Assembly: GCA_963827755.1 (NCBI GenBank)
Contig: CAWHCQ010000009.1
Coordinates: 1 to 64,000 of the forward strand
Source: an uncultured Gammaproteobacteria bacterium
GTDB taxonomy: Bacteria > Pseudomonadota > Gammaproteobacteria > UBA9214
Reading direction: 5' to 3'
DNA: 64,000 bases
Numbering within the stretch: the stretch's first letter is position 1; each line of letters opens with the position of its first letter. Shown here piece by piece: positions 1-64,000 of this stretch. The notes beneath the pieces are model-generated. The model searched no databases and had not been told where the DNA came from. It worked only from the letters and a program-made list of their open reading frames with translations. The translations under genes were made by a program, and so were the position numbers.

Positions 1-2
1 AG

Positions 3-281
3 CTCGGCGGAATCGTCAGTGCCATGCAAGGCAAAGGGCTGGGATCGGTCGCCGAGTCCTGGCTGGGTGACGGCAAGAATGAAGACATCTCCACCGACCA
101 GGTCCGGGATGTTGTCGGCAGCGACAAGATTGCCGAGATGGCAGCAAAACTCAATACCGATGAAGGCTCTTTGCTGGATGGCCTGAAAGACGCGTTACCG
201 CAGATTATCGACAAGTCGAGCAGCGGCGGCTCATTACTCAGCGCCGATGGCCTGATGGGCATGGCGAAGAAGTTCTTCTAG
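3..281 (+). CDS. YidB/DUF937 family protein (5' partial)
   Basis: GLGSVAESWLGDGKN...LPQIIDKSS motif typical of YidB; frame is open back to the window start. Confidence 0.8.
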   Translation, partial: LGGIVSAMQGKGLGSVAESWLGDGKNEDISTDQVRDVVGSDKIAEMAAKLNTDEGSLLDGLKDALPQIIDKSSSGGSLLSADGLMGMAKKFF

Positions 282-606
282 CCGGGGACCGTCCGCCACC
301 CTTGATGCGGATGTGATCCGCACCTGCGCGTGCCAGCCACCTGCGGGTGCGGATCGCAAGGCTGTCCACGGGGGCCATACCCGGCGTGCCCGGCGAATGC
401 CTGCACCGCCTCCAGGAATTTATTCAAGTCTCTGTAATATCTACTAATTCTATTTTTACGTGTTGGCCGTTATTGCTTGCGCCGCATCGAATCACCCGGA
501 TCACTCGCAGATTGCCCCCCACGGACAGGGCTGCGACAATCTGTCACATGTTAGAATATTATAATATTATGATATAATTCCTCTCAATTATATTCATGAG
601 GAATGC

Positions 607-1284
607 ATGATGAATACGCGAAATCTTTTCAGGCACATGCTGCTGACAGTGCTAATGCTGACAGGCAGCGCCGCGGCAGTTGCTGAAGAAGACCAGCTCT
701 GTGCACCCTTCGAGGGTAGCGTGGTCGATGAGTCATTACTGACGACCATGTTGTCAGCGGCACACGACGGCCACCTCTACCGGATTCAGCAGGCCAGCTC
801 CCGAGTGGGCTTCTGCGTGGACAGCAAAATGTCACGCGTCAAGGGCAGCTTCGGTGATTTCCATGGCGGCATGTCAATCAATCCCGGCGACACCAGTAAC
901 GGCCAGACAATGGTCCTGATAAAGACCGGCAGCCTGACTACCGGGGGCGGCATCATCGAGAACATTCTCAAGAGCGAGAAATTCTTCGATGTGGAGAACC
1001 ACCCCGAGGTCCTGTTCGTCAGCAATGGCTTCCAGTGGACCGGCACGGACACGGCTGTGCTCAAGGGTGACCTTACAATGCGGGGAATAACGAAACCCGT
1101 CATCTTCAAGGTTACGTTGAAGTCACTTGATGACCCGCAGATCGACAAGGCAGAGAAGATTCTCGTCAAGGCAAGCACGGTGATCAACCGCGCTGATTTC
1201 GGCATGGAAGGTCTTTCCTCGGTGGTGAGCAACGATGTCCAGTTGTGCATGAGCGTCGAGGCGCTGAAATACCAGCAGTCCTGA
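607..1284 (+). CDS. YceI-like exported lipid/polyisoprenoid-binding protein
   Basis: Signal peptide; LKSEKFFDVENHPE, GDLTMRGITKPV and INRADFGM YceI motifs. Confidence 0.85.
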   Translation: MMNTRNLFRHMLLTVLMLTGSAAAVAEEDQLCAPFEGSVVDESLLTTMLSAAHDGHLYRIQQASSRVGFCVDSKMSRVKGSFGDFHGGMSINPGDTSNGQTMVLIKTGSLTTGGGIIENILKSEKFFDVENHPEVLFVSNGFQWTGTDTAVLKGDLTMRGITKPVIFKVTLKSLDDPQIDKAEKILVKASTVINRADFGMEGLSSVVSNDVQLCMSVEALKYQQS

Positions 1285-1313
1285 GACATCAACAAACAAC
1301 CGGGAGAAGCGGG

Positions 1314-2258
1314 CTAGAACTCGAACTCCATGCTCTGAAACACCTGCCCCGCGTTGCGCTTGGCCAGAAATTCGGCGGTCGGCAAATGCATGTACGGCGA
1401 CTGGTCGATCTCGTAGGCCTCCTGCAAGGTGCCGCCGTTCTCGATCACTGCCGCGATCTTCTCGCGCAGGTACACCAGGTAATCGCGGGTGTATTTTCTT
1501 ACCGTCGCCATGTCGGTCGGCTCGCCGTGACCCGGTATCACCACCTCTGCACCGAGCGCCTCGAATTTATCCCAGGTCTCGATCCAGGCCTTGCTGTCGG
1601 TATGTTCGAACAGCGGCAACATGCGCTGGTGAAAGGCCATGTCACCCGAGATCACCAGCTTCCTGCCCGGCAGCCAGACAATAATGTCGCCCGGACTGTG
1701 CGCCGGGCCGAGGTTTAACAACTCGATCCGTTCACCGCCCAGCTCGATGATTTTTTTATCCTCGAAGGTAATATCCGGCATGACGACCTTCGTGCCCCCG
1801 GCCTTCTCCTTTGCACGCGCCTGCATCACTTCCAGCAGCGCAAACGATTGCGCCTTGATCTCGTGCGCCGCATCGACATGCGCGATCACCGGCACGCCCT
1901 GCTCCTGCCAGTAATTCGAACCCAGCATGGCGTGGCCCTGGCCGTTCTCCAGCACCACGTATTTCACCGGCTGGTCGGTGATCTTCCTGATCTCGTCGTG
2001 CAGGGCCTTCGCCAGCAGGTAATTGTCGCCGCCGTTCACCACCAGCACACCCTCTGCGGTTATCACGAACGACAGGTTGTTGTTGTGCCCGGAATTCGCA
2101 TAGGTGCCCGGCGCCGTCGCGCCGATGGCGGACCACACCCCCGGCACAACTTCCCGCGGCAGGTCATAGAGCATCGACTGCGGCGCCTTGTCGCTGTTAT
2201 ACAGGGCCTCGCCGGTCAGCGGCTCCGCCGCGCCGCCGCTGGCAGCCGGTTTCTGCAA
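1314..2258 (-). CDS. MBL-fold metallo-hydrolase, SoxH-like; probably the C-terminal domain of a fusion with the upstream DLH-like ORF
   Basis: NNNLSFVI, ENGQGH in place of HxHxDH, PAHSPGD, SGD, VIPGHG; no own start or signal peptide; joins the upstream ORF on removal of one base near 2258. Confidence 0.8.
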   Translation of the reverse strand: MQKPAASGGAAEPLTGEALYNSDKAPQSMLYDLPREVVPGVWSAIGATAPGTYANSGHNNNLSFVITAEGVLVVNGGDNYLLAKALHDEIRKITDQPVKYVVLENGQGHAMLGSNYWQEQGVPVIAHVDAAHEIKAQSFALLEVMQARAKEKAGGTKVVMPDITFEDKKIIELGGERIELLNLGPAHSPGDIIVWLPGRKLVISGDMAFHQRMLPLFEHTDSKAWIETWDKFEALGAEVVIPGHGEPTDMATVRKYTRDYLVYLREKIAAVIENGGTLQEAYEIDQSPYMHLPTAEFLAKRNAGQVFQSMEFEF

Positions 2259-3114
2259 GATGCCTGCGCATGAACTTCGCCGCCCGCTGGATGGCATCCT
2301 TCGAGGCCAGGTCGTCGGCAAAGGTGCGTATATTCTCGGCACGAAAATCAAAGCCGCGCCCCACCCCGGGATAGATGACCAGGCGCGCATCCCTGCCCTT
2401 GTCCTGCATCACCTTGATACTGGTCTCGATCACACGGCGACGCTGGTACTGCTCCTCGTCACCGATAAACACCAGCGTCGGCAGGATGAGTTGCTCGATC
2501 TCGGGCGCATAGCCATAGACCTGCTGCGGCTCGGGCGCATTCGGATCCTGCAGGTGGGGATAGTAGGACACGTAACAGGCAATCTCTTTTTCCTGCCGCT
2601 TGAAGGTGGTCGCCACCTTCAGGGTGTAATAGCCGCCGCGGGTATGCGAGTACAGGCAGGCCCTGTCCGAGCTGATGTCGGTACGCGCGAGCAACACGTC
2701 GACCGCCGCGTCGACGTCTTTCTCCAGGGCGTAATCGTGTTCGATGGGATGGGTGCCGATAAAGTGCGCCGCGTAGATGTCCGGCGCCAGCACCACGAAA
2801 CCGCGCGCCGCGAGCCGCCGCACATGGCGCTGGATCAGGTCATCCAGGCCGCGACGGCCGTGCTGAAACAGCACGGCCGGGAATTTGCCCGTGCCTGCCG
2901 GACGCGCCAGCAGCGCCGTCACTTCGACGCCATCGCTCTGGTACCGGACCCACGAGGTCTCCACGCGGTAATTGTCGGGCACCTCGATGCGGCCCTCATC
3001 CCACCAGGCCTGGTCCCACCAGTCGCCGCTGTCGCCGGGTTGCGTGTCCGCATCAAGGCCGGTCGCGGCCAGCAGGCTGGCAATGAAAAGTACAACGGTG
3101 TGTTTCAGATTCAT
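2197..3114 (-). CDS. Exported dienelactone hydrolase-like alpha/beta hydrolase
   Basis: Signal peptide; FPAVLFQHGRRGL, RRLAARGFVVLAPD, YPGVGRGF motifs. Confidence 0.8.
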   Translation of the reverse strand: MNLKHTVVLFIASLLAATGLDADTQPGDSGDWWDQAWWDEGRIEVPDNYRVETSWVRYQSDGVEVTALLARPAGTGKFPAVLFQHGRRGLDDLIQRHVRRLAARGFVVLAPDIYAAHFIGTHPIEHDYALEKDVDAAVDVLLARTDISSDRACLYSHTRGGYYTLKVATTFKRQEKEIACYVSYYPHLQDPNAPEPQQVYGYAPEIEQLILPTLVFIGDEEQYQRRRVIETSIKVMQDKGRDARLVIYPGVGRGFDFRAENIRTFADDLASKDAIQRAAKFMRRHLAETGCQRRRGGAADRRGPV

Positions 3115-3299
3115 GAGCGATTTCTTCTTTTAAAAAGTGTGTTTCAAGTATAACCATGAAAACCGGGAAGCGGCCACTTTCCCGGTGGAGCCCGGCGGGT
3201 GGAAGTGCCCTGCGGCATTGTGTGAAAAAGATCAAGCGCCTGAATTGCGTATACTGTCGCCTTTGATATGCGCTTAACCCGCGCACCACGGAGACAACC

Positions 3300-3524
3300 A
3301 TGAATGACACACTGATGATCCTGCCCGCCCCGGATTCCACAGACATCCGCCTGGTTCGCGTACCTGACGACTTCGAGTCACACGAGGCCTACCGCCACGT
3401 CACCGGCCTGATCGCCGCCGCCGAGGAAGATGACCCGGACTGCGGGGTGGACGATATCCTCGCCATCCTCGAGGACCACGGTTTCGAGCCGCTGGCGTTC
3501 GTTCTCGGACCCGCCCTTCCCTGA
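3300..3524 (+). CDS. Small acidic hypothetical protein (74 aa)
   Basis: GGAG RBS upstream, plausible codon usage, lies just upstream of the cls-like gene. Confidence 0.65.
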   Translation: MNDTLMILPAPDSTDIRLVRVPDDFESHEAYRHVTGLIAAAEEDDPDCGVDDILAILEDHGFEPLAFVLGPALP

Positions 3525-3568
3525 CAGCCTGAAAACACGCTCCCTCGGCACGCATCCTGACCTGGCTC

Positions 3569-4748
3569 ATGGCCACACACCGGAGTTACCAGTTCCTGTG
3601 GCGGGAACAGAATCACTTTGAAATTCTCGTCGACAGCACAACATTTTTTCCGCGCATACTCGATGCCATCGGTGCGGCACGGCAATACCTGTTGCTGGAG
3701 ATGTACCTGGTTGTCTCCGGCAGCGTCGCCGACCGCCTGATCAGCGCCTTGCTGGAGGCCGCTGCACGCGGCGTGCGGATTTACCTGCTCCTCGATGACT
3801 ACGGGGCCCAGCAACTGCAACAGCGCGATCGCGCAAGACTGCTGCATCCCGGAATCCAGGTCGTCTATTACAACCCGTTACCCTCGCACAGCACTCTGCA
3901 CAACCTCTACAGGATCGTCTGGTTACGCATCCCCCATGGCCTGCACCGCAACCATCGCAAGCTGCTGCTGGTCGACGGCAAGATCGCCTTCGCAGGGGGT
4001 GCCGGGGTAACCGATGCGCTTGATTCACCGCATGCACCCGAATTGCGCTGGCGTGAAACCATGATCGAAATCCAGGGACCGATCGTCGCTGACTGGCAAC
4101 AGCTGTTTACAGAAAACTGGAACAGGCATGCCGAACAGGCACTGAGTCTCCCGGGCGCGATGCCGATTACCTTTTCCCCGGGTCAGTCAGGCCGGGTCAC
4201 CGTGAACGAGGCCCGCCGCCGGATGGGCATACAGCGGTCATTGCTCACACATATCAACAGCGCCAGGCAGCGAATCTGGTTTGCCACGGCTTATTTTATT
4301 CCCAGCTGGAGCCTGCGCAGAAAACTCAAGCGTGCCGCAAGGAGGGGCGTGGATGTCCGCCTGCTGCTGCCCGGCCCCGTGACTGACCACCCGGGGATAC
4401 GCTACGCCAGTCGCCGTTACTACGGCAGGCTGCTGAAGAGCGGAATCCGTATCTACGAATACAGCGCCGCGTTTTTTTCACGCCAAAACGGTGCTCTGCG
4501 ATGACTGGGTGACCATCGGCTCCTGCAATTTCGATCGCTGGAACCTGCAATGGAACCTGGAGGCCAACCAGGAGGTTAATGACCGGCACCTGGCTGCAAC
4601 CGTCGCCACCATGTTCAGCGACGATTTCGACAACAGCCTCGAACACACCCACCCGCAATGGGAAAATCGCGGCTGGCATTTGCGTGTGCTTGAATGGTTC
4701 TGGAGACGCGTGGAATTACTCTCGCTGAAAATCAGGCGCCGCCGCTGA
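3569..4748 (+). CDS. clsB: Cardiolipin synthase B-like phospholipase D (frameshift in T7 run at about 4472-4478)
   Basis: First HKD motif RNHRKLLLVD; second motif FHAKTVLCD is restored by removing one T. Confidence 0.8.
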
Positions 4749-5074
4749 ACAGGCACACTGGCCGAACAACGACAAGCCATTGTTATACATATCAATACCG
4801 TGTTACCCGCGCGGTAATTTTCACCCCGAAACCCGGTGGTGGGCAATGGCTGTCCAGGTCGGGCACTGAAAAGGCCCGTCCCGGATTGTTCACACTTTTG
4901 TTCTTGCGTTATAAATACCCGACCCTATCATTGACGCTTACGTACCAGCGCACCACCAGCCGAAGAGATCACGATGTGGTCATACACGGGCCGGGCAGGG
5001 GCTGCAACAAGACCAGGCAAACTCCGAACAATATGTGCCTGGGATAACCAACCAGCAGCAAGAGGAAATGGACT

Positions 5075-6667
5075 ATGCAATACCTGAACAAATCGAATCA
5101 TATCAAGGCAGTGCTTGGCTGCAGTTGCATGTTCATTGTGCTGCAATCCGCCAGTGCGTGGGCAGCGCCGGCGAATAACGAATTTGCCTATCCAGAGGCA
5201 CCAGCACAATACGATCAGTCACGGCCCGGCAATCCCCGGGCGGATAACGACTACCCGCAATACGGATATCCCGACTACCCCTTTCCACGCCGGTATTCCG
5301 ATCAGGGCTACGGACAGACAGCTTACCCGCAACAAGGCTATCCCGAACAAACATATCCCCAACAGGTTTACCCCCAGCAAGGCCACCCTGGTTACGGTTA
5401 CCCCCAACAGGCCTATCCGCAACAAGGCCGCCCTGAGTATGGCTATCCCCAACCGGCTTACCCGCAACAAGGCCACCCTGAGTATGGCTATCCCCAACAG
5501 GCCTATCCGCAACAAGGCCGCCCTGAGTATGGCTATCCCCAACCGGCTTACCCGCAGCAAGGCCGCCCCGAGTACGGCTATCCCCGGCAAGGTTATCCAG
5601 AACAGGGGCAGGCTCAATACGGTTACCCGAATCAAGCCTATACGCCAGCATATAGCGGCAGTGAGCCCGTTGCACCGAACAGTGCCGGTGAGTTGATGGG
5701 GCAACCCGCTTACCTCCCGCCCGCGAGGGCAGACAGGCCTGCGACCGTTACAGGGCCTTCAGCAACAACTATTACGGAATCAGCGGCAACATGGTCGACA
5801 ACGGCCGACCCGAGCGCATCGATGCCCGCGTCTGCAGCCGGGCCGGCTGACGTAACGGACCTCGTGGAAAAGGCTGCCGCGAAGCTTGTTGCACCGATCG
5901 AAAAAGCTGAACCGGCGGCAACCAATGCAACGCCGGTACCTGGCACGCCATTGGCACCTTCGGCAAGCCAGGCCACGGCACCCGCGACAGCCACCGACCC
6001 GGGTGTATCAGTACCCGCGCCTGCGACTGGAGTGGCTGAAAAAGAGGGTCTGCTGGAAAAGACCAAAGCCAGGATAAAAGCACTGATCAAGGCCGATGAC
6101 ACAGCAACGACAAGCGCAGACGCGGTCCCCGCCGCAGTATCGACACCTGCTACGACACAAATCACGACAGCAGACGACCCAGGCAAGCCAACGCCCGCAC
6201 CGAATGCAGAACACACTGAAACAGACGCCCTGATAGAAAGGGCCAAGGCCAGGGTGCAAAAGCTGCTCAAGGGCAGTGACACGACAGCAGCTGGCGCAAC
6301 GACAGCGCCCGCGGCAACACAGCAACTCTCAATGCCACCGGCTACACAAACGACAATGCCCGACACAACGGCGATTTTACCGCCACCGGCAGGACCCTAT
6401 ACCGCGATGCCGGCAGCTACAGCCTCCAGTCCAACCGCTACAGGCATACCGATGCCCCCGGCCGGTGGAGCTGCGCCTGCATTGCTGCCACCCCCGGATG
6501 GGCCGTACGGGACGCTGCCTGCGGCAACTACGGCAACTGACCCGAGTGCATCCATGCCCGCCCCTGCCGCAGGGCCGGCTGAAAAACAGGGCCTGCTGAA
6601 AAGGGCACGAAACAAGGTCGAAGCGCTTCTGAAAACCGGCGAGGGTGCTGCTCCCGAAACGCCATAA
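5075..6667 (+). CDS. Exported low-complexity repeat protein (Tyr/Pro/Gln repeats, then Ala/Pro/Thr-rich region)
   Basis: Signal peptide ending AWA, GAGG RBS, intact 530-aa ORF, terminator downstream. Confidence 0.75.
   Translation: MQYLNKSNHIKAVLGCSCMFIVLQSASAWAAPANNEFAYPEAPAQYDQSRPGNPRADNDYPQYGYPDYPFPRRYSDQGYGQTAYPQQGYPEQTYPQQVYPQQGHPGYGYPQQAYPQQGRPEYGYPQPAYPQQGHPEYGYPQQAYPQQGRPEYGYPQPAYPQQGRPEYGYPRQGYPEQGQAQYGYPNQAYTPAYSGSEPVAPNSAGELMGQPAYLPPARADRPATVTGPSATTITESAATWSTTADPSASMPASAAGPADVTDLVEKAAAKLVAPIEKAEPAATNATPVPGTPLAPSASQATAPATATDPGVSVPAPATGVAEKEGLLEKTKARIKALIKADDTATTSADAVPAAVSTPATTQITTADDPGKPTPAPNAEHTETDALIERAKARVQKLLKGSDTTAAGATTAPAATQQLSMPPATQTTMPDTTAILPPPAGPYTAMPAATASSPTATGIPMPPAGGAAPALLPPPDGPYGTLPAATTATDPSASMPAPAAGPAEKQGLLKRARNKVEALLKTGEGAAPETP
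5330..5640 (+). repeat. Coding tandem repeat, 45-nt unit (YPQQAYPQQGRPEYG) with a 90-nt higher-order duplication
   Basis: 5402-5491 is repeated almost exactly at 5492-5581. Confidence 0.9.
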
Positions 6668-6685
6668 GTAACAGCACGCCGGTAT

Positions 6686-6728
6686 AAAAGGGGACAGGCT
6701 GCCGGATTTCCAGCCTGCCCCTTTTTTT
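6686..6728. terminator. Rho-independent terminator, probably bidirectional
   Basis: AAAA-GGGGACAGGCTG...CAGCCTGCCCC-TTTTTTT between convergent genes. Confidence 0.8.
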
Positions 6729-6765
6729 CAACAGGCCTGAACCCGGAATGACAGCATGAGGCCCT

Positions 6766-7611
6766 TCATCGATAATACTCCCGGCATTCAAGCTCACGCC
6801 CCCTGACAACACGCTGACCCGCCAGGGGCCCGCGTGACTCGGTGACCAGGGTGCACTGGCCTTCCCGGTGATGGTCATCATAGAAATACACCACCACCCA
6901 GTCATGGGTGCGTTTCAGCTCATGGGCACGCGCGGTATTGGAATACAGCACGGTGAAGTGCCAGCCGTCGCGGTCGGTATGCAACACCGGCAACCAGGCC
7001 TTGCCGTCCGGATTGAAGCGCTTCGGGGCAATCAGCGGCAGCTTGCCCTGCTCCGCCTGCAGGCGGTATTCCCGGTCCACCTCGATCAGGGTGTCAACGC
7101 CCGGTCCGGCGCCGCCCGGCAGTTGCGGCGTGCGGCGGGTCCTGCCAAGCAGCGTGGCCAGTGAACTCCTGATACTGCTGACCCGGCGCTCACCCATGCC
7201 GCGCAGCGCCTCGAGGCGACCATCAAAGGCGGCCGCCTCCAGGGCCTCGAGGGTATCGAGGTGCAACGCCTCGTGGATCTGTACTGCCAGCTTCGGCCCG
7301 ATCCCCGGCACCGTCTGAAAAAGCGCCACCGGGTCAAGCGTGCCGCGCAAACGCTCCAGCTGCGCCCATTGACCGGTATTCAGCAGTTCCTGGATCGCGC
7401 TGGCGATGCCCTTGCCGATGTTCGGCAGCGCGATCAGGCCTGCGCTACCACCGGTTTCGCTCAATTCGCCGATATCCTGCGCCAGCCGCGAGACGGTCTC
7501 ACTGGCACGGCGGTAGGCCGAGACGCGAAAGGGATTGGCCCCCTGCTGCTCAAGCAGGTCAGCCGCCTGGGCAAGCTTCATGGCAATCTGCTGGTTCAGG
7601 GGTGTCGGCAT
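6766..7611 (-). CDS. Helix-hairpin-helix DNA-binding protein with PolX-type N-terminal domain and no polymerase core
   Basis: ANPFRVSAYRRA, LPNIGKGIA, VPGIGPKLA and LRGMGERR HhH motifs; unrelated C-terminal domain. Confidence 0.8.
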   Translation of the reverse strand: MPTPLNQQIAMKLAQAADLLEQQGANPFRVSAYRRASETVSRLAQDIGELSETGGSAGLIALPNIGKGIASAIQELLNTGQWAQLERLRGTLDPVALFQTVPGIGPKLAVQIHEALHLDTLEALEAAAFDGRLEALRGMGERRVSSIRSSLATLLGRTRRTPQLPGGAGPGVDTLIEVDREYRLQAEQGKLPLIAPKRFNPDGKAWLPVLHTDRDGWHFTVLYSNTARAHELKRTHDWVVVYFYDDHHREGQCTLVTESRGPLAGQRVVRGRELECREYYR

Positions 7612-7699
7612 CCCGCAAGGTATCCGGGGTAAATCGTAAATCAGTTAATCATGGGCAGGCCAGAATAACAGTTAACGTAAGCCATGATCTTGTAAAAAA

Positions 7700-7764
7700 T
7701 CCACGGAAAGATAAATCAACATCTCGCTATTCTTAATCGGTTTTTTTCCGTGTGCTTCCGTGGC
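7700..7764. repeat. Palindromic repeat family A (GCCACGGAAGCACACGGAA type)
   Basis: CCACGGAA...TTCCGTGTGCTTCCGTGGC; same motif at 8555 and 11167. Confidence 0.7.
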
Positions 7765-7819
7765 AAAAAAAAACCAGCGACCGACCACGTTTAAGCAAAC
7801 AGCCAGCAGTGTAACGAAA

Positions 7820-8498
7820 TCAAACGCAATGCTGGCAACACGATAACAAATCACGCTCAGCGGCCGCCCGCTCTTCATCACGAATGACATGATCACCCCA
7901 GTTCCAGGTTTTCTCGACCGCCTTGCCGGAGAGCGGAAACACCTGCACCGTCATTTCCGGCAGGCGCAGGATCGCACAGGAATGATTGAATGCGGAACTG
8001 CCCGGGTTCACCACCAGGGTGTCGCCGACGTACTCGGCAAACACCTGGTGCGTGTGCCCGACCACCAGCACATCGCAGTCGAATCCCTGCAGTTGCCCGG
8101 CCCACTGTGCAACCCGTTCAGGCAGCAGTTCGCCGTCCCTGTTCAGCAACTTGATACCGCCATGACAGGCATCCGGTGGATGTGCATGCACCATGTACAC
8201 CCGCTTGCCCTCGATCACGGTATCGATTGAAGCCGGCAACTGGTTGAAGAACGCCACGGCCGGGTCGTCCGGTTCATCCGCCGTGATTTTCCAGGTATGC
8301 CAGGTCATGATTACCGAGGATGGTGCGGCAACCGTTATCGACCAGCAGCGCAACGGTCTGCGCCAGCTGCTCCCGGTAGCCGGCAATATCGCCGCCACAA
8401 AAGACCTGGTCGACACCCGCCTGCTCGAATATCGACAGCGCCTCCGCAACCGGTGCGGGCGTGGCATGCACATCACTGATCAGGCCGATCAAGGTCAT
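7820..8498 (-). CDS. YfcE/calcineurin-like metallophosphoesterase (frameshift near 8280)
   Basis: ISDVH, GGD, GNHD, VHA, GHTH and NPGS motifs spread over two frames. Confidence 0.85.
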
Positions 8499-8554
8499 AT
8501 CAGGTCCGAATGGCACTTACTCAAAATGTGTCGCCTGTATAAAGATAATTATTG

Positions 8555-8626
8555 GCCACGGAAGCACACGGAAAAACACGGAATATTCGTTCATCATTTC
8601 TGTTTTCTTCGGTGTGCTTCCGTGGC
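8555..8626. repeat. Palindromic repeat family A, complete inverted pair
   Basis: GCCACGGAAGCACACGGAAAAACACGGAA ... TTCTGTTTTCTTCGGTGTGCTTCCGTGGC. Confidence 0.85.
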
Positions 8627-8733
8627 TATTTAACCGGATCATAGCTTAAGTAATGCCATTCATATCAGGTCCCTGTTACGACCCGTGCATCCATGCTGTT
8701 CTATTCACGTCGAATGTAAACCAACATCTGTTC

Positions 8734-10029
8734 TTACAGACACAGGGCATGCTGGATCTTTTCCTGCATGGCTGTCGGTACGCCGGCGGCTTCGGCATAT
8801 TCACGCCAGCGCGACACCACCGCGTGCACCTCGTTGACGATGGCCTCGGCGCGCCCGCGTTTCATTGCAGCCGTCCTGGCGCAGGCCTTGAAATCATCGA
8901 GGCTGAAATCACCGCGCTTGCCATTCAGCGTCATCTGGTGGCTGGCCGTCCAGCGGCCGGCAGGATTGTAACTGTAGGTCAGATCAAAGGCCGGTGACAG
9001 CGACCAGTTGCCGGCCTTGTCCATGAGAAAAGCAATGTTCTTCACATGATCATCCTGGTTGCGCGCGATGGCGTTGAACACCATGCGGCGAAACTGTTCC
9101 TCGATGGCGCTCATCGGCAGGCCCAGCCGGCGCATCACCAGCAGCGCCTGTTCATAGGCATAGGCGCCCGCCAGGTTGAAATCATAATGCGCCAGCGCAC
9201 ACAGCGACTGCATGTGCAGTTTCTCGCCACTGGCGAGCCGGTCAAAACGCCGGGTCATGAAATGCCGCCGGCCGTTTTCCTCGAACAGCCGGCATTCGCT
9301 GATATCGATGCCGCAGTCCCTGGCCATTTTGTAATAGGCATATTCAATCACACCGTAACCCTGCGGGTCTTCGAGTTCCTTGTCACGGTTACCGCTGACG
9401 CCATCAAATTTCAGCAGCCAGTATTCAAAACCCGAGCCTGCCGGAAGCTGGCCGGAACGCACCTCGTTGGTCGCCGGGTTCCAGGCAATCACCGCCTTGG
9501 CGCGGGCGCCGCCGGCCGAGGTGCCGACCCGCAGGATATCGGTCATTGCCTGTTCCCGGCCTTCACCGGCAAAGGACACCTGCAGGTCATTGCGATGCGT
9601 GAGCACGCTTGACGCAAGCTCCACCAGCTTGTCGATCTGTATCTGGCTGACCTGCCGCGCACGCGGTCCGATCGCCGGTGTGAATTCCAGCGCCCCCATG
9701 CCGCGCGCACCCGTATAACACAGCCGTTCGAGCGCATTGAACGAAGCAGGCTGGCGGCCCTGGGTGGCCAGCCAGGCATCGATCAGTACATGTCCGAACT
9801 TGTCCGGCAGCGAATCCGCCAGCAGGCCGGGCAAGCCGTAAAAGGTCTCTCTGGATAACCCGGGAAAGGTGTAGACCCGGCCGGACAGCGGCATCATCAG
9901 CGGCGCAAGCTCGATGCCGCTTGCGGCAAACGCCGCATCGTATTCGAAGGCCGCCACCTCGCTGCCCTCCTCCAGCGAAACCGCACCGATCGTACGCCCC
10001 CAGAGCCGGACCTCGGCAACGCTGCTCAT
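8734..10029 (-). CDS. hipA: Type II toxin-antitoxin HipA family kinase toxin
   Basis: HipA N-terminal coupling domain, LPDKFG, TSAGGARAK loop, NQDDHVKN, PAFDL. Confidence 0.93.
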   Translation of the reverse strand: MSSVAEVRLWGRTIGAVSLEEGSEVAAFEYDAAFAASGIELAPLMMPLSGRVYTFPGLSRETFYGLPGLLADSLPDKFGHVLIDAWLATQGRQPASFNALERLCYTGARGMGALEFTPAIGPRARQVSQIQIDKLVELASSVLTHRNDLQVSFAGEGREQAMTDILRVGTSAGGARAKAVIAWNPATNEVRSGQLPAGSGFEYWLLKFDGVSGNRDKELEDPQGYGVIEYAYYKMARDCGIDISECRLFEENGRRHFMTRRFDRLASGEKLHMQSLCALAHYDFNLAGAYAYEQALLVMRRLGLPMSAIEEQFRRMVFNAIARNQDDHVKNIAFLMDKAGNWSLSPAFDLTYSYNPAGRWTASHQMTLNGKRGDFSLDDFKACARTAAMKRGRAEAIVNEVHAVVSRWREYAEAAGVPTAMQEKIQHALCL

Positions 10030-10376
10030 GTGTCGTCATCCCAGGACCACGGCTCACCGGACACCTGCGCACGCCGACTGCCCGGGGCCCGCTGGCGCAC
10101 CTTGCCGCGGCGCTTCAGCAGGTCCATCGGCCGGGGACCGCCCGCGGCGATCATCTGCTCCAGGCCCGGCAGGAGATCGAGCACGCGCAGAATCCGCACC
10201 AGGCTCGACAACTGCGCCGAGGACCCGGCCTCGATCCGCTCCAGCGTCCGCTTGGCGATGCCCGCCTGTTCGGCCACCGCCGCCTGGGTCATTTGCAAAT
10301 CAAGCCGGCGACGCGTCAGCCGCTCGCCGATTTCGGCAAGGATGGCTTCATCTGTAAGGAGACTGGATATCTGCAT
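10026..10376 (-). CDS. HipB-like XRE helix-turn-helix antitoxin (alternative GTG start at 10385)
   Basis: MTQAAVAEQAGIAKRTLERIEAG HTH; 4-nt ATGA overlap with hipA. Confidence 0.85.
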   Translation of the reverse strand: MQISSLLTDEAILAEIGERLTRRRLDLQMTQAAVAEQAGIAKRTLERIEAGSSAQLSSLVRILRVLDLLPGLEQMIAAGGPRPMDLLKRRGKVRQRAPGSRRAQVSGEPWSWDDDT

Positions 10377-10415
10377 GGCCGCCACCGCTGAAGGTTTCTG
10401 GTCGAAGTATTCTAT

Positions 10416-10523
10416 ATTTCGACTTATATGGCGACTTATAATCGATTTTCTTTAATATGTCAATTCGTCAATTATAACGAATTATATAAATATATTATTT
10501 TAATTCGTAATTATTAACGATTT
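10416..10523 (-). promoter_or_regulatory. AT-rich hipBA promoter with three operator-like palindromes
   Basis: AATTCGT-N8-ACGAATT at 10462-10483; near-copy at 10502-10523; weaker copy at 10416-10437. Confidence 0.65.
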
Positions 10524-10577
10524 ATAAAAGTTTTCACATGGCGTTGCACAGTATTCCAGAAATGAAGCCGGCCGCAC

Positions 10578-11079
10578 TCATGCCTGCGTGGCCCGCGGCA
10601 CGATCGCGACTTCATCGCCGTGTTCGATGCGCGTGAACGGTTCGGAAAAATGCCGGTTCACGGTGACCTGCACCCGTTCGGGCGCGAAGGCCTCATCCCA
10701 ACCCGGCCGTCGCCCGGCCAGCCAGGCGAGCAGGGTTTCGACCGTGCTGACCGCTGCCGGCAGTTCGACCTTCTCCTCGTCCTTGCCGGTCAGCTTTGCC
10801 AGCTGGATAAAATACAGCAGCTTGATGCGGACCTTGCCGTCCGTCCCCGGTAAGTCGATCCGTTTCGCGTTGCAGGCCGTTATCCTGCAGCGCCTGCAGA
10901 TAGGCCTGCCAGTTGCGCTCATGGTTCGCGCCCAATGCATGCAGGGTATGCCAGGCATAGTTCGCGGAAAAGCCGTCGTCGAACGTCAGCTGCAACGCCT
11001 CGGTGCCCTGCGGTTCAAGCTGCGTGATCTCGACCCGCTGCTTGCCGTGAAAAACGTATACTGTCCCGAAGGGCGCCAT
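10578..11079 (-). CDS. DUF971-like (N-terminally truncated) / MoaD-ThiS ubiquitin-like fusion, frameshift near 10860
   Basis: HGKQRVEITQLEPQG...LTFDDG...YAW (DUF971 C-half), then IKLLYF...VTVNRHF...IEHGDEVAIVP (MoaD fold). Confidence 0.65.
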
Positions 11080-11154
11080 TCTGACAGGGTGGCGTCACTA
11101 TCAATGTCCTGTTGGTGACGGAATCGCAGGAAGATACATGAGAGCGACAAATCT

Positions 11155-11385
11155 ACATCCTCTTTTGCCACGGAAGCACACGGAAATACATGGAAAGACA
11201 AATCGCGACATCTCTTTTGGCCATGGAAGCACACGGAAATACACGGACAAGGTAAATCCACATCTCTTTTGGCCACGGAAGCTAACGAAATGACGCTGAA
11301 ATATCTATCAACATCCCCTCGCACCCAGGGAGTGGGAATTAATCAGGATTTTTATGTAACACGATTTGTTTCCGTGAATTTCGCG
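11155..11385. repeat. Tandem copies of repeat family A, 51-53 nt period
   Basis: ACATCTCTTTTGGCCACGGAAGCACACGGAAATACA-like units at 11155, 11208 and 11260; partial copy at 11311; reverse half-site near 11369. Confidence 0.8.
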
Positions 11386-11439
11386 TACTGTCCCCGATTG
11401 CTTCCTGTTACCAGGATCACCGACATAGAACACCACCCC

Positions 11440-12823
11440 GTGACCGCAACCGCCTTCTCATCACTGCCTTTGACGGCAGAGCTTTTAGCCAACATCAAGT
11501 CACTGGATTACCAGGTGATGACGTTGATACAGGCACAAAGCCTGCCGGCGGTTCTGCAAGGCAGGGATCTGCTGGCGCAGGCGAAAACGGGCAGCGGCAA
11601 AACGGCCGCCTTCGCCATCGGCATCCTGCACAGACTTGAAACAAAAACCTACCGCACCCAGGCACTGGTGCTCTGCCCCACGCGTGAACTGGCCGACCAG
11701 GTCAGCCGGGAATTCCGCCTGCTGGCGCGCGCCATGCCCAACACCAACATCCTCACCCTGTGCGGCGGCAAACAGATGGGCCCGCAACTGGCCTCGCTGC
11801 AGCGCAACCCGCATATCGTGGTCGGGACACCGGGCCGGATATTGAAACACCTGGAAAAAGGCACCTTGAAACATTGACGGGCTGAAGACGCTGGTGCTGG
11901 ACGAGGCCGACCGCATGCTCGACATGGGTTTTCAGGAAGACATCATGCGCATCATCGAGATGACGCCCGCAGCAACGGCAAACCCTGCTGTTTTCCGCGA
12001 CCTACCCGATGAAATAAAAACCATCAGCGATGCCATCCAGACCGATCCCGTCGATGTCCGCGTGGAAAGCCTGCATGACAATAAACAGATCGAACAAATA
12101 TTTTATGAGATCGAAAAAGGCGCACGCACCCGGACACTGGTTGCCCTGCTGCAGCATTACCGGCCTGAATCGAGCGTGGTGTTCTGCAATCGCAAGAATC
12201 AATGCAAGGAACTGGCCGAGGAATTATGGCAACAGGGTTTCCATGCACTGGCCCTGCACGGCGATCTTGAACAATACGAACGCGACCAGGTGCTGGTACA
12301 GTTTTCCAACAAGAGCAGTTCGGTTCTTATTGCAACGGACGTGGCCGCACGCGGACTCGACATCAAGGACCTGCAGGCCGTGATCAACTTCGAGTTGTCA
12401 CCGGACCCGGAAACCCATATTCACCGCATCGGGCGCACCGGCCGCGCCGGCAATGCAGGCCTGGCCCTCAGCCTGTTCATGGCCTCCGAGCGTTTCAGGA
12501 TCGAGGCGATCGAGGCCTTTCAAAACAGCCCGGTCAGCATAGGGGAAACAGGCTCGCTCAAGACGCGGGAGAACTTCAGCCTGAGCCCGCCGATGGTGAC
12601 CCTGTGCATTCAGGGTGGCCGTAAAGACAAGGTACGCGCGGGTGACATACTCGGCGCCCTGACGGCGGATAGCGGCCTGCCGGGAAAACAGATCGGCAAA
12701 ATCGACATCGCCGACAAGCTTGCCTATGTGGCCGTGGAACGCGCAATCGCCAAACAGGCGCTGAAAATCCTCTCCGAAGGAAAAATAAAAGGCCGCAGGT
12801 TCCGGGTCCGAAAACTGCGCTGA
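11440..12823 (+). CDS. dbpA: ATP-dependent RNA helicase DbpA (frameshifts near 11870, 11967 and 12006)
   Basis: AKTGSGKT, PTRELA, DEAD, SAT (after repair), HRIGRTGR and the C-terminal DbpA RNA-binding domain. Confidence 0.93.
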
Positions 12824-12903
12824 ATCAACAGGACCAACCGTTGATCACCTGGTCATTAAGATCGTCAAGCCTGACGCCATCGATCATGAATCCCCGGTCA
12901 GCA

Positions 12904-12956
12904 TGCAGGAGCGAGCGACAGCTCGCGAACACTTCGCCAGCTAACGCTGGCTCCTG
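12904..12956. repeat. REP-like inverted pair, family D
   Basis: GCAGGAGCGAGC..GCTCGCGAA / TTCGCCAGC..GCTGGCTCCTG; related copy at 51783. Confidence 0.7.
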
Positions 12957-12988
12957 AACGCTGGCTCCGCAACGATCAATTTAGCGTA

Positions 12989-13053
12989 TCAATAGGTTCA
13001 GACTCGATCGATTCGCCGTAACTCCGTCAGATTAATCGAATTTGAACCCATTG
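12989..13053. repeat. Repeat family G (AATCAATCGAGTCTGACCCTATTGA-like), inverted pair
   Basis: Similar copies at 57748-57772 and 59508-59530. Confidence 0.55.
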
Positions 13054-13133
13054 GTGCTACTATCCGCGGGGGGTGTGGAAAATGGGTACGCCCCGCCAGT
13101 CAAACCCATAACAAATCAACAGGAGTAAATACT

Positions 13134-13972
13134 TTGAAACGACTCAACAGAATGACCGGCATGCTTGCCGCAGCGGCCCTGGCCGGCTCGATGGTGATGA
13201 CCGTGGCTGACGCCGGCGGCATGAGCATGGGCAACTCCAGCAGAAACAACCAGTCCGGCTACGGACCCGGCGGCGGTTATGGCCCGGGCTACGGCCCCGG
13301 CTATCAGCAGGGCGACGACAGCGGTTCCGGCTTCGGCATGGGCAGTCGCAGTGACCGCGGATGGACGGGCCGGAGGACGCGCCGGGGTACGGACGCGGCA
13401 GCGACAGCGGTTCCGGCTTCGGCATGGGCAGTCGCAGTGACCGTGGTTATGGACCGGGCGGGCGACGCGGCTTCGGTCCCGGACGACGGCAGCGACAGCG
13501 GTTCCGGCTTCGGCATGGGCAGTCGTAGTGACCGCGGTTTTGGCCCGGAGTAACCGCCGCGGTTTCGGTCCCGACGCGGCAGCGACAGCGGTTCCGGTTT
13601 CGGCATGGGCAGTCGCCGTGACCGCGGATTTGGACCGGGTGGCCGCCGTGGTTTCGGCCCCGGCGGTGAGGGCGGCAGCGGTTCCGACGCTGTCCCTGCC
13701 GGTCAGGAAGGTGGCCCTGCACCGGGTGGGGGCTACGGACCAGGCCTGGCGGTTATGGTCCGGGCGGTGGTTATGGTCCGGGCGGTGGCGGCTTTGGTCC
13801 GGGCGGTGGTTATGGTCCGGGCGGTGGCGGCTTTGGTCCGGGCGGTGGTTATGGTCCGGGCGGTGGCGGCTTTGGTCCGGGCGGTGGTTCTGGTCCGGGC
13901 GGTGGCGGCTATGGTCCGGGCGGCAGTGGCTTTGGACCGGGCAGCGGCTCCGGCTTCGGCATGGGCAACTAG
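13134..13972 (+). CDS. Exported glycine-rich repeat protein, sulfur-globule-protein-like (several frameshifts)
   Basis: AGGAG RBS and TTG start, signal peptide, four ~88-nt units encoding DGSDSGSGFGMGSRSDRGFGPGGRRGFGP, then GYGPGG/GGFGPGG repeats; end inferred after frame repair. Confidence 0.65.
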
Positions 13973-14047
13973 CAGGATGACCGGGTCAGTTTAGTCGGTA
14001 GGTCTTCGCACGCCCTGCAGAAACGACGTTCTGGTCCTGGGAAAGCG

Positions 14048-14106
14048 GGGGCCGGCATTCCTGAATGTGATCGATGATCATACGTCAGGGATTCCGGCCC
14101 TTTTTT
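14048..14106 (+). terminator. Long hairpin followed by a T tract
   Basis: GGGCCGGCATTCCTGA...TCAGGGATTCCGGCCC-TTTTTT. Confidence 0.7.
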
Positions 14107-14217
14107 CTTTCCTGGTGCATGGGCGGCACGCCGCCTATCGATCTGAAGTAGGAAGTACGGGGTCGGACCTCGCGAAGCATTTAAATCAACTTGAATTAGT
14201 TATAAATTTGGCCTGCA

Positions 14218-14850
14218 TCACGTCCCCTTGCTCTGGATCAGGATCCACTGCACCAGTTGTGTGGACAGCGCATTGGCAGCCTGCACCTGTCCGTTGGCGC
14301 GCAGCCATTCCACGGCCCAGCGGTGTCCCATGGCGCTGGCGTTACTGGCACTTGGCCGGTCCGCGAACTGGCGGCTGTGTGCGAGGAACAGAAAGATCGA
14401 CCGTGCCAGTGCATGCACGGTCGCAGACAGCCGGTCCGGGTAGCGCCACTCGCACATGCCCCGGGTGGTGAAGCCCTTGCAGGGATCGCGCGGCCGCAGC
14501 AGCCGCGCCGGCACCCGTCCCCAGTCACGTTCGATCGCCGGGTAGTCCGCGCCCTGCCAGATGTTCACCTTGATGCGGTACTGGTGACACGGCAGCGGTG
14601 GCTCGCCCCCGGGGAGCGGTTCACGGGGAAACCAGCAGACGCTCATGGTGACCGGCGGCGCCTCGCAGTCGATGCGCGGCCGGTGCTGCAGGTCCGTCAT
14701 GGGATAGACACGGATCCAGTGCAGCAGACGGGTATCGTAGGCGGACAGCTTGTCGAGGATGAACTCGATGGCGGGCGCGGCCTGCGTCCTGTCGCTGATC
14801 GACAGGGCCGGGCCACGCTCGGTCATGCAGTCGGAGTACATTACATTCAA
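14218..14850 (-). CDS. Hypothetical protein
   Basis: 210-aa ORF with coding-like GC pattern filling an intergenic gap; no family recognised; start uncertain. Confidence 0.6.
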   Translation of the reverse strand: MNVMYSDCMTERGPALSISDRTQAAPAIEFILDKLSAYDTRLLHWIRVYPMTDLQHRPRIDCEAPPVTMSVCWFPREPLPGGEPPLPCHQYRIKVNIWQGADYPAIERDWGRVPARLLRPRDPCKGFTTRGMCEWRYPDRLSATVHALARSIFLFLAHSRQFADRPSASNASAMGHRWAVEWLRANGQVQAANALSTQLVQWILIQSKGT

Positions 14851-14996
14851 TGGTAGTGCAAAATTCGCGCGAATTCATGAAGCAACAGGGCCAGACCCTT
14901 TTGATCCAACACTTCCCGGCGTCGGCATGGGCGACGTGCCATGCCGAATAGAAGTACGGGGCAAGTTGCAGAGGTCCGCACCCCCGGCACGCCGGT

Positions 14997-15878
14997 TCAG
15001 TCCCTGGGCGTGACGCCGCCGTGATCGATACGTTCGTATTCGGCAATCACCTGCGCACCGAGCAGCAGGATAATGGCCGCAAATTCAAAGCTCAGCAGGA
15101 TGATGATCGTGGTGGCGAGTGAACCGTAAATAATGCTCACAAAGGAAAGGGTTGTGAAATACCAGACCAGGCCATGGCGCGTGAGCTCCCACAAAAGGGT
15201 CGCCGCGATGCCGCCGATCAGGGCGTGGGACCAGGCCAGTTGCCCGACCGGCATGACAAGATAAACAGATGTCAGCAGCAATATCTCGCCAAGCACACCG
15301 AGCAGGTAAAGTACGGTCGCCGTCGTGCTGGTCATGTCGATATCGATGCCGATCAGCGACGGCGTATCCGCGCTGTGCTGGTGCAGCCAGCCGGCCATCA
15401 GGCTGACAACAAGAAAACCGGCGGCCAGCAGCAGGATATAAACATAGGGCAGGATCACCGAGACCAGGTAATGACGGCGCTGAGCCAGCTGGCGATGAAA
15501 GAAGATCATCGACATGGCATTCTCCAGCACCGTGAATGCCAGCGTGCTGAAGAACAGCAGCAACACGACTCCCATGGTGCCGATCACCTTCCAGTTGGAG
15601 AGAAAGGCCTCCAGGTGCTTCGAAAGCACCTCGGTCCGTATTGGCGCGGCCATCGCGAGAATGGTCGAGACCGTCTCGAGCAATAACGCCGGCTCGAAAA
15701 ACTGGGAAAGCACGATCAGCACCAGGGCAAACACCGGAATGATCGACAGCAGGGTGTAGTAGGCCACCGCCCCCGCGAGCAGCAAGCCCTGGTTGTCCCT
15801 GAAACCCTTTATGACGTCGAGCAGGAACCGCCACGGGTGGCTGATAACGTAACTCAAGGGTGACGCGGTGGCGCTCAT
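14997..15878 (-). CDS. YihY/virulence factor BrkB family membrane protein
   Basis: AGAVAYYTLLSIIP and IYGSL motifs, about six TM segments. Confidence 0.88.
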   Translation of the reverse strand: MSATASPLSYVISHPWRFLLDVIKGFRDNQGLLLAGAVAYYTLLSIIPVFALVLIVLSQFFEPALLLETVSTILAMAAPIRTEVLSKHLEAFLSNWKVIGTMGVVLLLFFSTLAFTVLENAMSMIFFHRQLAQRRHYLVSVILPYVYILLLAAGFLVVSLMAGWLHQHSADTPSLIGIDIDMTSTTATVLYLLGVLGEILLLTSVYLVMPVGQLAWSHALIGGIAATLLWELTRHGLVWYFTTLSFVSIIYGSLATTIIILLSFEFAAIILLLGAQVIAEYERIDHGGVTPRD

Positions 15879-16047
15879 ATTTCAGTCAGGGTGGCTTGAT
15901 AATGAATCAGCTATCAATGGATACACGGCCCGTCGATACAGAAAGAACGATAGCACATGGCAGGCTTTGACATGACATTCCGGCAATCTGCGCTACACTG
16001 GCACGACCGGCGACCGCACCCCGTCAATTCGACCATGCCTGCAAGCG

Positions 16048-17509
16048 ATGACAACAAGCGACACTAACGGCTACCGCCTCGTCTCGGCTGTATTCCTGCG
16101 TCTGCTTGGCGGCATCTACCTGATTGCCTTCTTCTCGCTCAGCCTGCAGATCGAGGGCCTGTCCGGCAGCCAGGGCATCCTGCCCGTCGCTGAACGGCTG
16201 GCTGACTTTGCGCAGAACAGCGGCCTGGAACGCTACCTCCTGATCCCCACGCTGTTCTGGCTGAATGCCAGCGACCTGGTATTGACCGGCTCGACGGTTG
16301 CCGGCTGCGTTGCCGCGGTGCTCATTATCTTCAACATCTGGCAACGCCCGGCATTGATAGCCGCATTCGTCCTCTACCTGTCGCTGTTCCAGACCTGCCA
16401 GCCGTTCCTGAATTTCCAGTGGGACTCGCTGCTGATCGAGACCGGATTTCTGGCCATCTTCCTGACACCGCAATCGCGCGTCGTCATCTGGCTGTTCCGC
16501 TGGCTGCTGTTCCGCCTGCGCTTCATGTCGGGAATTTCAAAACTCGCGAGCGGCGATCCCGCCTGGTCCGGCTTCACCGCACTCGACACCTATTTTGAAG
16601 TACAGCCCCTGCCCAACCCGATAGCCTGGTATGTGCACCAGTTTCCGGACTGGCTGCTGCGCTTCGGCACCGGCGCCACCCTGTTTGTGGAAATACTGGT
16701 GCCGTTCATGATGTTCCTGCCGCGGCGCTGGCGCTTTACCGCCGCCTGGATCACGATCCTCTGGCAGGTGCTGATCATCCTTACCAGCAACCACAACTGG
16801 ATCAATTTCCTGACCATCATCCTCTGCCTGTTCCTGTTCGATGACCGGCGCCCTGCGCCGCATACTGCCAACAGCCCTGCAGGCAACGGTAACCGCGCAA
16901 CCGGCAGCCGTGAACAACACGCTCAAGCAGTCCGCCGTTGGCCTGCTCGCGGCCATCATCCTGTCTGTCAGCATGCTGAAAATCTACGAGCTGGCCAGCG
17001 GCCAATCAATACCCGGCACGCTCGGCAAGGCACTCAAATACACAACCGGCTACAGCATCGTCAACAAGTACCACGTCTTCCCGACCATGACGACGCGCCG
17101 GGTCGAACTCGAGGTGCTCGGCTCTCTCGACGGCATCAACTGGAAACCGTATCGCTTCAAGTACAAACCGGATCTGCTCGAAGACCGGCCGCAATTCATC
17201 ATCCCGCACCAGCCACGGCTCGACTGGCAGATGTGGTTCGTCACCCTGCACCCGAGACACCTGCCCTGGTTCGGACATTTCCTCGAGGCGCTGCTCGACA
17301 ACTCGCCGAGGGTCACCGCTCTGCTGGCGCACAACCCCTTCCCGGGTGATCCCCCGCGCTACCTGCGCGTGGATGCCTATCAATACAATTTCACCGACCC
17401 CGACGAGCGCGCGGCAACCGGCAACTGGTGGAAACGCACTCCGCTTGGACCGTTTACCCCCTTGCCGGGGCTTGAACGACCGGAACCGGCAGAGGCCGGC
17501 AAACCCTGA
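16048..17509 (+). CDS. Lipase maturation factor (LMF) family membrane protein (frameshift near 16846)
   Basis: FLNFQWDSLLIETGFL, QPLPNP and PHQPRLDWQMWF motifs. Confidence 0.9.
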
Positions 17510-17571
17510 CAGGGAAATTTCCTGCACCTGCTGGAGCGCTGTTAAAGCACGGCAGGGGTTCATGCAGGGTC

Positions 17572-17636
17572 ATCGCGGATGAGATCCGCTCCTACAAGTG
17601 TATCGTATTCGTGTAGGAGCGGATCTCATCCGCGAT
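17572..17636. repeat. GTAG-type REP family B, inverted pair
   Basis: ATCGCGGATGAGATCCGCTCCTACA and TGTAGGAGCGGATCTCATCCGCGAT. Confidence 0.9.
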
Positions 17637-17664
17637 TAACCTCACTAACAATTGTACAATTATA

Positions 17665-18859
17665 ATGCCGCCCCAACCCCGTTAGAACAGACGTCCTCAT
17701 TATCGGTGCCAGCGCAGCGGGCCTGATGTGCGCCATCGAGGCAGGCAAACGCGGGCGACAGCTTGTCGTCCTCGACCACGCCAACAGGGCCGGCAAGAAA
17801 ATCCTCATGTCGGGTGGCGGCCGTTGCAACTTCACCAACACTGAAATCAGCGCCGACAAGTTCATCTCGCACAATCCCCATTTCTGCAAATCAGCATTAA
17901 GCCGCTATACCCAGTGGGATTTCATTGCCCTGGTGAATGAATACCGGATCCCCTGGCATGAACGTGATCTCGGAAAACTGTTCTGCAATGACAGCGCCAA
18001 AGACATTCTCAACATGCTGCTTGCAGAATGCGCCAAAGTGCATGCAAGCATCCGGCTCAATTGTGCGATCAGGAATATTGAAAAAAAAGAAGACGGCACC
18101 TTCGAGGTAATTACATCAACAGGAACATTCCAGGCAGGCTCGCTCGTGATCGCCAGCGGCGGTCTGTCCATACCGAAAATGTGCGCCAGTCCGCTGGGCT
18201 ACCAGGTTGCCGAACAGTTCGGCCATCACATCTGGCCAACCAGCGCAGGCCTGGTGCCGTTTACCCTGCAGCCGCACGACAGGGAAATACTTGCAGACCT
18301 CGCCGGTATCGCCGTTGCAGGCAAGGTCGGCAACGCGCGCATGCAATTCAGGGAAAATATCCTGTTCACGCATCGGGGCCTGAGTGGCCCCGCCATTTTG
18401 CAGATATCCTCTTACTGGAAAGCGGGTGAAGCGATCAGCATAGACCTGTTACCGGACCTCGACCTGGTGGACTTTATAAAAACACGCCAGGCCAGGCAGC
18501 CGGGCATCAAGTTAAAAACGCTGCTGGCAGAAGTGCTGCCGAGGCGACTTGTCCTTGCACTGCTCGGACAGGAAACCGCGGATAAACCGTTGCAGGAACT
18601 TTCCAGGGCGCGCATCAACGCACTGGGCCAACAGCTGCAGCACTGGCAAATCAAGCCCGGCGGCACCGAGGGGTATCGCACCGCCGAAGTCACCCTCGGC
18701 GGCGTCGACTGTAACGAACTGTCTTCAAGAACCATGGAATCCTGCAAAGTCCCCGGGCTCTACTTCATCGGTGAGGTGGTTGATGTGACAGGCTGGCTCG
18801 GCGGCTACAATTTCCAGTGGGCCTGGTCATCCGGCTGGTGTGCCGGACAGGTGGTTTGA
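17665..18859 (+). CDS. yhiN: HI0933/YhiN family flavoprotein (start out of frame by one base in a C run)
   Basis: DVLIIGASAAG, KILMSGGGRCNFTN, LFTHRGLSGP, GWLGGYNFQWAWSSG. Confidence 0.9.
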
Positions 18860-18927
18860 AGTCGTCAGCAGAATGGACAGACGGCAGGAGCACTGCGCAC
18901 GCGCGACCTGCACCAGCTGCAGAAATA

Positions 18928-18952
18928 ATCGCGGACGAGGTCCGCTCCTACA
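18928..18952. repeat. REP family B variant
   Basis: ATCGCGGACGAGGTCCGCTCCTACA, with a compensatory stem change. Confidence 0.8.
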
Positions 18953-18968
18953 ATGGAGGAACAATGCC

Positions 18969-19409
18969 ATGACCGAACTCGGCCACGTGGTCTATTACAC
19001 AAGAGACCTGGAGGCCTCGGTGAGCTTTTACCGTGATGCCGTCGGCCTCGAGCTCAGCGGCAGGATATTCAACGGCCGTGCCGCCCTGCTGACCGGCGGG
19101 CGCACGCACCACGAACTGCTGTTGATCGAGGTTGGCGATGCACCGGGTCCACTGGCGGGTAAACGCATCGGACTGTACCATGCAGGCTGGAAAATCGGGT
19201 ACAGCCTGGACGAACTGAGACAGGCCAGGGACCGTATACTTGAACAGGGTTATGCGATCGATGGCCAGTCCGATCACACCGTCAGCCAGAGCCTCTACCT
19301 GCGTGACCCCGATGGCAACGAAGTCGAGCTGTTCGTGGACGACCCGGCCTTCGACTGGAGAAGCGATGCCTCGTGGATGGAGGCACCGGTAAAACCGCTG
19401 GTCCTGTGA
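18969..19409 (+). CDS. VOC/glyoxalase family protein
   Basis: ELGHVV, THHELLL, GLYHAG and SLYLRDPDGNEVE motifs; GGAGG RBS. Confidence 0.88.
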   Translation: MTELGHVVYYTRDLEASVSFYRDAVGLELSGRIFNGRAALLTGGRTHHELLLIEVGDAPGPLAGKRIGLYHAGWKIGYSLDELRQARDRILEQGYAIDGQSDHTVSQSLYLRDPDGNEVELFVDDPAFDWRSDASWMEAPVKPLVL

Positions 19410-19466
19410 AAGCGTGAAGACGCATGCAGCCAATTCCTGACAGAACACGCTATCATATGAACCTGT

Positions 19467-20015
19467 ATGGATAACGACGATCTCAAGCGCGCCCGTGATA
19501 CCTGGCAGTTACGCGGGCAGGTCCGGCCCGACGCTGCCGTGCAGCCCGGCCCGGGCCAGGAGTCGGTCTGGGATTACCCGCGCCCGCCGCAGATCGTCGC
19601 CGACACGCGCCTGGTCCAGGTCAGGCTGGATGATGTGACCATTGCCGAGACTCATGCAGCCAAACGCGTGCTCGAGACCGCCAGTCCACCGACGTTTTAC
19701 CTGCCGCCCGAATCAGTGCAGCCCGGCTGCCTGAAGCCGGACACGCAGAGCAGTGTCTGTGAATGGAAAGGCCGCGCCAGCTATTTCAGTGTCTGCGCGG
19801 GAGACCATTGCGTGGACAATGCCGCCTGGACCTACCCTGAACCCCTTGCCGGATTCACGGCCATCAAGGATTACCTGGCGTTCTATCCGGGCCGGCTTGA
19901 GTGTTATGTCGACGGCGAGCGAGTGCGTGCGCAGGCAGGCGGCTTCTACGGCGGCTGGATTACCGCGGAGATTGTCGGCCCGTTCAAGGGCGAACCCGGC
20001 ACCTCGGGTTGGTAA
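19467..20015 (+). CDS. DUF427 family protein
   Basis: ESVWDYPRPP, VLETASPPTFY, CEWKGRA, AAWTYP. Confidence 0.88.
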   Translation: MDNDDLKRARDTWQLRGQVRPDAAVQPGPGQESVWDYPRPPQIVADTRLVQVRLDDVTIAETHAAKRVLETASPPTFYLPPESVQPGCLKPDTQSSVCEWKGRASYFSVCAGDHCVDNAAWTYPEPLAGFTAIKDYLAFYPGRLECYVDGERVRAQAGGFYGGWITAEIVGPFKGEPGTSGW

Positions 20016-20098
20016 AACGGTTGCCGAACCAAACCATGCGCTCAGTATTCGGATTCCTTACACTGGCATTCTTATCTTGCTGAACCAGTGCAACCATT

Positions 20099-20653
20099 AT
20101 GGCGGATGACCTGTTGATAATCGATGACCGGCGCACGGGTGATCTTCACTCGGCGCTGGGAACAAACTGGCGTCCGGTCACAGATGCCGTGATGGGTGGC
20201 CTATCCAGCGGAACACTTGTACCGGATAGCATCGAGGACAAGGCCTGCCTGCGCCTGCGCGGCGATGTCAGGCTGGAAAACAATGGTGGCTTTGTACAGG
20301 CGGCACTTGATGTCAAGGGCACAGCCGCAAGTGATGCCTCGGCTTACGACGGCGTATTGCTGGAAGTGTATGGCAATGACGAGGAATACAAGCTGCACCT
20401 GCGGACCGATGATGTCTGGCTGCCCTGGCAGTCCTACCGTGCCGCGTTTCATGCCGCACCCGGCTGGCATACCGTGCGGTTGCCGTTCGCCGAATTTGAA
20501 AGCTATCGTATCCGCACACCGCTGAATCGCGCGCGTCTTCGGCGCATCGGCGTTGTCGCCATCGGCCGGGCATTCACGGCGGACCTGTGCGTGGCAAGGG
20601 TGGCGCTGTACCGCAACGCCGCACCGCAGCCAGCCACGTCCAAACACCCGTAG
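20099..20653 (+). CDS. CIA30 family protein
   Basis: VTDAVMGGLS and GDVRLENNGGF motifs. Confidence 0.88.
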   Translation: MADDLLIIDDRRTGDLHSALGTNWRPVTDAVMGGLSSGTLVPDSIEDKACLRLRGDVRLENNGGFVQAALDVKGTAASDASAYDGVLLEVYGNDEEYKLHLRTDDVWLPWQSYRAAFHAAPGWHTVRLPFAEFESYRIRTPLNRARLRRIGVVAIGRAFTADLCVARVALYRNAAPQPATSKHP

Positions 20654-20757
20654 GCGCGGATCTCATCGGTGAATATAGGGTAGTGCGAGTCCCGGTCGCG
20701 GATGAGATCCGCTCCTACAGAGGCCAATCCTGTGTAGGAGCGGATCTCATCCGCGAT
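20650..20757. repeat. Cluster of three REP family B elements between convergent genes
   Basis: Degenerate copy at 20650, reverse copy at 20696-20719, forward copy at 20733-20757. Confidence 0.85.
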
Positions 20758-20785
20758 TCATATAAACACAGATATCGCCGCAGGC

Positions 20786-21736
20786 TTACAGGGACTCGAA
20801 ATGCGCCACCATGCGCGCGCGCATGGCGGCATCCGGCAGGCGGCCGCGGCCGGCGCCCATGTTGTCCACCAGGTGCTTGAGCTTGCCGGTTGCGGGGATC
20901 ACGCAGGTGACGGCAGGATGCGAGATGACGTACTTCAGGAAAAACTGTCCCCAGCTGGCGCAATCGAACTCGGCCGCCCATTCCGGCAGCGGCTTGCCGC
21001 GCACCTGCGCGAACAGCCGGCCGTCCTCGAAGGCACGGTTAATGATCACCGCGGTGCGCTGTTCGGCGGCCAGCGGCAGCAGCATGCGTTCGGCCTCGCG
21101 CGTGGCGATGGAATAGTTGAACTGCACGCAGTCCAGCGTCTCGTCACGGATCACCCGGGCAAGTTCATCAAAGGCATCGACCCGGTAGTGCGTCACGCCG
21201 AGGTAGCGGATGCGGCCCTGCTCCTTCCAGCTGCGCAGGGTGCGCAGGTGCGTCTGCGTGTCGATCAGGTTGTGTACCTGCATGAGGTCAATGCGATCGC
21301 TGCGCAGCCGCCTGAAGGATTCCTCCATCTGCTCGATGCCCGCCTCGCGCCCGCGCGTCCAGACCTTGGTCGCCAGCCAGAGCTTTGCGGTGATGCCGAG
21401 TTGCGCGGCGACATCGCCGATGACCGTCTCGGCCGATCCGTACATGGGCGAGGTGTCGAGCACGCGCCCGCCGAGTTCGACGTAGCGCCCGAGCACCGCG
21501 CGCACCGGGGCGCGTTCCGCGGCCGACGCCCCGACCTCGAAGGTATCCGAGCTGCCCAGCCCGAGCGCCGGTATGCGCTCGCCGCTGCGCGGGATCGCGC
21601 GCAGGATCAGGTCGTCATTTGCCGGTGCTGCCGCCAGCCGGCCGGTGGCCATGCCGACGCCCGCGCCGACCAGCAAGGTCAGTGCCTCGCGCCGGCTCAA
21701 GCCACGATGTGGCGATTCAGTCTGTTTTTTCTCCAT
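20786..21736 (-). CDS. Aldo/keto reductase with a twin-arginine-like leader
   Basis: LGLGS, DTSPMYG, LATKVW, DLMQVHN; N-terminal SRREALTLLVGAG. Confidence 0.88.
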   Translation of the reverse strand: MEKKQTESPHRGLSRREALTLLVGAGVGMATGRLAAAPANDDLILRAIPRSGERIPALGLGSSDTFEVGASAAERAPVRAVLGRYVELGGRVLDTSPMYGSAETVIGDVAAQLGITAKLWLATKVWTRGREAGIEQMEESFRRLRSDRIDLMQVHNLIDTQTHLRTLRSWKEQGRIRYLGVTHYRVDAFDELARVIRDETLDCVQFNYSIATREAERMLLPLAAEQRTAVIINRAFEDGRLFAQVRGKPLPEWAAEFDCASWGQFFLKYVISHPAVTCVIPATGKLKHLVDNMGAGRGRLPDAAMRARMVAHFESL

Positions 21737-23036
21737 ACCCTGTCCTCCTTTCGTTTTGGCGCTCGCGCAAACGTTCCTGGCGGCGTCCCAGCAATACACC
21801 ATTATATGCCCACAACAGGGCCAGCGGCACGCCGACGAAGGCGATGGCACTCAGGCCCAGACCCAACGATGCGAGTCCCGTATACAGCCAGGCGCTGGCC
21901 GCGTCGCCGCCACGGTACACCAGCGTGTCGATCACATTCTTGGCCTTGTAGCGCTCCTCACGTTCGACCACGGTAAACAGCAGCTCGCGTGCCGGTCGCG
22001 AAACGGCATAGCTGCCTGCACGACGCAGGACCTGCACGCTGACCAGTGCGACCAGCCCGGGGAACGCGCCCAGCGCGACCAGGCCGGCCGCCACCCCCAG
22101 CGGAACGAAGGCCAGCGTACCGCCAACACCGAACCAGCGCACCACGCGCGCGGTGAAAAACAACTGCACGACGATGGTCAATACATTGACTGCAAGATCG
22201 ATCGCCGCGAACAACCGTGTGCGCTCGCCCGGGTCGTCGAACGCGGCCTTTACGATGTGTGCCTGCTCGAAATAGAGAAAGGTCGACAGGGTCGTATACA
22301 GCAGGATGTACAGACAGATCCCGAGCAGGTAGCGCGACACCAGCACCTGGCGCAGACCGGCCCACAGGCTGCCACCCGTGCCGCGTGCCGTAACCGTTGC
22401 CTGCGCGCCGTTACCGGGACGTGTCGAGGCCCACACCAGCAGGCGCCCGATGCAGAGCAGCGCGACCGCCATAAACGCCGCAGAGACAAGCAGCAGGTTC
22501 GCAGTCCCCAGCATCGGCGCCAGTGCAGCGGTCAGTGCCGGCCCCGTTACCGCGCCCGCACTGCCGCCCGCGGCAATGAAGCCGAACAGGCGGCGCGCCT
22601 GCGCGTTGCTGTAGAGGTCTGCCATGAAGCTCCAGAATACGGAGACCACGAACAGGTTGAACACGCTGACCCAGATGAAAAACGCGCGTGCACTGGCTTC
22701 GGGCGCAATGCCTGCACGCATGAGCAGATGAAAAACGAGCAGATTGGCAATGAAGAACAGGTACACCGCCGGCAACAGCCGCCGTCGCGGCAGGCGCGCA
22801 ACGGCCCAGCCGTAGAGCGGTACCACCGCGAGCATCACGAGGAAGGTGCCGGTAAACACCCACTGCAGGTTCTCGACCCCGCCCTGGATACCCATCTCGT
22901 CGCGTACCGGTCGAAGGACGTAATAACCGCACAACAGGGAAAAGAAATACAGAAACGACCAGGCGAGCCCGCGCAACTCCCCGGGCTGGAACGCTACCAG
23001 GCGTTGGAGCAGCGGTGCGTCTGAATCTGTGTTCAT
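21717..23036 (-). CDS. MFS transporter, NTP/NDP exchange (TLC/NTT-like) family
   Basis: YYVLRPVRDEMG, VVSVFWSFMAD, RPARELLF, YKAKNVID, YRGGD; overlaps the AKR start. Confidence 0.85.
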   Translation of the reverse strand: MNTDSDAPLLQRLVAFQPGELRGLAWSFLYFFSLLCGYYVLRPVRDEMGIQGGVENLQWVFTGTFLVMLAVVPLYGWAVARLPRRRLLPAVYLFFIANLLVFHLLMRAGIAPEASARAFFIWVSVFNLFVVSVFWSFMADLYSNAQARRLFGFIAAGGSAGAVTGPALTAALAPMLGTANLLLVSAAFMAVALLCIGRLLVWASTRPGNGAQATVTARGTGGSLWAGLRQVLVSRYLLGICLYILLYTTLSTFLYFEQAHIVKAAFDDPGERTRLFAAIDLAVNVLTIVVQLFFTARVVRWFGVGGTLAFVPLGVAAGLVALGAFPGLVALVSVQVLRRAGSYAVSRPARELLFTVVEREERYKAKNVIDTLVYRGGDAASAWLYTGLASLGLGLSAIAFVGVPLALLWAYNGVLLGRRQERLRERQNERRTGYGEKTD

Positions 23037-23167
23037 GGAATATCCTGCAGGAGATGCGGACCCAGCGGGTCTGGGAACCTGTAATCCGCGTAGCGGATCA
23101 TGATCCGCGGCCTCCGGCTGGGACACGGCATTGCTGACAACGCAGGATTCATCGCGAAGCCTTTCTA

Positions 23168-23696
23168 CTGGGGGACTGGGCGAAATCACTCGATCGCGGA
23201 TCAGATCCGCTACGACGGGGAGTCTGGGCGCCAACCTGATCGCGGATAGATCCGCTTCTGACAAAGAGCCTCTTGATCGCAGACCCGTCCTGAAAGTTAT
23301 AACCTATATCGCCATCGTCCCGCGGCAAGCGATTCATTTCGACCAACTGTCGAATCTGTGCCTGACCGGGGGGCTCGAGCGAAATCCGATCGCGGATTGA
23401 GATCCGCTCCTGCGCCGGGGTCTGTGCGAAACCCGATCGCGGATCAGATCCGCTCCTATCGGGGGGCTCGAGCGACAACCTGATCGCGGATTAGATCTGC
23501 TCCTGACGGGGGGGCTGGGCGAAACCGGATCGCGGATCAGATCCGCTCCTCGGGGGACTGGTCACCGAATGAATTTGCATCGGACTGACCTTTAGATTCA
23601 GAATCCGCTCCTGCGGGGGCAGGGCGACCCGATCGCGGATTACGATCCGCTCCTGCGCTGGACGGTCAAACTGTAGGAGCGGATCTCATCCGCGAT
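23168..23696. repeat. Tandem REP family B array, ~46-48 nt period, closed by one inverted copy
   Basis: GATCGCGGATCAGATCCGCTCC followed by GGGGGCTGGGCGAAAC-like linkers at about 23192, 23238, 23388, 23435, 23482, 23528, 23600 (partial) and 23631; inverted copy at 23672-23696. Confidence 0.85.
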
Positions 23697-23739
23697 GCTC
23701 CTGCTGGAACATAAAGATGTTGCGTGTCACCGGCATCTT

Positions 23740-24348
23740 TCATTTGCGCTCCAGCAGCGGTCGCAGTTCTTTCCAGATGCGGTCGCGGATAAGCGGCTGG
23801 GCGTCGGCATTGGGGTGCAGGCCGTCCGCCTGCATCAGCGTCTGCTCGGTGCCGATGCCATCAACCAGCGACGGTAGCAGGGCCAGCCCGTGTTCGCGGG
23901 CGAGTTCATGGTAGATGGCCTGGAACTTTTGCGTATAAACGGGGCCATAGTTAGGCGGTAACTGCACACCGATGAGCAGCACCCGCGCGCCCGCTGCCTG
24001 CGCGCTGGCAATCATGGCGGCCAGGTTGTCTTTCATGGCCGTCAGCGAGAGGCCACGCAGGCCATCGTTGCCACCCAGTCCCAGCAGCAAAACGGCCGGT
24101 TTATCACTGGAAACGGCCTGGGCCAACCGGGCACGGGCGTTGGCGGTGGTGTCACCGCTGATGCTGGCATTGATGATCCGGTAGGGATAACCCTCTTTAT
24201 CGAGGCATTCCTGCAGCAGGGTAACCCAGCCCTTTTCGACCGGAATACCGTAGGCGGCGCTGAGACTGTCGCCCACAACCAGTATGATGTGGGCAGACGC
24301 CGCATGCGGCAGGATCAACAACAGCAGGAGCAGGATTCGATTCAACAT
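23740..24348 (-). CDS. tesA: Arylesterase / acyl-CoA thioesterase I (SGNH)
   Basis: GDSLS, ASISGDTT, GGNDGLRG, DGLHP; signal peptide; head-to-head with ybbA. Confidence 0.9.
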   Translation of the reverse strand: MLNRILLLLLLILPHAASAHIILVVGDSLSAAYGIPVEKGWVTLLQECLDKEGYPYRIINASISGDTTANARARLAQAVSSDKPAVLLLGLGGNDGLRGLSLTAMKDNLAAMIASAQAAGARVLLIGVQLPPNYGPVYTQKFQAIYHELAREHGLALLPSLVDGIGTEQTLMQADGLHPNADAQPLIRDRIWKELRPLLERK

Positions 24349-25054
24349 GTCTGAGACCAAGCATACCACCATGATTGCCGCACGAAACTTGAGTAAACGT
24401 GTGGATACTGCCGCCGGCCCGCTGGATATCCTGAACAATATCGATCTCGAGATAAAGGCGCGCGAGGCCGTCGCCGTTGTCGGCGTCTCCGGGTCCGGCA
24501 AGTCGACACTGCTGGGACTGCTCGCCGGGCTGGATCTTCCTTCTGCCGGCGAGGTGTTTTTGTCCCGCTATCGTCTCAACGATCTGGACGAAGACGGCCG
24601 CGCCCGGGTGCGCGGCGAGCTGGTGGGTTTCGTGTTCCAGTCCTTTCAATTGCTCGGCGGCCTGACGGCGCTCGAAAATGTCATGTTGCCGCTGGAGTTG
24701 CGCGGCGACCGGGACCCGCGCGACCGGGCCACGGAACTGCTGGGCCGCGTGGGACTGGAAGGACGGCTGACGCATTACCCGAAACAGCTGTCGGGCGGGG
24801 AGCAGCAGCGGGTCGCCATTGCGCGCGCCTTCGCCACCGAACCGGCCATCCTGTTTGCCGATGAGCCCACGGGTAATCTCGACAACGTCACCGGTGAACG
24901 GATCATTGATCTGTTGTTCCGGCTCAACCAGGACAAGGGCACCACCCTGGTACTCGTGACCCATGACGAACACCTGGCCGGCCGTTGCGAACGGCTGATC
25001 CGCCTGGAGGCCGGCCGGGTTGTCGCAGAGATGGAAGAGGCGTCCAGCACATGA
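24347..25054 (+). CDS. ybbA: ABC transporter ATP-binding protein
   Basis: GVSGSGKST, LSGGEQQR, ADEPTGNLD; tesA-ybbA-ybbP synteny. Confidence 0.9.
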   Translation: MSETKHTTMIAARNLSKRVDTAAGPLDILNNIDLEIKAREAVAVVGVSGSGKSTLLGLLAGLDLPSAGEVFLSRYRLNDLDEDGRARVRGELVGFVFQSFQLLGGLTALENVMLPLELRGDRDPRDRATELLGRVGLEGRLTHYPKQLSGGEQQRVAIARAFATEPAILFADEPTGNLDNVTGERIIDLLFRLNQDKGTTLVLVTHDEHLAGRCERLIRLEAGRVVAEMEEASST

Positions 25055-27541
25055 TCCGCTGGCGCCTGGCCATGCGGCTGATGGTGCGCAACCGGCGCGC
25101 CGGCGAGCAGCGCATCCTGGTGGCTGCGCTGGTGATTGCCGTGTCGGCCAGTACGGCCATCGGCTTCTTCACCGACAGGCTGGGCCGGGGCATGGCGAAC
25201 CAGTCGGCGGACTTACTCGGTGCCGACCTGGCACTGGTCAGCCCGCGCCCCGTGGACGCCGCCTGGATCGACAAGGCGCGTGCCACCGGCCTGCGGGCCG
25301 TCCAAACCCTCGAATTCGCCAGCGTGGTGGTCGGCGGCGACGAGTTGCTGCTGTCGAGTGTGAAGGCGGTACAGGATGGTTTTCCCCTGCGGGGCGAGCT
25401 GCGCACGGCCGAAGCCCCGTTCGCTGCAGACAGCACAACGGATGCCCTGCCCCGGCCCGGTGAAGCCTGGGTGGCCCCGCGCCTGCTGACAGCGCTCGGC
25501 TTGCAGGTGGGCGACAGCGTCGAGGTCGGAACCCAGTACACTGAACATCAGCCGGGTGATCACCTTCGAGCCCGGCCAGGTCGGTGATCCGTTCGGCATC
25601 GCGCCGCGACTGCTGATGCGCCTGGCGGATGTCCGTGCCACCGGCGTGGTCCAGCCGGGCAGCCGGCTGTCTTACCAGTACCTGTTTGCGGGCCGCGAGG
25701 CGGACGTGGCGAAATTCCGCGGCTGGCTGGAAGCGCGCCTCGGACCCAGCCACGAACTGGTCGGCGTGAAGGAAGGCCGCCGCGCGGTAGGTTCGGCGCT
25801 GGAACGGGCGGAGCGTTACCTCGGGCTTTCCGTGCTGGCGGCGATCGTACTGGCGGGGGTCGCCGTGGGCATGGCGGCACGCCGCTACAGCGAGCGGCAT
25901 TTCGACATGAGCGCCATGCTGCGCTGCATGGGCGCCTCGCAACGGGACCTGCTCGGTCTCTATCTGCCGCAACTGCTGGTGCTCGGCCTGGCCGCCTCGG
26001 CCGTCGGTTGTTTCCTCGGCTGGCTGGCACAGTACGGTCTCCTCTACCTGTTGGCCGACCTGTTGCCCGCCGCCCCCTCTGCGCCGCACGCCTGGCCGTT
26101 GCTGGCGGGCTTCGCCACCGGCCTGATCACGCTGGCCGGCTTTGCACTGCCGCCGGTGATGCGTCTGAAGAATGTGCCGCCTCTGCGCGTGCTGCGACGT
26201 GACCTGTTACCCCTGCCGAGTCGCGCCTGGCTGGTCTACGGTGCCGCGCTGTGCGCCGTCGTGGCGGTGATGTGGCGCTACACCGATAGCTGGCCGTTGA
26301 CGTTGGCGGTGCTGGCCGGCGGCATTGCCCTGACCGCGCTGCTGGGCCTGCTGGCCCTGTTGCTGTTGTTGCTGAGCCGGCGCCTGAATACCCGCGTCGG
26401 CGTTGCCTGGCGTTTTGGCTTGAACAACCTCTGGCGCCGCCGGCAGGGTAGCATTAGCCAGATTCTGGCATTTGGCCTGACACTGATGGCGATGGCGATA
26501 GTTGCCCTGGTGCGCACCGATCTGATGACGACCTGGCAACGCCAGCTGCCTGATGATGCGCCGAACCACTTCGCCATTAACATACTGCCTGGCGAGGTAG
26601 ACGGATTTCGTGACTTCATGCAGGCCGCGGGCATCACCACCTCGCAGCTTTACCCGATGACACGGGGCCGCCTGGTGCAAATCAACGGTACATCGGTGCG
26701 CCAGGCCGTAACCAAGGAGGCGCGCAGTGACAACGCCCTGAATCGCGAGCTCAACCTCACCTGGACGACCGAGCTGCAACAGGACAACCGGATCCTGACG
26801 GGGCGCTGGTGGGTGCCGCAGGATACCGGGAAACCGCTGGTGTCGGTCGAGTCGAAACTGGCCGAACGCATGGGCATCGAACTGGGTGATGAACTCGGCT
26901 TCTCGATCGGCGCAGAGCGCTTCAGCGCCGTGGTTGCGAGTATTCGCAGCGTGCAATGGGATTCTTTTCGGCCCAACTTCTACATGGTGTTCCCGCCGCA
27001 GGTGATCGAGCAGTTTCCAGCTACCTACATGACCAGTTTCTACCTGCAGAAAAATACCAAGTCGTTGCTGCGCGAACTGGTCCGGCGATACCCCGCGGTG
27101 ACGGTGCTGGAAATGGACCGGGTGCTCGAGCAGATCGGCCGCATCTTTGCGCAGGTCACCCTCGCGGTGGAATATGTCCTGCTGTTTACCCTGCTGGCCG
27201 GTTTTGCCGTGCTGTTCGCGGTGCTGCAGGCCAGCCAGGACGAACGGCTTTATGAAGGTGCGCTGTTGCGCGTCCTCGGCGGCAGCCGCCGCCAGCTGCG
27301 CGCCGGACACCTGGCGGAATTCACCGCCCTCGGCGCACTGGCCGGCCTGGTGGCTGCCATGGGTACGGAATGCCTCGCTTTTGTGTTGTACAGCAGGGTG
27401 CTGGACCTGGAGTACAGTTTCCAGTGGCCGGTATGGCTGCTCGCACCCGCAGCCGGCGCGCTGCTCATCGGCGCCGCCGGCTACCTGGGTACGCGCGCCG
27501 TGGTCGAGCGCAGCCCCATGCGGCTGTTGCACGACCAATAG
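25051..27541 (+). CDS. ybbP: ABC transporter permease, FtsX-like (frameshift near 25533)
   Basis: LLGADL, APRLLM, DAPNHFAINI, LNRELNLTW, WDSFRPNF motifs. Confidence 0.9.
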
Positions 27542-27621
27542 TGCTGCCGACGGCTTGCCCTGGCCGGTTCAGTTCCGATCGGCGGATAGTAAAGAGGCGG
27601 GAGAATGCTTGAATATCAGCC

Positions 27622-27783
27622 ATGAAACGATTCAAGGACCCTGTTCTGCTGGCGCTGCTGGGGCTGTTGCTTGCCAGCCTGCTGGCATTCATCCTCGGCA
27701 TCATTCCCTACCCCTTCGGGCTGTTCATCCTGACGATCTTCATTGCCGCGCGCATCTTTTACCTGAAGGGCGCGGGGAAATAA
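27622..27783 (+). CDS. Small two-TM membrane protein, 53 aa (below the ORF-track cutoff)
   Basis: MKRFKDPVLLALLGLLLASLLAFILGIIPYPFGLFILTIFIAARIFYLKGAGK, translated by hand. Confidence 0.7.
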   Translation: MKRFKDPVLLALLGLLLASLLAFILGIIPYPFGLFILTIFIAARIFYLKGAGK

Positions 27784-27952
27784 AGCCCGCCAGCCGCGAA
27801 TGGCATGCGCCAGTCAAGCACAGCCGCAAGGGCGCCGCCGCGAGCATGCCTGTAATCGTCGCAGCGATCGCGCGGCCAGTACGGGTAATTCGGGGTCACG
27901 TTATTGAGCTGAAATAAGTATACTGTGCGACTAATTTTCCAGGAGAGATTGT

Positions 27953-30707
27953 ATGAACAAGCAGTACGTATTCGGATTCGAGGAAGGCGATGGCCACAAC
28001 AAGATGCTGCTCGGCGGCAAGGGTGCCAACCTGTGCGAAATGACCCAGATCGGTATCAATGTGCCGCCCGGCTTCGTAATCACCACGGAGGCCTGCCTCT
28101 ATTACCTGGAAAATGCCCAGACACGATTTGCCCGTCGGGGTCATGGATGAAGTCCGCGCACAAATGCGGCTGCTCGAGGAGAAAACCGGCAAGACCTTCG
28201 GCGGCAGCGATAATCCCCTGCTGGTCTCGGTGCGCTCCGGCTCGGCCATGTCCATGCCGGGCATGATGGACACCATCCTCAACCTCGGGCTCAACACCGA
28301 CACCCTGAAGGGCCTGATTGCACAGACCGGCAACGAACGCTTCGGCTGGGACGCCTACCGCCGTTTCATCCAGCTGTTCGGCAAGGTTGCGCTGGGCGTT
28401 TCGGACGAGGCCTTCGACGATGTCTTCGACGCCGTCAAGGAAACGGCCGGCGTCAAGGAGGACGTGGCCCTGACGGCCCGCGATCTGCGCGAGATTAGCC
28501 GACCGTTTCCTGGAGGTGGTCGAGCGCGAAACCGGCAGACCCTTTCCGGATGACCCGATGGAACAGCTGGAGATCGCCGTCAAGGCGGTATTCGATTCAT
28601 GGATGGGCAAGCGCGCAATCGACTACCGGCGCGAGTTCCATATCACGCCGGAGATGGCCAACGGCACCGCCGTCAACCTGTGCACCATGGTGTTCGGCAA
28701 CCTCGGCGATGACAGCGCGACGGGCGTGGGCTTTACCCGCTACCCCGACACCGGCGAAAACAGGCTGTTCGGCGAGTACCTGGTGAATGCCCAGGGTGAA
28801 GACGTGGTGGCCGGTATCCGCACCCCGAAGACGATCGACATGCTGGAGCAGGAAATGCCGGACATGTACCGCGAGCTGCAGGTGCTGCGCGAGCGGCTGG
28901 AGTCTCACTACCATGAAGTACAGGACTTCGAGTTCACCATCGAGAAGGGGCGTTTCTACTGCCTGCAGACCCGCAACGGCAAGATGAATGCCGCGGCAAT
29001 GGTGCGTACCTCGGTGGACATGGCGCGCGAGGGTCTGATCGACAAACGCCAGGCGCTGCTGCGCATCGAGCCTGATCTGCTGGAACAACTGCTGTTTCCA
29101 CGGCTCGATCCCGCCGCCCAGCATGCGCCGGTGGCGCGCGGCCTGCCCGCCTCGCCCGGCGCGGCAACGGGACACGCCGTGTTCGATGCCGATCGTGCCG
29201 AGCAGCAGGGGACCCTCGGACAACACGTCATCCTGATACGCGAGGAAACCAAGCCCGAAGACATCCACGGCTTTTTTGCCTCGCAGGGTATTCTCACGGC
29301 GCGCGGCGGCAAGACCTCGCACGCGGCGGTGGTGGCACGCGGCATGGGCAAACCCTGCGTGGCGGGCGCCGAGGGTATTACTGTCGACGTGCGCATGCGC
29401 AAGGCCTTTGTCGGTGGACAGACCATCAGCGAGGGTGACCTGATTACCCTCGACGGCACCACCGGCGATGTCTACCTCGGCACCGTGCCGATGATCGAGA
29501 GCGAATTTTCATCGGAGCTCGGAATCCTGCTGGGCTGGGCTGACGAAACCACCCACCTCAAGGTCATGGCCAATGCCGATACGCCACAGGATGCCGAGCA
29601 GGCGCTCAAATTCGGCGCCATGGGTATCGGCCTGTGCCGCACCGAACGCATGTTCAACGATGCGGCAAGGCTGCCTATCGTGATCGAAATGATCGTGGCG
29701 GATACCACCGGCGACCGGCAGACGGCGCTCGACAAGCTGCTGCCGATCCAGCGCGAGGACTTCAAGGGGATTTTCAAGGCCATGGCGCCGCGGCCGGTGA
29801 CCATTCGCCTGCTGGATCCGCCGATCCACGAGTTCCTGCCGTCTGAACAGCAGCTGGTGGAGGAACTGGACCAGCTGCGTCACCTGAAGGATACCGTGAT
29901 GGGCATGAATATCCTCTCCGATGCCGTGCAAGCTCATCTACAGCGGCCGGGAAGATGCCTGTCATCGGCGACCTGACCGACCCGATGCTGGTCGACGAGG
30001 CGATCGATAAAAAGGATACCATGCTGAAAAAGGTGCGCACCCTGTACGAAGTCAACCCGATGCTGGGTCACCGCGGTGTGCGCCTGGGACTGTCATTCCC
30101 GGAGATCTATTCCATGCAGATCCAGGCCGTACTGGAGGCCGCGGCCGAATGCCGCCAGGAGGGCTTCGAGGTCTCTCCCGAAATCATGGTGCCGCAGGTA
30201 TGCACCTCGCAGGAACTGAAACAGGTGAAGAGCTATGTCGATGCCGTGCACACGGTGGTCGAGGCCAAGTACGGCATAAAGGTCGACTTCAAGTTCGGTA
30301 CCATGATGGAGGTGGTGCGTGCCTGCATGCGCGCCGGCAGCCTGGCCGAAGAGGCCGAGTTCTTCTCTTTCGGCACCAACGACCTGACCCAGGCGACCTT
30401 CTCGTTCTCGCGCGAGGACGCCGAGAACAAGTTCCTGCCGATGTACAACGAACTCGGGATACTGCAGGACAATCCGTTCGAGGTGCTCGATATCAAGGGT
30501 GTGGGCAAACTGATGCAGCTGGCCGTCGAGTGGGGCCGGCAGACACGTCCGGACATGAAGGTCGGCATCTGCGGCGAACACGGCGGACATCCCGAATCGA
30601 TCCGCTTCTGCCACGACATCGGCCTGAGCTACGTCTCCTGCTCGGGCCCGCGCGTCCCGGTGGCGCGCCTCGCCGCCGCCCACGCGGCCCTGGCAAGCAC
30701 ACCCTGA
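27953..30707 (+). CDS. ppdK: Pyruvate phosphate dikinase (frameshifts near 28117, 28500 and 29928-29950)
   Basis: [27 protein letters not shown] phospho-His motif, [24 protein letters not shown]. Confidence 0.95.
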
Positions 30708-30752
30708 ACTACCGGGGCCCGGTCGCTGTAGTCGCTACTCGAAGCAGAATTT

Positions 30753-30779
30753 TGCAGGGTGCGTTTTATGCACCCTGCA
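30753..30779. repeat. Palindrome family E (possible bidirectional terminator)
   Basis: TGCAGGGTGCGTTTTATGCACCCTGCA; near-identical copy at 39605-39627; both lie between convergent genes. Confidence 0.65.
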
Positions 30780-30803
30780 TGAGGTGCCGGTTACGCCGCC
30801 GCT

Positions 30804-31379
30804 TTATTTTTTCAAGGTCCGTGATTCGAATCCCAATGCATAAAGTTTGAGCTTCGTTCTGGCAAGTACTCGAGGATTAGTGAACGGACCGACACATACA
30901 CGGTGATAAACACCCGTATCATCAATACTGGCCTCCTGGATCTCGCTCTTGAGTCCCATCCTCGAAAGTTTCTTCTTCAGCACAATTGCACGATCCTGCT
31001 CGTGGAATGCCCCGACTTGCAGGTAATAGCTTAGCGGCTGGCTTGTTGCAGTTGAGTCGGCAGTTTCATCCCCGGCGGTTGGCGCTGCCGCTGCCATCTT
31101 CATATCTGACAACGTGTGAGATGCCGGAGCCAGCGTATCCCTGTCCGATGCAGAGCCATGCACCTGTTGCGCCACGACCAGTATCAACAACATGCTCAAC
31201 ACAGCCACTCTGGCCAGCGCACCGCCTGTAATCCTGTCGTCACCAAACGGTGAAAATACCCTGTGGCACACAGACTTGCTCGCCCGGTTCTGCACTGCCT
31301 GGTCGATATGTGCCGCCTGTGTCTCCTGTGAGAACAGTTGATACCGGTTCGGTATCCTGTTGTTGTTCTCTTCGGTCAT
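30804..31379 (-). CDS. SPOR domain membrane-anchored protein (FtsN-like C-terminus)
   Basis: One TM segment, then YYLQVGAF and HRVCVGPF. Confidence 0.8.
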   Translation of the reverse strand: MTEENNNRIPNRYQLFSQETQAAHIDQAVQNRASKSVCHRVFSPFGDDRITGGALARVAVLSMLLILVVAQQVHGSASDRDTLAPASHTLSDMKMAAAAPTAGDETADSTATSQPLSYYLQVGAFHEQDRAIVLKKKLSRMGLKSEIQEASIDDTGVYHRVCVGPFTNPRVLARTKLKLYALGFESRTLKK

Positions 31380-31499
31380 GGTGTTACCCCTCCAGGCATT
31401 CTTTTTAAATGGCCGAACGCAGTCGTTCCATAACATTGCGCAAAGGATGTTCTCCGTTTCAGCAGCGGTGCATGTAGCGAACCCTGCGCAAGAAGATGG

Positions 31500-32105
31500 T
31501 TACGCTACTGCTTTTTTGATAAGCGGAACCAGCGACTCCGGCAGCCTGACGTTGCCCGAGAGTGCGAACTGCTGCGCCTTTGCGGACATCTTCTTCCAGG
31601 TCTTGCGGATAATATCCAGCCACCTGTCCTCGTCGTAGTCGGGATGTTTCCCGACGAATTCAAGCATGTAGTGCTCCATGAATACCAGGTCGGCAATGTC
31701 CTCCAGCAACTGGGTGTCCGGATTCTCCATGATTTTCAGTTTCGCCACTGCCTGGTAGACCCGGCCGGTGACGTCTTCGCCATAACCCGCCCGCGCCAGC
31801 AGCTCGACCGCGGTTTGCGCCTGGGTTTTATAAAGATCCTTGCGCCATTGCAGGTAGCCGATACGATCCATCGGGTAGCTGTCGCGCGGCGATTTCCAGC
31901 GCTGCACATGCTGCGCGCGTATCGCCAGCTGCTGCGCGGCATCGGCTTCGGGCATGAAGCGGCTTAACATATCGGACATGTAGTGCGAATAAAGCAGCTC
32001 TTTCGGCCATTCCTTGCCGTCCACGTTTACCCGGTTCGGGTCTTCGCTGTTAGCGGCATCTATCAGTGCCATCGCCTTGTCGAGCATCGTTTGTTGTTGT
32101 GACAT
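31500..32105 (-). CDS. DUF4202 family protein
   Basis: IDAANSEDP, AQHVQRW, GYLQWR, QLLED, KTWKKMS. Confidence 0.88.
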   Translation of the reverse strand: MSQQQTMLDKAMALIDAANSEDPNRVNVDGKEWPKELLYSHYMSDMLSRFMPEADAAQQLAIRAQHVQRWKSPRDSYPMDRIGYLQWRKDLYKTQAQTAVELLARAGYGEDVTGRVYQAVAKLKIMENPDTQLLEDIADLVFMEHYMLEFVGKHPDYDEDRWLDIIRKTWKKMSAKAQQFALSGNVRLPESLVPLIKKAVA

Positions 32106-32164
32106 ATATAGCTATCCTGTTTTAACCGGTCCCTATATTACAGATAAATCCTGAATCATGCCGC

Positions 32165-32806
32165 CTACGCCCCCTCGCTCCCCCGGCGCTGCAGGTACCC
32201 CGCAACCGCCCCCTTCGGCACCCGCGACAGTTCCTGCATCAATGACAGGGGAATATCCCGAATAGAATGCTGTTCCCCGATATCCTCCAGCATCTGCAGC
32301 CACAAATGCGCCGTCATTTCGGCATCGGCCAGCGCCCGGTGAAAGGTACCGCTGCAGGGCAGGCGCTTGTACTCCACCAGTGTCCCCAGCTTGTGGCAGG
32401 GCGCATTCGGATATACACGGCGCGACACCAGCATGGAACAGGCAAATTCACCCGAATAGCCACGCCGTATGCGTTGCAGTTCGGCATCGAGGAAACGCCG
32501 GTCAAACGAGGCGTTATGGGCCACCATATCGAAATCCCCGATGAATCTCCTGAATTCAGCCATCACCGTCTCGCACGACGGGGCCTCGCGCAACATGGCA
32601 TTGGTGATTCCGGTATAGCCCTCGATGAAGGAACTGACCCGCCGGTTCGGATTCATCAGCTGCTGGAAGCGGTCGGTAATCCTGCCGTTCTCGATGCGCA
32701 CCGCGCCGATCTCGATGGCGCGGTCACCCTGGTCAGGCGACAGGCCCGTGGTCTCGAAGTCGAGCACAATGACGGTATCGGCTTTTCTATGCCTGTCGCT
32801 ATTCAT
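32165..32806 (-). CDS. DEDDh 3'-5' exonuclease (DnaQ-like)
   Basis: [22 protein letters not shown]. Confidence 0.9.
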
Positions 32807-32878
32807 CACCCTGCCCGCTTAAACCGGCCTGCCGCCGTGTGTCTTCCCGCCAGGCGGCTGAAGGCACGGCTGCTGCGC

Positions 32879-33379
32879 TCAGATATTCCGGATTATCCGC
32901 ATCATGTCCAGGGTGGTGACGATGCCGGTCAGCTTTTTGTTGCGGGTTACAAACACGCGGTGAATATTTCCCTTCAGCATCGTCTCTGCAACGTCCTGTA
33001 CACGGGTGTCCTCGCTGACCTCGAAAATCATCGGGGTCATGATGTCCCGTACCTGGACCGGTGATTCATACTCGGTGTGGAAGGTCTTGATTTCCTCCCG
33101 GCTCATGTGGCGCTCGAGTTCAAACAGGTAGACATCATGTGTCGTCTCCGAACCCTGGTTGCTGCCCGTCACCCTGTTCTGGCGCACGATATCCGTCATC
33201 GATACCACGCCCACCAGCTCACCGTCCGCCGTCGTGACGGGGGCCCCGGAGATGCTGTTATCAACCAGGAAATCGGCCAGTTTGTCCAGCGGCCAGTCTG
33301 CTTCAGCGGCAAGCACCTCGCTGTTCATCACTTCACTGACCGAAATATCCCCGGCCTTTTCTTGCGTTTGATTCATCAT
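32879..33379 (-). CDS. CBS domain pair protein
   Basis: ISGAPV, GVVSMTD, IHRVFV, GIVTTLD. Confidence 0.88.
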   Translation of the reverse strand: MMNQTQEKAGDISVSEVMNSEVLAAEADWPLDKLADFLVDNSISGAPVTTADGELVGVVSMTDIVRQNRVTGSNQGSETTHDVYLFELERHMSREEIKTFHTEYESPVQVRDIMTPMIFEVSEDTRVQDVAETMLKGNIHRVFVTRNKKLTGIVTTLDMMRIIRNI

Positions 33380-33469
33380 TTTCTCCTCTATAGCCTCTCG
33401 ATAGAATAACGGGGCCGCCTATCATTCACAAAACCGGTGGCAGATACCAGCTTTCCCGGTAATTCCCGT

Positions 33470-34633
33470 TTATTCCCGGCGTGGCTTGCGCATATCGAGC
33501 AACGCCTGCATCGCGGCCAGCAATTGCGGCACATCATGCGCCTTCGGCCTGAAATCCACATGCGCAAGGCCGTCAATCAGGAACAGCTGCGCCTGCCCCG
33601 CCGGCAGTGCATTCGCCAGTGCAATGCTCTCGGTATAGGGAATCAGCCGGTCGCCACGCCCGTGCAGCAGGATAACCCCGGCCCGCAGGCGTGACAGGTC
33701 ATGGGCCGCAGGATTGATGCCCTCCAGTTCACTGCGCATGCGCGGCGCAAGCCTGTCCAGCAGCCCGGGGACCTCTGCCGGGAGATGATTGTCGAGCAGG
33801 TCATAAAAAGCCTGCGCATCCGCAGCCATGTGGCCGGGCAGCGGTTCATCCCCGTCCAGCTGGTCACCCGTGAGATACGCCGCGTAACGCCGAAAGAACT
33901 CGCGATCCACCGGCAGTTCCAGCAAATCCAGGTTCGAGCGAATGAAGGTCGCCCGGCTGTACGGATGGGGTGACAGGCGGCCCGTACTCGAGGCCGCCCC
34001 GAGCGCAGGCGCAACGTCGGGGTAATAACCGGTGGTGAGGAAGCTGACAACGTTCTCCAGTGAATAATACCCCCCCACCGCAAGCACGAAGCGGACTCGC
34101 TCGCGGATATCCGGCTCAAGCGCGGCCAGCAGCACCGGGCCTGCACCGTAGCTGAAGCCGGCGATACCGATATGCCCCGCCGGTGCAAGCGCCGGGCGCG
34201 AGGCCAGCCATGCAACACTGTCGGCCACATCGCGCACATCAGTGGCGCGCATCCGCTTCTGGCGCACCCCGGGGTTGTCCGCGACCAGCACCGTGAAGTC
34301 CAGGCGCACCAGGGTATTCGCCATGGCGACGACCCGCGCATCGCGCCGGCCGCGGGCCACCACGCCGGGGACCAGCACAATGGCGGCACGTGCGGCCTGC
34401 GCAGGCCGGTAGAGATCGGCCGCGCGCTCCTCGCCGCCCGTCACGAAGCTGACCGGTTCGCGCGCCGGTCGGGGCGCCAGCGCCATCAGGCGGCTGCCCG
34501 CCTGGCCGGAGGCCAGGTCTTCCAGTGCCAGCCCCGCCTCGCTATCGCCGAAATCAGGTGTGCTGCAGGCCTGCAGGCCGGCACAGAGGAGCAGCAGGAC
34601 AAGCGGGCAGATCGGGATGCGCAGTCCGCTCAT
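33470..34633 (-). CDS. Alpha/beta hydrolase fold lipoprotein
   Basis: Lipobox LQAC, GFSYG nucleophile elbow, HGRGD, LAHVD. Confidence 0.8.
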   Translation of the reverse strand: MSGLRIPICPLVLLLLCAGLQACSTPDFGDSEAGLALEDLASGQAGSRLMALAPRPAREPVSFVTGGEERAADLYRPAQAARAAIVLVPGVVARGRRDARVVAMANTLVRLDFTVLVADNPGVRQKRMRATDVRDVADSVAWLASRPALAPAGHIGIAGFSYGAGPVLLAALEPDIRERVRFVLAVGGYYSLENVVSFLTTGYYPDVAPALGAASSTGRLSPHPYSRATFIRSNLDLLELPVDREFFRRYAAYLTGDQLDGDEPLPGHMAADAQAFYDLLDNHLPAEVPGLLDRLAPRMRSELEGINPAAHDLSRLRAGVILLHGRGDRLIPYTESIALANALPAGQAQLFLIDGLAHVDFRPKAHDVPQLLAAMQALLDMRKPRRE

Positions 34634-34647
34634 GTCATTAGAACGCC

Positions 34648-35766
34648 TTAACCACCACCCCGGGGCATCAACCTTAGCAGCTGCCCGTCACGCTCATCGG
34701 TCAACAGGTAAAGCAACCCGTCCGGCCCCTGGCGGACATCGCGAATGCGGCCGAGTTCGTCTTCCAGCAGGCGTTCCTCGCGCACCACCTTCTCGCCATC
34801 AAGTTCCAGTCGCACCAGCAAGCGGAACTTCAGCGAACCAATGAAAAGGTTGCCCTGCCATTGCGGAAAACGCTTGCCCGTATAAAACGCCATGCCCGAG
34901 GGGGCAATCGACGGCACCCAGTAATGAACGGGTTGCGCCATGCCCGGCTTGTGCGTGCCTTCGCCGATACGCGTGCCAATGACATAGTTGACCCCGTAGG
35001 TAATCACCGGCCAGCCGTAATTGACACCGGCCGCTGCAATATTCAGTTCATCACCGCCCTGCGGCCCGTGTTCGTGGGTCCACACCCTGCCGCTGAGCGG
35101 ATGCAATGCCGCGCCCTGCATGTTGCGGTGACCATAGCTGTAGATCTCCGGTTTTTTGCCGGCGCTGTTTACGAACGGGTTGTCGGCCGGGATGCGGCCA
35201 TCGTCGTGCAGGCGAATCAGCGAGCCGGCATGGTCGTCAAGGTCCTGCGCACGCGGGCGATCACCGCGATCGCCGAGGGTGATGAACAGGAAGCCGTCGT
35301 TGTCGAACACCAGGCGTGAACCGAAATGCTGGCGCGCGCCGCTCTTCGGCAGCAGGCGGAAGATGACCTCGACCTGTTCAAGCCGGTGCCCGCGCAGCCG
35401 GCCGCGCGCCACGGCCGTGCCCGTGCCGCGGATGTCGCTCTCGGCAAAGGAAAAGTAGACCAGCCGGTTGTTGTTGAAGTCCGGATGCAGGGCCACATCA
35501 AGCAGTCCGCCCTGGCCGTGCTGGCGGATCGGCGGCAAACCGCCAATCGGCTCGGGGTGCAGCACTCCGGCAGCACTGATCAGCCGCAGTCGGCCGGCCC
35601 GTTCCGTGACCAGCATGCGTCCGTCCGGCAGAAAGGCCAGGCTCCAGGGATGTTCCAGGCCTGCGGTGACGGTCTCGTAGGTGAAGGCCGGGGCCTGGCC
35701 CGGCACGGCCTGCGCCGCAGGCAGCGCGACCAACAGGAAAAACAGGACTGCAAGACTTGTTCTCAT
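34648..35766 (-). CDS. PQQ-dependent aldose sugar dehydrogenase (YliI/GSDH family)
   Basis: HPWSLAFLPDG, GQGGLLDV, YGHRNMQG, EHGPQGGDE, NYGWP, IAPSG. Confidence 0.92.
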   Translation of the reverse strand: MRTSLAVLFFLLVALPAAQAVPGQAPAFTYETVTAGLEHPWSLAFLPDGRMLVTERAGRLRLISAAGVLHPEPIGGLPPIRQHGQGGLLDVALHPDFNNNRLVYFSFAESDIRGTGTAVARGRLRGHRLEQVEVIFRLLPKSGARQHFGSRLVFDNDGFLFITLGDRGDRPRAQDLDDHAGSLIRLHDDGRIPADNPFVNSAGKKPEIYSYGHRNMQGAALHPLSGRVWTHEHGPQGGDELNIAAAGVNYGWPVITYGVNYVIGTRIGEGTHKPGMAQPVHYWVPSIAPSGMAFYTGKRFPQWQGNLFIGSLKFRLLVRLELDGEKVVREERLLEDELGRIRDVRQGPDGLLYLLTDERDGQLLRLMPRGGG

Positions 35767-35896
35767 CGCTGCTGAAAGTCGAACCGGCCCCGCTTGCCTT
35801 GCCGCCTTAAACCCGTGAAGCCGGCGGCAAAAGATCAGCTTGTGCCTGTACGATTCAGCAGGCCCGTGCAGCGCATCATGGTCACAGGCCGGCGTG

Positions 35897-36742
35897 CTAT
35901 TTCCTCGGCGGGCATTGCGGATCCGACGACCAGACCAGCAGCGGCCGGTTGGCATGGCGCATGACATTGGCCGTCACCGAGTCCTCCAGCGGCCGGCGTT
36001 CGCCGCTAAGGCCGTGGGTCACCATGGCCACGATATCGATGTTGAGTTCATCGGTACGCTTGAGGATTTCCTGGATCGGGCGCAGGTGCGTTGAGCAATC
36101 CAGTTGCACCGAGATACCCTTGTTGGCGAGTTCGACGCCGTGGTGTCCGAGGAATTCCCTGCGCTTGCTTGCATCGGCCACGTCATCGCACTCCGGGTGA
36201 TCGTGGAACAAAACCACTTCAGAGTGATAGCGCTTGGCAAACTGCTCCACGCAGGGGAGTATGGCGGCCGATGTCTCTGTCCCGTCAAGCGGCACCAGCA
36301 TACGGCGGAACAGGTGGCCGTGCGGGGTGTTGCTGCTGTCGGCGCGGGTGGAATGCAGGATAAACAGCGGACAGGGGGACTGGCGGACCACATGCTCGGT
36401 AACACTGCCTTCGCGAATGTTTTCCAGTCCCGAGCGCCCGTGCGTCGACATCACCAGCAACGAGGCATTCACCTCCGTGGCATAACGGATAATTTCCTCG
36501 GTCGGGTCACCGCAGCGCAGCTCGGCATTGACCTTCCAGCCCCCGGCCTGCATCGCGTCATGGTACTTTTTCAGCAGGGGATGGTCGGCGGCATCGCCGG
36601 CGGCAGCAAGATCACTGCCTGGTTCCAGCACGTGCAGCAGATACAAATCAGGGGCTGACTCCTGTCCAAGTTCCTTGAGGTAGCTCAGCGTTTCAGCGAA
36701 TATCTCGGTACCGTCCACGGGCAAAACAATCCTGTCCAACAT
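35897..36742 (-). CDS. Tandem universal stress protein
   Basis: Two USP domains: IVLPVDG/MSTHGRSG/GSVT and MLVPLDG/MVTHG. Confidence 0.88.
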   Translation of the reverse strand: MLDRIVLPVDGTEIFAETLSYLKELGQESAPDLYLLHVLEPGSDLAAAGDAADHPLLKKYHDAMQAGGWKVNAELRCGDPTEEIIRYATEVNASLLVMSTHGRSGLENIREGSVTEHVVRQSPCPLFILHSTRADSSNTPHGHLFRRMLVPLDGTETSAAILPCVEQFAKRYHSEVVLFHDHPECDDVADASKRREFLGHHGVELANKGISVQLDCSTHLRPIQEILKRTDELNIDIVAMVTHGLSGERRPLEDSVTANVMRHANRPLLVWSSDPQCPPRK

Positions 36743-36931
36743 GCCAGACCTCCTCCGGTTAGCAGGGCGTTATTCGATCTTCTGTTTAATCACAGAATAG
36801 TAGCCCTTGTTCCCAAAGTCCACGCCAATCAAGCGCCAGGCAGCCGTTCGTGATGCGTTTGCATGCCCTGCCAGCGGCCGACGGCATTGCCGGGACAGAC
36901 CCCGTGGCGGGCTTGTTGCCGGTATCCCGGG

Positions 36932-38500
36932 CTACTTCCCGCGCCAGTGCAGGTGATAGAGGTCGTGACGCCGGTCACGCAGGTTTTTCACCGTGCCGCT
37001 GTTTCTTGCGGTGACCAGCGTCTCCGGGCGCAGGTCGGCAATCGCCACGGTCTCCACGTTGGGGGTCGTATCCGCCGCGATGCCGTCGCGGGAAAACGGA
37101 AAGTCGCAAGGGGTGAGGATACAGCTCTGCGCATACTGGATATCCATGTTGTGGACGTTCGGCAGGTTGCCGACATTGCCCGACATGACCACGTAGACCT
37201 GGTTTTCCACCGCACGGGCCTGGCAACAGTAGCGCACACGCAGGTAGCTTTGCCGTTCATCGGTACAAAACGGGACGAACAGCAACTGGATGCCCTGGTC
37301 AGTCAGGTGCCGCGCCAGTTCCGGAAATTCCGCGTCGTAACAAATCAGCACACCGATCGGCCCGCAATCCGTGTCAATGGCATTGAGCTTGCTGCCACCC
37401 TCGATATTCCACCAGTACTCCTCGTTCGGTGTCGGGTGGATCTTGGGCTGCTCGTGGATAGCGCCATTGCGCAGGAACACGTAGGAAATATTCTCCACCC
37501 GCCCCGACTCGACCCGCGTCGGATGTGACCCTCCGATGATATTGATGTTGTAGCGCAGCGCCATATCGCGCAGCGCTGCAGTGAAGCGCGGTGTGTACCT
37601 GGTCAGCGCCTCGATGGACTCGGCGGGCGTGAGCTGCTGGTCCTCGATGGACAGCAGTTGCAGGGTGAACAGTTCCGGGAAGACCACGAAATCACCCTTG
37701 TAGTCGGCCACCACGTCGACAAAGTAGGCGACGATCTCGAGGAACTCCTCGAACGAGCTCACGCGACGCTGCTTGTATTGCACGGTGCCGATACGAACGG
37801 TGTCCGGCATACGCTCGCCGTAGCCCCTTGTCTTTGCAGATGGCAGTGTTTCCGGGACCTTGGGGTTGCGCCAGACGAGGTGCACGCCGTAGCCCATCGA
37901 CTGGTGATCGACACCGAGGTAATCGGGGAGGATGCCAATGACCTCGAATTCGTTCCGCAACTGGAAGGACAGCACCGGGTCGCGCGCCTGCTTCGCCTTG
38001 ATCGCCTCGACATAGTCCACGACATTGCCGTATTTCCTGATGCGCCTGGCGAGCGTGGGCAGACGGCCGGCGAAGACAATGCCCTTGAGACCGAGTGACT
38101 GGCAGAGTTTCTTGCGTTCGTTATACAGGCGTTGTCCGAGCCGGTACCCCTGCAACTCCGGATCGACGCAAACCTCCATCCCGTAGAGCCAGTCGCCAGC
38201 GGGATCATGACGTGATGCATAGCCGTTGCCGGTGATCTCCACCCAGGTGTGGGGCTTGAGGCAGATCGCCTCGCTGATGCGAAAGGTGGCACAATAACCG
38301 ACCACCTTCTCGTCCAGCAGGACGACAAACTGGCCCTCGGGAAAATTGTTGATCTGGCCGGTGATGGCGCCTTCCGAGTAGCCGGTCAACCCGGTGCCGG
38401 CATACGCGCGGGTCGACAGCCGGGTGATCTCCGGCACATCGGCGGGCTGCGCATTGCGAATGCTCAGCTTGCTTGACTGGTTGGAAAGCTTGCCGCCCAT
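36932..38500 (-). CDS. Bifunctional GNAT acetyltransferase / carbon-nitrogen hydrolase
   Basis: N-terminal GNAT (VDPELQGYRLGQRLY); nitrilase triad in FPELF, QPKIH and ICYD. Confidence 0.9.
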   Translation of the reverse strand: MGGKLSNQSSKLSIRNAQPADVPEITRLSTRAYAGTGLTGYSEGAITGQINNFPEGQFVVLLDEKVVGYCATFRISEAICLKPHTWVEITGNGYASRHDPAGDWLYGMEVCVDPELQGYRLGQRLYNERKKLCQSLGLKGIVFAGRLPTLARRIRKYGNVVDYVEAIKAKQARDPVLSFQLRNEFEVIGILPDYLGVDHQSMGYGVHLVWRNPKVPETLPSAKTRGYGERMPDTVRIGTVQYKQRRVSSFEEFLEIVAYFVDVVADYKGDFVVFPELFTLQLLSIEDQQLTPAESIEALTRYTPRFTAALRDMALRYNINIIGGSHPTRVESGRVENISYVFLRNGAIHEQPKIHPTPNEEYWWNIEGGSKLNAIDTDCGPIGVLICYDAEFPELARHLTDQGIQLLFVPFCTDERQSYLRVRYCCQARAVENQVYVVMSGNVGNLPNVHNMDIQYAQSCILTPCDFPFSRDGIAADTTPNVETVAIADLRPETLVTARNSGTVKNLRDRRHDLYHLHWRGK

Positions 38501-38825
38501 AGATCTCTACCGTTTAACGCCGGCTGAATGTAAATAATCAGAACAGGGCCGGTGCCGGCTGACCCGCTGTTCTCCCTGAAAGACCGGTATCGCCCCCTGT
38601 TGTGTCTATAGAATACTTGAAATCTCACTCGAATACCCCGCCCCCCCTGAAGCATGCCCGCCTGCTGTGAAAACGACACCTGTTTGTTGCATGTATACAC
38701 GACGGCCTTTGCAGGAGCACAATCCGGAAATCGCTGTTGACAAATTCACACGGTGTTCTAGTTTTATAATGCACAGCGACACAAGGGACGACATCAGGCT
38801 CTCGCTACCAGCGGAGGAGCACGAG

Positions 38826-38938
38826 ATGAGCACGACAAATACGACAACCGGTCAGCCTGGTGATCTCCCCGGTCCCGACGGTTTCCTGGACAACACGCAG
38901 TCGTGGACCCGGGTGAAGAAGCCAGGGCCTGTATGTAA
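38826..38938 (+). pseudogene. Internally deleted TusE/DsrC-like sulfur relay gene remnant
   Basis: GAGGAG RBS; N-terminal DGFLDNTQSWTR overlaps, out of frame, a C-terminal DPGEEARACM-stop. Confidence 0.6.
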
Positions 38939-38971
38939 GGACTGGAAAACGATTCCGGCCTGGAGACAAGC

Positions 38972-39481
38972 ATGAAACGACGACTTTATTTTCTCATCCC
39001 CGATACCGGTCATGCGCAGGCCGTGGTAGACGACCTGGACGCATTCGGCATCAACACCGCTGCCATGCACGTCCTCGCGAAGCCGGGCATCGACCTGGGG
39101 GACCTGCCGGTCGCAACCGGCAGGCAACGCGCGGATACCGGCGCCCGGCTTGAAACCATCCTCTGGGACGGCAACCTGGCGATCTACTTCCTGGCCCTGT
39201 TTGCCCTGATCGCGATGTTATACCTGCAGTTTGCCTGGTACTGGCTGCTGCTGCCGGCAGCCGTCATGGTGGTGACCTTCCTGATGGGAATCATATTCAC
39301 TTCCCGGGTTCCCAATGTACACCTGTCCGAATTCCGCGATGCCATGCATCACGGTGAGCTCCTGCTGATGGTCGACGTCCCGCTCTGGCAGGTGCAGCGC
39401 GTCGAGACACTGGTACATACGCAGCACCCCGAGGCCACTGCCGGCGGCGTAAGCTGGCACATCGACGCCCTGCGCATCTAG
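38972..39481 (+). CDS. Membrane protein, DUF1269-like
   Basis: MKRRLYFLIPD, two TM segments, GELLLMVDVP. Confidence 0.7.
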   Translation: MKRRLYFLIPDTGHAQAVVDDLDAFGINTAAMHVLAKPGIDLGDLPVATGRQRADTGARLETILWDGNLAIYFLALFALIAMLYLQFAWYWLLLPAAVMVVTFLMGIIFTSRVPNVHLSEFRDAMHHGELLLMVDVPLWQVQRVETLVHTQHPEATAGGVSWHIDALRI

Positions 39482-39627
39482 ACGATTTTGCGGGTCACAT
39501 GACGGCCATGTGCAGGTGCGCGACGAAAGAATAGAAGTTGACAGGCAAACGCCGTGACCCGGCGTTAACGCATGCAGCAACCGTAAATAATTCAGGACAG
39601 GCCCGCAGGGTGCGTTGTGCACCCTGC

Positions 39628-40542
39628 CTATTTCCGGGGATGGCAGGTAAGCTGCCCGGCCTGCCCGAATAAAGCGACAGCATTTGAACACCCGATCTGG
39701 CGGGCAACAGCCTGCGGCAATTGCGCCAGCCAGCGCCTGTGAAACCCCCAGAACCGCGGCAACTCCTGCCAGCCGCTGTCATCTTCATCCCAGCTGTCGA
39801 GCTGCTCAACCGGCCACACCGGGTCCGACCCCGCCATGAACCGTTGCGGATACTTCAACAGCAGCGCCTTCCACTCCGGCAGCAGCAACCCGTCTTCATC
39901 GGTCAACGGATTATTCACGAAGCGCCAGGGGTCACGCGCACCCAGCCCGCCCCAGACATTGCCGCAGTTCGCAAGCACGCGGTCAACCGCCGCGGGCGCC
40001 AGCACGGCCCCGCTGTGTGCCCAGAGGATGCGCGTATCCGGAAATTGCCGGCACAGCTTCAACATGAAATCGGGCCGTGAAAACTCGGTATGTATCATCA
40101 CAGGCACATCGAACTCAGCGGCCAGCTTCAACAATTGCTGCAGCACCATGGCCTTCTCGAGCGGCGGTGTAAACCCGCCAATGACATGCAATTCACCGAT
40201 CCCCCGGTAACGGCCGGATGCCAGCGCCGCCCGCGCGCGCGTCACCGTGGTTTCGTCGCGTGCCCAGCGATGCCAGTCACCCCCCTCGCGGTAGGGGCTG
40301 AAGAGCGGCACGATCCTGCCCGGTGCCAGCGAGTGCAGCTGCAGTGCGAGTTCCGCCGGGGTCCCGATAACGACACCCATGACAATATGTTGCTGATCAA
40401 GCATGGCAATGGCATCAGCGGGGGTTGTTAATTCCCGCTGGGACCACTTGTAGTGCAGGTGCATGTCGGCGACGGGCTGCGCGACAAGAGACTGCGCCAG
40501 GCACAGTAGCCCGCAAAGCAGGCCGGATCGGCTGGATATCAT
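39628..40542 (-). CDS. Exported amidohydrolase family protein
   Basis: DMHLH, GIGELH, MIH, WAHSG, GSD motifs; signal peptide. Confidence 0.8.
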   Translation of the reverse strand: MISSRSGLLCGLLCLAQSLVAQPVADMHLHYKWSQRELTTPADAIAMLDQQHIVMGVVIGTPAELALQLHSLAPGRIVPLFSPYREGGDWHRWARDETTVTRARAALASGRYRGIGELHVIGGFTPPLEKAMVLQQLLKLAAEFDVPVMIHTEFSRPDFMLKLCRQFPDTRILWAHSGAVLAPAAVDRVLANCGNVWGGLGARDPWRFVNNPLTDEDGLLLPEWKALLLKYPQRFMAGSDPVWPVEQLDSWDEDDSGWQELPRFWGFHRRWLAQLPQAVARQIGCSNAVALFGQAGQLTCHPRK

Positions 40543-40591
40543 CGCTGTTCTGCGAGCTTTAAAAATTTTCCGGTTAAGGTACACTCTCGCC

Positions 40592-40726
40592 ATGAAAAGT
40601 GAAGCTCTCTTCATCATGTTTCTCATCGCGCCCTGGGCCCTGGTGCTGATTGTCCTGCTCATTTATCGCCGACGGCAAAAACGCAAGACGCTTAACGATT
40701 CCTCAAGTGGCCGGAAAAATCAATAG
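40592..40726 (+). CDS. Small single-TM protein (44 aa)
   Basis: Hydrophobic stretch followed by a basic RRRQKRK tail. Confidence 0.5.
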   Translation: MKSEALFIMFLIAPWALVLIVLLIYRRRQKRKTLNDSSSGRKNQ

Positions 40727-40821
40727 AAGATCGATCGGGTCATCCATTACCTGTCATTGATTATTGTGCCTGCTGGCTCCTCCAGACCGGGGCGTTGGTT
40801 TTTCTACCGGAGGCAGTACCG

Positions 40822-41436
40822 ATGTTGAAATTCGTAAGCAAGCACATTCTTACCGGGCTGGTAACCATTCTGCCTGTTGTACTCACGGTCTATCTTCTTT
40901 ACTGGTTTGCAGTATCGATAGAATCGATGCTGGGCAACATAATCCGCCACTGGCTTCCGCAAGACCTCTACTGGCCCGGCATGGGCTTCCTCGCCGGGCT
41001 GGTGCTCATGTTCATCGTGGGATTACTGATGCATGCCTATGTGGTCCAGGTGCTGTTCGCCATGGGTGAAAAAATCCTCTACCACACCCCGGTGATCAAA
41101 TCGATTTACCCGGCAATACGCGACTTCCTGAATTATTTTTCACCAAACAAGAAAAAAGAATTCAACAAGGTCGTGGCATTAACGCTCGGGGACAGCGGCA
41201 TGCAGGTGATCGGATTCGTCACCCAGGAAAACCCGGAAAACCTGCCTGAAGATTTTCGCCAGCAAGACAATGTCCTGGTCTACCTGCCCCTGAGTTACAT
41301 GATCGGGGGTTATGCCGTGCTGGTGCCGCGAAGCGCTATCCGCCCGGTCGGCATGAATATGGAGGAAGCGATGCGCTTCACGCTGACCGCCGGCGTTACC
41401 GGTGCTACCGGCCCGGCCTCCAGGAAGAGGAAATAA
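40822..41436 (+). CDS. DUF502 family membrane protein
   Basis: TGLVTILP, PVIKSIY, GFVT, VYLP, EEAMRF. Confidence 0.88.
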   Translation: MLKFVSKHILTGLVTILPVVLTVYLLYWFAVSIESMLGNIIRHWLPQDLYWPGMGFLAGLVLMFIVGLLMHAYVVQVLFAMGEKILYHTPVIKSIYPAIRDFLNYFSPNKKKEFNKVVALTLGDSGMQVIGFVTQENPENLPEDFRQQDNVLVYLPLSYMIGGYAVLVPRSAIRPVGMNMEEAMRFTLTAGVTGATGPASRKRK

Positions 41437-41560
41437 TCCCCTGCCGGGACCATCGCTGCGCTCCTTGTCCCGGCCTGCATAATGACTCGCCCTGTTACCG
41501 GGCAGGCCGGATCAAGTGCAGCGGATCCGGCGTTCGACGGGGTCGCTCAGTGATTAAACT

Positions 41561-42706
41561 TCAACGGCTGGTGAGCTTCAGTTCAATGCGCCGGTTGCGC
41601 CGGTAGGCCTCCGCGGTATCGCCATAGTCCAGCGGGTGGTGCTCACCAAACCCCGCCGCAACCAGGTGTTCCGGCGCTATGCCCTGCTCGATCAGGAACT
41701 TCACGATACTCAGGGCACGCGCGGTCGAGAGTTCCCAGTTGGACGGGAATGCGATGCGAATCGGCCGCTTGTCGGTGTGGCCGTCGACACGCAGCACCCA
41801 GTCGATGTCGTCCGGAATCTGCGCAGTGATTTCTCTCAGGGTGCGCGCCACTGTCGCGATCTCTCCCCTGCCCCCGCTGTCCAGCTCGGCCGATGCCGAG
41901 GAGAACAACACCTCGGACGGCAGGATAAAACGGTCGCCCTCGATGCGGATATCCGGACTGTCTTTGAGGGCGTCCCGCAACCTGCCAAAGAACTCGGAGC
42001 GATAGCCCGCCAGCTCCTCGACCTTGCGGGCCAGTGCGATATTCAGGCGGCGCCCGAGATTTTCGATCTCGACCTTCTGCGCCGACGCCCTGGCCTCCGA
42101 CACATCGAGCGCCTGGGTGATATTCAGCAGCTGCTGGCGCAGCGCCAGAATCTGCGCACTCAACTCATTGACCCGTATCTGTGCCTCGGCGGACAGTTGC
42201 TGCTGCTCCGACGCCTCCTGCCGGCTGTCCCTGAGTGCCGCCTGCAGGCCCTCGCGGGTTTGCTCGAGGCCGGCAATGCTCTGCTCTTGCTGCTCGATGC
42301 TGCTCTCGGCGGAGGCAATCCGCGCGCGTGCCGCCGCCAGCTCGGTGCGCAGCCGGTCAGACGCCGCGGTCGCTTCAACCGCGCGCAGGGTCACGACCTG
42401 CAGTTGCTGCGCCAGCCCGTCACGTTCCTGCACCATGCTGGCCAGCTCACCGGACAACGCCAGCAAGCGGCTTTCCAGTTCGCTCTTTTCGGTGCGCTCC
42501 AGCGACAGCACCGCGGACAGTTCCGCGATCTGGCTGCGCAGGCTGTCCAGGGCACGATCGCGCCCCACCAGGGCATCGGTCAGCGTGAACTGGCCCACCG
42601 AAAACAGCAACAGCACGAAGATGACGATCATCAGCAGGGCGGCGAGCGCGTCGACGAACCCCGGCCAGATATCGACGCCCCGGCGCCGGCGACTGACAAG
42701 TAACAT
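41561..42706 (-). CDS. MotB/OmpA family peptidoglycan-binding protein with a long coiled coil
   Basis: WPGFVDAL TM with Asp, VDGHTD, NWELSTARA, NRRIE. Confidence 0.9.
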   Translation of the reverse strand: MLLVSRRRRGVDIWPGFVDALAALLMIVIFVLLLFSVGQFTLTDALVGRDRALDSLRSQIAELSAVLSLERTEKSELESRLLALSGELASMVQERDGLAQQLQVVTLRAVEATAASDRLRTELAAARARIASAESSIEQQEQSIAGLEQTREGLQAALRDSRQEASEQQQLSAEAQIRVNELSAQILALRQQLLNITQALDVSEARASAQKVEIENLGRRLNIALARKVEELAGYRSEFFGRLRDALKDSPDIRIEGDRFILPSEVLFSSASAELDSGGRGEIATVARTLREITAQIPDDIDWVLRVDGHTDKRPIRIAFPSNWELSTARALSIVKFLIEQGIAPEHLVAAGFGEHHPLDYGDTAEAYRRNRRIELKLTSR

Positions 42707-42713
42707 GCTGTTG

Positions 42714-43902
42714 TTACCCCGTACCGGTGGGCTTGCCGGACTTGGTACGGCCCTTTGCGCCGGTCTGCGCCCAGGCCGACAGGGTACGGCTCATCATGCG
42801 CAACTCATCACGGATCTCCTCGGCCAGTTGTTCACGGCCGGCACTGAACTCGTCGACAAAGCGCTTCAGGTTGATATCGAGGCTGCGCAGGTGCTCCTGC
42901 ACGGCCGGATCGCCGTCACTGCCGGTCTCGGCCAGCCGGGTCAGCACCGGCACCAGTTCGCCCTGGCCCCTGGCCAGCACACCCAGCAGGCGCTGTCCTT
43001 CACGCGCAACATCGGAAAACGACGCAAGTTCACGCCCGAGCGAGAGGATCTGTTCACTGATCTGGCGACGCTGGTCCTCGTCACGCACCACGTTGCGCTG
43101 CAGCTTGTCCAGGGTCTCTGCCGTCTGCTCCAGCATGGCATGGATGTAGACCGGTTCACTGGGTTCACGGTCCGGGTTCATGCTCCCCGACCGGCCTGCT
43201 CACCGTAAGGCGCGTGACCCCCGAGAGCCAGTCCTCCAGCTCGTTGAAAAAGCGGTTCTGCGCGTGGGACGCCTGCAGGTCAAGAAAACCCAGCACCAGC
43301 GAGCCGGCAAGGCCGAACAACGAGGAGCTGAATGCCGTGCCCATCCCGGACAGCGGGCCCTGCAGTCCCTCCATCAGGCTGCCGAACATGGCGGTCGTGT
43401 TGTTACCGGTCGCGGTGAGCGTGCCGATCATCTGTCCAACCCCGCTGACGGTCAGCAACAGACCCCAGAAGGTGCCCAGCAGCCCGAGGAAAACAAGCAG
43501 GCCAATCATGTAACGCGAGACATCGCGGGACTCGTCGAGTCGCAGCCTGACGCTGTCGAGCAACGCGCGCAGCGACAGATGCGGCAGGCTCGTCAGTTCC
43601 TTCTCGTGCCGGCCAAGCATTTTCGCCAGCGACGCCAGCATGCGCGGCTCGGCAGGTGCCCGGGGTCCCAGGAACTTGCGCTTGCCCCGGTACTTGTTGA
43701 TCCAGGCCACCTCGGAAGACAAACTGATCACCTGGCGAAAATTGATGATGATACCGATCAGGAACACCAGCAGAATAATGCCGTTGAACGCCGGGTTTGA
43801 CTGAAATGCCTCGGCCAGGGGGGCGTACAGCACCGCCACCGCCAGGGCGACCAGGCCGAGAAACGGGATCATCCACAGGAAAACGTGGGTGGGACGCGTC
43901 AT
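42714..43902 (-). CDS. MotA/ExbB-like proton channel with a cytoplasmic helical tail (frameshift near 43174)
   Basis: GLLGTFWGL and GMGTAFSSSLFGL; ORFs 43165-43923 and 42714-43181 join on removing one C. Confidence 0.85.
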
Positions 43903-44106
43903 GGTTGTTCTCCTTGCTAGCAATTGCCTCTAATTCCCGGCGCAGGACAGAGGAACCGGCCGTTGTGGCGAGCCTGCGCAGGCGAGGTGGCGTAGCTTAA
44001 CACGCAGCGGAAACCTGCAGTGTGACTTTACGACGGGGCCTGCAGAAAATGGCCCGGGGCCCGTGAAAAACCGGGGCAGATCGCCGTGTAAATCAGAATG
44101 CCCCTG

Positions 44107-44325
44107 TTACTCCTGGTCACCGGCATCGGGACTCAGGCCGAATTCAAACCGGTCGATCTTGATGCCCTCGGGAAATGCGTTTTTCAGGCGTCTCTCGAAT
44201 TCCTGGTAGACCTCCGCTTTATGTTGCTGGACATCATAATCGCGACTGCCTGAATCAATTCCTTCCAGCTCCAGGTCCAGCTTGAACTCTACATCCGGAG
44301 CAATTTGAAAGCGTATCTTTGCCAT
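44107..44325 (-). CDS. Small hypothetical protein (72 aa)
   Basis: Strong AAGGAGGAG RBS, globular-looking composition. Confidence 0.7.
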   Translation of the reverse strand: MAKIRFQIAPDVEFKLDLELEGIDSGSRDYDVQQHKAEVYQEFERRLKNAFPEGIKIDRFEFGLSPDAGDQE

Positions 44326-44387
44326 AATGAACTCCTCCTTTCCGGTTGTGTTGCAGATCACCTCGCACAGTCACCAGGACCCCGTAT

Positions 44388-44861
44388 TTACCATTTGTTG
44401 CGCGGGCCACCCGGCAGGCGTCGATTCCTTACTGGAATGTAGATCTCCAGGACGCCGTTGTTGATGCGCTGCGTCATTCGACCCGTGTCGGCATCGCAGG
44501 GAAGTCGCAGCTGCCTGTGGACTCGCATCTGCCATTGCGATGTTCCAGCAGCATGCCGGTCTTGCTGACGGGTCCGGCCGCCTTGAGCAACCTCAAGTAC
44601 CAGGCGGTTGCGCCGCAGATAGACATGGACGTTCCCGGGACTTAATCCATCAAGCCGGGCGCGGACGTAATAGCCGTCCCCGGCCTTACCTGTTTGCACG
44701 CGCAAGGAGCCCTGGAAGTGATTACCCCCGGGAGACCCTGCATATGAAAGCCGGTTCCTGTCGGCCGGGTAACCGGCAAAGCCGTAAGCCCCTGCATTGA
44801 CGGGCAACAAGGCTGCCAGAAGTATGCCCGCAATCGACACCTTTATTCTCTGCCACATCAT
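44388..44861 (-). CDS. Hsp20/alpha-crystallin domain protein with a signal peptide
   Basis: YYVRARLDGL, RQLRLPCDAD, NNGVLEIYIP; signal peptide ending AGA. Confidence 0.7.
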   Translation of the reverse strand: MMWQRIKVSIAGILLAALLPVNAGAYGFAGYPADRNRLSYAGSPGGNHFQGSLRVQTGKAGDGYYVRARLDGLSPGNVHVYLRRNRLVLEVAQGGRTRQQDRHAAGTSQWQMRVHRQLRLPCDADTGRMTQRINNGVLEIYIPVRNRRLPGGPRNKW

Positions 44862-45084
44862 TCCTGTCCCCCGCTTCACGTTGACCCGGGCGCCGCCAGG
44901 GCTGGCCCGGTTATTTGAAAAGAATACCCAGGAGCCTGTCGGACTTGGGACGATCACTGCGCCGGCGGGCAACGGCATTTTTCCGATCCTCCTCGTAAAT
45001 AGCTACGGCTATTCTCCTCGAACGATCGAAAAAATGACCTCGTTCTCCCACCCGGCTCGCTACGATCGCCCAAGTCGACAGCTC

Positions 45085-45279
45085 CTAGCGCAGGGGCTTG
45101 AACAGGGGTTTCTTCTTTTTCCCCCGAATGCACATCACATCCATGCCGATTTGGTGCGGTGTATAGACTGTCGTCCTGATCAGCCAGTCTCCGGACGGCA
45201 ACCGCGCCTGTTCGCTCATGGTCCTGATCTGCGTGGTATCGTCATAGACATCTTCGATGACATCGTAAACAAGTTTCAT
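45085..45279 (-). CDS. Small hypothetical protein (64 aa)
   Basis: GAGGGAG RBS, plausible codon usage. Confidence 0.6.
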   Translation of the reverse strand: MKLVYDVIEDVYDDTTQIRTMSEQARLPSGDWLIRTTVYTPHQIGMDVMCIRGKKKKPLFKPLR

Positions 45280-45663
45280 TGTTATCTCCCTCTGCAGTCG
45301 CACGAAAACCCCGTGGCCTTCATATCGCTGCCGACCACTGTAACAAGTATAGTATCAATCACAAGCCCGGGGGTTTGGCCCCGAAGGTGCCGGTCTCTGC
45401 GTATATTCGACATTTGCACAGTCCCGGTGGACGTCGGTTTATACAGCCGGCCGTGATACGGATCTGGAAGGTTATCGACAGCAATCACGGCACTGATACT
45501 GGTGTGACATGATGGAAATTCTTTACCCCGCAGACATGCCGCACCTGCCGGCGACGACAGTCTTCACTGTTCCGGTCTTGCAGCGGCCGTGCACTGTCCT
45601 GCGACGGCATGACACGGGCACCCTCCTCCGTGCCGGCGGACGCGACCCCCGGGGTCGTGCCGC

Positions 45664-48411
45664 GTGAGCGAGAAATCATCCCCCGCCGCTACCGCGCCCT
45701 GTCCCGTGGCGGCGCCCCATGCCGGGCCGGTTGAAGACATACTTGCAGCCCTGCACGGCTCGCCGAAAGGCCTTGACAAGGCTGAAGCCGCCGCCCGCCT
45801 GCAGCGCTATGGATACAATGCCCTGCCGGCCGCCGAACCGCCGGGCATCGCACAGGTATTCCTGCGCCAGTTCGCCAGCCCGCTGATCTACGTACTGGTG
45901 GCGGCGGCACTGGTGTCGCTGGCAATCCGCGAGTGGTCTGACGCCGGCTTCATCTGTGCGGTGCTGTTGCTGAATGCCGTTATCGGCACCGTCCAGGAAT
46001 ATTCCGCCCAGCGGGCCGCGACGGCCCTGCAGCAGCTGGTCCGCACGCGCTGCCGGGTCTTGCGCGATGGCGACGCCTATGAGTGCGAGGCGGAAGAACT
46101 GGTGCCCGGCGATATCGTGTTGCTGGAATCGGGTGAGCGCGTCCCGGCAGACCTGCGCCTGCTCGCCTGCCATGACCTGGAGGTGGATGAATCCCTGCTG
46201 ACCGGTGAATCCGTCGCGGTGTTCAAGCATGCAGACAAGCCGCTGCCGGAGGACAGCCCGCTTGGCGACAGGGTCAACATGGCCTTTGCCGGCACACTCG
46301 TCAGCCGCGGGCGCGCCCAGGGCGTGGTGACGGGCACCGCCCTCAACACGGAACTCGGACGCATCGCCTCCGCCGTGCTCGGCAAACCGCTCACCAAGGC
46401 ACCGCTACTGGTGCGGATGGAACGGTTTACCCACCGCGTGGCTATCCTGGTCGGCGTCGCCGCGTTGCTGCTGGCTGCTGTTTCACTGGGTCGCGGCATG
46501 CCGCTGGATGAAATCTTCCTGCTTGCCGTGGCACTGGCCGTCTCGGCCATACCCGAGGGATTGCCGGTCGCGCTGACGGTGGCGCTGGCCATTGGCATGC
46601 GGCGCATGGCCCGACGGCATGTGATTGTCCGGCGACTGCTGGCGGTGGAGGCGCTCGGATCCTGCACCTTTATCGCCACCGACAAGACCGGCACCCTGAC
46701 CGTCAACCAGCTCACGGCGCGGCGGATCGTCTTTCCCGGCCAGCCGCCGTGGGAAGTGACCGGCGACAGCCTGGAACCGGAAGGCAGCATCCTCACGCCG
46801 CGCGGATCGCCGCTGCCGAAGGAACAGGCCATGCTCGGCTGGCTGTGCCAGGCCGCGGTGCTGGCCAACGAGGGTTTGCTCGCGCATCGTGATCACGGCT
46901 GGGCCCGGTACGGCGATGCCGTCGATGTTGCCTTGCTGATCATGGCGCACAAGGCCGGCGTGACAAAGGCGGAGGCCGTTAATGCCATGCCGGAGATTGC
47001 GACCATCCCGTTCGAGTCGGAACGCCTGTTCGCGGCGAGCCTGAATGAGAAGGACGGCGGGCAGCACGCCTTTGCCAAGGGGGCGCTGGAACGCCTGCTG
47101 CCGATGTGCAGCACCATGGCCACCACCGCGGGCCCGGTGGCACTGGACCGTTCCGGGCTGGAACAGCAGGCGCAGGCGCTGGCCAGCCAGGGCTATCGCG
47201 TCATGGCGCTGGCAGCCGGTGCTATCGAACCGGGCCGGCAGGAAGCGTTCTCCGGGGAGCACCTCGGGGAATTGACCTTGATCGGGCTGGTTGGCCTGAT
47301 CGACCCGCTGCGGCCCGAGGCAAAGGCGGCCGTGACGGCCTGCCGTGCGGCCGGTATCCGGGTGGCAATGCTGACCGGCGATCATCCGGCAACGGCGTTT
47401 GCCATTGCCAGCGAACTGGAACTGGCGAGCAGCCCGGCGGATGTCGTCACCGGGCCGGAGCTGAAGCAGGCGACCGATGCGGCCGCCATCGACCGGTTGA
47501 CCGGGCGGGCGCGGGTATTTGCCCGCGTGGAGCCGCAGCAGAAACTCGACATCATCCACTCCCTGCAGCGCAACGGGCACTTCGTGGCCGTCAGCGGCGA
47601 CGGCGCCAACGATGCGCCGGCATTGCGCGCGGCCCAGGTCGGCGTGGCGATGGGCCGAAGCGGCACAGACGTGGCGCGCGAAACCGCGGACCTGATCATC
47701 ACCGATGACAACTTTGCCTCGATTGTGGCCGGGGTCGAAGAGGGACGCATAGCCTATGCCAACGTGCGCAAGGTGATTTTCCTGCTGATCTCGACCGGGG
47801 CCGCGGAGCTGGTGCTGTTTACCCTCGCGCTGCTGACCGGGCTGCCGCTGCCGCTGCTGGCGGTACAGCTGCTGTGGCTGAACCTGGTGACCAACGGCAT
47901 CCAGGACGTGGCACTGGCATTCGAGCCGGGCGAGGGTGACGAGCTGCGTTGTCCGCCGCGGTCGCCGCGGGAATCGATTTTCAACCGGCTGATGATCGAA
48001 CGCGTCGTCCTGTCGGCGCTGGTGATTGGCAGCGTTGCCTTTCTGCTCTTCCGGTTACTGCTGGAAAGCGGCCTCTCCCTGGACGAAGCGCGCAACGGGA
48101 CCCTGATGCTGATGGTGCTGTTCGAGAACATCCATGTCTTCAACAGCCGCTCGGAGAGGCTCTCGACATTCAGGCACAACCCGATGCGCAATCCGCTGCT
48201 GCTGTTCGGCACGCTGACGGCACAGCTGGTTCACATCGGCGCCATGTATACCCCGTGGATCAGCGACGTCCTGAATATCCAGCCAATCTCGCCGGAACTT
48301 TGGCTGGAACTGCTGGGCTTTGCTCTGACCGTGCTGCTCGCCATGGAACTGCACAAGGTCCTGCGGCGGCGGCTGACGGTACCCTGTGGTCCCGGCAGCT
48401 CAGCGGACTGA
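45664..48411 (+). CDS. Cation-transporting P-type ATPase (P2A, Ca2+-like)
   Basis: TGES, PEGLP, DKTGT, KGA, TGD, GDGANDAPAL. Confidence 0.93.
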   Translation: MSEKSSPAATAPCPVAAPHAGPVEDILAALHGSPKGLDKAEAAARLQRYGYNALPAAEPPGIAQVFLRQFASPLIYVLVAAALVSLAIREWSDAGFICAVLLLNAVIGTVQEYSAQRAATALQQLVRTRCRVLRDGDAYECEAEELVPGDIVLLESGERVPADLRLLACHDLEVDESLLTGESVAVFKHADKPLPEDSPLGDRVNMAFAGTLVSRGRAQGVVTGTALNTELGRIASAVLGKPLTKAPLLVRMERFTHRVAILVGVAALLLAAVSLGRGMPLDEIFLLAVALAVSAIPEGLPVALTVALAIGMRRMARRHVIVRRLLAVEALGSCTFIATDKTGTLTVNQLTARRIVFPGQPPWEVTGDSLEPEGSILTPRGSPLPKEQAMLGWLCQAAVLANEGLLAHRDHGWARYGDAVDVALLIMAHKAGVTKAEAVNAMPEIATIPFESERLFAASLNEKDGGQHAFAKGALERLLPMCSTMATTAGPVALDRSGLEQQAQALASQGYRVMALAAGAIEPGRQEAFSGEHLGELTLIGLVGLIDPLRPEAKAAVTACRAAGIRVAMLTGDHPATAFAIASELELASSPADVVTGPELKQATDAAAIDRLTGRARVFARVEPQQKLDIIHSLQRNGHFVAVSGDGANDAPALRAAQVGVAMGRSGTDVARETADLIITDDNFASIVAGVEEGRIAYANVRKVIFLLISTGAAELVLFTLALLTGLPLPLLAVQLLWLNLVTNGIQDVALAFEPGEGDELRCPPRSPRESIFNRLMIERVVLSALVIGSVAFLLFRLLLESGLSLDEARNGTLMLMVLFENIHVFNSRSERLSTFRHNPMRNPLLLFGTLTAQLVHIGAMYTPWISDVLNIQPISPELWLELLGFALTVLLAMELHKVLRRRLTVPCGPGSSAD

Positions 48412-48649
48412 GCCATAGCTCCTCTCCGCGGCCGCCTCCCCGGTGAGCAAGTCCCGCAGGCCGGGTCAGGGAGCAACGCGACGGACCCGGCATTGATTGC
48501 CGGACTCTCTGGCCAGCGGAATGCCGGATATCGCGAAATGGACGGCAACCCCGCTGGAAGATAACGGGTCATTCGAGGCTTTTTCTCTGCCAGCAACGCG
48601 GTTATGCTACAGACCACCAATACGAGCACATGTCATGGAGGCATCGTTG

Positions 48650-49063
48650 ATGACGGACCAAAAACGCATCTGCGTAAAAGACGTAATGAAAACCAGCTTC
48701 GGCACCATCAACGGCAACTCAACCGTCATGGAAGCCATCGACGAGATGAAGCGCTTGCAAACCGCCATCCTCATCGTCAACAAGAAGAACGAGCACGACG
48801 AGTACGGTCTTTTACTGGTGTCGGATATTGCGCGCAAGGTGCTGGCGATGAATAAATCACCCAAGCGCATGAATATCTATGAAATCATGACCAAACCGGC
48901 GGTCTGCGTCGACCCCGACATGGACATCCGTTATTGTTCGCGCCTCATGAGCACAATGAACCTGATGCGCGTCCTGGTGGTGGAAGACAAGGAACTTCTC
49001 GGTACCGTGAGCCCGCACGCCCTGGTGTTGAACGGCCTGGCTGAAATCGAGACATATAACTGA
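48650..49063 (+). CDS. CBS domain protein
   Basis: VKDVM, DEYGLLLVSDIARKVLA, EIMTKP, MDIRYC; GGAGG RBS. Confidence 0.85.
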   Translation: MTDQKRICVKDVMKTSFGTINGNSTVMEAIDEMKRLQTAILIVNKKNEHDEYGLLLVSDIARKVLAMNKSPKRMNIYEIMTKPAVCVDPDMDIRYCSRLMSTMNLMRVLVVEDKELLGTVSPHALVLNGLAEIETYN

Positions 49064-49074
49064 CCGGCCCTGTT

Positions 49075-49383
49075 TCAGCGGGTGCGCTGGCCGCTGTCCG
49101 GCAACACCTGCTGCAGCATCCCCGCCGGATTCATTTGCTGAAACTGTTTGCTTCCCTGGCTGAAAGTCTTGCCCAGGCTATCGATACTCTTCTCCATACG
49201 CTGCATGGAGTCATTCATGGCATTCATACTCTGCTGCATTTCGCCGACATCCTCCGACATGACACTCATATAACCGGTCATCTCGCTCATCGAGCTGCTC
49301 ATATCGAACATCAGCTTTATAAATGCAAGCGCAATGACGCCTGCGCCGATAAATAATACCGTCTGTAATGGTTTGCCGCTCAT
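49075..49383 (-). CDS. Membrane-anchored methionine-rich coiled-coil protein
   Basis: N-terminal TM, then Met at heptad positions. Confidence 0.7.
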   Translation of the reverse strand: MSGKPLQTVLFIGAGVIALAFIKLMFDMSSSMSEMTGYMSVMSEDVGEMQQSMNAMNDSMQRMEKSIDSLGKTFSQGSKQFQQMNPAGMLQQVLPDSGQRTR

Positions 49384-49527
49384 TCTTTTTACACCTGCAC
49401 GCTATCGACAAGAGACTTGAAATAATTCTAGCAGATCACCGGGCAGCGGGCACCGGCCCGGGCGCAGCAGCATCGCGGCTTGCCTGTGTCCGCCGCATGC
49501 AATTGCAAGGGCGCAGTCTGTCGTGAA

Positions 49528-50529
49528 TCAGCGCTGCAGCACAATGCGGTAATGCGTCTGGCCGCTCCTTAATCGTGTGATGGCCTCATTGACGTCTTCA
49601 AGGCTGAATTTCTCGATCACCGGCTTGATGTTATGCAGGCTGGCGAATTCAAGCATCCTGGAAATGGTTGCAGGGCTGCCGACCGGAGAACCGGATAGCG
49701 AACGTTGCCCCATGATGAGTGAAAACACATTGATATCGAGCGGGTCCAGGGTCGCACCCACAAAGTGCAGGCGGCCGCGGGGTTTCAGTGTGCCGAGATA
49801 GAGGTTCCAGTCCAGCTTGACGTTAACCGTGGAAATAACCAGGTCAAAACGGCCGGCCGCCGCCTCGATTTCACCCTGGTCGCGGGAGTTCAATGTATGG
49901 TGAGCGCCGAGATCCAGGGCTTCTTTCTTTTTCTCTTCGCTGGAGGTAAACGCCGTCACCTCGCAACCCCATGCATTCAGAAACTGCAGCGCCAGGTGGC
50001 CAAGACCGCCGATGCCGATCACCGCCACCTTGTCGACGGGTTTTATATCGAACTGAACCAGCGGATTGAACACGGTAATCCCGGCGCAAAACAGCGGGCC
50101 GGCAGATTCCAGCTCGACACCGTCCGGAATCGGGACCACGCTGTTTGCCTGCGCACGCACCTTGTCGGCAAAGCCGCCGTGATGACCGATGATGGTTGGC
50201 TGGGCAGTGGCGCACAGGTTGTGGTCGCCGCTGTGACAAAGTGCGCAGGCATTGCAGTAACCCGCATGCCAGCCCAGTCCCACTGCCTGGCCGACCTGCA
50301 AATGTTTAACATGGTCACCGACCCCGGCAATCTTTCCCACCACTTCGTGCCCGGGTACAACGGGATACTGTGTCATCCCCCATTCATTATCGATGACGCT
50401 CAGGTCACTGTGGCAAATTCCGGAGTAGAGAACATCGATTTCAACTTCATGGGCTTTTAATTCGCCGGGATCATACTCAAAGGGTTTGAGTTCTCCGCAG
50501 GGTTCAAATGCTGCAAAGGCTTTTATCAT
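49528..50529 (-). CDS. ahr: NADPH-dependent aldehyde reductase (Zn-binding)
   Basis: GICHSD, GHE, four-Cys structural Zn site, GIGGLGH. Confidence 0.9.
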   Translation of the reverse strand: MIKAFAAFEPCGELKPFEYDPGELKAHEVEIDVLYSGICHSDLSVIDNEWGMTQYPVVPGHEVVGKIAGVGDHVKHLQVGQAVGLGWHAGYCNACALCHSGDHNLCATAQPTIIGHHGGFADKVRAQANSVVPIPDGVELESAGPLFCAGITVFNPLVQFDIKPVDKVAVIGIGGLGHLALQFLNAWGCEVTAFTSSEEKKKEALDLGAHHTLNSRDQGEIEAAAGRFDLVISTVNVKLDWNLYLGTLKPRGRLHFVGATLDPLDINVFSLIMGQRSLSGSPVGSPATISRMLEFASLHNIKPVIEKFSLEDVNEAITRLRSGQTHYRIVLQR

Positions 50530-50558
50530 GACAATTTTCCTCGTGGTGGCGTGTGGCC

Positions 50559-50688
50559 CGTAGCCCGGATGCAACGCAGTGTAATCCGGGGATCCTGCCA
50601 CATCACCCCCCGGATTCCGTTCCACTCCATTCGGGCTACGATACTACGCTACTGTAGCCCGGATGAAACGCAGTGTAATCCGGGGAAT
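50559..50688. repeat. GTAG-type REP family C, three alternating copies
   Basis: GTAGCCCGGATGNAACGCAGTGTAATCCGGGG twice, with a reverse copy between. Confidence 0.85.
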
Positions 50689-50730
50689 CTGCTATCATCT
50701 GCCACCTTCCTGCCAGTTACCCCGACAACC

Positions 50731-51786
50731 ATGACCGACAAACGCATTGAAGATATCAATATCAGCAGCTGCAAGCGGCTGATTACGCCCGATGATCTCA
50801 AACACAAGCTGCCGATTACCGACCAGGTCGTCGAAACGGTCATCGACAGCCGCAGGGTGATTCGCGATATTATCGATCGCAGGGATGCACGCCAGATGAT
50901 CGTGGTGGGCCCCTGCTCCATCCACGACCCGAGAGCGGCCATCGAGTATGGCGAGCGTTTGCGCAAACTTGCAGACCAGGTCAGTGACACGCTCTACCTG
51001 GTGATGCGGGTTTATTTCGAGAAACCGCGCAGCACCATTGGCTGGAAGGGACTGATCAACGACCCGCACATGAACGGCTCGTTCGAGATCGAGGAAGGGC
51101 TGCACATCGCGCGGCGCCTGCTGCTCGACCTGGCCGGGCTCGGTCTGCCGCTGGCCACCGAGGCACTCGACCCGGTTTCACCGCAGTACCTGCAGGACCT
51201 GATTTCCTGGTCGGCGATCGGCGCACGCACCACCGAGTCGCAAACACACCGTGTCATGTCCAGCGGACTGTCCTGCGCCGTGGGTTTCAAGAACGGCACC
51301 GATGGCGGCCTCGGCATCGCCATCAATGCGCTGAAGTCGGTCAGCCACCCGCACAGCTTCCTCGGCATCGATGAAGGCGGACATGTTGCCATCGTCGAAA
51401 CCACGGGTAACAAGTACGGGCATATCGTACTGCGCGGCGGCAACGGCAAGCCCAACTATGACGCCGAAAATATCGCCCGCTGCGAGGCGGAACTGCGTGC
51501 GGCAGGTGTCTGCCCGCACATCATGGTCGATTGCAGCCACGACAACTCCTGCAAGGACCCGAACCTGCAACCGGGCGTTGCAGAAGACATCACCCGCCAG
51601 GTCCTGGCGGGCAACCGCTCCATCATCGGCCTGATGATCGAGAGCAACATCAATGCCGGTAACCAGCCAATCCCTGACGACATAGCAACACTGAAATACG
51701 GCGTATCCGTGACCGACGGCTGTATAGACTGGATAACAACCGAAAAAATGATCACCGCCATGCACACCCGGCTGGCGTCCACGTAG
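50731..51786 (+). CDS. aroG: Class I DAHP synthase (AroG/AroF type)
   Basis: GPCSIHD, EKPRS, GARTTESQ, GFKNGT, DCSH; isozyme identity uncertain. Confidence 0.88.
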   Translation: MTDKRIEDINISSCKRLITPDDLKHKLPITDQVVETVIDSRRVIRDIIDRRDARQMIVVGPCSIHDPRAAIEYGERLRKLADQVSDTLYLVMRVYFEKPRSTIGWKGLINDPHMNGSFEIEEGLHIARRLLLDLAGLGLPLATEALDPVSPQYLQDLISWSAIGARTTESQTHRVMSSGLSCAVGFKNGTDGGLGIAINALKSVSHPHSFLGIDEGGHVAIVETTGNKYGHIVLRGGNGKPNYDAENIARCEAELRAAGVCPHIMVDCSHDNSCKDPNLQPGVAEDITRQVLAGNRSIIGLMIESNINAGNQPIPDDIATLKYGVSVTDGCIDWITTEKMITAMHTRLAST

Positions 51787-51852
51787 GAGCCAGCGCAAGC
51801 TGGCGAACCGGCGAACCGGCGAACCCTTCGCGAGCTGGCGCTCGCTCCTGCA
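51783..51852. repeat. REP family D inverted pair
   Basis: GTAGGAGCCAGC..GCTGGCGAA / TTCGCGAGC..GCTCGCTCCTGC. Confidence 0.75.
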
Positions 51853-51886
51853 CATCCAGTGCCAGACGGCTATACCCGGGAAATTT

Positions 51887-52255
51887 CTAGTCGCCCTTCT
51901 CTTCCAGCACGCCTGCGGGCAATGTGTAGGGTGTGGCTGCCAGCAGGCTCCCCTGGTAGATGAGACCCGGACAGGGATGGTCGAAATCAACCTGGTGGTA
52001 AATAAATTCGAATACATCGTCCGCCCGGTCTTCCTCGACAACAATAGTGACCACGCGTACCGAATAGGCGGCGACCTGTCTTTTTCTCTTGTATTTCCGG
52101 CGCATCTGCAGACCGAACCCCCGGCAGAGAGAGGTATTTGCCGTGATAATGCCTTTCTTTGTTCGCAGCACCTTGAGCAGTGCCATGTCCTGACCTTCAT
52201 CAGGCAGGATGCAGGTGATAAGTTTTGCCTCTGGAAAATCCTGCAGCCGGGTCAC
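51887..52255 (-). CDS. Divergent P-II-like protein
   Basis: KLITCIL, CRG, VTIVV, PGLIY pattern parallels the upstream P-II; 4-nt overlap. Confidence 0.7.
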   Translation of the reverse strand: MTRLQDFPEAKLITCILPDEGQDMALLKVLRTKKGIITANTSLCRGFGLQMRRKYKRKRQVAAYSVRVVTIVVEEDRADDVFEFIYHQVDFDHPCPGLIYQGSLLAATPYTLPAGVLEEKGD

Positions 52256-52641
52256 GCGCCGTCCCCGTGATGTTTCTTTTCCAGTTGTTCAAGCACTTCT
52301 TCGGGGATATAGGTGGCCGCTTTATCCAGCGGCGTGACATACATGAAGCCCATGCCCGGCGTGTCCAGCTGGCCGGCCAGGTAGATGTTGTTGAATACCG
52401 TTTCCAGTTGCTCGCTGGAGACAACGATGTTGACCACTTCCTTTTCGACTTCCACGGCGACGCCGAGTATGCCAAGCCGTTCCCTGACGCCGCTGCCCCT
52501 GGCATAAAAGATCGTCGCGCCCTGGGCGCCGGCTTCCTGGGCCGCCTGGACGATGGTATCGCCCAGGCCGCGTTGCACGATGCAGGTTATCAGGCGCACA
52601 TCGGTCAACAAGGTGATGCTGTGTCTTGTTTTGTTTGTCAT
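52252..52641 (-). CDS. P-II family signalling protein
   Basis: LITCIVQRG, AGAQGATI, ARGSG, EKE, PGMGFMYV. Confidence 0.85.
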   Translation of the reverse strand: MTNKTRHSITLLTDVRLITCIVQRGLGDTIVQAAQEAGAQGATIFYARGSGVRERLGILGVAVEVEKEVVNIVVSSEQLETVFNNIYLAGQLDTPGMGFMYVTPLDKAATYIPEEVLEQLEKKHHGDGA

Positions 52642-52664
52642 GAGTGAATGTTCCCGGGTCGGCA

Positions 52665-54413
52665 TTATTGCGCAGTTGCCACGGCTGCCGTTTCCAGGCG
52701 TGCCCTCAGCCGAAACCACAAGCCGGTTGCCAGCACTGCAAGGATGGGCCCGATCGAGGCCATGGACAGCATGCCGAAGCCTTCCACCACCTGCACCGCA
52801 TCGCCGACGCCCAGCCCCATGGCCAGTACCAGCGGTACGGTAACGGGGCCGGTGGTCACTCCGGCGCTGTCCCAGGCAATGTTGACGAACTCCTCGCTGG
52901 ACAGCAAGGTGAGCACGATTGCCAGCAGGTAGGTCGGCAGCAACAGCCAGGCGAGCGGCAGGTCATAGATGATCTTGACCATTCCCAGGGCGATGCCGAA
53001 GGCGACCCCGCCGGAGACGGCGTACATCAGGGTGGATTTTCTGAATACCCCCTGGGTCAGGTTCTGCACGGTGAGCCCGAGGGTGTTCAGCGCCGGTTCG
53101 GCCAGGGTGGCGCCGAAGCCGAGAAACCAGGCGAATACCAGCACCAGGCCGAGGCCGATCGTGTAGAGATACAGCGGCGAGGTTTCAACCGCGGCAATCT
53201 GGGTAAACGCTGCCGGCAACAGGCTGCCGGACTCGCTGCCCAGCCTGGACAGTCCGTGAGTCAGTCCCAGGTTGAAGATGCAGATGCCGGCCACTGTCAG
53301 CACGATGCCATAGCCGATCATGCCGGCGTGCCTGATCTTTTCAGCCAGCACCAGTTTCATCACCAGGTAAAGGAACAAAACGAGCGGCAGGATGGCACGC
53401 AGGCCAAGCACGATTTCCCTGCCGGGCGTCGTCTCGTACCAGGCCGGCACGGCCGCAGACTGGCCGCCGGCCGTGGCGGCCAGCATGATGGACTCGACGG
53501 GGACTGCGGCAGTGACGTAAATGGCCAGGCCGAGCACCCCGATGACGGGAAACAGGGAGGCCAGCGTGACAATGCCGAAGCCGGAGAGGCTTGCATTGCC
53601 TTTGCCTGTCGAGGTGGCGATGCCGATGCCCAGGGCAAGGACCAGCGGCACGGTGACCGGACCCGTGGTGACTGCACCGCAGTCCCAGGCGAGCCCCAGC
53701 ACCTTTTGCAGTTCGGGATGGAACGCGGCATACAGCGACAAACCCAGTGCCGGGACCAGGGTGAGATAAATCATCGGCTTGAGACTCCAGCCATAGAGGA
53801 AGCGCAGGGTACCCAGCACCGCGGCCAGGCCGACACCGCAACCCACCACCAGCACCAGGGCACCGGACCGGTCATTGAGAATGGTGTAAAGATAGGGCGC
53901 GGTCTCCACCGCAACGAGCCGGCCCGCGATCTTCAATGCGCCGATGGCCGGCTCCGCCAGGGTAACGCCGACACCGAGCAGAAAGGTAATGGCCAGGACG
54001 ACCGGCAATGCCGATTTGCGCGGCAGGGTATGGCCGATGATCTCGCCAAGCGGCATCAGCCCCAGCTTCAGTCCCTCCATGAACAACATCAATCCAATGA
54101 TCACGCCGAGCAACCCGAAAGCCATGCTCCAGGGTTCACTGACGACCTGGTTGAGAATAAAGACCAGGAACAGGACCAGGTAGGCAGCCAGCGGGATCAC
54201 GACCCTGAACTGCTCCATGAAACGACCCCGGGCATGGGTCTTGATCAGGCGAAAGATATCGAGGGGGCTTAATGTAACCGGCGGCGCAACATGGGGAATG
54301 ATTTTTCCGTTGGCGTCGAAGCTGACGTCAGGCGTGAGCAGGTTGTAGCTAACCTGGTGCTCGACCAGAGAGACATTACGCAGGTATTCACTGTAGCGGA
54401 TGGTGTCTGTCAT
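52665..54413 (-). CDS. DUF1538 double-domain membrane protein
   Basis: Two copies of AEPA...AWD.G.VTTGPVTVPLVLA.G.G. Confidence 0.9.
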   Translation of the reverse strand: MTDTIRYSEYLRNVSLVEHQVSYNLLTPDVSFDANGKIIPHVAPPVTLSPLDIFRLIKTHARGRFMEQFRVVIPLAAYLVLFLVFILNQVVSEPWSMAFGLLGVIIGLMLFMEGLKLGLMPLGEIIGHTLPRKSALPVVLAITFLLGVGVTLAEPAIGALKIAGRLVAVETAPYLYTILNDRSGALVLVVGCGVGLAAVLGTLRFLYGWSLKPMIYLTLVPALGLSLYAAFHPELQKVLGLAWDCGAVTTGPVTVPLVLALGIGIATSTGKGNASLSGFGIVTLASLFPVIGVLGLAIYVTAAVPVESIMLAATAGGQSAAVPAWYETTPGREIVLGLRAILPLVLFLYLVMKLVLAEKIRHAGMIGYGIVLTVAGICIFNLGLTHGLSRLGSESGSLLPAAFTQIAAVETSPLYLYTIGLGLVLVFAWFLGFGATLAEPALNTLGLTVQNLTQGVFRKSTLMYAVSGGVAFGIALGMVKIIYDLPLAWLLLPTYLLAIVLTLLSSEEFVNIAWDSAGVTTGPVTVPLVLAMGLGVGDAVQVVEGFGMLSMASIGPILAVLATGLWFRLRARLETAAVATAQ

Positions 54414-54452
54414 GGGACTGGAAAATGACCGGCTTTTACTCGCAGGCCCACT

Positions 54453-55592
54453 CTACCCTTTTTTATGTTCGACTGCGCGCCGGCTTTGCGAGTAGCTCCG
54501 CCAGACCTGCAGCTGGAGTGCGCCAAGCCCGAGGACGAACAGGACGAACACCGCAAGGCCGCCGACCACGGGAATAATCTGCACCAGCAGGAGCGCCAGC
54601 AGCGCGAGCACAATGGAGAACACGCGCAGACCCTTGCCTGCGGTTTTCGCCTTGCCGGTGAGACGCAGGCCGGCGTCGCCCACGTAGATCACGCCGCTGA
54701 GGAATCCGCCGAGCAGGGACACCGAGTACCAGGCAAGCAGGGGCAACGCCACCAGCATGCCGATCACGCTGACCAACAGCAGCAGCACCACGAAGGGGGT
54801 GGCGAACAACACGGCAACGCCGATACCCAGCGCGGTAAGGGGTGATCGCCGCAGGCCATCGGCGCCGGCCACGCTGAAGGCCGGGAACAGCAGGTAATAG
54901 ACGCAGCCCGCCACTGCCAGCGCCACAAGGAAAACGAAACCCGCACCCCTGCCCTGCGGTTCCTTGTAAAGCACAGGCCTGGCAATGATGTCGCCCTCGA
55001 TCACGGCCCCGGCGGCAATGTGCGGTTTATTGTCGCTGCGGTAGACCAGGTTTCCCCTGAGCCTGGCGCCAGGAAAAATGCGGATTTCTTCGGCCATGAG
55101 TTCCACGTCGCCCGCGACGTCGGCAGAGACCGTCACGGCCTGCGCCGCCACCTTGAGTTCCCCGCCCACCTGGCCGGCCACGTTCACTTCCCGCCCCGCA
55201 AGCCACGCCCACCCGCCGATGGTCGCAGCCGGCGTGATGTTGACGGTCTCACCGGCGGCGACGACATGACCCGCGACCAATCCTGCGATGCTGACGGAGC
55301 GCCCGGCCGCGCGCACATCGTCGTCGACCCGTGCCCGGACCGTCACGGTCTCGCCGGCAACCAGCACATCGCCGCCCACCGATTCATCGATCGTGACGCG
55401 ATTCCCCGCCGCGACCACATCACCCTTCGCCTGTGCCATCACATCCACGCTGCGACCGGCAACGTACAGGTCATCTTCTATCGTGCCGCGCTTGACCACC
55501 ACCTCCCCGGTCTCCTGTGCAAACAACAGCGACCCGGTCGACAGTGCAATCAGCAGGCCAGGCAGTGTCCAGAATCTATGACGGTTTCGCAT
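54453..55592 (-). CDS. Bactofilin/CcmA-like beta-helix repeat protein with C-terminal TM helices
   Basis: Signal peptide, repeated GDVVAAG/V-x-V units, about five TM segments. Confidence 0.75.
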   Translation of the reverse strand: MRNRHRFWTLPGLLIALSTGSLLFAQETGEVVVKRGTIEDDLYVAGRSVDVMAQAKGDVVAAGNRVTIDESVGGDVLVAGETVTVRARVDDDVRAAGRSVSIAGLVAGHVVAAGETVNITPAATIGGWAWLAGREVNVAGQVGGELKVAAQAVTVSADVAGDVELMAEEIRIFPGARLRGNLVYRSDNKPHIAAGAVIEGDIIARPVLYKEPQGRGAGFVFLVALAVAGCVYYLLFPAFSVAGADGLRRSPLTALGIGVAVLFATPFVVLLLLVSVIGMLVALPLLAWYSVSLLGGFLSGVIYVGDAGLRLTGKAKTAGKGLRVFSIVLALLALLLVQIIPVVGGLAVFVLFVLGLGALQLQVWRSYSQSRRAVEHKKG

Positions 55593-55605
55593 CGCAGGGT
55601 GCGAC

Positions 55606-56016
55606 TTATTCCGGCACGCCCTGCCAGAGCATCTGGTAACCCAGTTCGTAGGTCTCGTCGCAGAATTCCGCCAGCGCCTGGAATTTCTCCTTGAATATGG
55701 TGTCGGCGTGCGATTTCTCGTGCTGTTCGAACGACTTCCAGAAAGTCACGATGGCCAGCTCGCCCTGCTTGATCTTCGCGGCGGTCTCGTTATCTTCCGG
55801 TGACTCGCCAACCGTACCCTCTTCGGAAACAAAACCGGAATACTTGTAGACCTGCCCTGCGATGAAGCCGCCATTCTCGTCGCCATAGGTGTTTTTCACG
55901 ACATTGCACATCTCGCCCAGAGCCAGCTCGACGTCTTCAACAGTGACACCGTCCTTCAGGTCAACCACGTTGAACATCATCACGCAGCCGAAGGGTATTT
56001 CAATGGGTGCAAACAT
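55606..56016 (-). CDS. Dimeric alpha-beta barrel protein resembling the N-terminal half of sulfur oxygenase reductase
   Basis: MC..GFIAGQ, TFWKSFEQHEKSH (HxxxH) and a downstream Glu; GGAG RBS. The ORF is solid, the family call is by eye. Confidence 0.6.
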   Translation of the reverse strand: MFAPIEIPFGCVMMFNVVDLKDGVTVEDVELALGEMCNVVKNTYGDENGGFIAGQVYKYSGFVSEEGTVGESPEDNETAAKIKQGELAIVTFWKSFEQHEKSHADTIFKEKFQALAEFCDETYELGYQMLWQGVPE

Positions 56017-56065
56017 ATTCTTTCTCCGTTAGAGCCAAAAATCCAGGGGACAGTATACGCTACCC

Positions 56066-56090
56066 TGTAGGAGCGGATCTCATCCGCGAT
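56066..56090. repeat. REP family B single copy
   Basis: TGTAGGAGCGGATCTCATCCGCGAT exact match. Confidence 0.9.
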
Positions 56091-56111
56091 CATGGCCTTG
56101 ACCGATACGGA

Positions 56112-56825
56112 TTAACGCGGTGCACGCCAGGGAACAAGCATCGGCACGCGCGACTGGTATTCCCTGTACCTGTCACCGAGTGTTACCACCAGGTCGCGCT
56201 CTTCCAGCAGAGTGCCGGCAATAATCCACGCGCTCCAGAGCACGTTGAACAACAGGCGATCCGCCGTGAGGTCAGGCTGCGACCAGATCATCACAAGGAT
56301 AAAGAAGTATTGCGGATGCCTGACCCATCGATAGGGGCCACGTTCGTCGAGGCAGGCCAGCGGCTCTGATGTGCCGCGCAGATGACAGCTGATCGCCCGC
56401 AAACCGAAGATATCGAATGAGCGCAGCGCCAGGTTGCTCCAGACAATTCCACCGATTGCAGCCACGAACAGGACGCGCATTGCGAGGCGCACCGGGTCGT
56501 TCGCAGTTACCAGCACAGGCTCGGAGACCTGCCAGAGGAACACGACGCCATACAGGCATATTCCGGCGGCGATCGAGTAGGCGGCGCCGTGGTAGTACTC
56601 CGGGGCCAGGCTTGCAAACCACGCCTTGAACACGCGGCGAATCATGCCGCTGTGCTGGGCGAAGAAAACCGCTGAAAGACCCGCATCAAATACCAACACG
56701 GCTGTCGTCTGTTTACAGAAAACCAGCAGTTGCCACGGACCCGTGAAAAGAAAAACGGTAAACGCAACCAGTGCGGTAATTCCAAACAGTGCAGAGAGCA
56801 CCTGTGCAAGCCGGGGTCCGGACAT
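56112..56825 (-). CDS. Isoprenylcysteine carboxylmethyltransferase / MddA-nurim-like membrane methyltransferase
   Basis: FFAQHSGM, FKAW, FDIFGL, GPYRWVRHP, LEERDL, YREY. Confidence 0.8.
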   Translation of the reverse strand: MSGPRLAQVLSALFGITALVAFTVFLFTGPWQLLVFCKQTTAVLVFDAGLSAVFFAQHSGMIRRVFKAWFASLAPEYYHGAAYSIAAGICLYGVVFLWQVSEPVLVTANDPVRLAMRVLFVAAIGGIVWSNLALRSFDIFGLRAISCHLRGTSEPLACLDERGPYRWVRHPQYFFILVMIWSQPDLTADRLLFNVLWSAWIIAGTLLEERDLVVTLGDRYREYQSRVPMLVPWRAPR

Positions 56826-57011
56826 GGATGGCCGGGATTCGCCGCCATCGCCGGACTGCCGTTCGCCTGAACTGTTCTTTTTAATGGGGCCGCACCTGCA
56901 GAAGTTGTTGTGGCAACCGGAAACCGGACCAATAAGCAGCGCGCCTGGCGTTTGTCAGCATCACTTCACGCCCTCGACCGATACAGTCATCCGCCCCGTG
57001 TCCCCGCTATC

Positions 57012-57701
57012 CTACGCCCTGCGCAGGAACGCAAGCCAGCGTGCCAGGTTCAGCAGGCTGGCGAGCGAGCCGGCCACGTAGGTCAGGGCCGCTGCCCGCA
57101 GCACCCTGCGCACGGCCGCCTCGTCATCGGGCTGAATGTAGTGACCGGCGACGAGAATCGGTAACGCCTTGTTGAAGCTGGCGTCGATCTCGACCGGGAG
57201 GGTAACCAGGTGCACCAGGGTGGCGCTGGCCATACTGCCCAGTCCGATGGCGGCCATGAGCAGGCCGGCCGATGGCGCACGGGTGATTGCCAGCGCAACC
57301 GGCAGCAGGAACATGGCACCGGCACCGAGCTGCTGGGTGGTCTGCGCCAGCCTGACCAGGCGATGGCGCAGCGCAAGCTTTGGCTCGTTGCGCTGGTGCT
57401 GTATGGCATGGCCCACCTCGTGCGCAGCCACCGCCACGGCCGTCAGCGAGTTGTGATCGTAGTTGTCGGGACCCAGCCGTACTGCGCGCACTTCCGGATC
57501 ATAGTGATCGCCGCCCGGTTGCGTTTTCTCCACCGGGACATCAGCCATCCCGAACTGGTCCAGCAAATGGCGTGCAAGCTCGCCGCCTGTTCCGGGAATC
57601 CGCGGCAGCACCCCGGCATAACGCCGGAAGGTGTAACGCGCCCACCACTGCGGACCGAATACCAGCAGCAACAGGAACAGGATGATAAGAATAATGTGCA
57701 T
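57012..57701 (-). CDS. Putative neutral zinc metallopeptidase (YugP family)
   Basis: DHYDP, AAHEVGHA, TLPVEIDAS, AAALTYVA. Confidence 0.9.
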   Translation of the reverse strand: MHIILIILFLLLLVFGPQWWARYTFRRYAGVLPRIPGTGGELARHLLDQFGMADVPVEKTQPGGDHYDPEVRAVRLGPDNYDHNSLTAVAVAAHEVGHAIQHQRNEPKLALRHRLVRLAQTTQQLGAGAMFLLPVALAITRAPSAGLLMAAIGLGSMASATLVHLVTLPVEIDASFNKALPILVAGHYIQPDDEAAVRRVLRAAALTYVAGSLASLLNLARWLAFLRRA

Positions 57702-57816
57702 GGCTTATGACTGAATGAACTCTGCCTGATACGTCTTGAACATTGCAAATCAATCGCGTCTGACTCTATTGACTTTGCGCCAGCGGACTGCGTCTGTATA
57801 TCCTATAATTATAGCC

Positions 57817-58356
57817 ATGAAACGAAGCTGCCTGATCAGGCACGGATGGCTGCCGGCGGTGGCGTTGTGCTGCTGCCTGCCCTGCCTTGCGGCCACCGTT
57901 TACAGGACGGTGGATGCAAACGGCGTGGTCAGCTTTTCCAGCACCAAACCGGAAGGCGACGCCCCGGTGGAGACCCTGGTGATCGACACCCTGGCGCCAC
58001 AACCCGGCGATGCAGAGCGGCAACGCCTGCAGGCCATGCGCGAGATCGCCGAGCGCATGGCCGCCGATCGCATGGCGCGCGAGAAACACCGCGCCGAACT
58101 TCGCCTGTTACAGGCACAGGCGCAACGCCGCTACCAGGCTCCGGAGCAACCCCTGCCGGACAACACCCGCCATTACATCGGCTATCCATCAGGATACCCG
58201 CGCTATTACACCTACCCGGCACGACGACCCTGGAAACACGGGCACAGGCCATGGCCAGAGTACCCGCCTGCATGGCCCTCGCCACATCGCCCACGGCAAG
58301 ATCACCGCCCCGGATCCCCCTCTCGCCCCCTGGCAGCGATTAACCCGCAGCGCTGA
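57817..58356 (+). CDS. DUF4124 exported protein
   Basis: Signal peptide, then VYRTVDANGVVSFS. Confidence 0.8.
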   Translation: MKRSCLIRHGWLPAVALCCCLPCLAATVYRTVDANGVVSFSSTKPEGDAPVETLVIDTLAPQPGDAERQRLQAMREIAERMAADRMAREKHRAELRLLQAQAQRRYQAPEQPLPDNTRHYIGYPSGYPRYYTYPARRPWKHGHRPWPEYPPAWPSPHRPRQDHRPGSPSRPLAAINPQR

Positions 58357-58658
58357 TACGCAAGGGCTGGCGCCCTGAAATCGGCACATCAAAGGGATCA
58401 GCCCCCTGTTGTCCTGGTCACCAACAAACAAATAGAACCTCCCCTCCCGCGCAGGGACGGCTGCATGGATGCAGGAGCAATTGCCGAAAGCACCAGGGAA
58501 AAACCCATGGAATCAGCATGTTAGCCTTATATTGCTCAACTCCCCAACCCTCGCCCTGCGGGAGAGAGTAAAGCCGCCGGGCTAACGCAGGCCTGAGCCC
58601 ACTGATTTGAGGAAAATCAACAGCTACCGATACTAATAAGACAAACCCGGAGCTTGCC

Positions 58659-59492
58659 ATGAACAAATTGACATCTTTTTTCGCCCTTGTTGCCGCCCTT
58701 GTTGCCGCCACGATGGCCATCAGCTTCGCGGAAAGTGCACACTCGGGCGAAACAACAGCCGAGGAACCGGCCGTGCCTGTCCAACAAACTCCCGCGCCCG
58801 CAAGCAGGGTTGTGCCGGGTGGCAATGCACAGGCCTGGCAGCAACCGCGCTACTGGCCTGTACCTCAGCGGGGTTACCGTCAAGCGCCGCCTGGCTATCC
58901 ACCGGCCGGACAATACCCGGCCTATCCTGCGGCGCCTGCGGTGGCCCCGGCAGCCCGGGTGAACCCACTCAGTGCCGAACTGAAACAGATACAGGACCAA
59001 TTGACCGCGAAAAGCCGCGAACTGGAAGAGGCCCGCAGCATGCTTGAGCAACTGCGCGGGGACCTGCAGGACAGTCTTGCAGCTGAAGAAGCCCTCTCCG
59101 ACAAGATCGCATACAGCACCCGCGAGCAAAATGCCTTGCGCATGCGCGTGACAGAACTGGTCAAGACACTGAACACGGCCAACGTCACAATGGAACAGCA
59201 GCACCAGCTCATCAACAACCACCAGGCAAGCAACCGGAATCTCACCGCGGAACGCGATCGTCTAAAGAGCGAACTCGCCAGCCGGAACGAACAACTCGCA
59301 GCACTACAGGCTGAACTGCAGGCGGCCACGCAGGCCCTCGCGCAGGCAAGGACCAGCGCCGGCACCGCTGCCGAGGCACTCAGTGCAGCCATGACGCAGA
59401 TCGGCACGCACATGGACGAACTGACCAGGCTTGAAGCCAAACTGCAGCAGCTGGAAACCCGCCTGCAGAACGACTGGAAATCAATCAAGTAA
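58659..59492 (+). CDS. Exported Pro/Tyr-rich coiled-coil protein
   Basis: Signal peptide, PPGYPPAGQYPAY segment, long heptad region. Confidence 0.75.
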   Translation: MNKLTSFFALVAALVAATMAISFAESAHSGETTAEEPAVPVQQTPAPASRVVPGGNAQAWQQPRYWPVPQRGYRQAPPGYPPAGQYPAYPAAPAVAPAARVNPLSAELKQIQDQLTAKSRELEEARSMLEQLRGDLQDSLAAEEALSDKIAYSTREQNALRMRVTELVKTLNTANVTMEQQHQLINNHQASNRNLTAERDRLKSELASRNEQLAALQAELQAATQALAQARTSAGTAAEALSAAMTQIGTHMDELTRLEAKLQQLETRLQNDWKSIK

Positions 59493-59633
59493 AGCAGAAT
59501 CGATCGGAATCGATCGGGTCAGACTCACTACTGTCCCACATAATCATTACGAAAGATTATTGAATGCTGCTATTCCGGTGATTACATTGTGTTGAGCGGT
59601 ATGTGGACATGAAATTCCAAAACAATAATAAAC

Positions 59634-59717
59634 TCATACCCGCGAAGACGGGTATCCAGTAAGTCACTGATTAGCCGGGGCACAAAATTCCTGGATTCCC
59701 GTCTTCGCGGGAATGAC
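59634..59717. repeat. Palindromic element family F (dRS3/RPE-like)
   Basis: TCATACCCGCGAAGACGGGTATCCAG ... CTGGATTCCCGTCTTCGCGGGAATGA. Confidence 0.85.
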
Positions 59718-59734
59718 GGCGTGGAGGCCGGGAC

Positions 59735-59917
59735 TCAGTCGTTACCGGATTCTCTGCCCAATGCGTTACCTATCGTGGCAGACATTGTAGCGATGACCAG
59801 AAAAACGATAAACCCGAAGCCTGCGTTGCCTTCATTGCCAAAACCGTTTCTCAGCATGAGATATATGGCGAACAGATAGGCGCCACCTGCGATGTAGCCC
59901 AGAATTTTACGTATCAT
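59735..59917 (-). CDS. Small two-TM protein (60 aa)
   Basis: GGAGG RBS, two hydrophobic segments, lower GC than neighbours. Confidence 0.6.
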   Translation of the reverse strand: MIRKILGYIAGGAYLFAIYLMLRNGFGNEGNAGFGFIVFLVIATMSATIGNALGRESGND

Positions 59918-60057
59918 GAAAAACCTCCCTGCCGGTAGAATTAGGAGATCTCATCAGCGCCTGTGCATGTACTGATAATCCCCGTCAGGCTGTATATCGG
60001 CAGAAAGCTGAATTTCTGAATAATGGTATCAGGGCATATTTTCTCCTTGCATTAGAG

Positions 60058-61011
60058 TTAGATGCGCCCCGACACCGTATTCTCCCTGACTATCCATACG
60101 TCATCTATTCCGAGCTTTTCTTTAACCGGCACGGCCGCGGCCTTTGCCGCCCTTACCGTGGGGAAGCCCGTTACCTGCAAGCGCCAGTACGTCCTGCCCT
60201 TGACTTCAGCGCTATGGATTTCCACCGCAATATCCATGGATCGCGCCCTGGCGGCAGACAGTTCTATATTTCCCTTGTTTCGTGAAGACATGAGGTTTAT
60301 CGCCCACGGGCCCTTTTTATCGGCGGTTGCCGGTTTGGCGGGCGTCTGTGCGGCTGTTTTCTTGCTGGCCATGGAAGCCCGTGTGACAGGTGTTTGGGGT
60401 GTCATTCCGACAGCGGTCTTGCCTGCAACTGCTTTTGGTCCTGAAGTCGGGCCCGCGCTGGTGGGCTGCAGCTGTGCAGCCCCGGCCCTGATCGTTGCTT
60501 CTGCAGCCGGCAGGACGTCAGTCCGGGTGCCTGCGACTGGCGTCGATTCCGGAATATTGGAAAGCCCGGCCACGGGCGTCTTCCCTGACGGCGGTTTAGC
60601 CGCCGCCGGCTTCAGGCTCTCAGGCCGCGCCGGGGAGTTGATCTGTCCGGGGCTGTCGCCGCCGGCTGCCGGTGTGCCCTGTACGGGCCTGCCGGGTAAG
60701 CGTTGGGGAATGCGCTGTCCAAGTTTCCTGTCCAGCGAGGCGATGGCATTGCCCAGTGCCGCCATCCGCGCATTCAACGAGGTATACCTGCCCTCCAGCA
60801 GGGAGGCGTTGAATACCTGTTCCCGCATTTCGGAAAGCTCGGAGGCCTGCCTGTAGGTGAGTGATTCCAGCTTGCTTAGCCGGTTGTTTACACCGGTCGT
60901 GAAGAGGTAAACGCCTGTGATGCAGATGGCAAGGACAATGATAAGGTATCCATAGTAGAAAGCCCGGTGGGAGCGCTTGTTACGGGGTGGCTGTGGTGCA
61001 TTTGCCTGCAT
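60058..61011 (-). CDS. SPOR domain membrane-anchored protein
   Basis: TM, coiled coil, Pro/Ala linker, then WAINLMS...YWRLQVTGF...DVWI. Confidence 0.8.
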   Translation of the reverse strand: MQANAPQPPRNKRSHRAFYYGYLIIVLAICITGVYLFTTGVNNRLSKLESLTYRQASELSEMREQVFNASLLEGRYTSLNARMAALGNAIASLDRKLGQRIPQRLPGRPVQGTPAAGGDSPGQINSPARPESLKPAAAKPPSGKTPVAGLSNIPESTPVAGTRTDVLPAAEATIRAGAAQLQPTSAGPTSGPKAVAGKTAVGMTPQTPVTRASMASKKTAAQTPAKPATADKKGPWAINLMSSRNKGNIELSAARARSMDIAVEIHSAEVKGRTYWRLQVTGFPTVRAAKAAAVPVKEKLGIDDVWIVRENTVSGRI

Positions 61012-61153
61012 GGCTGCCTCGGTATCTGTAATGGGTTGTTGACAGCCTGAAATATACGATGATTTTCGGAGTATAAGAAGCACAAATGGTGTCGAAGCAC
61101 ATTTAACTCTGATATAAGAAGCAAATGTGCTCCGACATCCCTTATCCGGCCCA

Positions 61154-63031
61154 ATGAACACGCACGCCAAAACCGCCGCTAGCGGGAATCTCCAGGCGAT
61201 TCTCGACGAAATCAATGCCCTGCTGCAGGCCGCCAACGGCATCGATGAAACGCGCGCCAAGAAAGTGCGCAATGCCATCGAAACCCTGCGCAACACCGGC
61301 AACACGCTCGCTGCCGGGGAAGAACAGCCCGCCGATGGCCCGCCGGCCGATGACGACACCGCAGAAGACAAGGCGATGAATGCGCAAATCGATACCGCCC
61401 TGGAAGAGCTGCGCATGCGCGTACACAGGCAGGTGCAGCGCCGCAACCGCGACTATGAGAAAGCACAACAGCTGATGGATGAGGTAGAAACCGCGCTCAA
61501 GGCGAACGAACTGCAATCGGCGGAACGCGCCTATCACAAGACGATGTCCGTCATGGGGAATATCCCGGGGCTGTCCGAACAGCGCTGGCAGGACATCGAA
61601 AAGCGGCTGAAGCGTGTCCGCCCGCAGCTGCGCAAGCTCGAGTCCTGGCGCCACTGGGGTACCACACAGGCACGCCGGCAACTCATCGACCAGGTAAAGC
61701 AGCTGAAAGACGCCGGCCTGCCGCCGGAAAAACTCGCCGTGCAAATAAAGCAGGCACGCGAGCAATGGCAGGCCTGGAACAAATCCGGCGATCACTCGGG
61801 CAAAGGGCTGTGGAAGGAATTCGACAGCACTTGCGAGGAGGCCTACAAACCCTGCGCCGTGCATTTTAAAAAGCTGAGGAAACTCCGCGCGGAAAACCTT
61901 GGCCAGCGCCAGGCCATTATTGATGATCTTGACGCGCGCTACGCGTCGACCGACTGGAAACATCCCGACTGGCGCGACATCAACAAATACACCAGTCAGG
62001 CCCGCCGCAATTTCTACAAAATCGGTCATGTCGACAACAAGCATCGCAAGCCGCTTGCCAGGGCACTGGACGAGGCGCTTGAAAAATTTGAAGAGCACCT
62101 CGGCAGCGAACGCGAGCGCTCCCTGAGAATCCGGGAAAAGCTCATCACCGATATCGAGGCACTGGACGAAGTGGTCAACCTGCGCGACGCCCTCGAGCGG
62201 CTTGAAGCACTGAAAAAACAATGGACGGTCACGGTCACCGGCAAGCGCACGCTGGAAAACAAACTGTGGGAGCGCTTGCAGGCGGCCTGCGACCGCACCT
62301 ACCGGCGCCGCGATGCCGAACGCAAGCAACGGGATGCCGAATGCAATGCAAACCTGAAGCAAAAGCAGGCGCTGATCGAGGAACTGACCGGCGCCGCCGC
62401 AGCGGGCGACGCGGAATTGCTTGCCAACACCTCGATACTCGCGCGGACCAGGCAGCAGTGGGAAACCATCGGCCGGGTATCGCGCAAGGATGAACAAGGA
62501 CTGGACAAGCGCTGGCGTGCGGCACAACAGCAATTCACTTGCGCCCGGCAGGCTGCGGAATCCATGGCCCATGCCTCTGCGCTGGATAACCTCGCCAAAC
62601 GCGCCGCCCTGTGTAGTCGGTGGGAGCAGGCTGTCCTGACCGGTAGCGCGATCCAGCCGGATGCTGTCGAGGCCGAGTGGGCCGCCCTGCCCGCGCTTGC
62701 CAGCGCCTATGCCGCGGCAATCCAGCAGCGCTTCAGCCAGGCCCTCAACCGTCCCGACGACACGACACTGTCAAGCAACCATGCAGCGAAGAAAGCGGTC
62801 TGTCTCAAGCTGGAAGTCCTGCTGGAACTGGAATCACCGCAAGACTGCCAGGCCGAACGCATGGCCTACAAGGTCGAACGGCTCAATGCAGCAATGAAAA
62901 AGACACTCGACGCAGAGGACTCGCCCGAGGACCTGCTGCTGGCGGCACTGACCACCGGCGCCGTACCTGCCGAGGCCGCCGGGGCCATCGAAAGACGCAT
63001 CGAGGACTGCCTGGCGCGTTTCAAGCCGTAA
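61154..63031 (+). CDS. DUF349 domain protein
   Basis: Repeated helical units with W..IG.V and LW..F...C motifs. Confidence 0.8.
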   Translation: MNTHAKTAASGNLQAILDEINALLQAANGIDETRAKKVRNAIETLRNTGNTLAAGEEQPADGPPADDDTAEDKAMNAQIDTALEELRMRVHRQVQRRNRDYEKAQQLMDEVETALKANELQSAERAYHKTMSVMGNIPGLSEQRWQDIEKRLKRVRPQLRKLESWRHWGTTQARRQLIDQVKQLKDAGLPPEKLAVQIKQAREQWQAWNKSGDHSGKGLWKEFDSTCEEAYKPCAVHFKKLRKLRAENLGQRQAIIDDLDARYASTDWKHPDWRDINKYTSQARRNFYKIGHVDNKHRKPLARALDEALEKFEEHLGSERERSLRIREKLITDIEALDEVVNLRDALERLEALKKQWTVTVTGKRTLENKLWERLQAACDRTYRRRDAERKQRDAECNANLKQKQALIEELTGAAAAGDAELLANTSILARTRQQWETIGRVSRKDEQGLDKRWRAAQQQFTCARQAAESMAHASALDNLAKRAALCSRWEQAVLTGSAIQPDAVEAEWAALPALASAYAAAIQQRFSQALNRPDDTTLSSNHAAKKAVCLKLEVLLELESPQDCQAERMAYKVERLNAAMKKTLDAEDSPEDLLLAALTTGAVPAEAAGAIERRIEDCLARFKP

Positions 63032-63162
63032 ATGGTGTCAGCCTGTTTTCCGCTTATGTCGAAAAAGGGGCCGGAATTTCCTGACCATATCGGAAACAGA
63101 CATAATATTCAGGCGCAGCGTCGCCCCCACCCGGAACCGGAAAACAGCCGAGGAAAATCCCC

Positions 63163-64000
63163 ATGACTGAAAACAGTTCAACGCACAGTCCCTCGCAGCA
63201 AGGCAATGATGCTGACCATATCAATGAAATGTTCGCGCTGGTCAAGCCGCACTCGCCGCTGAATATCATCAATACCCTGCACGATGAACCCGATGACGTG
63301 TTCGCGCAGGTGCTCGACCGCCTGCCGCAATCCATGGCCATGCGGGTACTGCACCACCTGCCCGTGGCAAGAAGCACGGCCATCGTCAGCAGCTTCGATT
63401 TCGAAGCGGGCCGGCAATGGATGACCACCCGCCACTACCCGGAGGACAGCCTTGGCCGGCTGATCTGCAAGCCGCACGGCGTATTCAGCCCGGAGACCAC
63501 GGCAGCAGAGGCCATTCGCGAGATTCGTGCGCTGGTGACGCGCAGCATGATTACCTACGGCTACGTGGTGGATGCCGGGCAGCGCCTGGTCGGCATACTG
63601 GTGATGCGCGACCTGATGCTGGCAAGGCCCGAACAGCCGCTCAGCGAGATCATGCTCGCGCACCCGTTCTCGTTCAAGCCGGAAACACCCGTCAGTGACG
63701 CGATGCAGGCGATGGTTCGCCGTCATTACCCGACCTACCCGGTGTGCGATGAAGACGAGAAGCTCATCGGTGTCATCAACGGTGACGTGCTGTTCGGCGA
63801 GTACACCTTTCACCTCAGCGCACAGTCCGGCCAGATGGTCGGTGTTGAAAAGGAAGAACACCTGAATACGTCCTGGCCACGCAGCCTGCGGCTGCGGCAC
63901 CCCTGGCTGCAGCTGAACCTGTTCACCGCGTTTGTCGCGGCCTTTGTCGTCGGCCTGTTCGAGGACACCATCCAGCAGGTGGTACTGCTTGCCGTGTTCC
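63163..64000 (+). CDS. mgtE: Magnesium transporter MgtE (3' partial; absent from the ORF track)
   Basis: Translated by hand: YPEDSLGRL, CBS pair (YVVD..LVGILVMRDL), RHPWLQLNL first TM. Confidence 0.88.
   Translation, partial: MTENSSTHSPSQQGNDADHINEMFALVKPHSPLNIINTLHDEPDDVFAQVLDRLPQSMAMRVLHHLPVARSTAIVSSFDFEAGRQWMTTRHYPEDSLGRLICKPHGVFSPETTAAEAIREIRALVTRSMITYGYVVDAGQRLVGILVMRDLMLARPEQPLSEIMLAHPFSFKPETPVSDAMQAMVRRHYPTYPVCDEDEKLIGVINGDVLFGEYTFHLSAQSGQMVGVEKEEHLNTSWPRSLRLRHPWLQLNLFTAFVAAFVVGLFEDTIQQVVLLAVF

What the first reader, a model, noticed from the sequence alone, without database searches (positions are those of the whole stretch)
55606..56016. Half-size sulfur oxygenase reductase-like protein retaining the Cys plus 2-His-1-carboxylate pattern
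Seen: a 136-aa protein with C37 followed by GFIAGQ, then TFWKSFEQH99EKSH103, C119 and E124. Established: Acidianus SOR (about 308 aa) uses persulfurated Cys31 and Fe ligands His86, His90 and Glu114; as I recall, in the contexts VCMV..HPGFVGFQ and WKDWKDHEEMH. Order and spacing here match the catalytic half by eye. Inference: a minimal single-domain SOR relative that would dimerise into the barrel, and potentially an unrecognised sulfane-sulfur or persulfide enzyme in mesophilic sulfur oxidisers. This is the best candidate for new biology in the window.
Basis: partly seen in the sequence, partly recalled or inferred. Interest (0 to 1): 0.72.

Follow-up and report, generated by a model that had tools for sequence, protein, structure and literature searches.

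The report
Half-size SOR-like protein of sulfur oxidisers
This small, very strongly conserved and still unnamed gene encodes a one-domain relative of the catalytic half of the sulfur-oxidising enzyme SOR; it is found almost only in sulfur-oxidising bacteria and in some of their phages, so it is a good but untested candidate for a new sulfur enzyme.

Summary
A 136-aa ORF lies at 55606-56016 (minus strand) with C37, H99, H103, C119 and E124 as described. It is a real gene of a large unnamed family with no Pfam, NCBIfam or PDB sequence hit for this protein.

All four key residues are kept in 269 of 273 distinct full-length relatives. The fold is a ferredoxin-like alpha+beta barrel domain, predicted to form a homodimer. 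The best fold matches are ABM monooxygenases, not SOR.

A profile alignment to 12 bacterial SORs matches only SOR's N-terminal half. It puts C37, H99, H103, C119 and E124 on SOR Cys31, His86, His90, Cys101 and Glu114. By score alone the family is about as near to generic ABM proteins.

In a 400-genome class sample, 70 of 72 carriers have DsrA or SoxB. One of the other two has a full SOR. The window's own genome has DsrA and SoxB but no SOR. Gene neighbourhood is not conserved, and T4-like phage contigs also carry the gene.

Function is untested. I favour an iron/cysteine enzyme acting on sulfane sulfur. This scan found the same family before on other DNA (several earlier notes).

The parts
55606..56016 (-). 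136-aa ORF (stop included): single-domain SOR-like / ABM-fold protein, long-loop subtype of the family
   Evidence: ORF and translation; homologues; AlphaFold model, pLDDT 88.5, strand-helix-strand-strand-helix-strand order
55906..55908 (-). codon of Cys37, aligned to the essential Cys31 of SOR
   Evidence: gca on the + strand = TGC; alignment; 273 of 273 relatives keep it
55720..55722 (-). codon of His99, aligned to the SOR iron ligand His86
   Evidence: kept in 271 of 273
55708..55710 (-). codon of His103, aligned to the SOR iron ligand His90
   Evidence: kept in 269 of 273
55645..55647 (-). codon of Glu124, aligned to the SOR iron ligand Glu114, but only in the extended low-confidence part of the alignment
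   Evidence: kept in 273 of 273
55660..55662 (-). codon of Cys119, aligned to SOR Cys101; dispensable in some relatives
   Evidence: kept in 260 of 273, otherwise A/T/S/V
56024..56027 (-). Shine-Dalgarno GGAG, 7 nt before the ATG; the block TAACGGAGAAA recurs before many relatives whose further upstream DNA is unrelated
   Evidence: sequence; upstream regions of 72 loci and the window, read by eye
56048..56065 (-). weak terminator-like hairpin plus T run between the upstream gene (56112-56825) and this ORF; function uncertain
   Evidence: 1 found; 0.5 expected from shuffles

Best explanation
The ORF encodes a cytoplasmic protein of about 15 kDa with one ferredoxin-like (dimeric alpha+beta barrel) domain. 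It is a remote homologue of the N-terminal, catalytic half of sulfur oxygenase reductase (SOR). SHOWN: the gene is real. The family is large, unnamed and very strongly conserved. By alignment it keeps the SOR residues Cys31, His86, His90, Cys101 and Glu114 as C37, H99, H103, C119 and E124. It occurs almost only in genomes with Dsr and/or Sox sulfur oxidation, and on T4-like phage contigs. INFERRED: two copies pair strand 4 with strand 2 of the partner to make the barrel that one full SOR chain makes from its two halves, which would give two active sites. In each site H99, H103 and E124 would hold a mononuclear non-haem iron, and C37 on the neighbouring helix would carry the substrate as a cysteine persulfide or polysulfide. 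With O2 the iron site would oxidise this bound sulfane sulfur to sulfite, possibly with thiosulfate or sulfide as side products, as in SOR. The protein lacks SOR's second half. If it also lacks SOR's 24-subunit cage, the likely substrate is a soluble or protein-bound persulfide/polysulfide rather than bulk S8. The likely role is an oxygen-dependent side route, or a detoxification of excess cytoplasmic sulfane sulfur, in Dsr/Sox sulfur oxidisers. Phages could use it to keep host sulfur oxidation running. My odds: homology to SOR's catalytic half with the site kept, about 0.85; metal binding at that site, about 0.6; a sulfur-oxygenase-type activity, about 0.4.
For: The gene is real and the family is conserved. 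All four residues are kept in 269 of 273 distinct full-length relatives, including 20 of 20 viral ones.

hhalign of 17 family members against 12 SORs fetched here gave P 4.4e-5, probability 69%. Against the SOR N-half alone it gave score 38.0, P 8.4e-6, probability 83.5%. Controls were much lower: C-half 15.2 (P 0.13), reversed N-half 12.7, and 30 column-shuffled N-halves with maximum 16.7 and mean 12.2.

Of 21 aligned columns that are at least 85% conserved in both families, 14 hold the same residue: M1, P8, N16, C37, G50, F51, G61, T91, W93, H99, E100, H103, C119, E124. That set contains every SOR catalytic residue except Cys104.

Pfam SOR is the family that most members touch: 9 of 35 at E<=1, best 9.5e-5.

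The roles of the SOR residues come from passages of PMC7398979. Iron is bound by His86, His90 and Glu114. H86A, H90A, E114A and C31A are inactive. C101A and C104A are about 10-fold reduced.

The model is a ferredoxin-like domain, pLDDT 88.5. The homodimer scored ipSAE 0.80 against a best control of 0.00. That mark was reached by 20 of 30 proteins solved as pairs and 1 of 23 solved as single chains. The runs agree in at least 90% of contacts and partner pLDDT is at least 83. This pass may come from likeness to solved ABM dimers.

Phyletic profile: the family is in 72 of 400 class genomes. Of these, 64 have DsrA and 65 have SoxB, and 70 have one or the other. One exception has a full SOR and the other is only 55% complete. 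Only 2 of 238 genomes without DsrA or SoxB carry the family. The window's own genome has DsrA and SoxB above cut-off and no SOR.

22 IMG/VR contigs carry the gene. Flanks of four of the five I examined hold named phage genes such as rIIA/rIIB, tail fibre and DNA polymerase parts.
Against: No function has been measured for any member.

The window protein has no Pfam, NCBIfam or PDB sequence hit even at E<=10. The best Pfam SOR score of any member is 21.8 bits, below the 25-bit cut-off.

In the profile search of PDB sequences, the 8 SOR entries (E 0.054-0.48) score no better than 19 plainly spurious triosephosphate isomerase entries (E 0.03-1.5).

A mixed profile of 13 ordinary ABM proteins scores nearly as well as SOR: 31.4, P 5.3e-5, probability 66.8%. 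So the special link to SOR rests on the residue signature, not on overall similarity.

E124 pairs with Glu114 only in the low-confidence extension of the alignment, and the spacing differs: H-x20-E here against H-x23-E in SOR. Cys104 has no counterpart, and C119 is lost in 13 of 273 relatives.

I could not check whether the four side chains meet in space. The gene never sits in a sox or dsr cluster in the loci I read. Its recurrent neighbours are thiol-redox and heat-stress genes.
Confidence: 0.45

Rival explanations
1. It is a stress protein of the ABM/Dabb type whose conserved Cys, His and Glu serve another chemistry. Examples would be a metal- or thiol-based sensor or scavenger of peroxide or reactive sulfur species, or a helper in protein quality control. 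On this reading it is common in sulfur oxidisers only because they face such stress, and it is not a sulfur-oxidising enzyme.
For: The best fold matches are ABM and stress-related Dabb barrels. An ABM profile scores almost as well as SOR. Among 80 loci of the short type, a thioredoxin-2 gene lies about 1 kb downstream in 9 and an AhpC/TSA-like redoxin directly downstream in 7. Among 16 loci of the longer (about 150 aa) type, a DegP/HtrA-like protease lies upstream on the same strand in 6, Hsp20 in 5 and DnaJ in 3. In phage locus L120 the gene is followed at once by a phage Hsp20.
Against: It does not explain why exactly the SOR catalytic residues are the invariant ones. It also does not explain why only 2 of 238 genomes without DsrA or SoxB carry the gene, although peroxide and heat stress are universal. 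The neighbour associations are each seen in a minority of loci.
Confidence: 0.3
2. It is a non-catalytic carrier or adaptor. It would bind iron or a sulfane sulfur atom on C37 and hand it to other sulfur-oxidation proteins (the Dsr or Sox relay), or act as a small regulator.
For: The cysteine is invariant. Conservation is as strong as for DsrA: 82-88% identity against 80-86% for DsrA between the window's genome and three genomes of other families. That fits a protein with several partners. It occurs most often where both Dsr and Sox are present, in 59 of 110 such genomes.
Against: There is no conserved gene neighbourhood with any sulfur-relay gene. An invariant His-x3-His plus Glu is more typical of a catalytic metal site than of a carrier. 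No fused forms with carrier domains were found in this family in two searches for longer proteins. The hits there were read-through or chimeric artefacts.
Confidence: 0.15
3. It is an IsdG-type haem-degrading monooxygenase that releases iron or makes a bilin.
Against: The IsdG triad is Asn6, Trp66, His76 (PMC4835899, passages). I aligned the family to three IsdG-like proteins fetched here that carry that triad pattern. Their triad Trp and His fall on S102 and on F112, which is kept in 271 of 273 relatives, not on Trp or His. That alignment is weak (P 0.15) and is anchored on the shared W-x-S motif. The family's own invariant C37, H99, H103 and E124 have no counterpart in IsdG. The phyletic tie to sulfur oxidation is not explained.
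Confidence: 0.04

Closest known systems
Sulfur oxygenase reductase (SOR; EC 1.13.11.55; Pfam PF07682; structures 2cb2, 6m35, 6qpa, 7x9w)
   Same: It belongs to the same fold superfamily. Profile alignment matches only SOR's N-terminal half. By that alignment the essential Cys31, the iron ligands His86, His90 and Glu114, and Cys101 are all kept, as are the surrounding motifs: C...GF, T-x-W-x5-H-E-x2-H, and C...E. The organisms are sulfur oxidisers.
   Different: It is half the size (136 against about 310 aa) and has one domain instead of two fused ones. There is no counterpart of Cys104, and the His-to-Glu spacing is 20 rather than 23. It scores below the Pfam cut-off. SOR is not its best fold match. 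The hosts are mesophilic Dsr/Sox bacteria, and most lack SOR: only 8 of the 72 carriers also have SOR. Whether a 24-subunit cage forms is unknown. Activity is unknown.
ABM-family cofactor-free monooxygenases and Dabb barrels (Pfam PF03992; clan CL0032; e.g. RslO4 7bio, SnoaB 3kg0)
   Different: The window protein has no ABM hit at E<=10. The best member scores 19.7 bits, below the 23.1 cut-off. It has a loop of about 27 residues between strands 2 and 3. It carries an invariant Cys/His/His/Glu set that the ABM profile does not share.
IsdG/IsdI/MhuD haem-degrading monooxygenases
   Different: The triad Trp and His positions are Ser and Phe here.
Persulfide dioxygenase (ETHE1/PDO type). This is a functional analogy only, recalled and not tested.
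   Same: A mononuclear non-haem iron held by two His and one carboxylate that oxidises a persulfide to sulfite with O2. This is the kind of reaction I propose.
   Different: It has an unrelated fold (metallo-beta-lactamase) and no sequence relation. I ran no comparison.

Membership tests
SOR (Pfam PF07682) | Match to the family model above its curated cut-off (25 bits) | tested here: not met
   The window protein has no hit at E<=10. Among 26 members scanned singly, 9 touch SOR; the best is 21.8 bits, E 9.5e-5.
SOR (Pfam PF07682) | Subunit of about 300 aa built of two fused ferredoxin-like halves | tested here: not met
   136 aa, one domain. Two searches for longer relatives found only read-through or chimeric forms.
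SOR (Pfam PF07682) | Iron ligands His86 and His90 (H-x3-H at the start of the second helix) | tested here: met
   H99 and H103 align to them in the confident part of the profile alignment. Kept in 271 and 269 of 273 relatives. The role in SOR is from PMC7398979 passages.
SOR (Pfam PF07682) | Iron ligand Glu114 | tested here: inconclusive
   E124 is invariant in 273 of 273. It aligns to the SOR Glu only in the extended, low-confidence part of the alignment, and the spacing is x20 against x23.
SOR (Pfam PF07682) | Essential Cys31 | tested here: met
   C37 aligns to it and is kept in 273 of 273.
SOR (Pfam PF07682) | Auxiliary Cys101 and Cys104 | tested here: inconclusive
   C119 aligns to Cys101 and is kept in 260 of 273. 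There is no counterpart of Cys104.
SOR (Pfam PF07682) | The four residues form one pocket in space | not testable with these tools
From the order of secondary structure, C37 lies on helix 1, H99 and H103 on the start of helix 2, and E124 mid strand 4. That allows a shared pocket but does not show one.
SOR (Pfam PF07682) | 24-subunit hollow sphere; oxygen-dependent disproportionation of sulfur | not testable with these tools
   Needs purified protein.
Dimeric alpha+beta barrel superfamily (clan CL0032, ABM-like) | Ferredoxin-like strand-helix-strand-strand-helix-strand domain | tested here: met
   [not shown]
Dimeric alpha+beta barrel superfamily (clan CL0032, ABM-like) | Homodimer that closes the barrel | tested here: met
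   Model only. ipSAE 0.80, best control 0.00; strand 123-131 pairs with 55-63 of the partner. The pass may come from likeness to solved ABM dimers.
ABM (Pfam PF03992) | Match above the curated cut-off (23.1 bits) | tested here: not met
   No hit for the window protein. The best member scores 19.7 bits.
IsdG-type haem oxygenases | Catalytic triad Asn6, Trp66, His76 | tested here: not met
   The Asn position is kept (N16, 269 of 273). The Trp and His positions align to S102 and F112. The alignment is weak (P 0.15).

The most novel reading that the evidence does not exclude
This is a so far unrecognised class of sulfur enzyme: the free-standing, single-domain form of the SOR catalytic module. A homodimer with two iron/cysteine sites would oxidise cytoplasmic persulfide or polysulfide sulfur with O2 in mesophilic Dsr/Sox sulfur oxidisers. 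It would be spread between lineages and carried by T4-like phages as an auxiliary sulfur gene. It could resemble the ancestor from which the two-domain, cage-forming SOR arose by duplication and fusion.
Probability: 0.35. Interest if true: 0.85.

Novelty: new variant of a known kind. Interest (0 to 1): 0.72.

Why it matters
SOR is the only known enzyme that attacks elemental sulfur with oxygen without other cofactors. It is known as a large two-domain cage enzyme of thermophiles and a few bacteria.

This half-size family keeps its catalytic residues and is far more widespread. It is in 72 of 400 sampled genomes of the class against 13 of 401 for SOR. More than 584 species genomes matched in one scan. 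It is as conserved as DsrA and sits in free-living and symbiotic sulfur oxidisers such as Thiothrix, Candidatus Thiodiazotropha, Cocleimonas and Ectothiorhodospiraceae bins.

If it is active, it would add an oxygen-dependent step to the standard Dsr/Sox picture of sulfur oxidation. It would give a new phage auxiliary sulfur gene. It would also offer a small, tractable model of the SOR reaction and of how SOR evolved. If it is not a sulfur enzyme, a protein this conserved and this tightly tied to sulfur oxidisers is still worth a name and an assay.

Tried and rejected
1. Direct sequence searches with the window protein against Pfam, NCBIfam and PDB chains gave nothing usable. The triosephosphate isomerase matches are spurious: a different fold and E around 0.03-1.

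2. The alignment A2 contained chimeric rows and was too loose for the genome scan (error). I remade it as A3 and A4.

3. Synteny with the window: 0 to 2 of 80 related loci share any of 12 neighbours of the window gene. So the window's neighbours say nothing about function. These are a bactofilin-like membrane protein, DUF1538 with P-II-like proteins, an ICMT-like protein and a Zn peptidase.

4. The 48-locus 'neighbour' cluster is only the antisense shadow ORF of the gene itself.

5. Fused or longer forms: P0272, P0273, P0307 and P0222 are read-through or chimeric. P0174 and P0258 are repeat proteins matched by composition.

6. INPHARED phage genomes gave no tblastn match. The phage copies are only in IMG/VR.

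7. RNA evidence: two sediment runs held 0.04 of the sampled words. When laid at 85% likeness, their contigs cover 55606-56016 with many differences and diverge at both ORF ends. They are relatives, not this organism. One run is only guessed to be RNA, and contigs cannot show transcription. I count this as no more than a hint.

8. Promoter scan: the one sigma-70-like site lies inside the ORF and the one terminator-like site is weak. Nothing follows from it.

9. Upstream regions of 72 loci and the window show no shared operator by eye, only the ribosome-binding block. I did not test the IscR control named in an earlier scan note.

10. A FastTree of 118 rows has too few columns to resolve much, so I use it only to say that viral copies cluster.

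11. Paper searches were badly framed and returned unrelated papers.

12. The ESM Atlas gave unnamed clusters and one 'putative ABM domain' cluster, which is only a lead.

Full report
OBSERVATION. The minus strand of 55606-56016 holds a 136-aa ORF. I checked the codons on the DNA. GC by codon position (0.58/0.31/0.74) matches the neighbouring genes. A GGAG lies 7 nt before the ATG. The window protein has no Pfam or NCBIfam hit and no meaningful PDB-sequence hit, even at E<=10.

FAMILY AND CONSERVATION. 2986 of 2990 candidate proteins matched at E<=0.001. The 120 listed are 86-94% identical and are named 'hypothetical protein' or nothing. Among 50%-identity representatives, 229 matched at E<=0.001, many of them fragments or frame-shifted.
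- There are at least three subtypes: the window's long-loop form (136 aa), a short-loop form (about 128 aa), and a form of about 150 aa with a Lys/Ala-rich tail.
- NCBI names the 150-aa form 'ligand-binding protein SH3' or 'antibiotic biosynthesis monooxygenase family protein' (Thermocrinis, Burkholderiales).
- In 273 distinct full-length sequences gathered here (161 from protein searches, 92 from genomes, 20 viral), C37 and E124 are kept in 273, H99 in 271 and H103 in 269. All four together are kept in 269. The four exceptions are singleton representatives, at least three of which look error-laden. C119 is kept in 260 and C11 in 207.
- Conservation equals that of DsrA. Against three genomes of other families the protein is 82-88% identical while DsrA is 80-86%.

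FOLD AND ASSEMBLY. AlphaFold2 on a 35-row alignment gave pLDDT 88.5 and pTM 0.80. The order of elements is strand 12-20, helix 26-44, strand 51-58, a long loop, strand 86-93, helices 96-104 and 106-116, and strand 119-128.
- Foldseek against the PDB gave 121 matches at E<=0.001. Those listed are Dabb, ABM, polyketide-cyclase and IsdG-type barrels, and no SOR appears down to rank 50.
- So the fold places the protein in the dimeric alpha+beta barrel superfamily, to which SOR also belongs (clan CL0032 is named in PMC4835899). The fold does not single out SOR.
- A two-copy prediction with iron riding along scored ipSAE 0.80 against a best control of 0.00. The mark was reached by 20 of 30 proteins solved as pairs and 1 of 23 solved as single chains. 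The runs agree in at least 90% of contacts and partner pLDDT is at least 83. Strand 123-131 pairs with strand 55-63 of the partner.
- That pass may reflect likeness to solved ABM dimers. It supports dimerisation but does not show it. The interface list also names residues 1-9, 37, 99-100 and 103-104. I cannot tell whether that reflects the partner's N-terminal arm or the iron.

RELATION TO SOR. I fetched 12 SORs from a 401-genome sample of the class, of which 13 genomes have SOR.
- Local hhalign of 17 clean family members against them gave probability 69% and P 4.4e-5, covering family residues 13-121 and SOR 8-105.
- Against the SOR N-half alone: score 38.0, P 8.4e-6, probability 83.5%. Against the C-half: 15.2 (P 0.13). 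Against the reversed N-half: 12.7. Thirty column-shuffled N-halves gave a maximum of 16.7 and a mean of 12.2, sd 1.7.
- Of 21 aligned columns that are at least 85% conserved in both families, 14 hold the same residue. Among them are C37=Cys31, H99=His86, E100, H103=His90, C119=Cys101 and E124=Glu114. The reference row is numbered two higher than the Acidianus numbering.
- Passages of PMC7398979 state that iron is bound by His86, His90 and Glu114. They also state that H86A, H90A, E114A and C31A are inactive, while C101A and C104A lose about 10-fold.
- Pfam SOR is the family touched by most members: 9 of 35 at E<=1, best 9.5e-5.

LIMITS OF THE SOR LINK.
- No member reaches the Pfam cut-off.
- In the profile search of PDB sequences, the 8 SOR entries (E 0.054-0.48) are mixed with 19 spurious triosephosphate isomerases (E 0.03-1.5).
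- The Glu pairing lies in the low-confidence extension of the alignment, with different spacing.
- A mixed profile of 13 ordinary ABM proteins from related genomes scores 31.4, P 5.3e-5. By score, then, the family is about as close to ABM as to SOR.
- What is specific to SOR is the residue signature.

HAEM RIVAL. Three of the ABM proteins I fetched are IsdG-like. When aligned to the family, their triad Trp and His (Asn6/Trp66/His76 according to PMC4835899) fall on S102 and F112. F112 is kept in 271 of 273 relatives. The alignment is weak (P 0.15), but the shared W-x-S anchor is clear.

DISTRIBUTION.
The 80 best are from Ectothiorhodospiraceae, Thiotrichaceae, Thiothrix, Thiolinea, Cocleimonas, Leucothrix, Candidatus Thiodiazotropha, Sedimenticolaceae, Chromatiales, Arenicellales, Granulosicoccaceae and Poriferihabitaceae records.
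- In the class sample the family is in 72 of 400 genomes, or 59 of 320 genera. DsrA is in 124 of 401 and SoxB in 149 of 400.
- Of the 72 carriers, 64 have DsrA, 65 have SoxB and 70 have one or the other. The two exceptions are G294, which has a full SOR, and G328, which is 55% complete.
- Of 238 genomes with neither marker, 2 carry the family. Carriers make up 59 of 110 genomes with both markers, 5 of 14 with DsrA only and 6 of 39 with SoxB only.
- Fisher's test on DsrA gives an odds ratio of 36, but related genomes are not independent, so I use it only as a description.
- Eight of the 13 SOR genomes also have the family.
- The window's genome (92% complete) has DsrA and SoxB above cut-off and no SOR.

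CONTEXT, TRANSFER AND PHAGES. None of 12 window neighbours recurs beside the gene elsewhere (0-2 of 80 loci). The window holds no sulfur-metabolism gene that I could see.
- Recurrent neighbours of the short type: a small 120-aa protein with an apparent signal peptide just downstream (17 of 80), an ABC ATPase (15), thioredoxin 2 (9) and an AhpC/TSA redoxin (7).
- Recurrent neighbours of the 150-aa type: a DegP-like protease (6 of 16), Hsp20 (5) and DnaJ (3), upstream on the same strand.
- Within the window's own genus three subtypes occur. G367 (DsrA 94% identical to the window genome's) has the short-loop form, only 75% identical. G212 has the 150-aa form. Genomes of other families carry copies 85-88% identical to the window's. 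This points to paralogue replacement or horizontal transfer.
- 22 IMG/VR contigs encode relatives at 51-68% identity. Of the 20 viral copies that entered the full-length set, 20 keep the four residues. In four of the five I examined, the flanks hold named phage genes: rIIA/rIIB, DNA polymerase parts, tail fibre and polynucleotide kinase. In L120 a phage Hsp20 follows the gene directly.

EXPRESSION. This is only a hint. Contigs of two sediment RNA-type libraries cover the ORF at 85-95% likeness and diverge at its ends. They are relatives, and contigs cannot show transcription.

MECHANISM. I commit to the reading under Best explanation: a homodimeric barrel with two sites, iron on H99, H103 and E124, sulfane sulfur carried on C37, and oxidation by O2. 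Shown are the residues, their conservation, the alignment to SOR, the fold and the phyletic tie. Metal binding, the pocket geometry, the dimer in the cell, the substrate and the products are inferred. The thiol-redox and heat-stress neighbours keep a stress-protein reading alive.

KNOWN OR NEW. Full-text searches for a single-domain or phage-borne SOR relative found no paper describing this family. Searches were badly framed and count for nothing. I saw search listings and abstracts, and read passages of PMC7398979 and PMC4835899 only. Subscription journals are largely not covered.

Earlier notes of this scan describe the same family on other DNA, with the same reading. One of them was later marked 'part of it fell', with no detail shown. 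I treated them as leads. I re-tested here the residue alignment, the Dsr/Sox tie and the phage carriage. I did not test the IscR control or the archaeal rhodanese fusion that they mention.

Noticed in passing
G000 (window) against G367 and G212; loci L164, L165: Three species of the window's own genus carry three different subtypes of the family. The window's copy is closer to copies in other families (85-88% identity) than to its congener's (75%), although DsrA is 94% identical between the congeners. This suggests replacement by transfer, possibly through phages.
   Followed up: partly
L099-L114 (150-aa subtype loci) and L120:8427-8939: The 150-aa subtype often follows Hsp20 and a DegP/HtrA-like protease on the same strand (5 and 6 of 16 loci). 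In one phage contig the gene is followed at once by a phage Hsp20. This is a possible heat- or stress-regulon link.
   Followed up: partly
window 56017-56035 and upstream regions of L013-L092: The block TAACGGAGAAA just before the ATG recurs in many relatives whose further upstream DNA is unrelated. A strong translation start that travels with the gene would fit high expression.
   Followed up: no
window 11269-12823 and 28113-30707: A DbpA-type DEAD-box helicase is split into two ORFs. A PEP-utilising enzyme (PEP synthase / PPDK type) is split into three overlapping ORFs. These are frameshifts, either assembly errors or pseudogenes.
   Followed up: no
window 51887-54413, minus strand: A DUF1538 membrane protein (582 aa) is followed by two small P-II-like proteins. 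This is a conserved-looking transporter plus regulator trio of unknown substrate.
   Followed up: no
window 54453-55592, minus strand: The gene directly downstream encodes a 379-aa protein with a signal-like start, many short Val/Ala/Gly-rich repeats of bactofilin-like look and a C-terminal membrane part. It has no Pfam hit. Only 2 of 80 related loci have a relative of it.
   Followed up: no
window 8734-10029, minus strand: A HipA-type toxin kinase gene (HipA_C plus Couple_hipA domains).
   Followed up: no
[not shown]
   Followed up: no
L014 (record titled Halobacteria archaeon MAG): A 3.7-kb contig binned as an archaeon carries a copy 93% identical to the window's protein and is its nearest row in the tree. 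It is most likely a mis-binned gammaproteobacterial contig.
   Followed up: no
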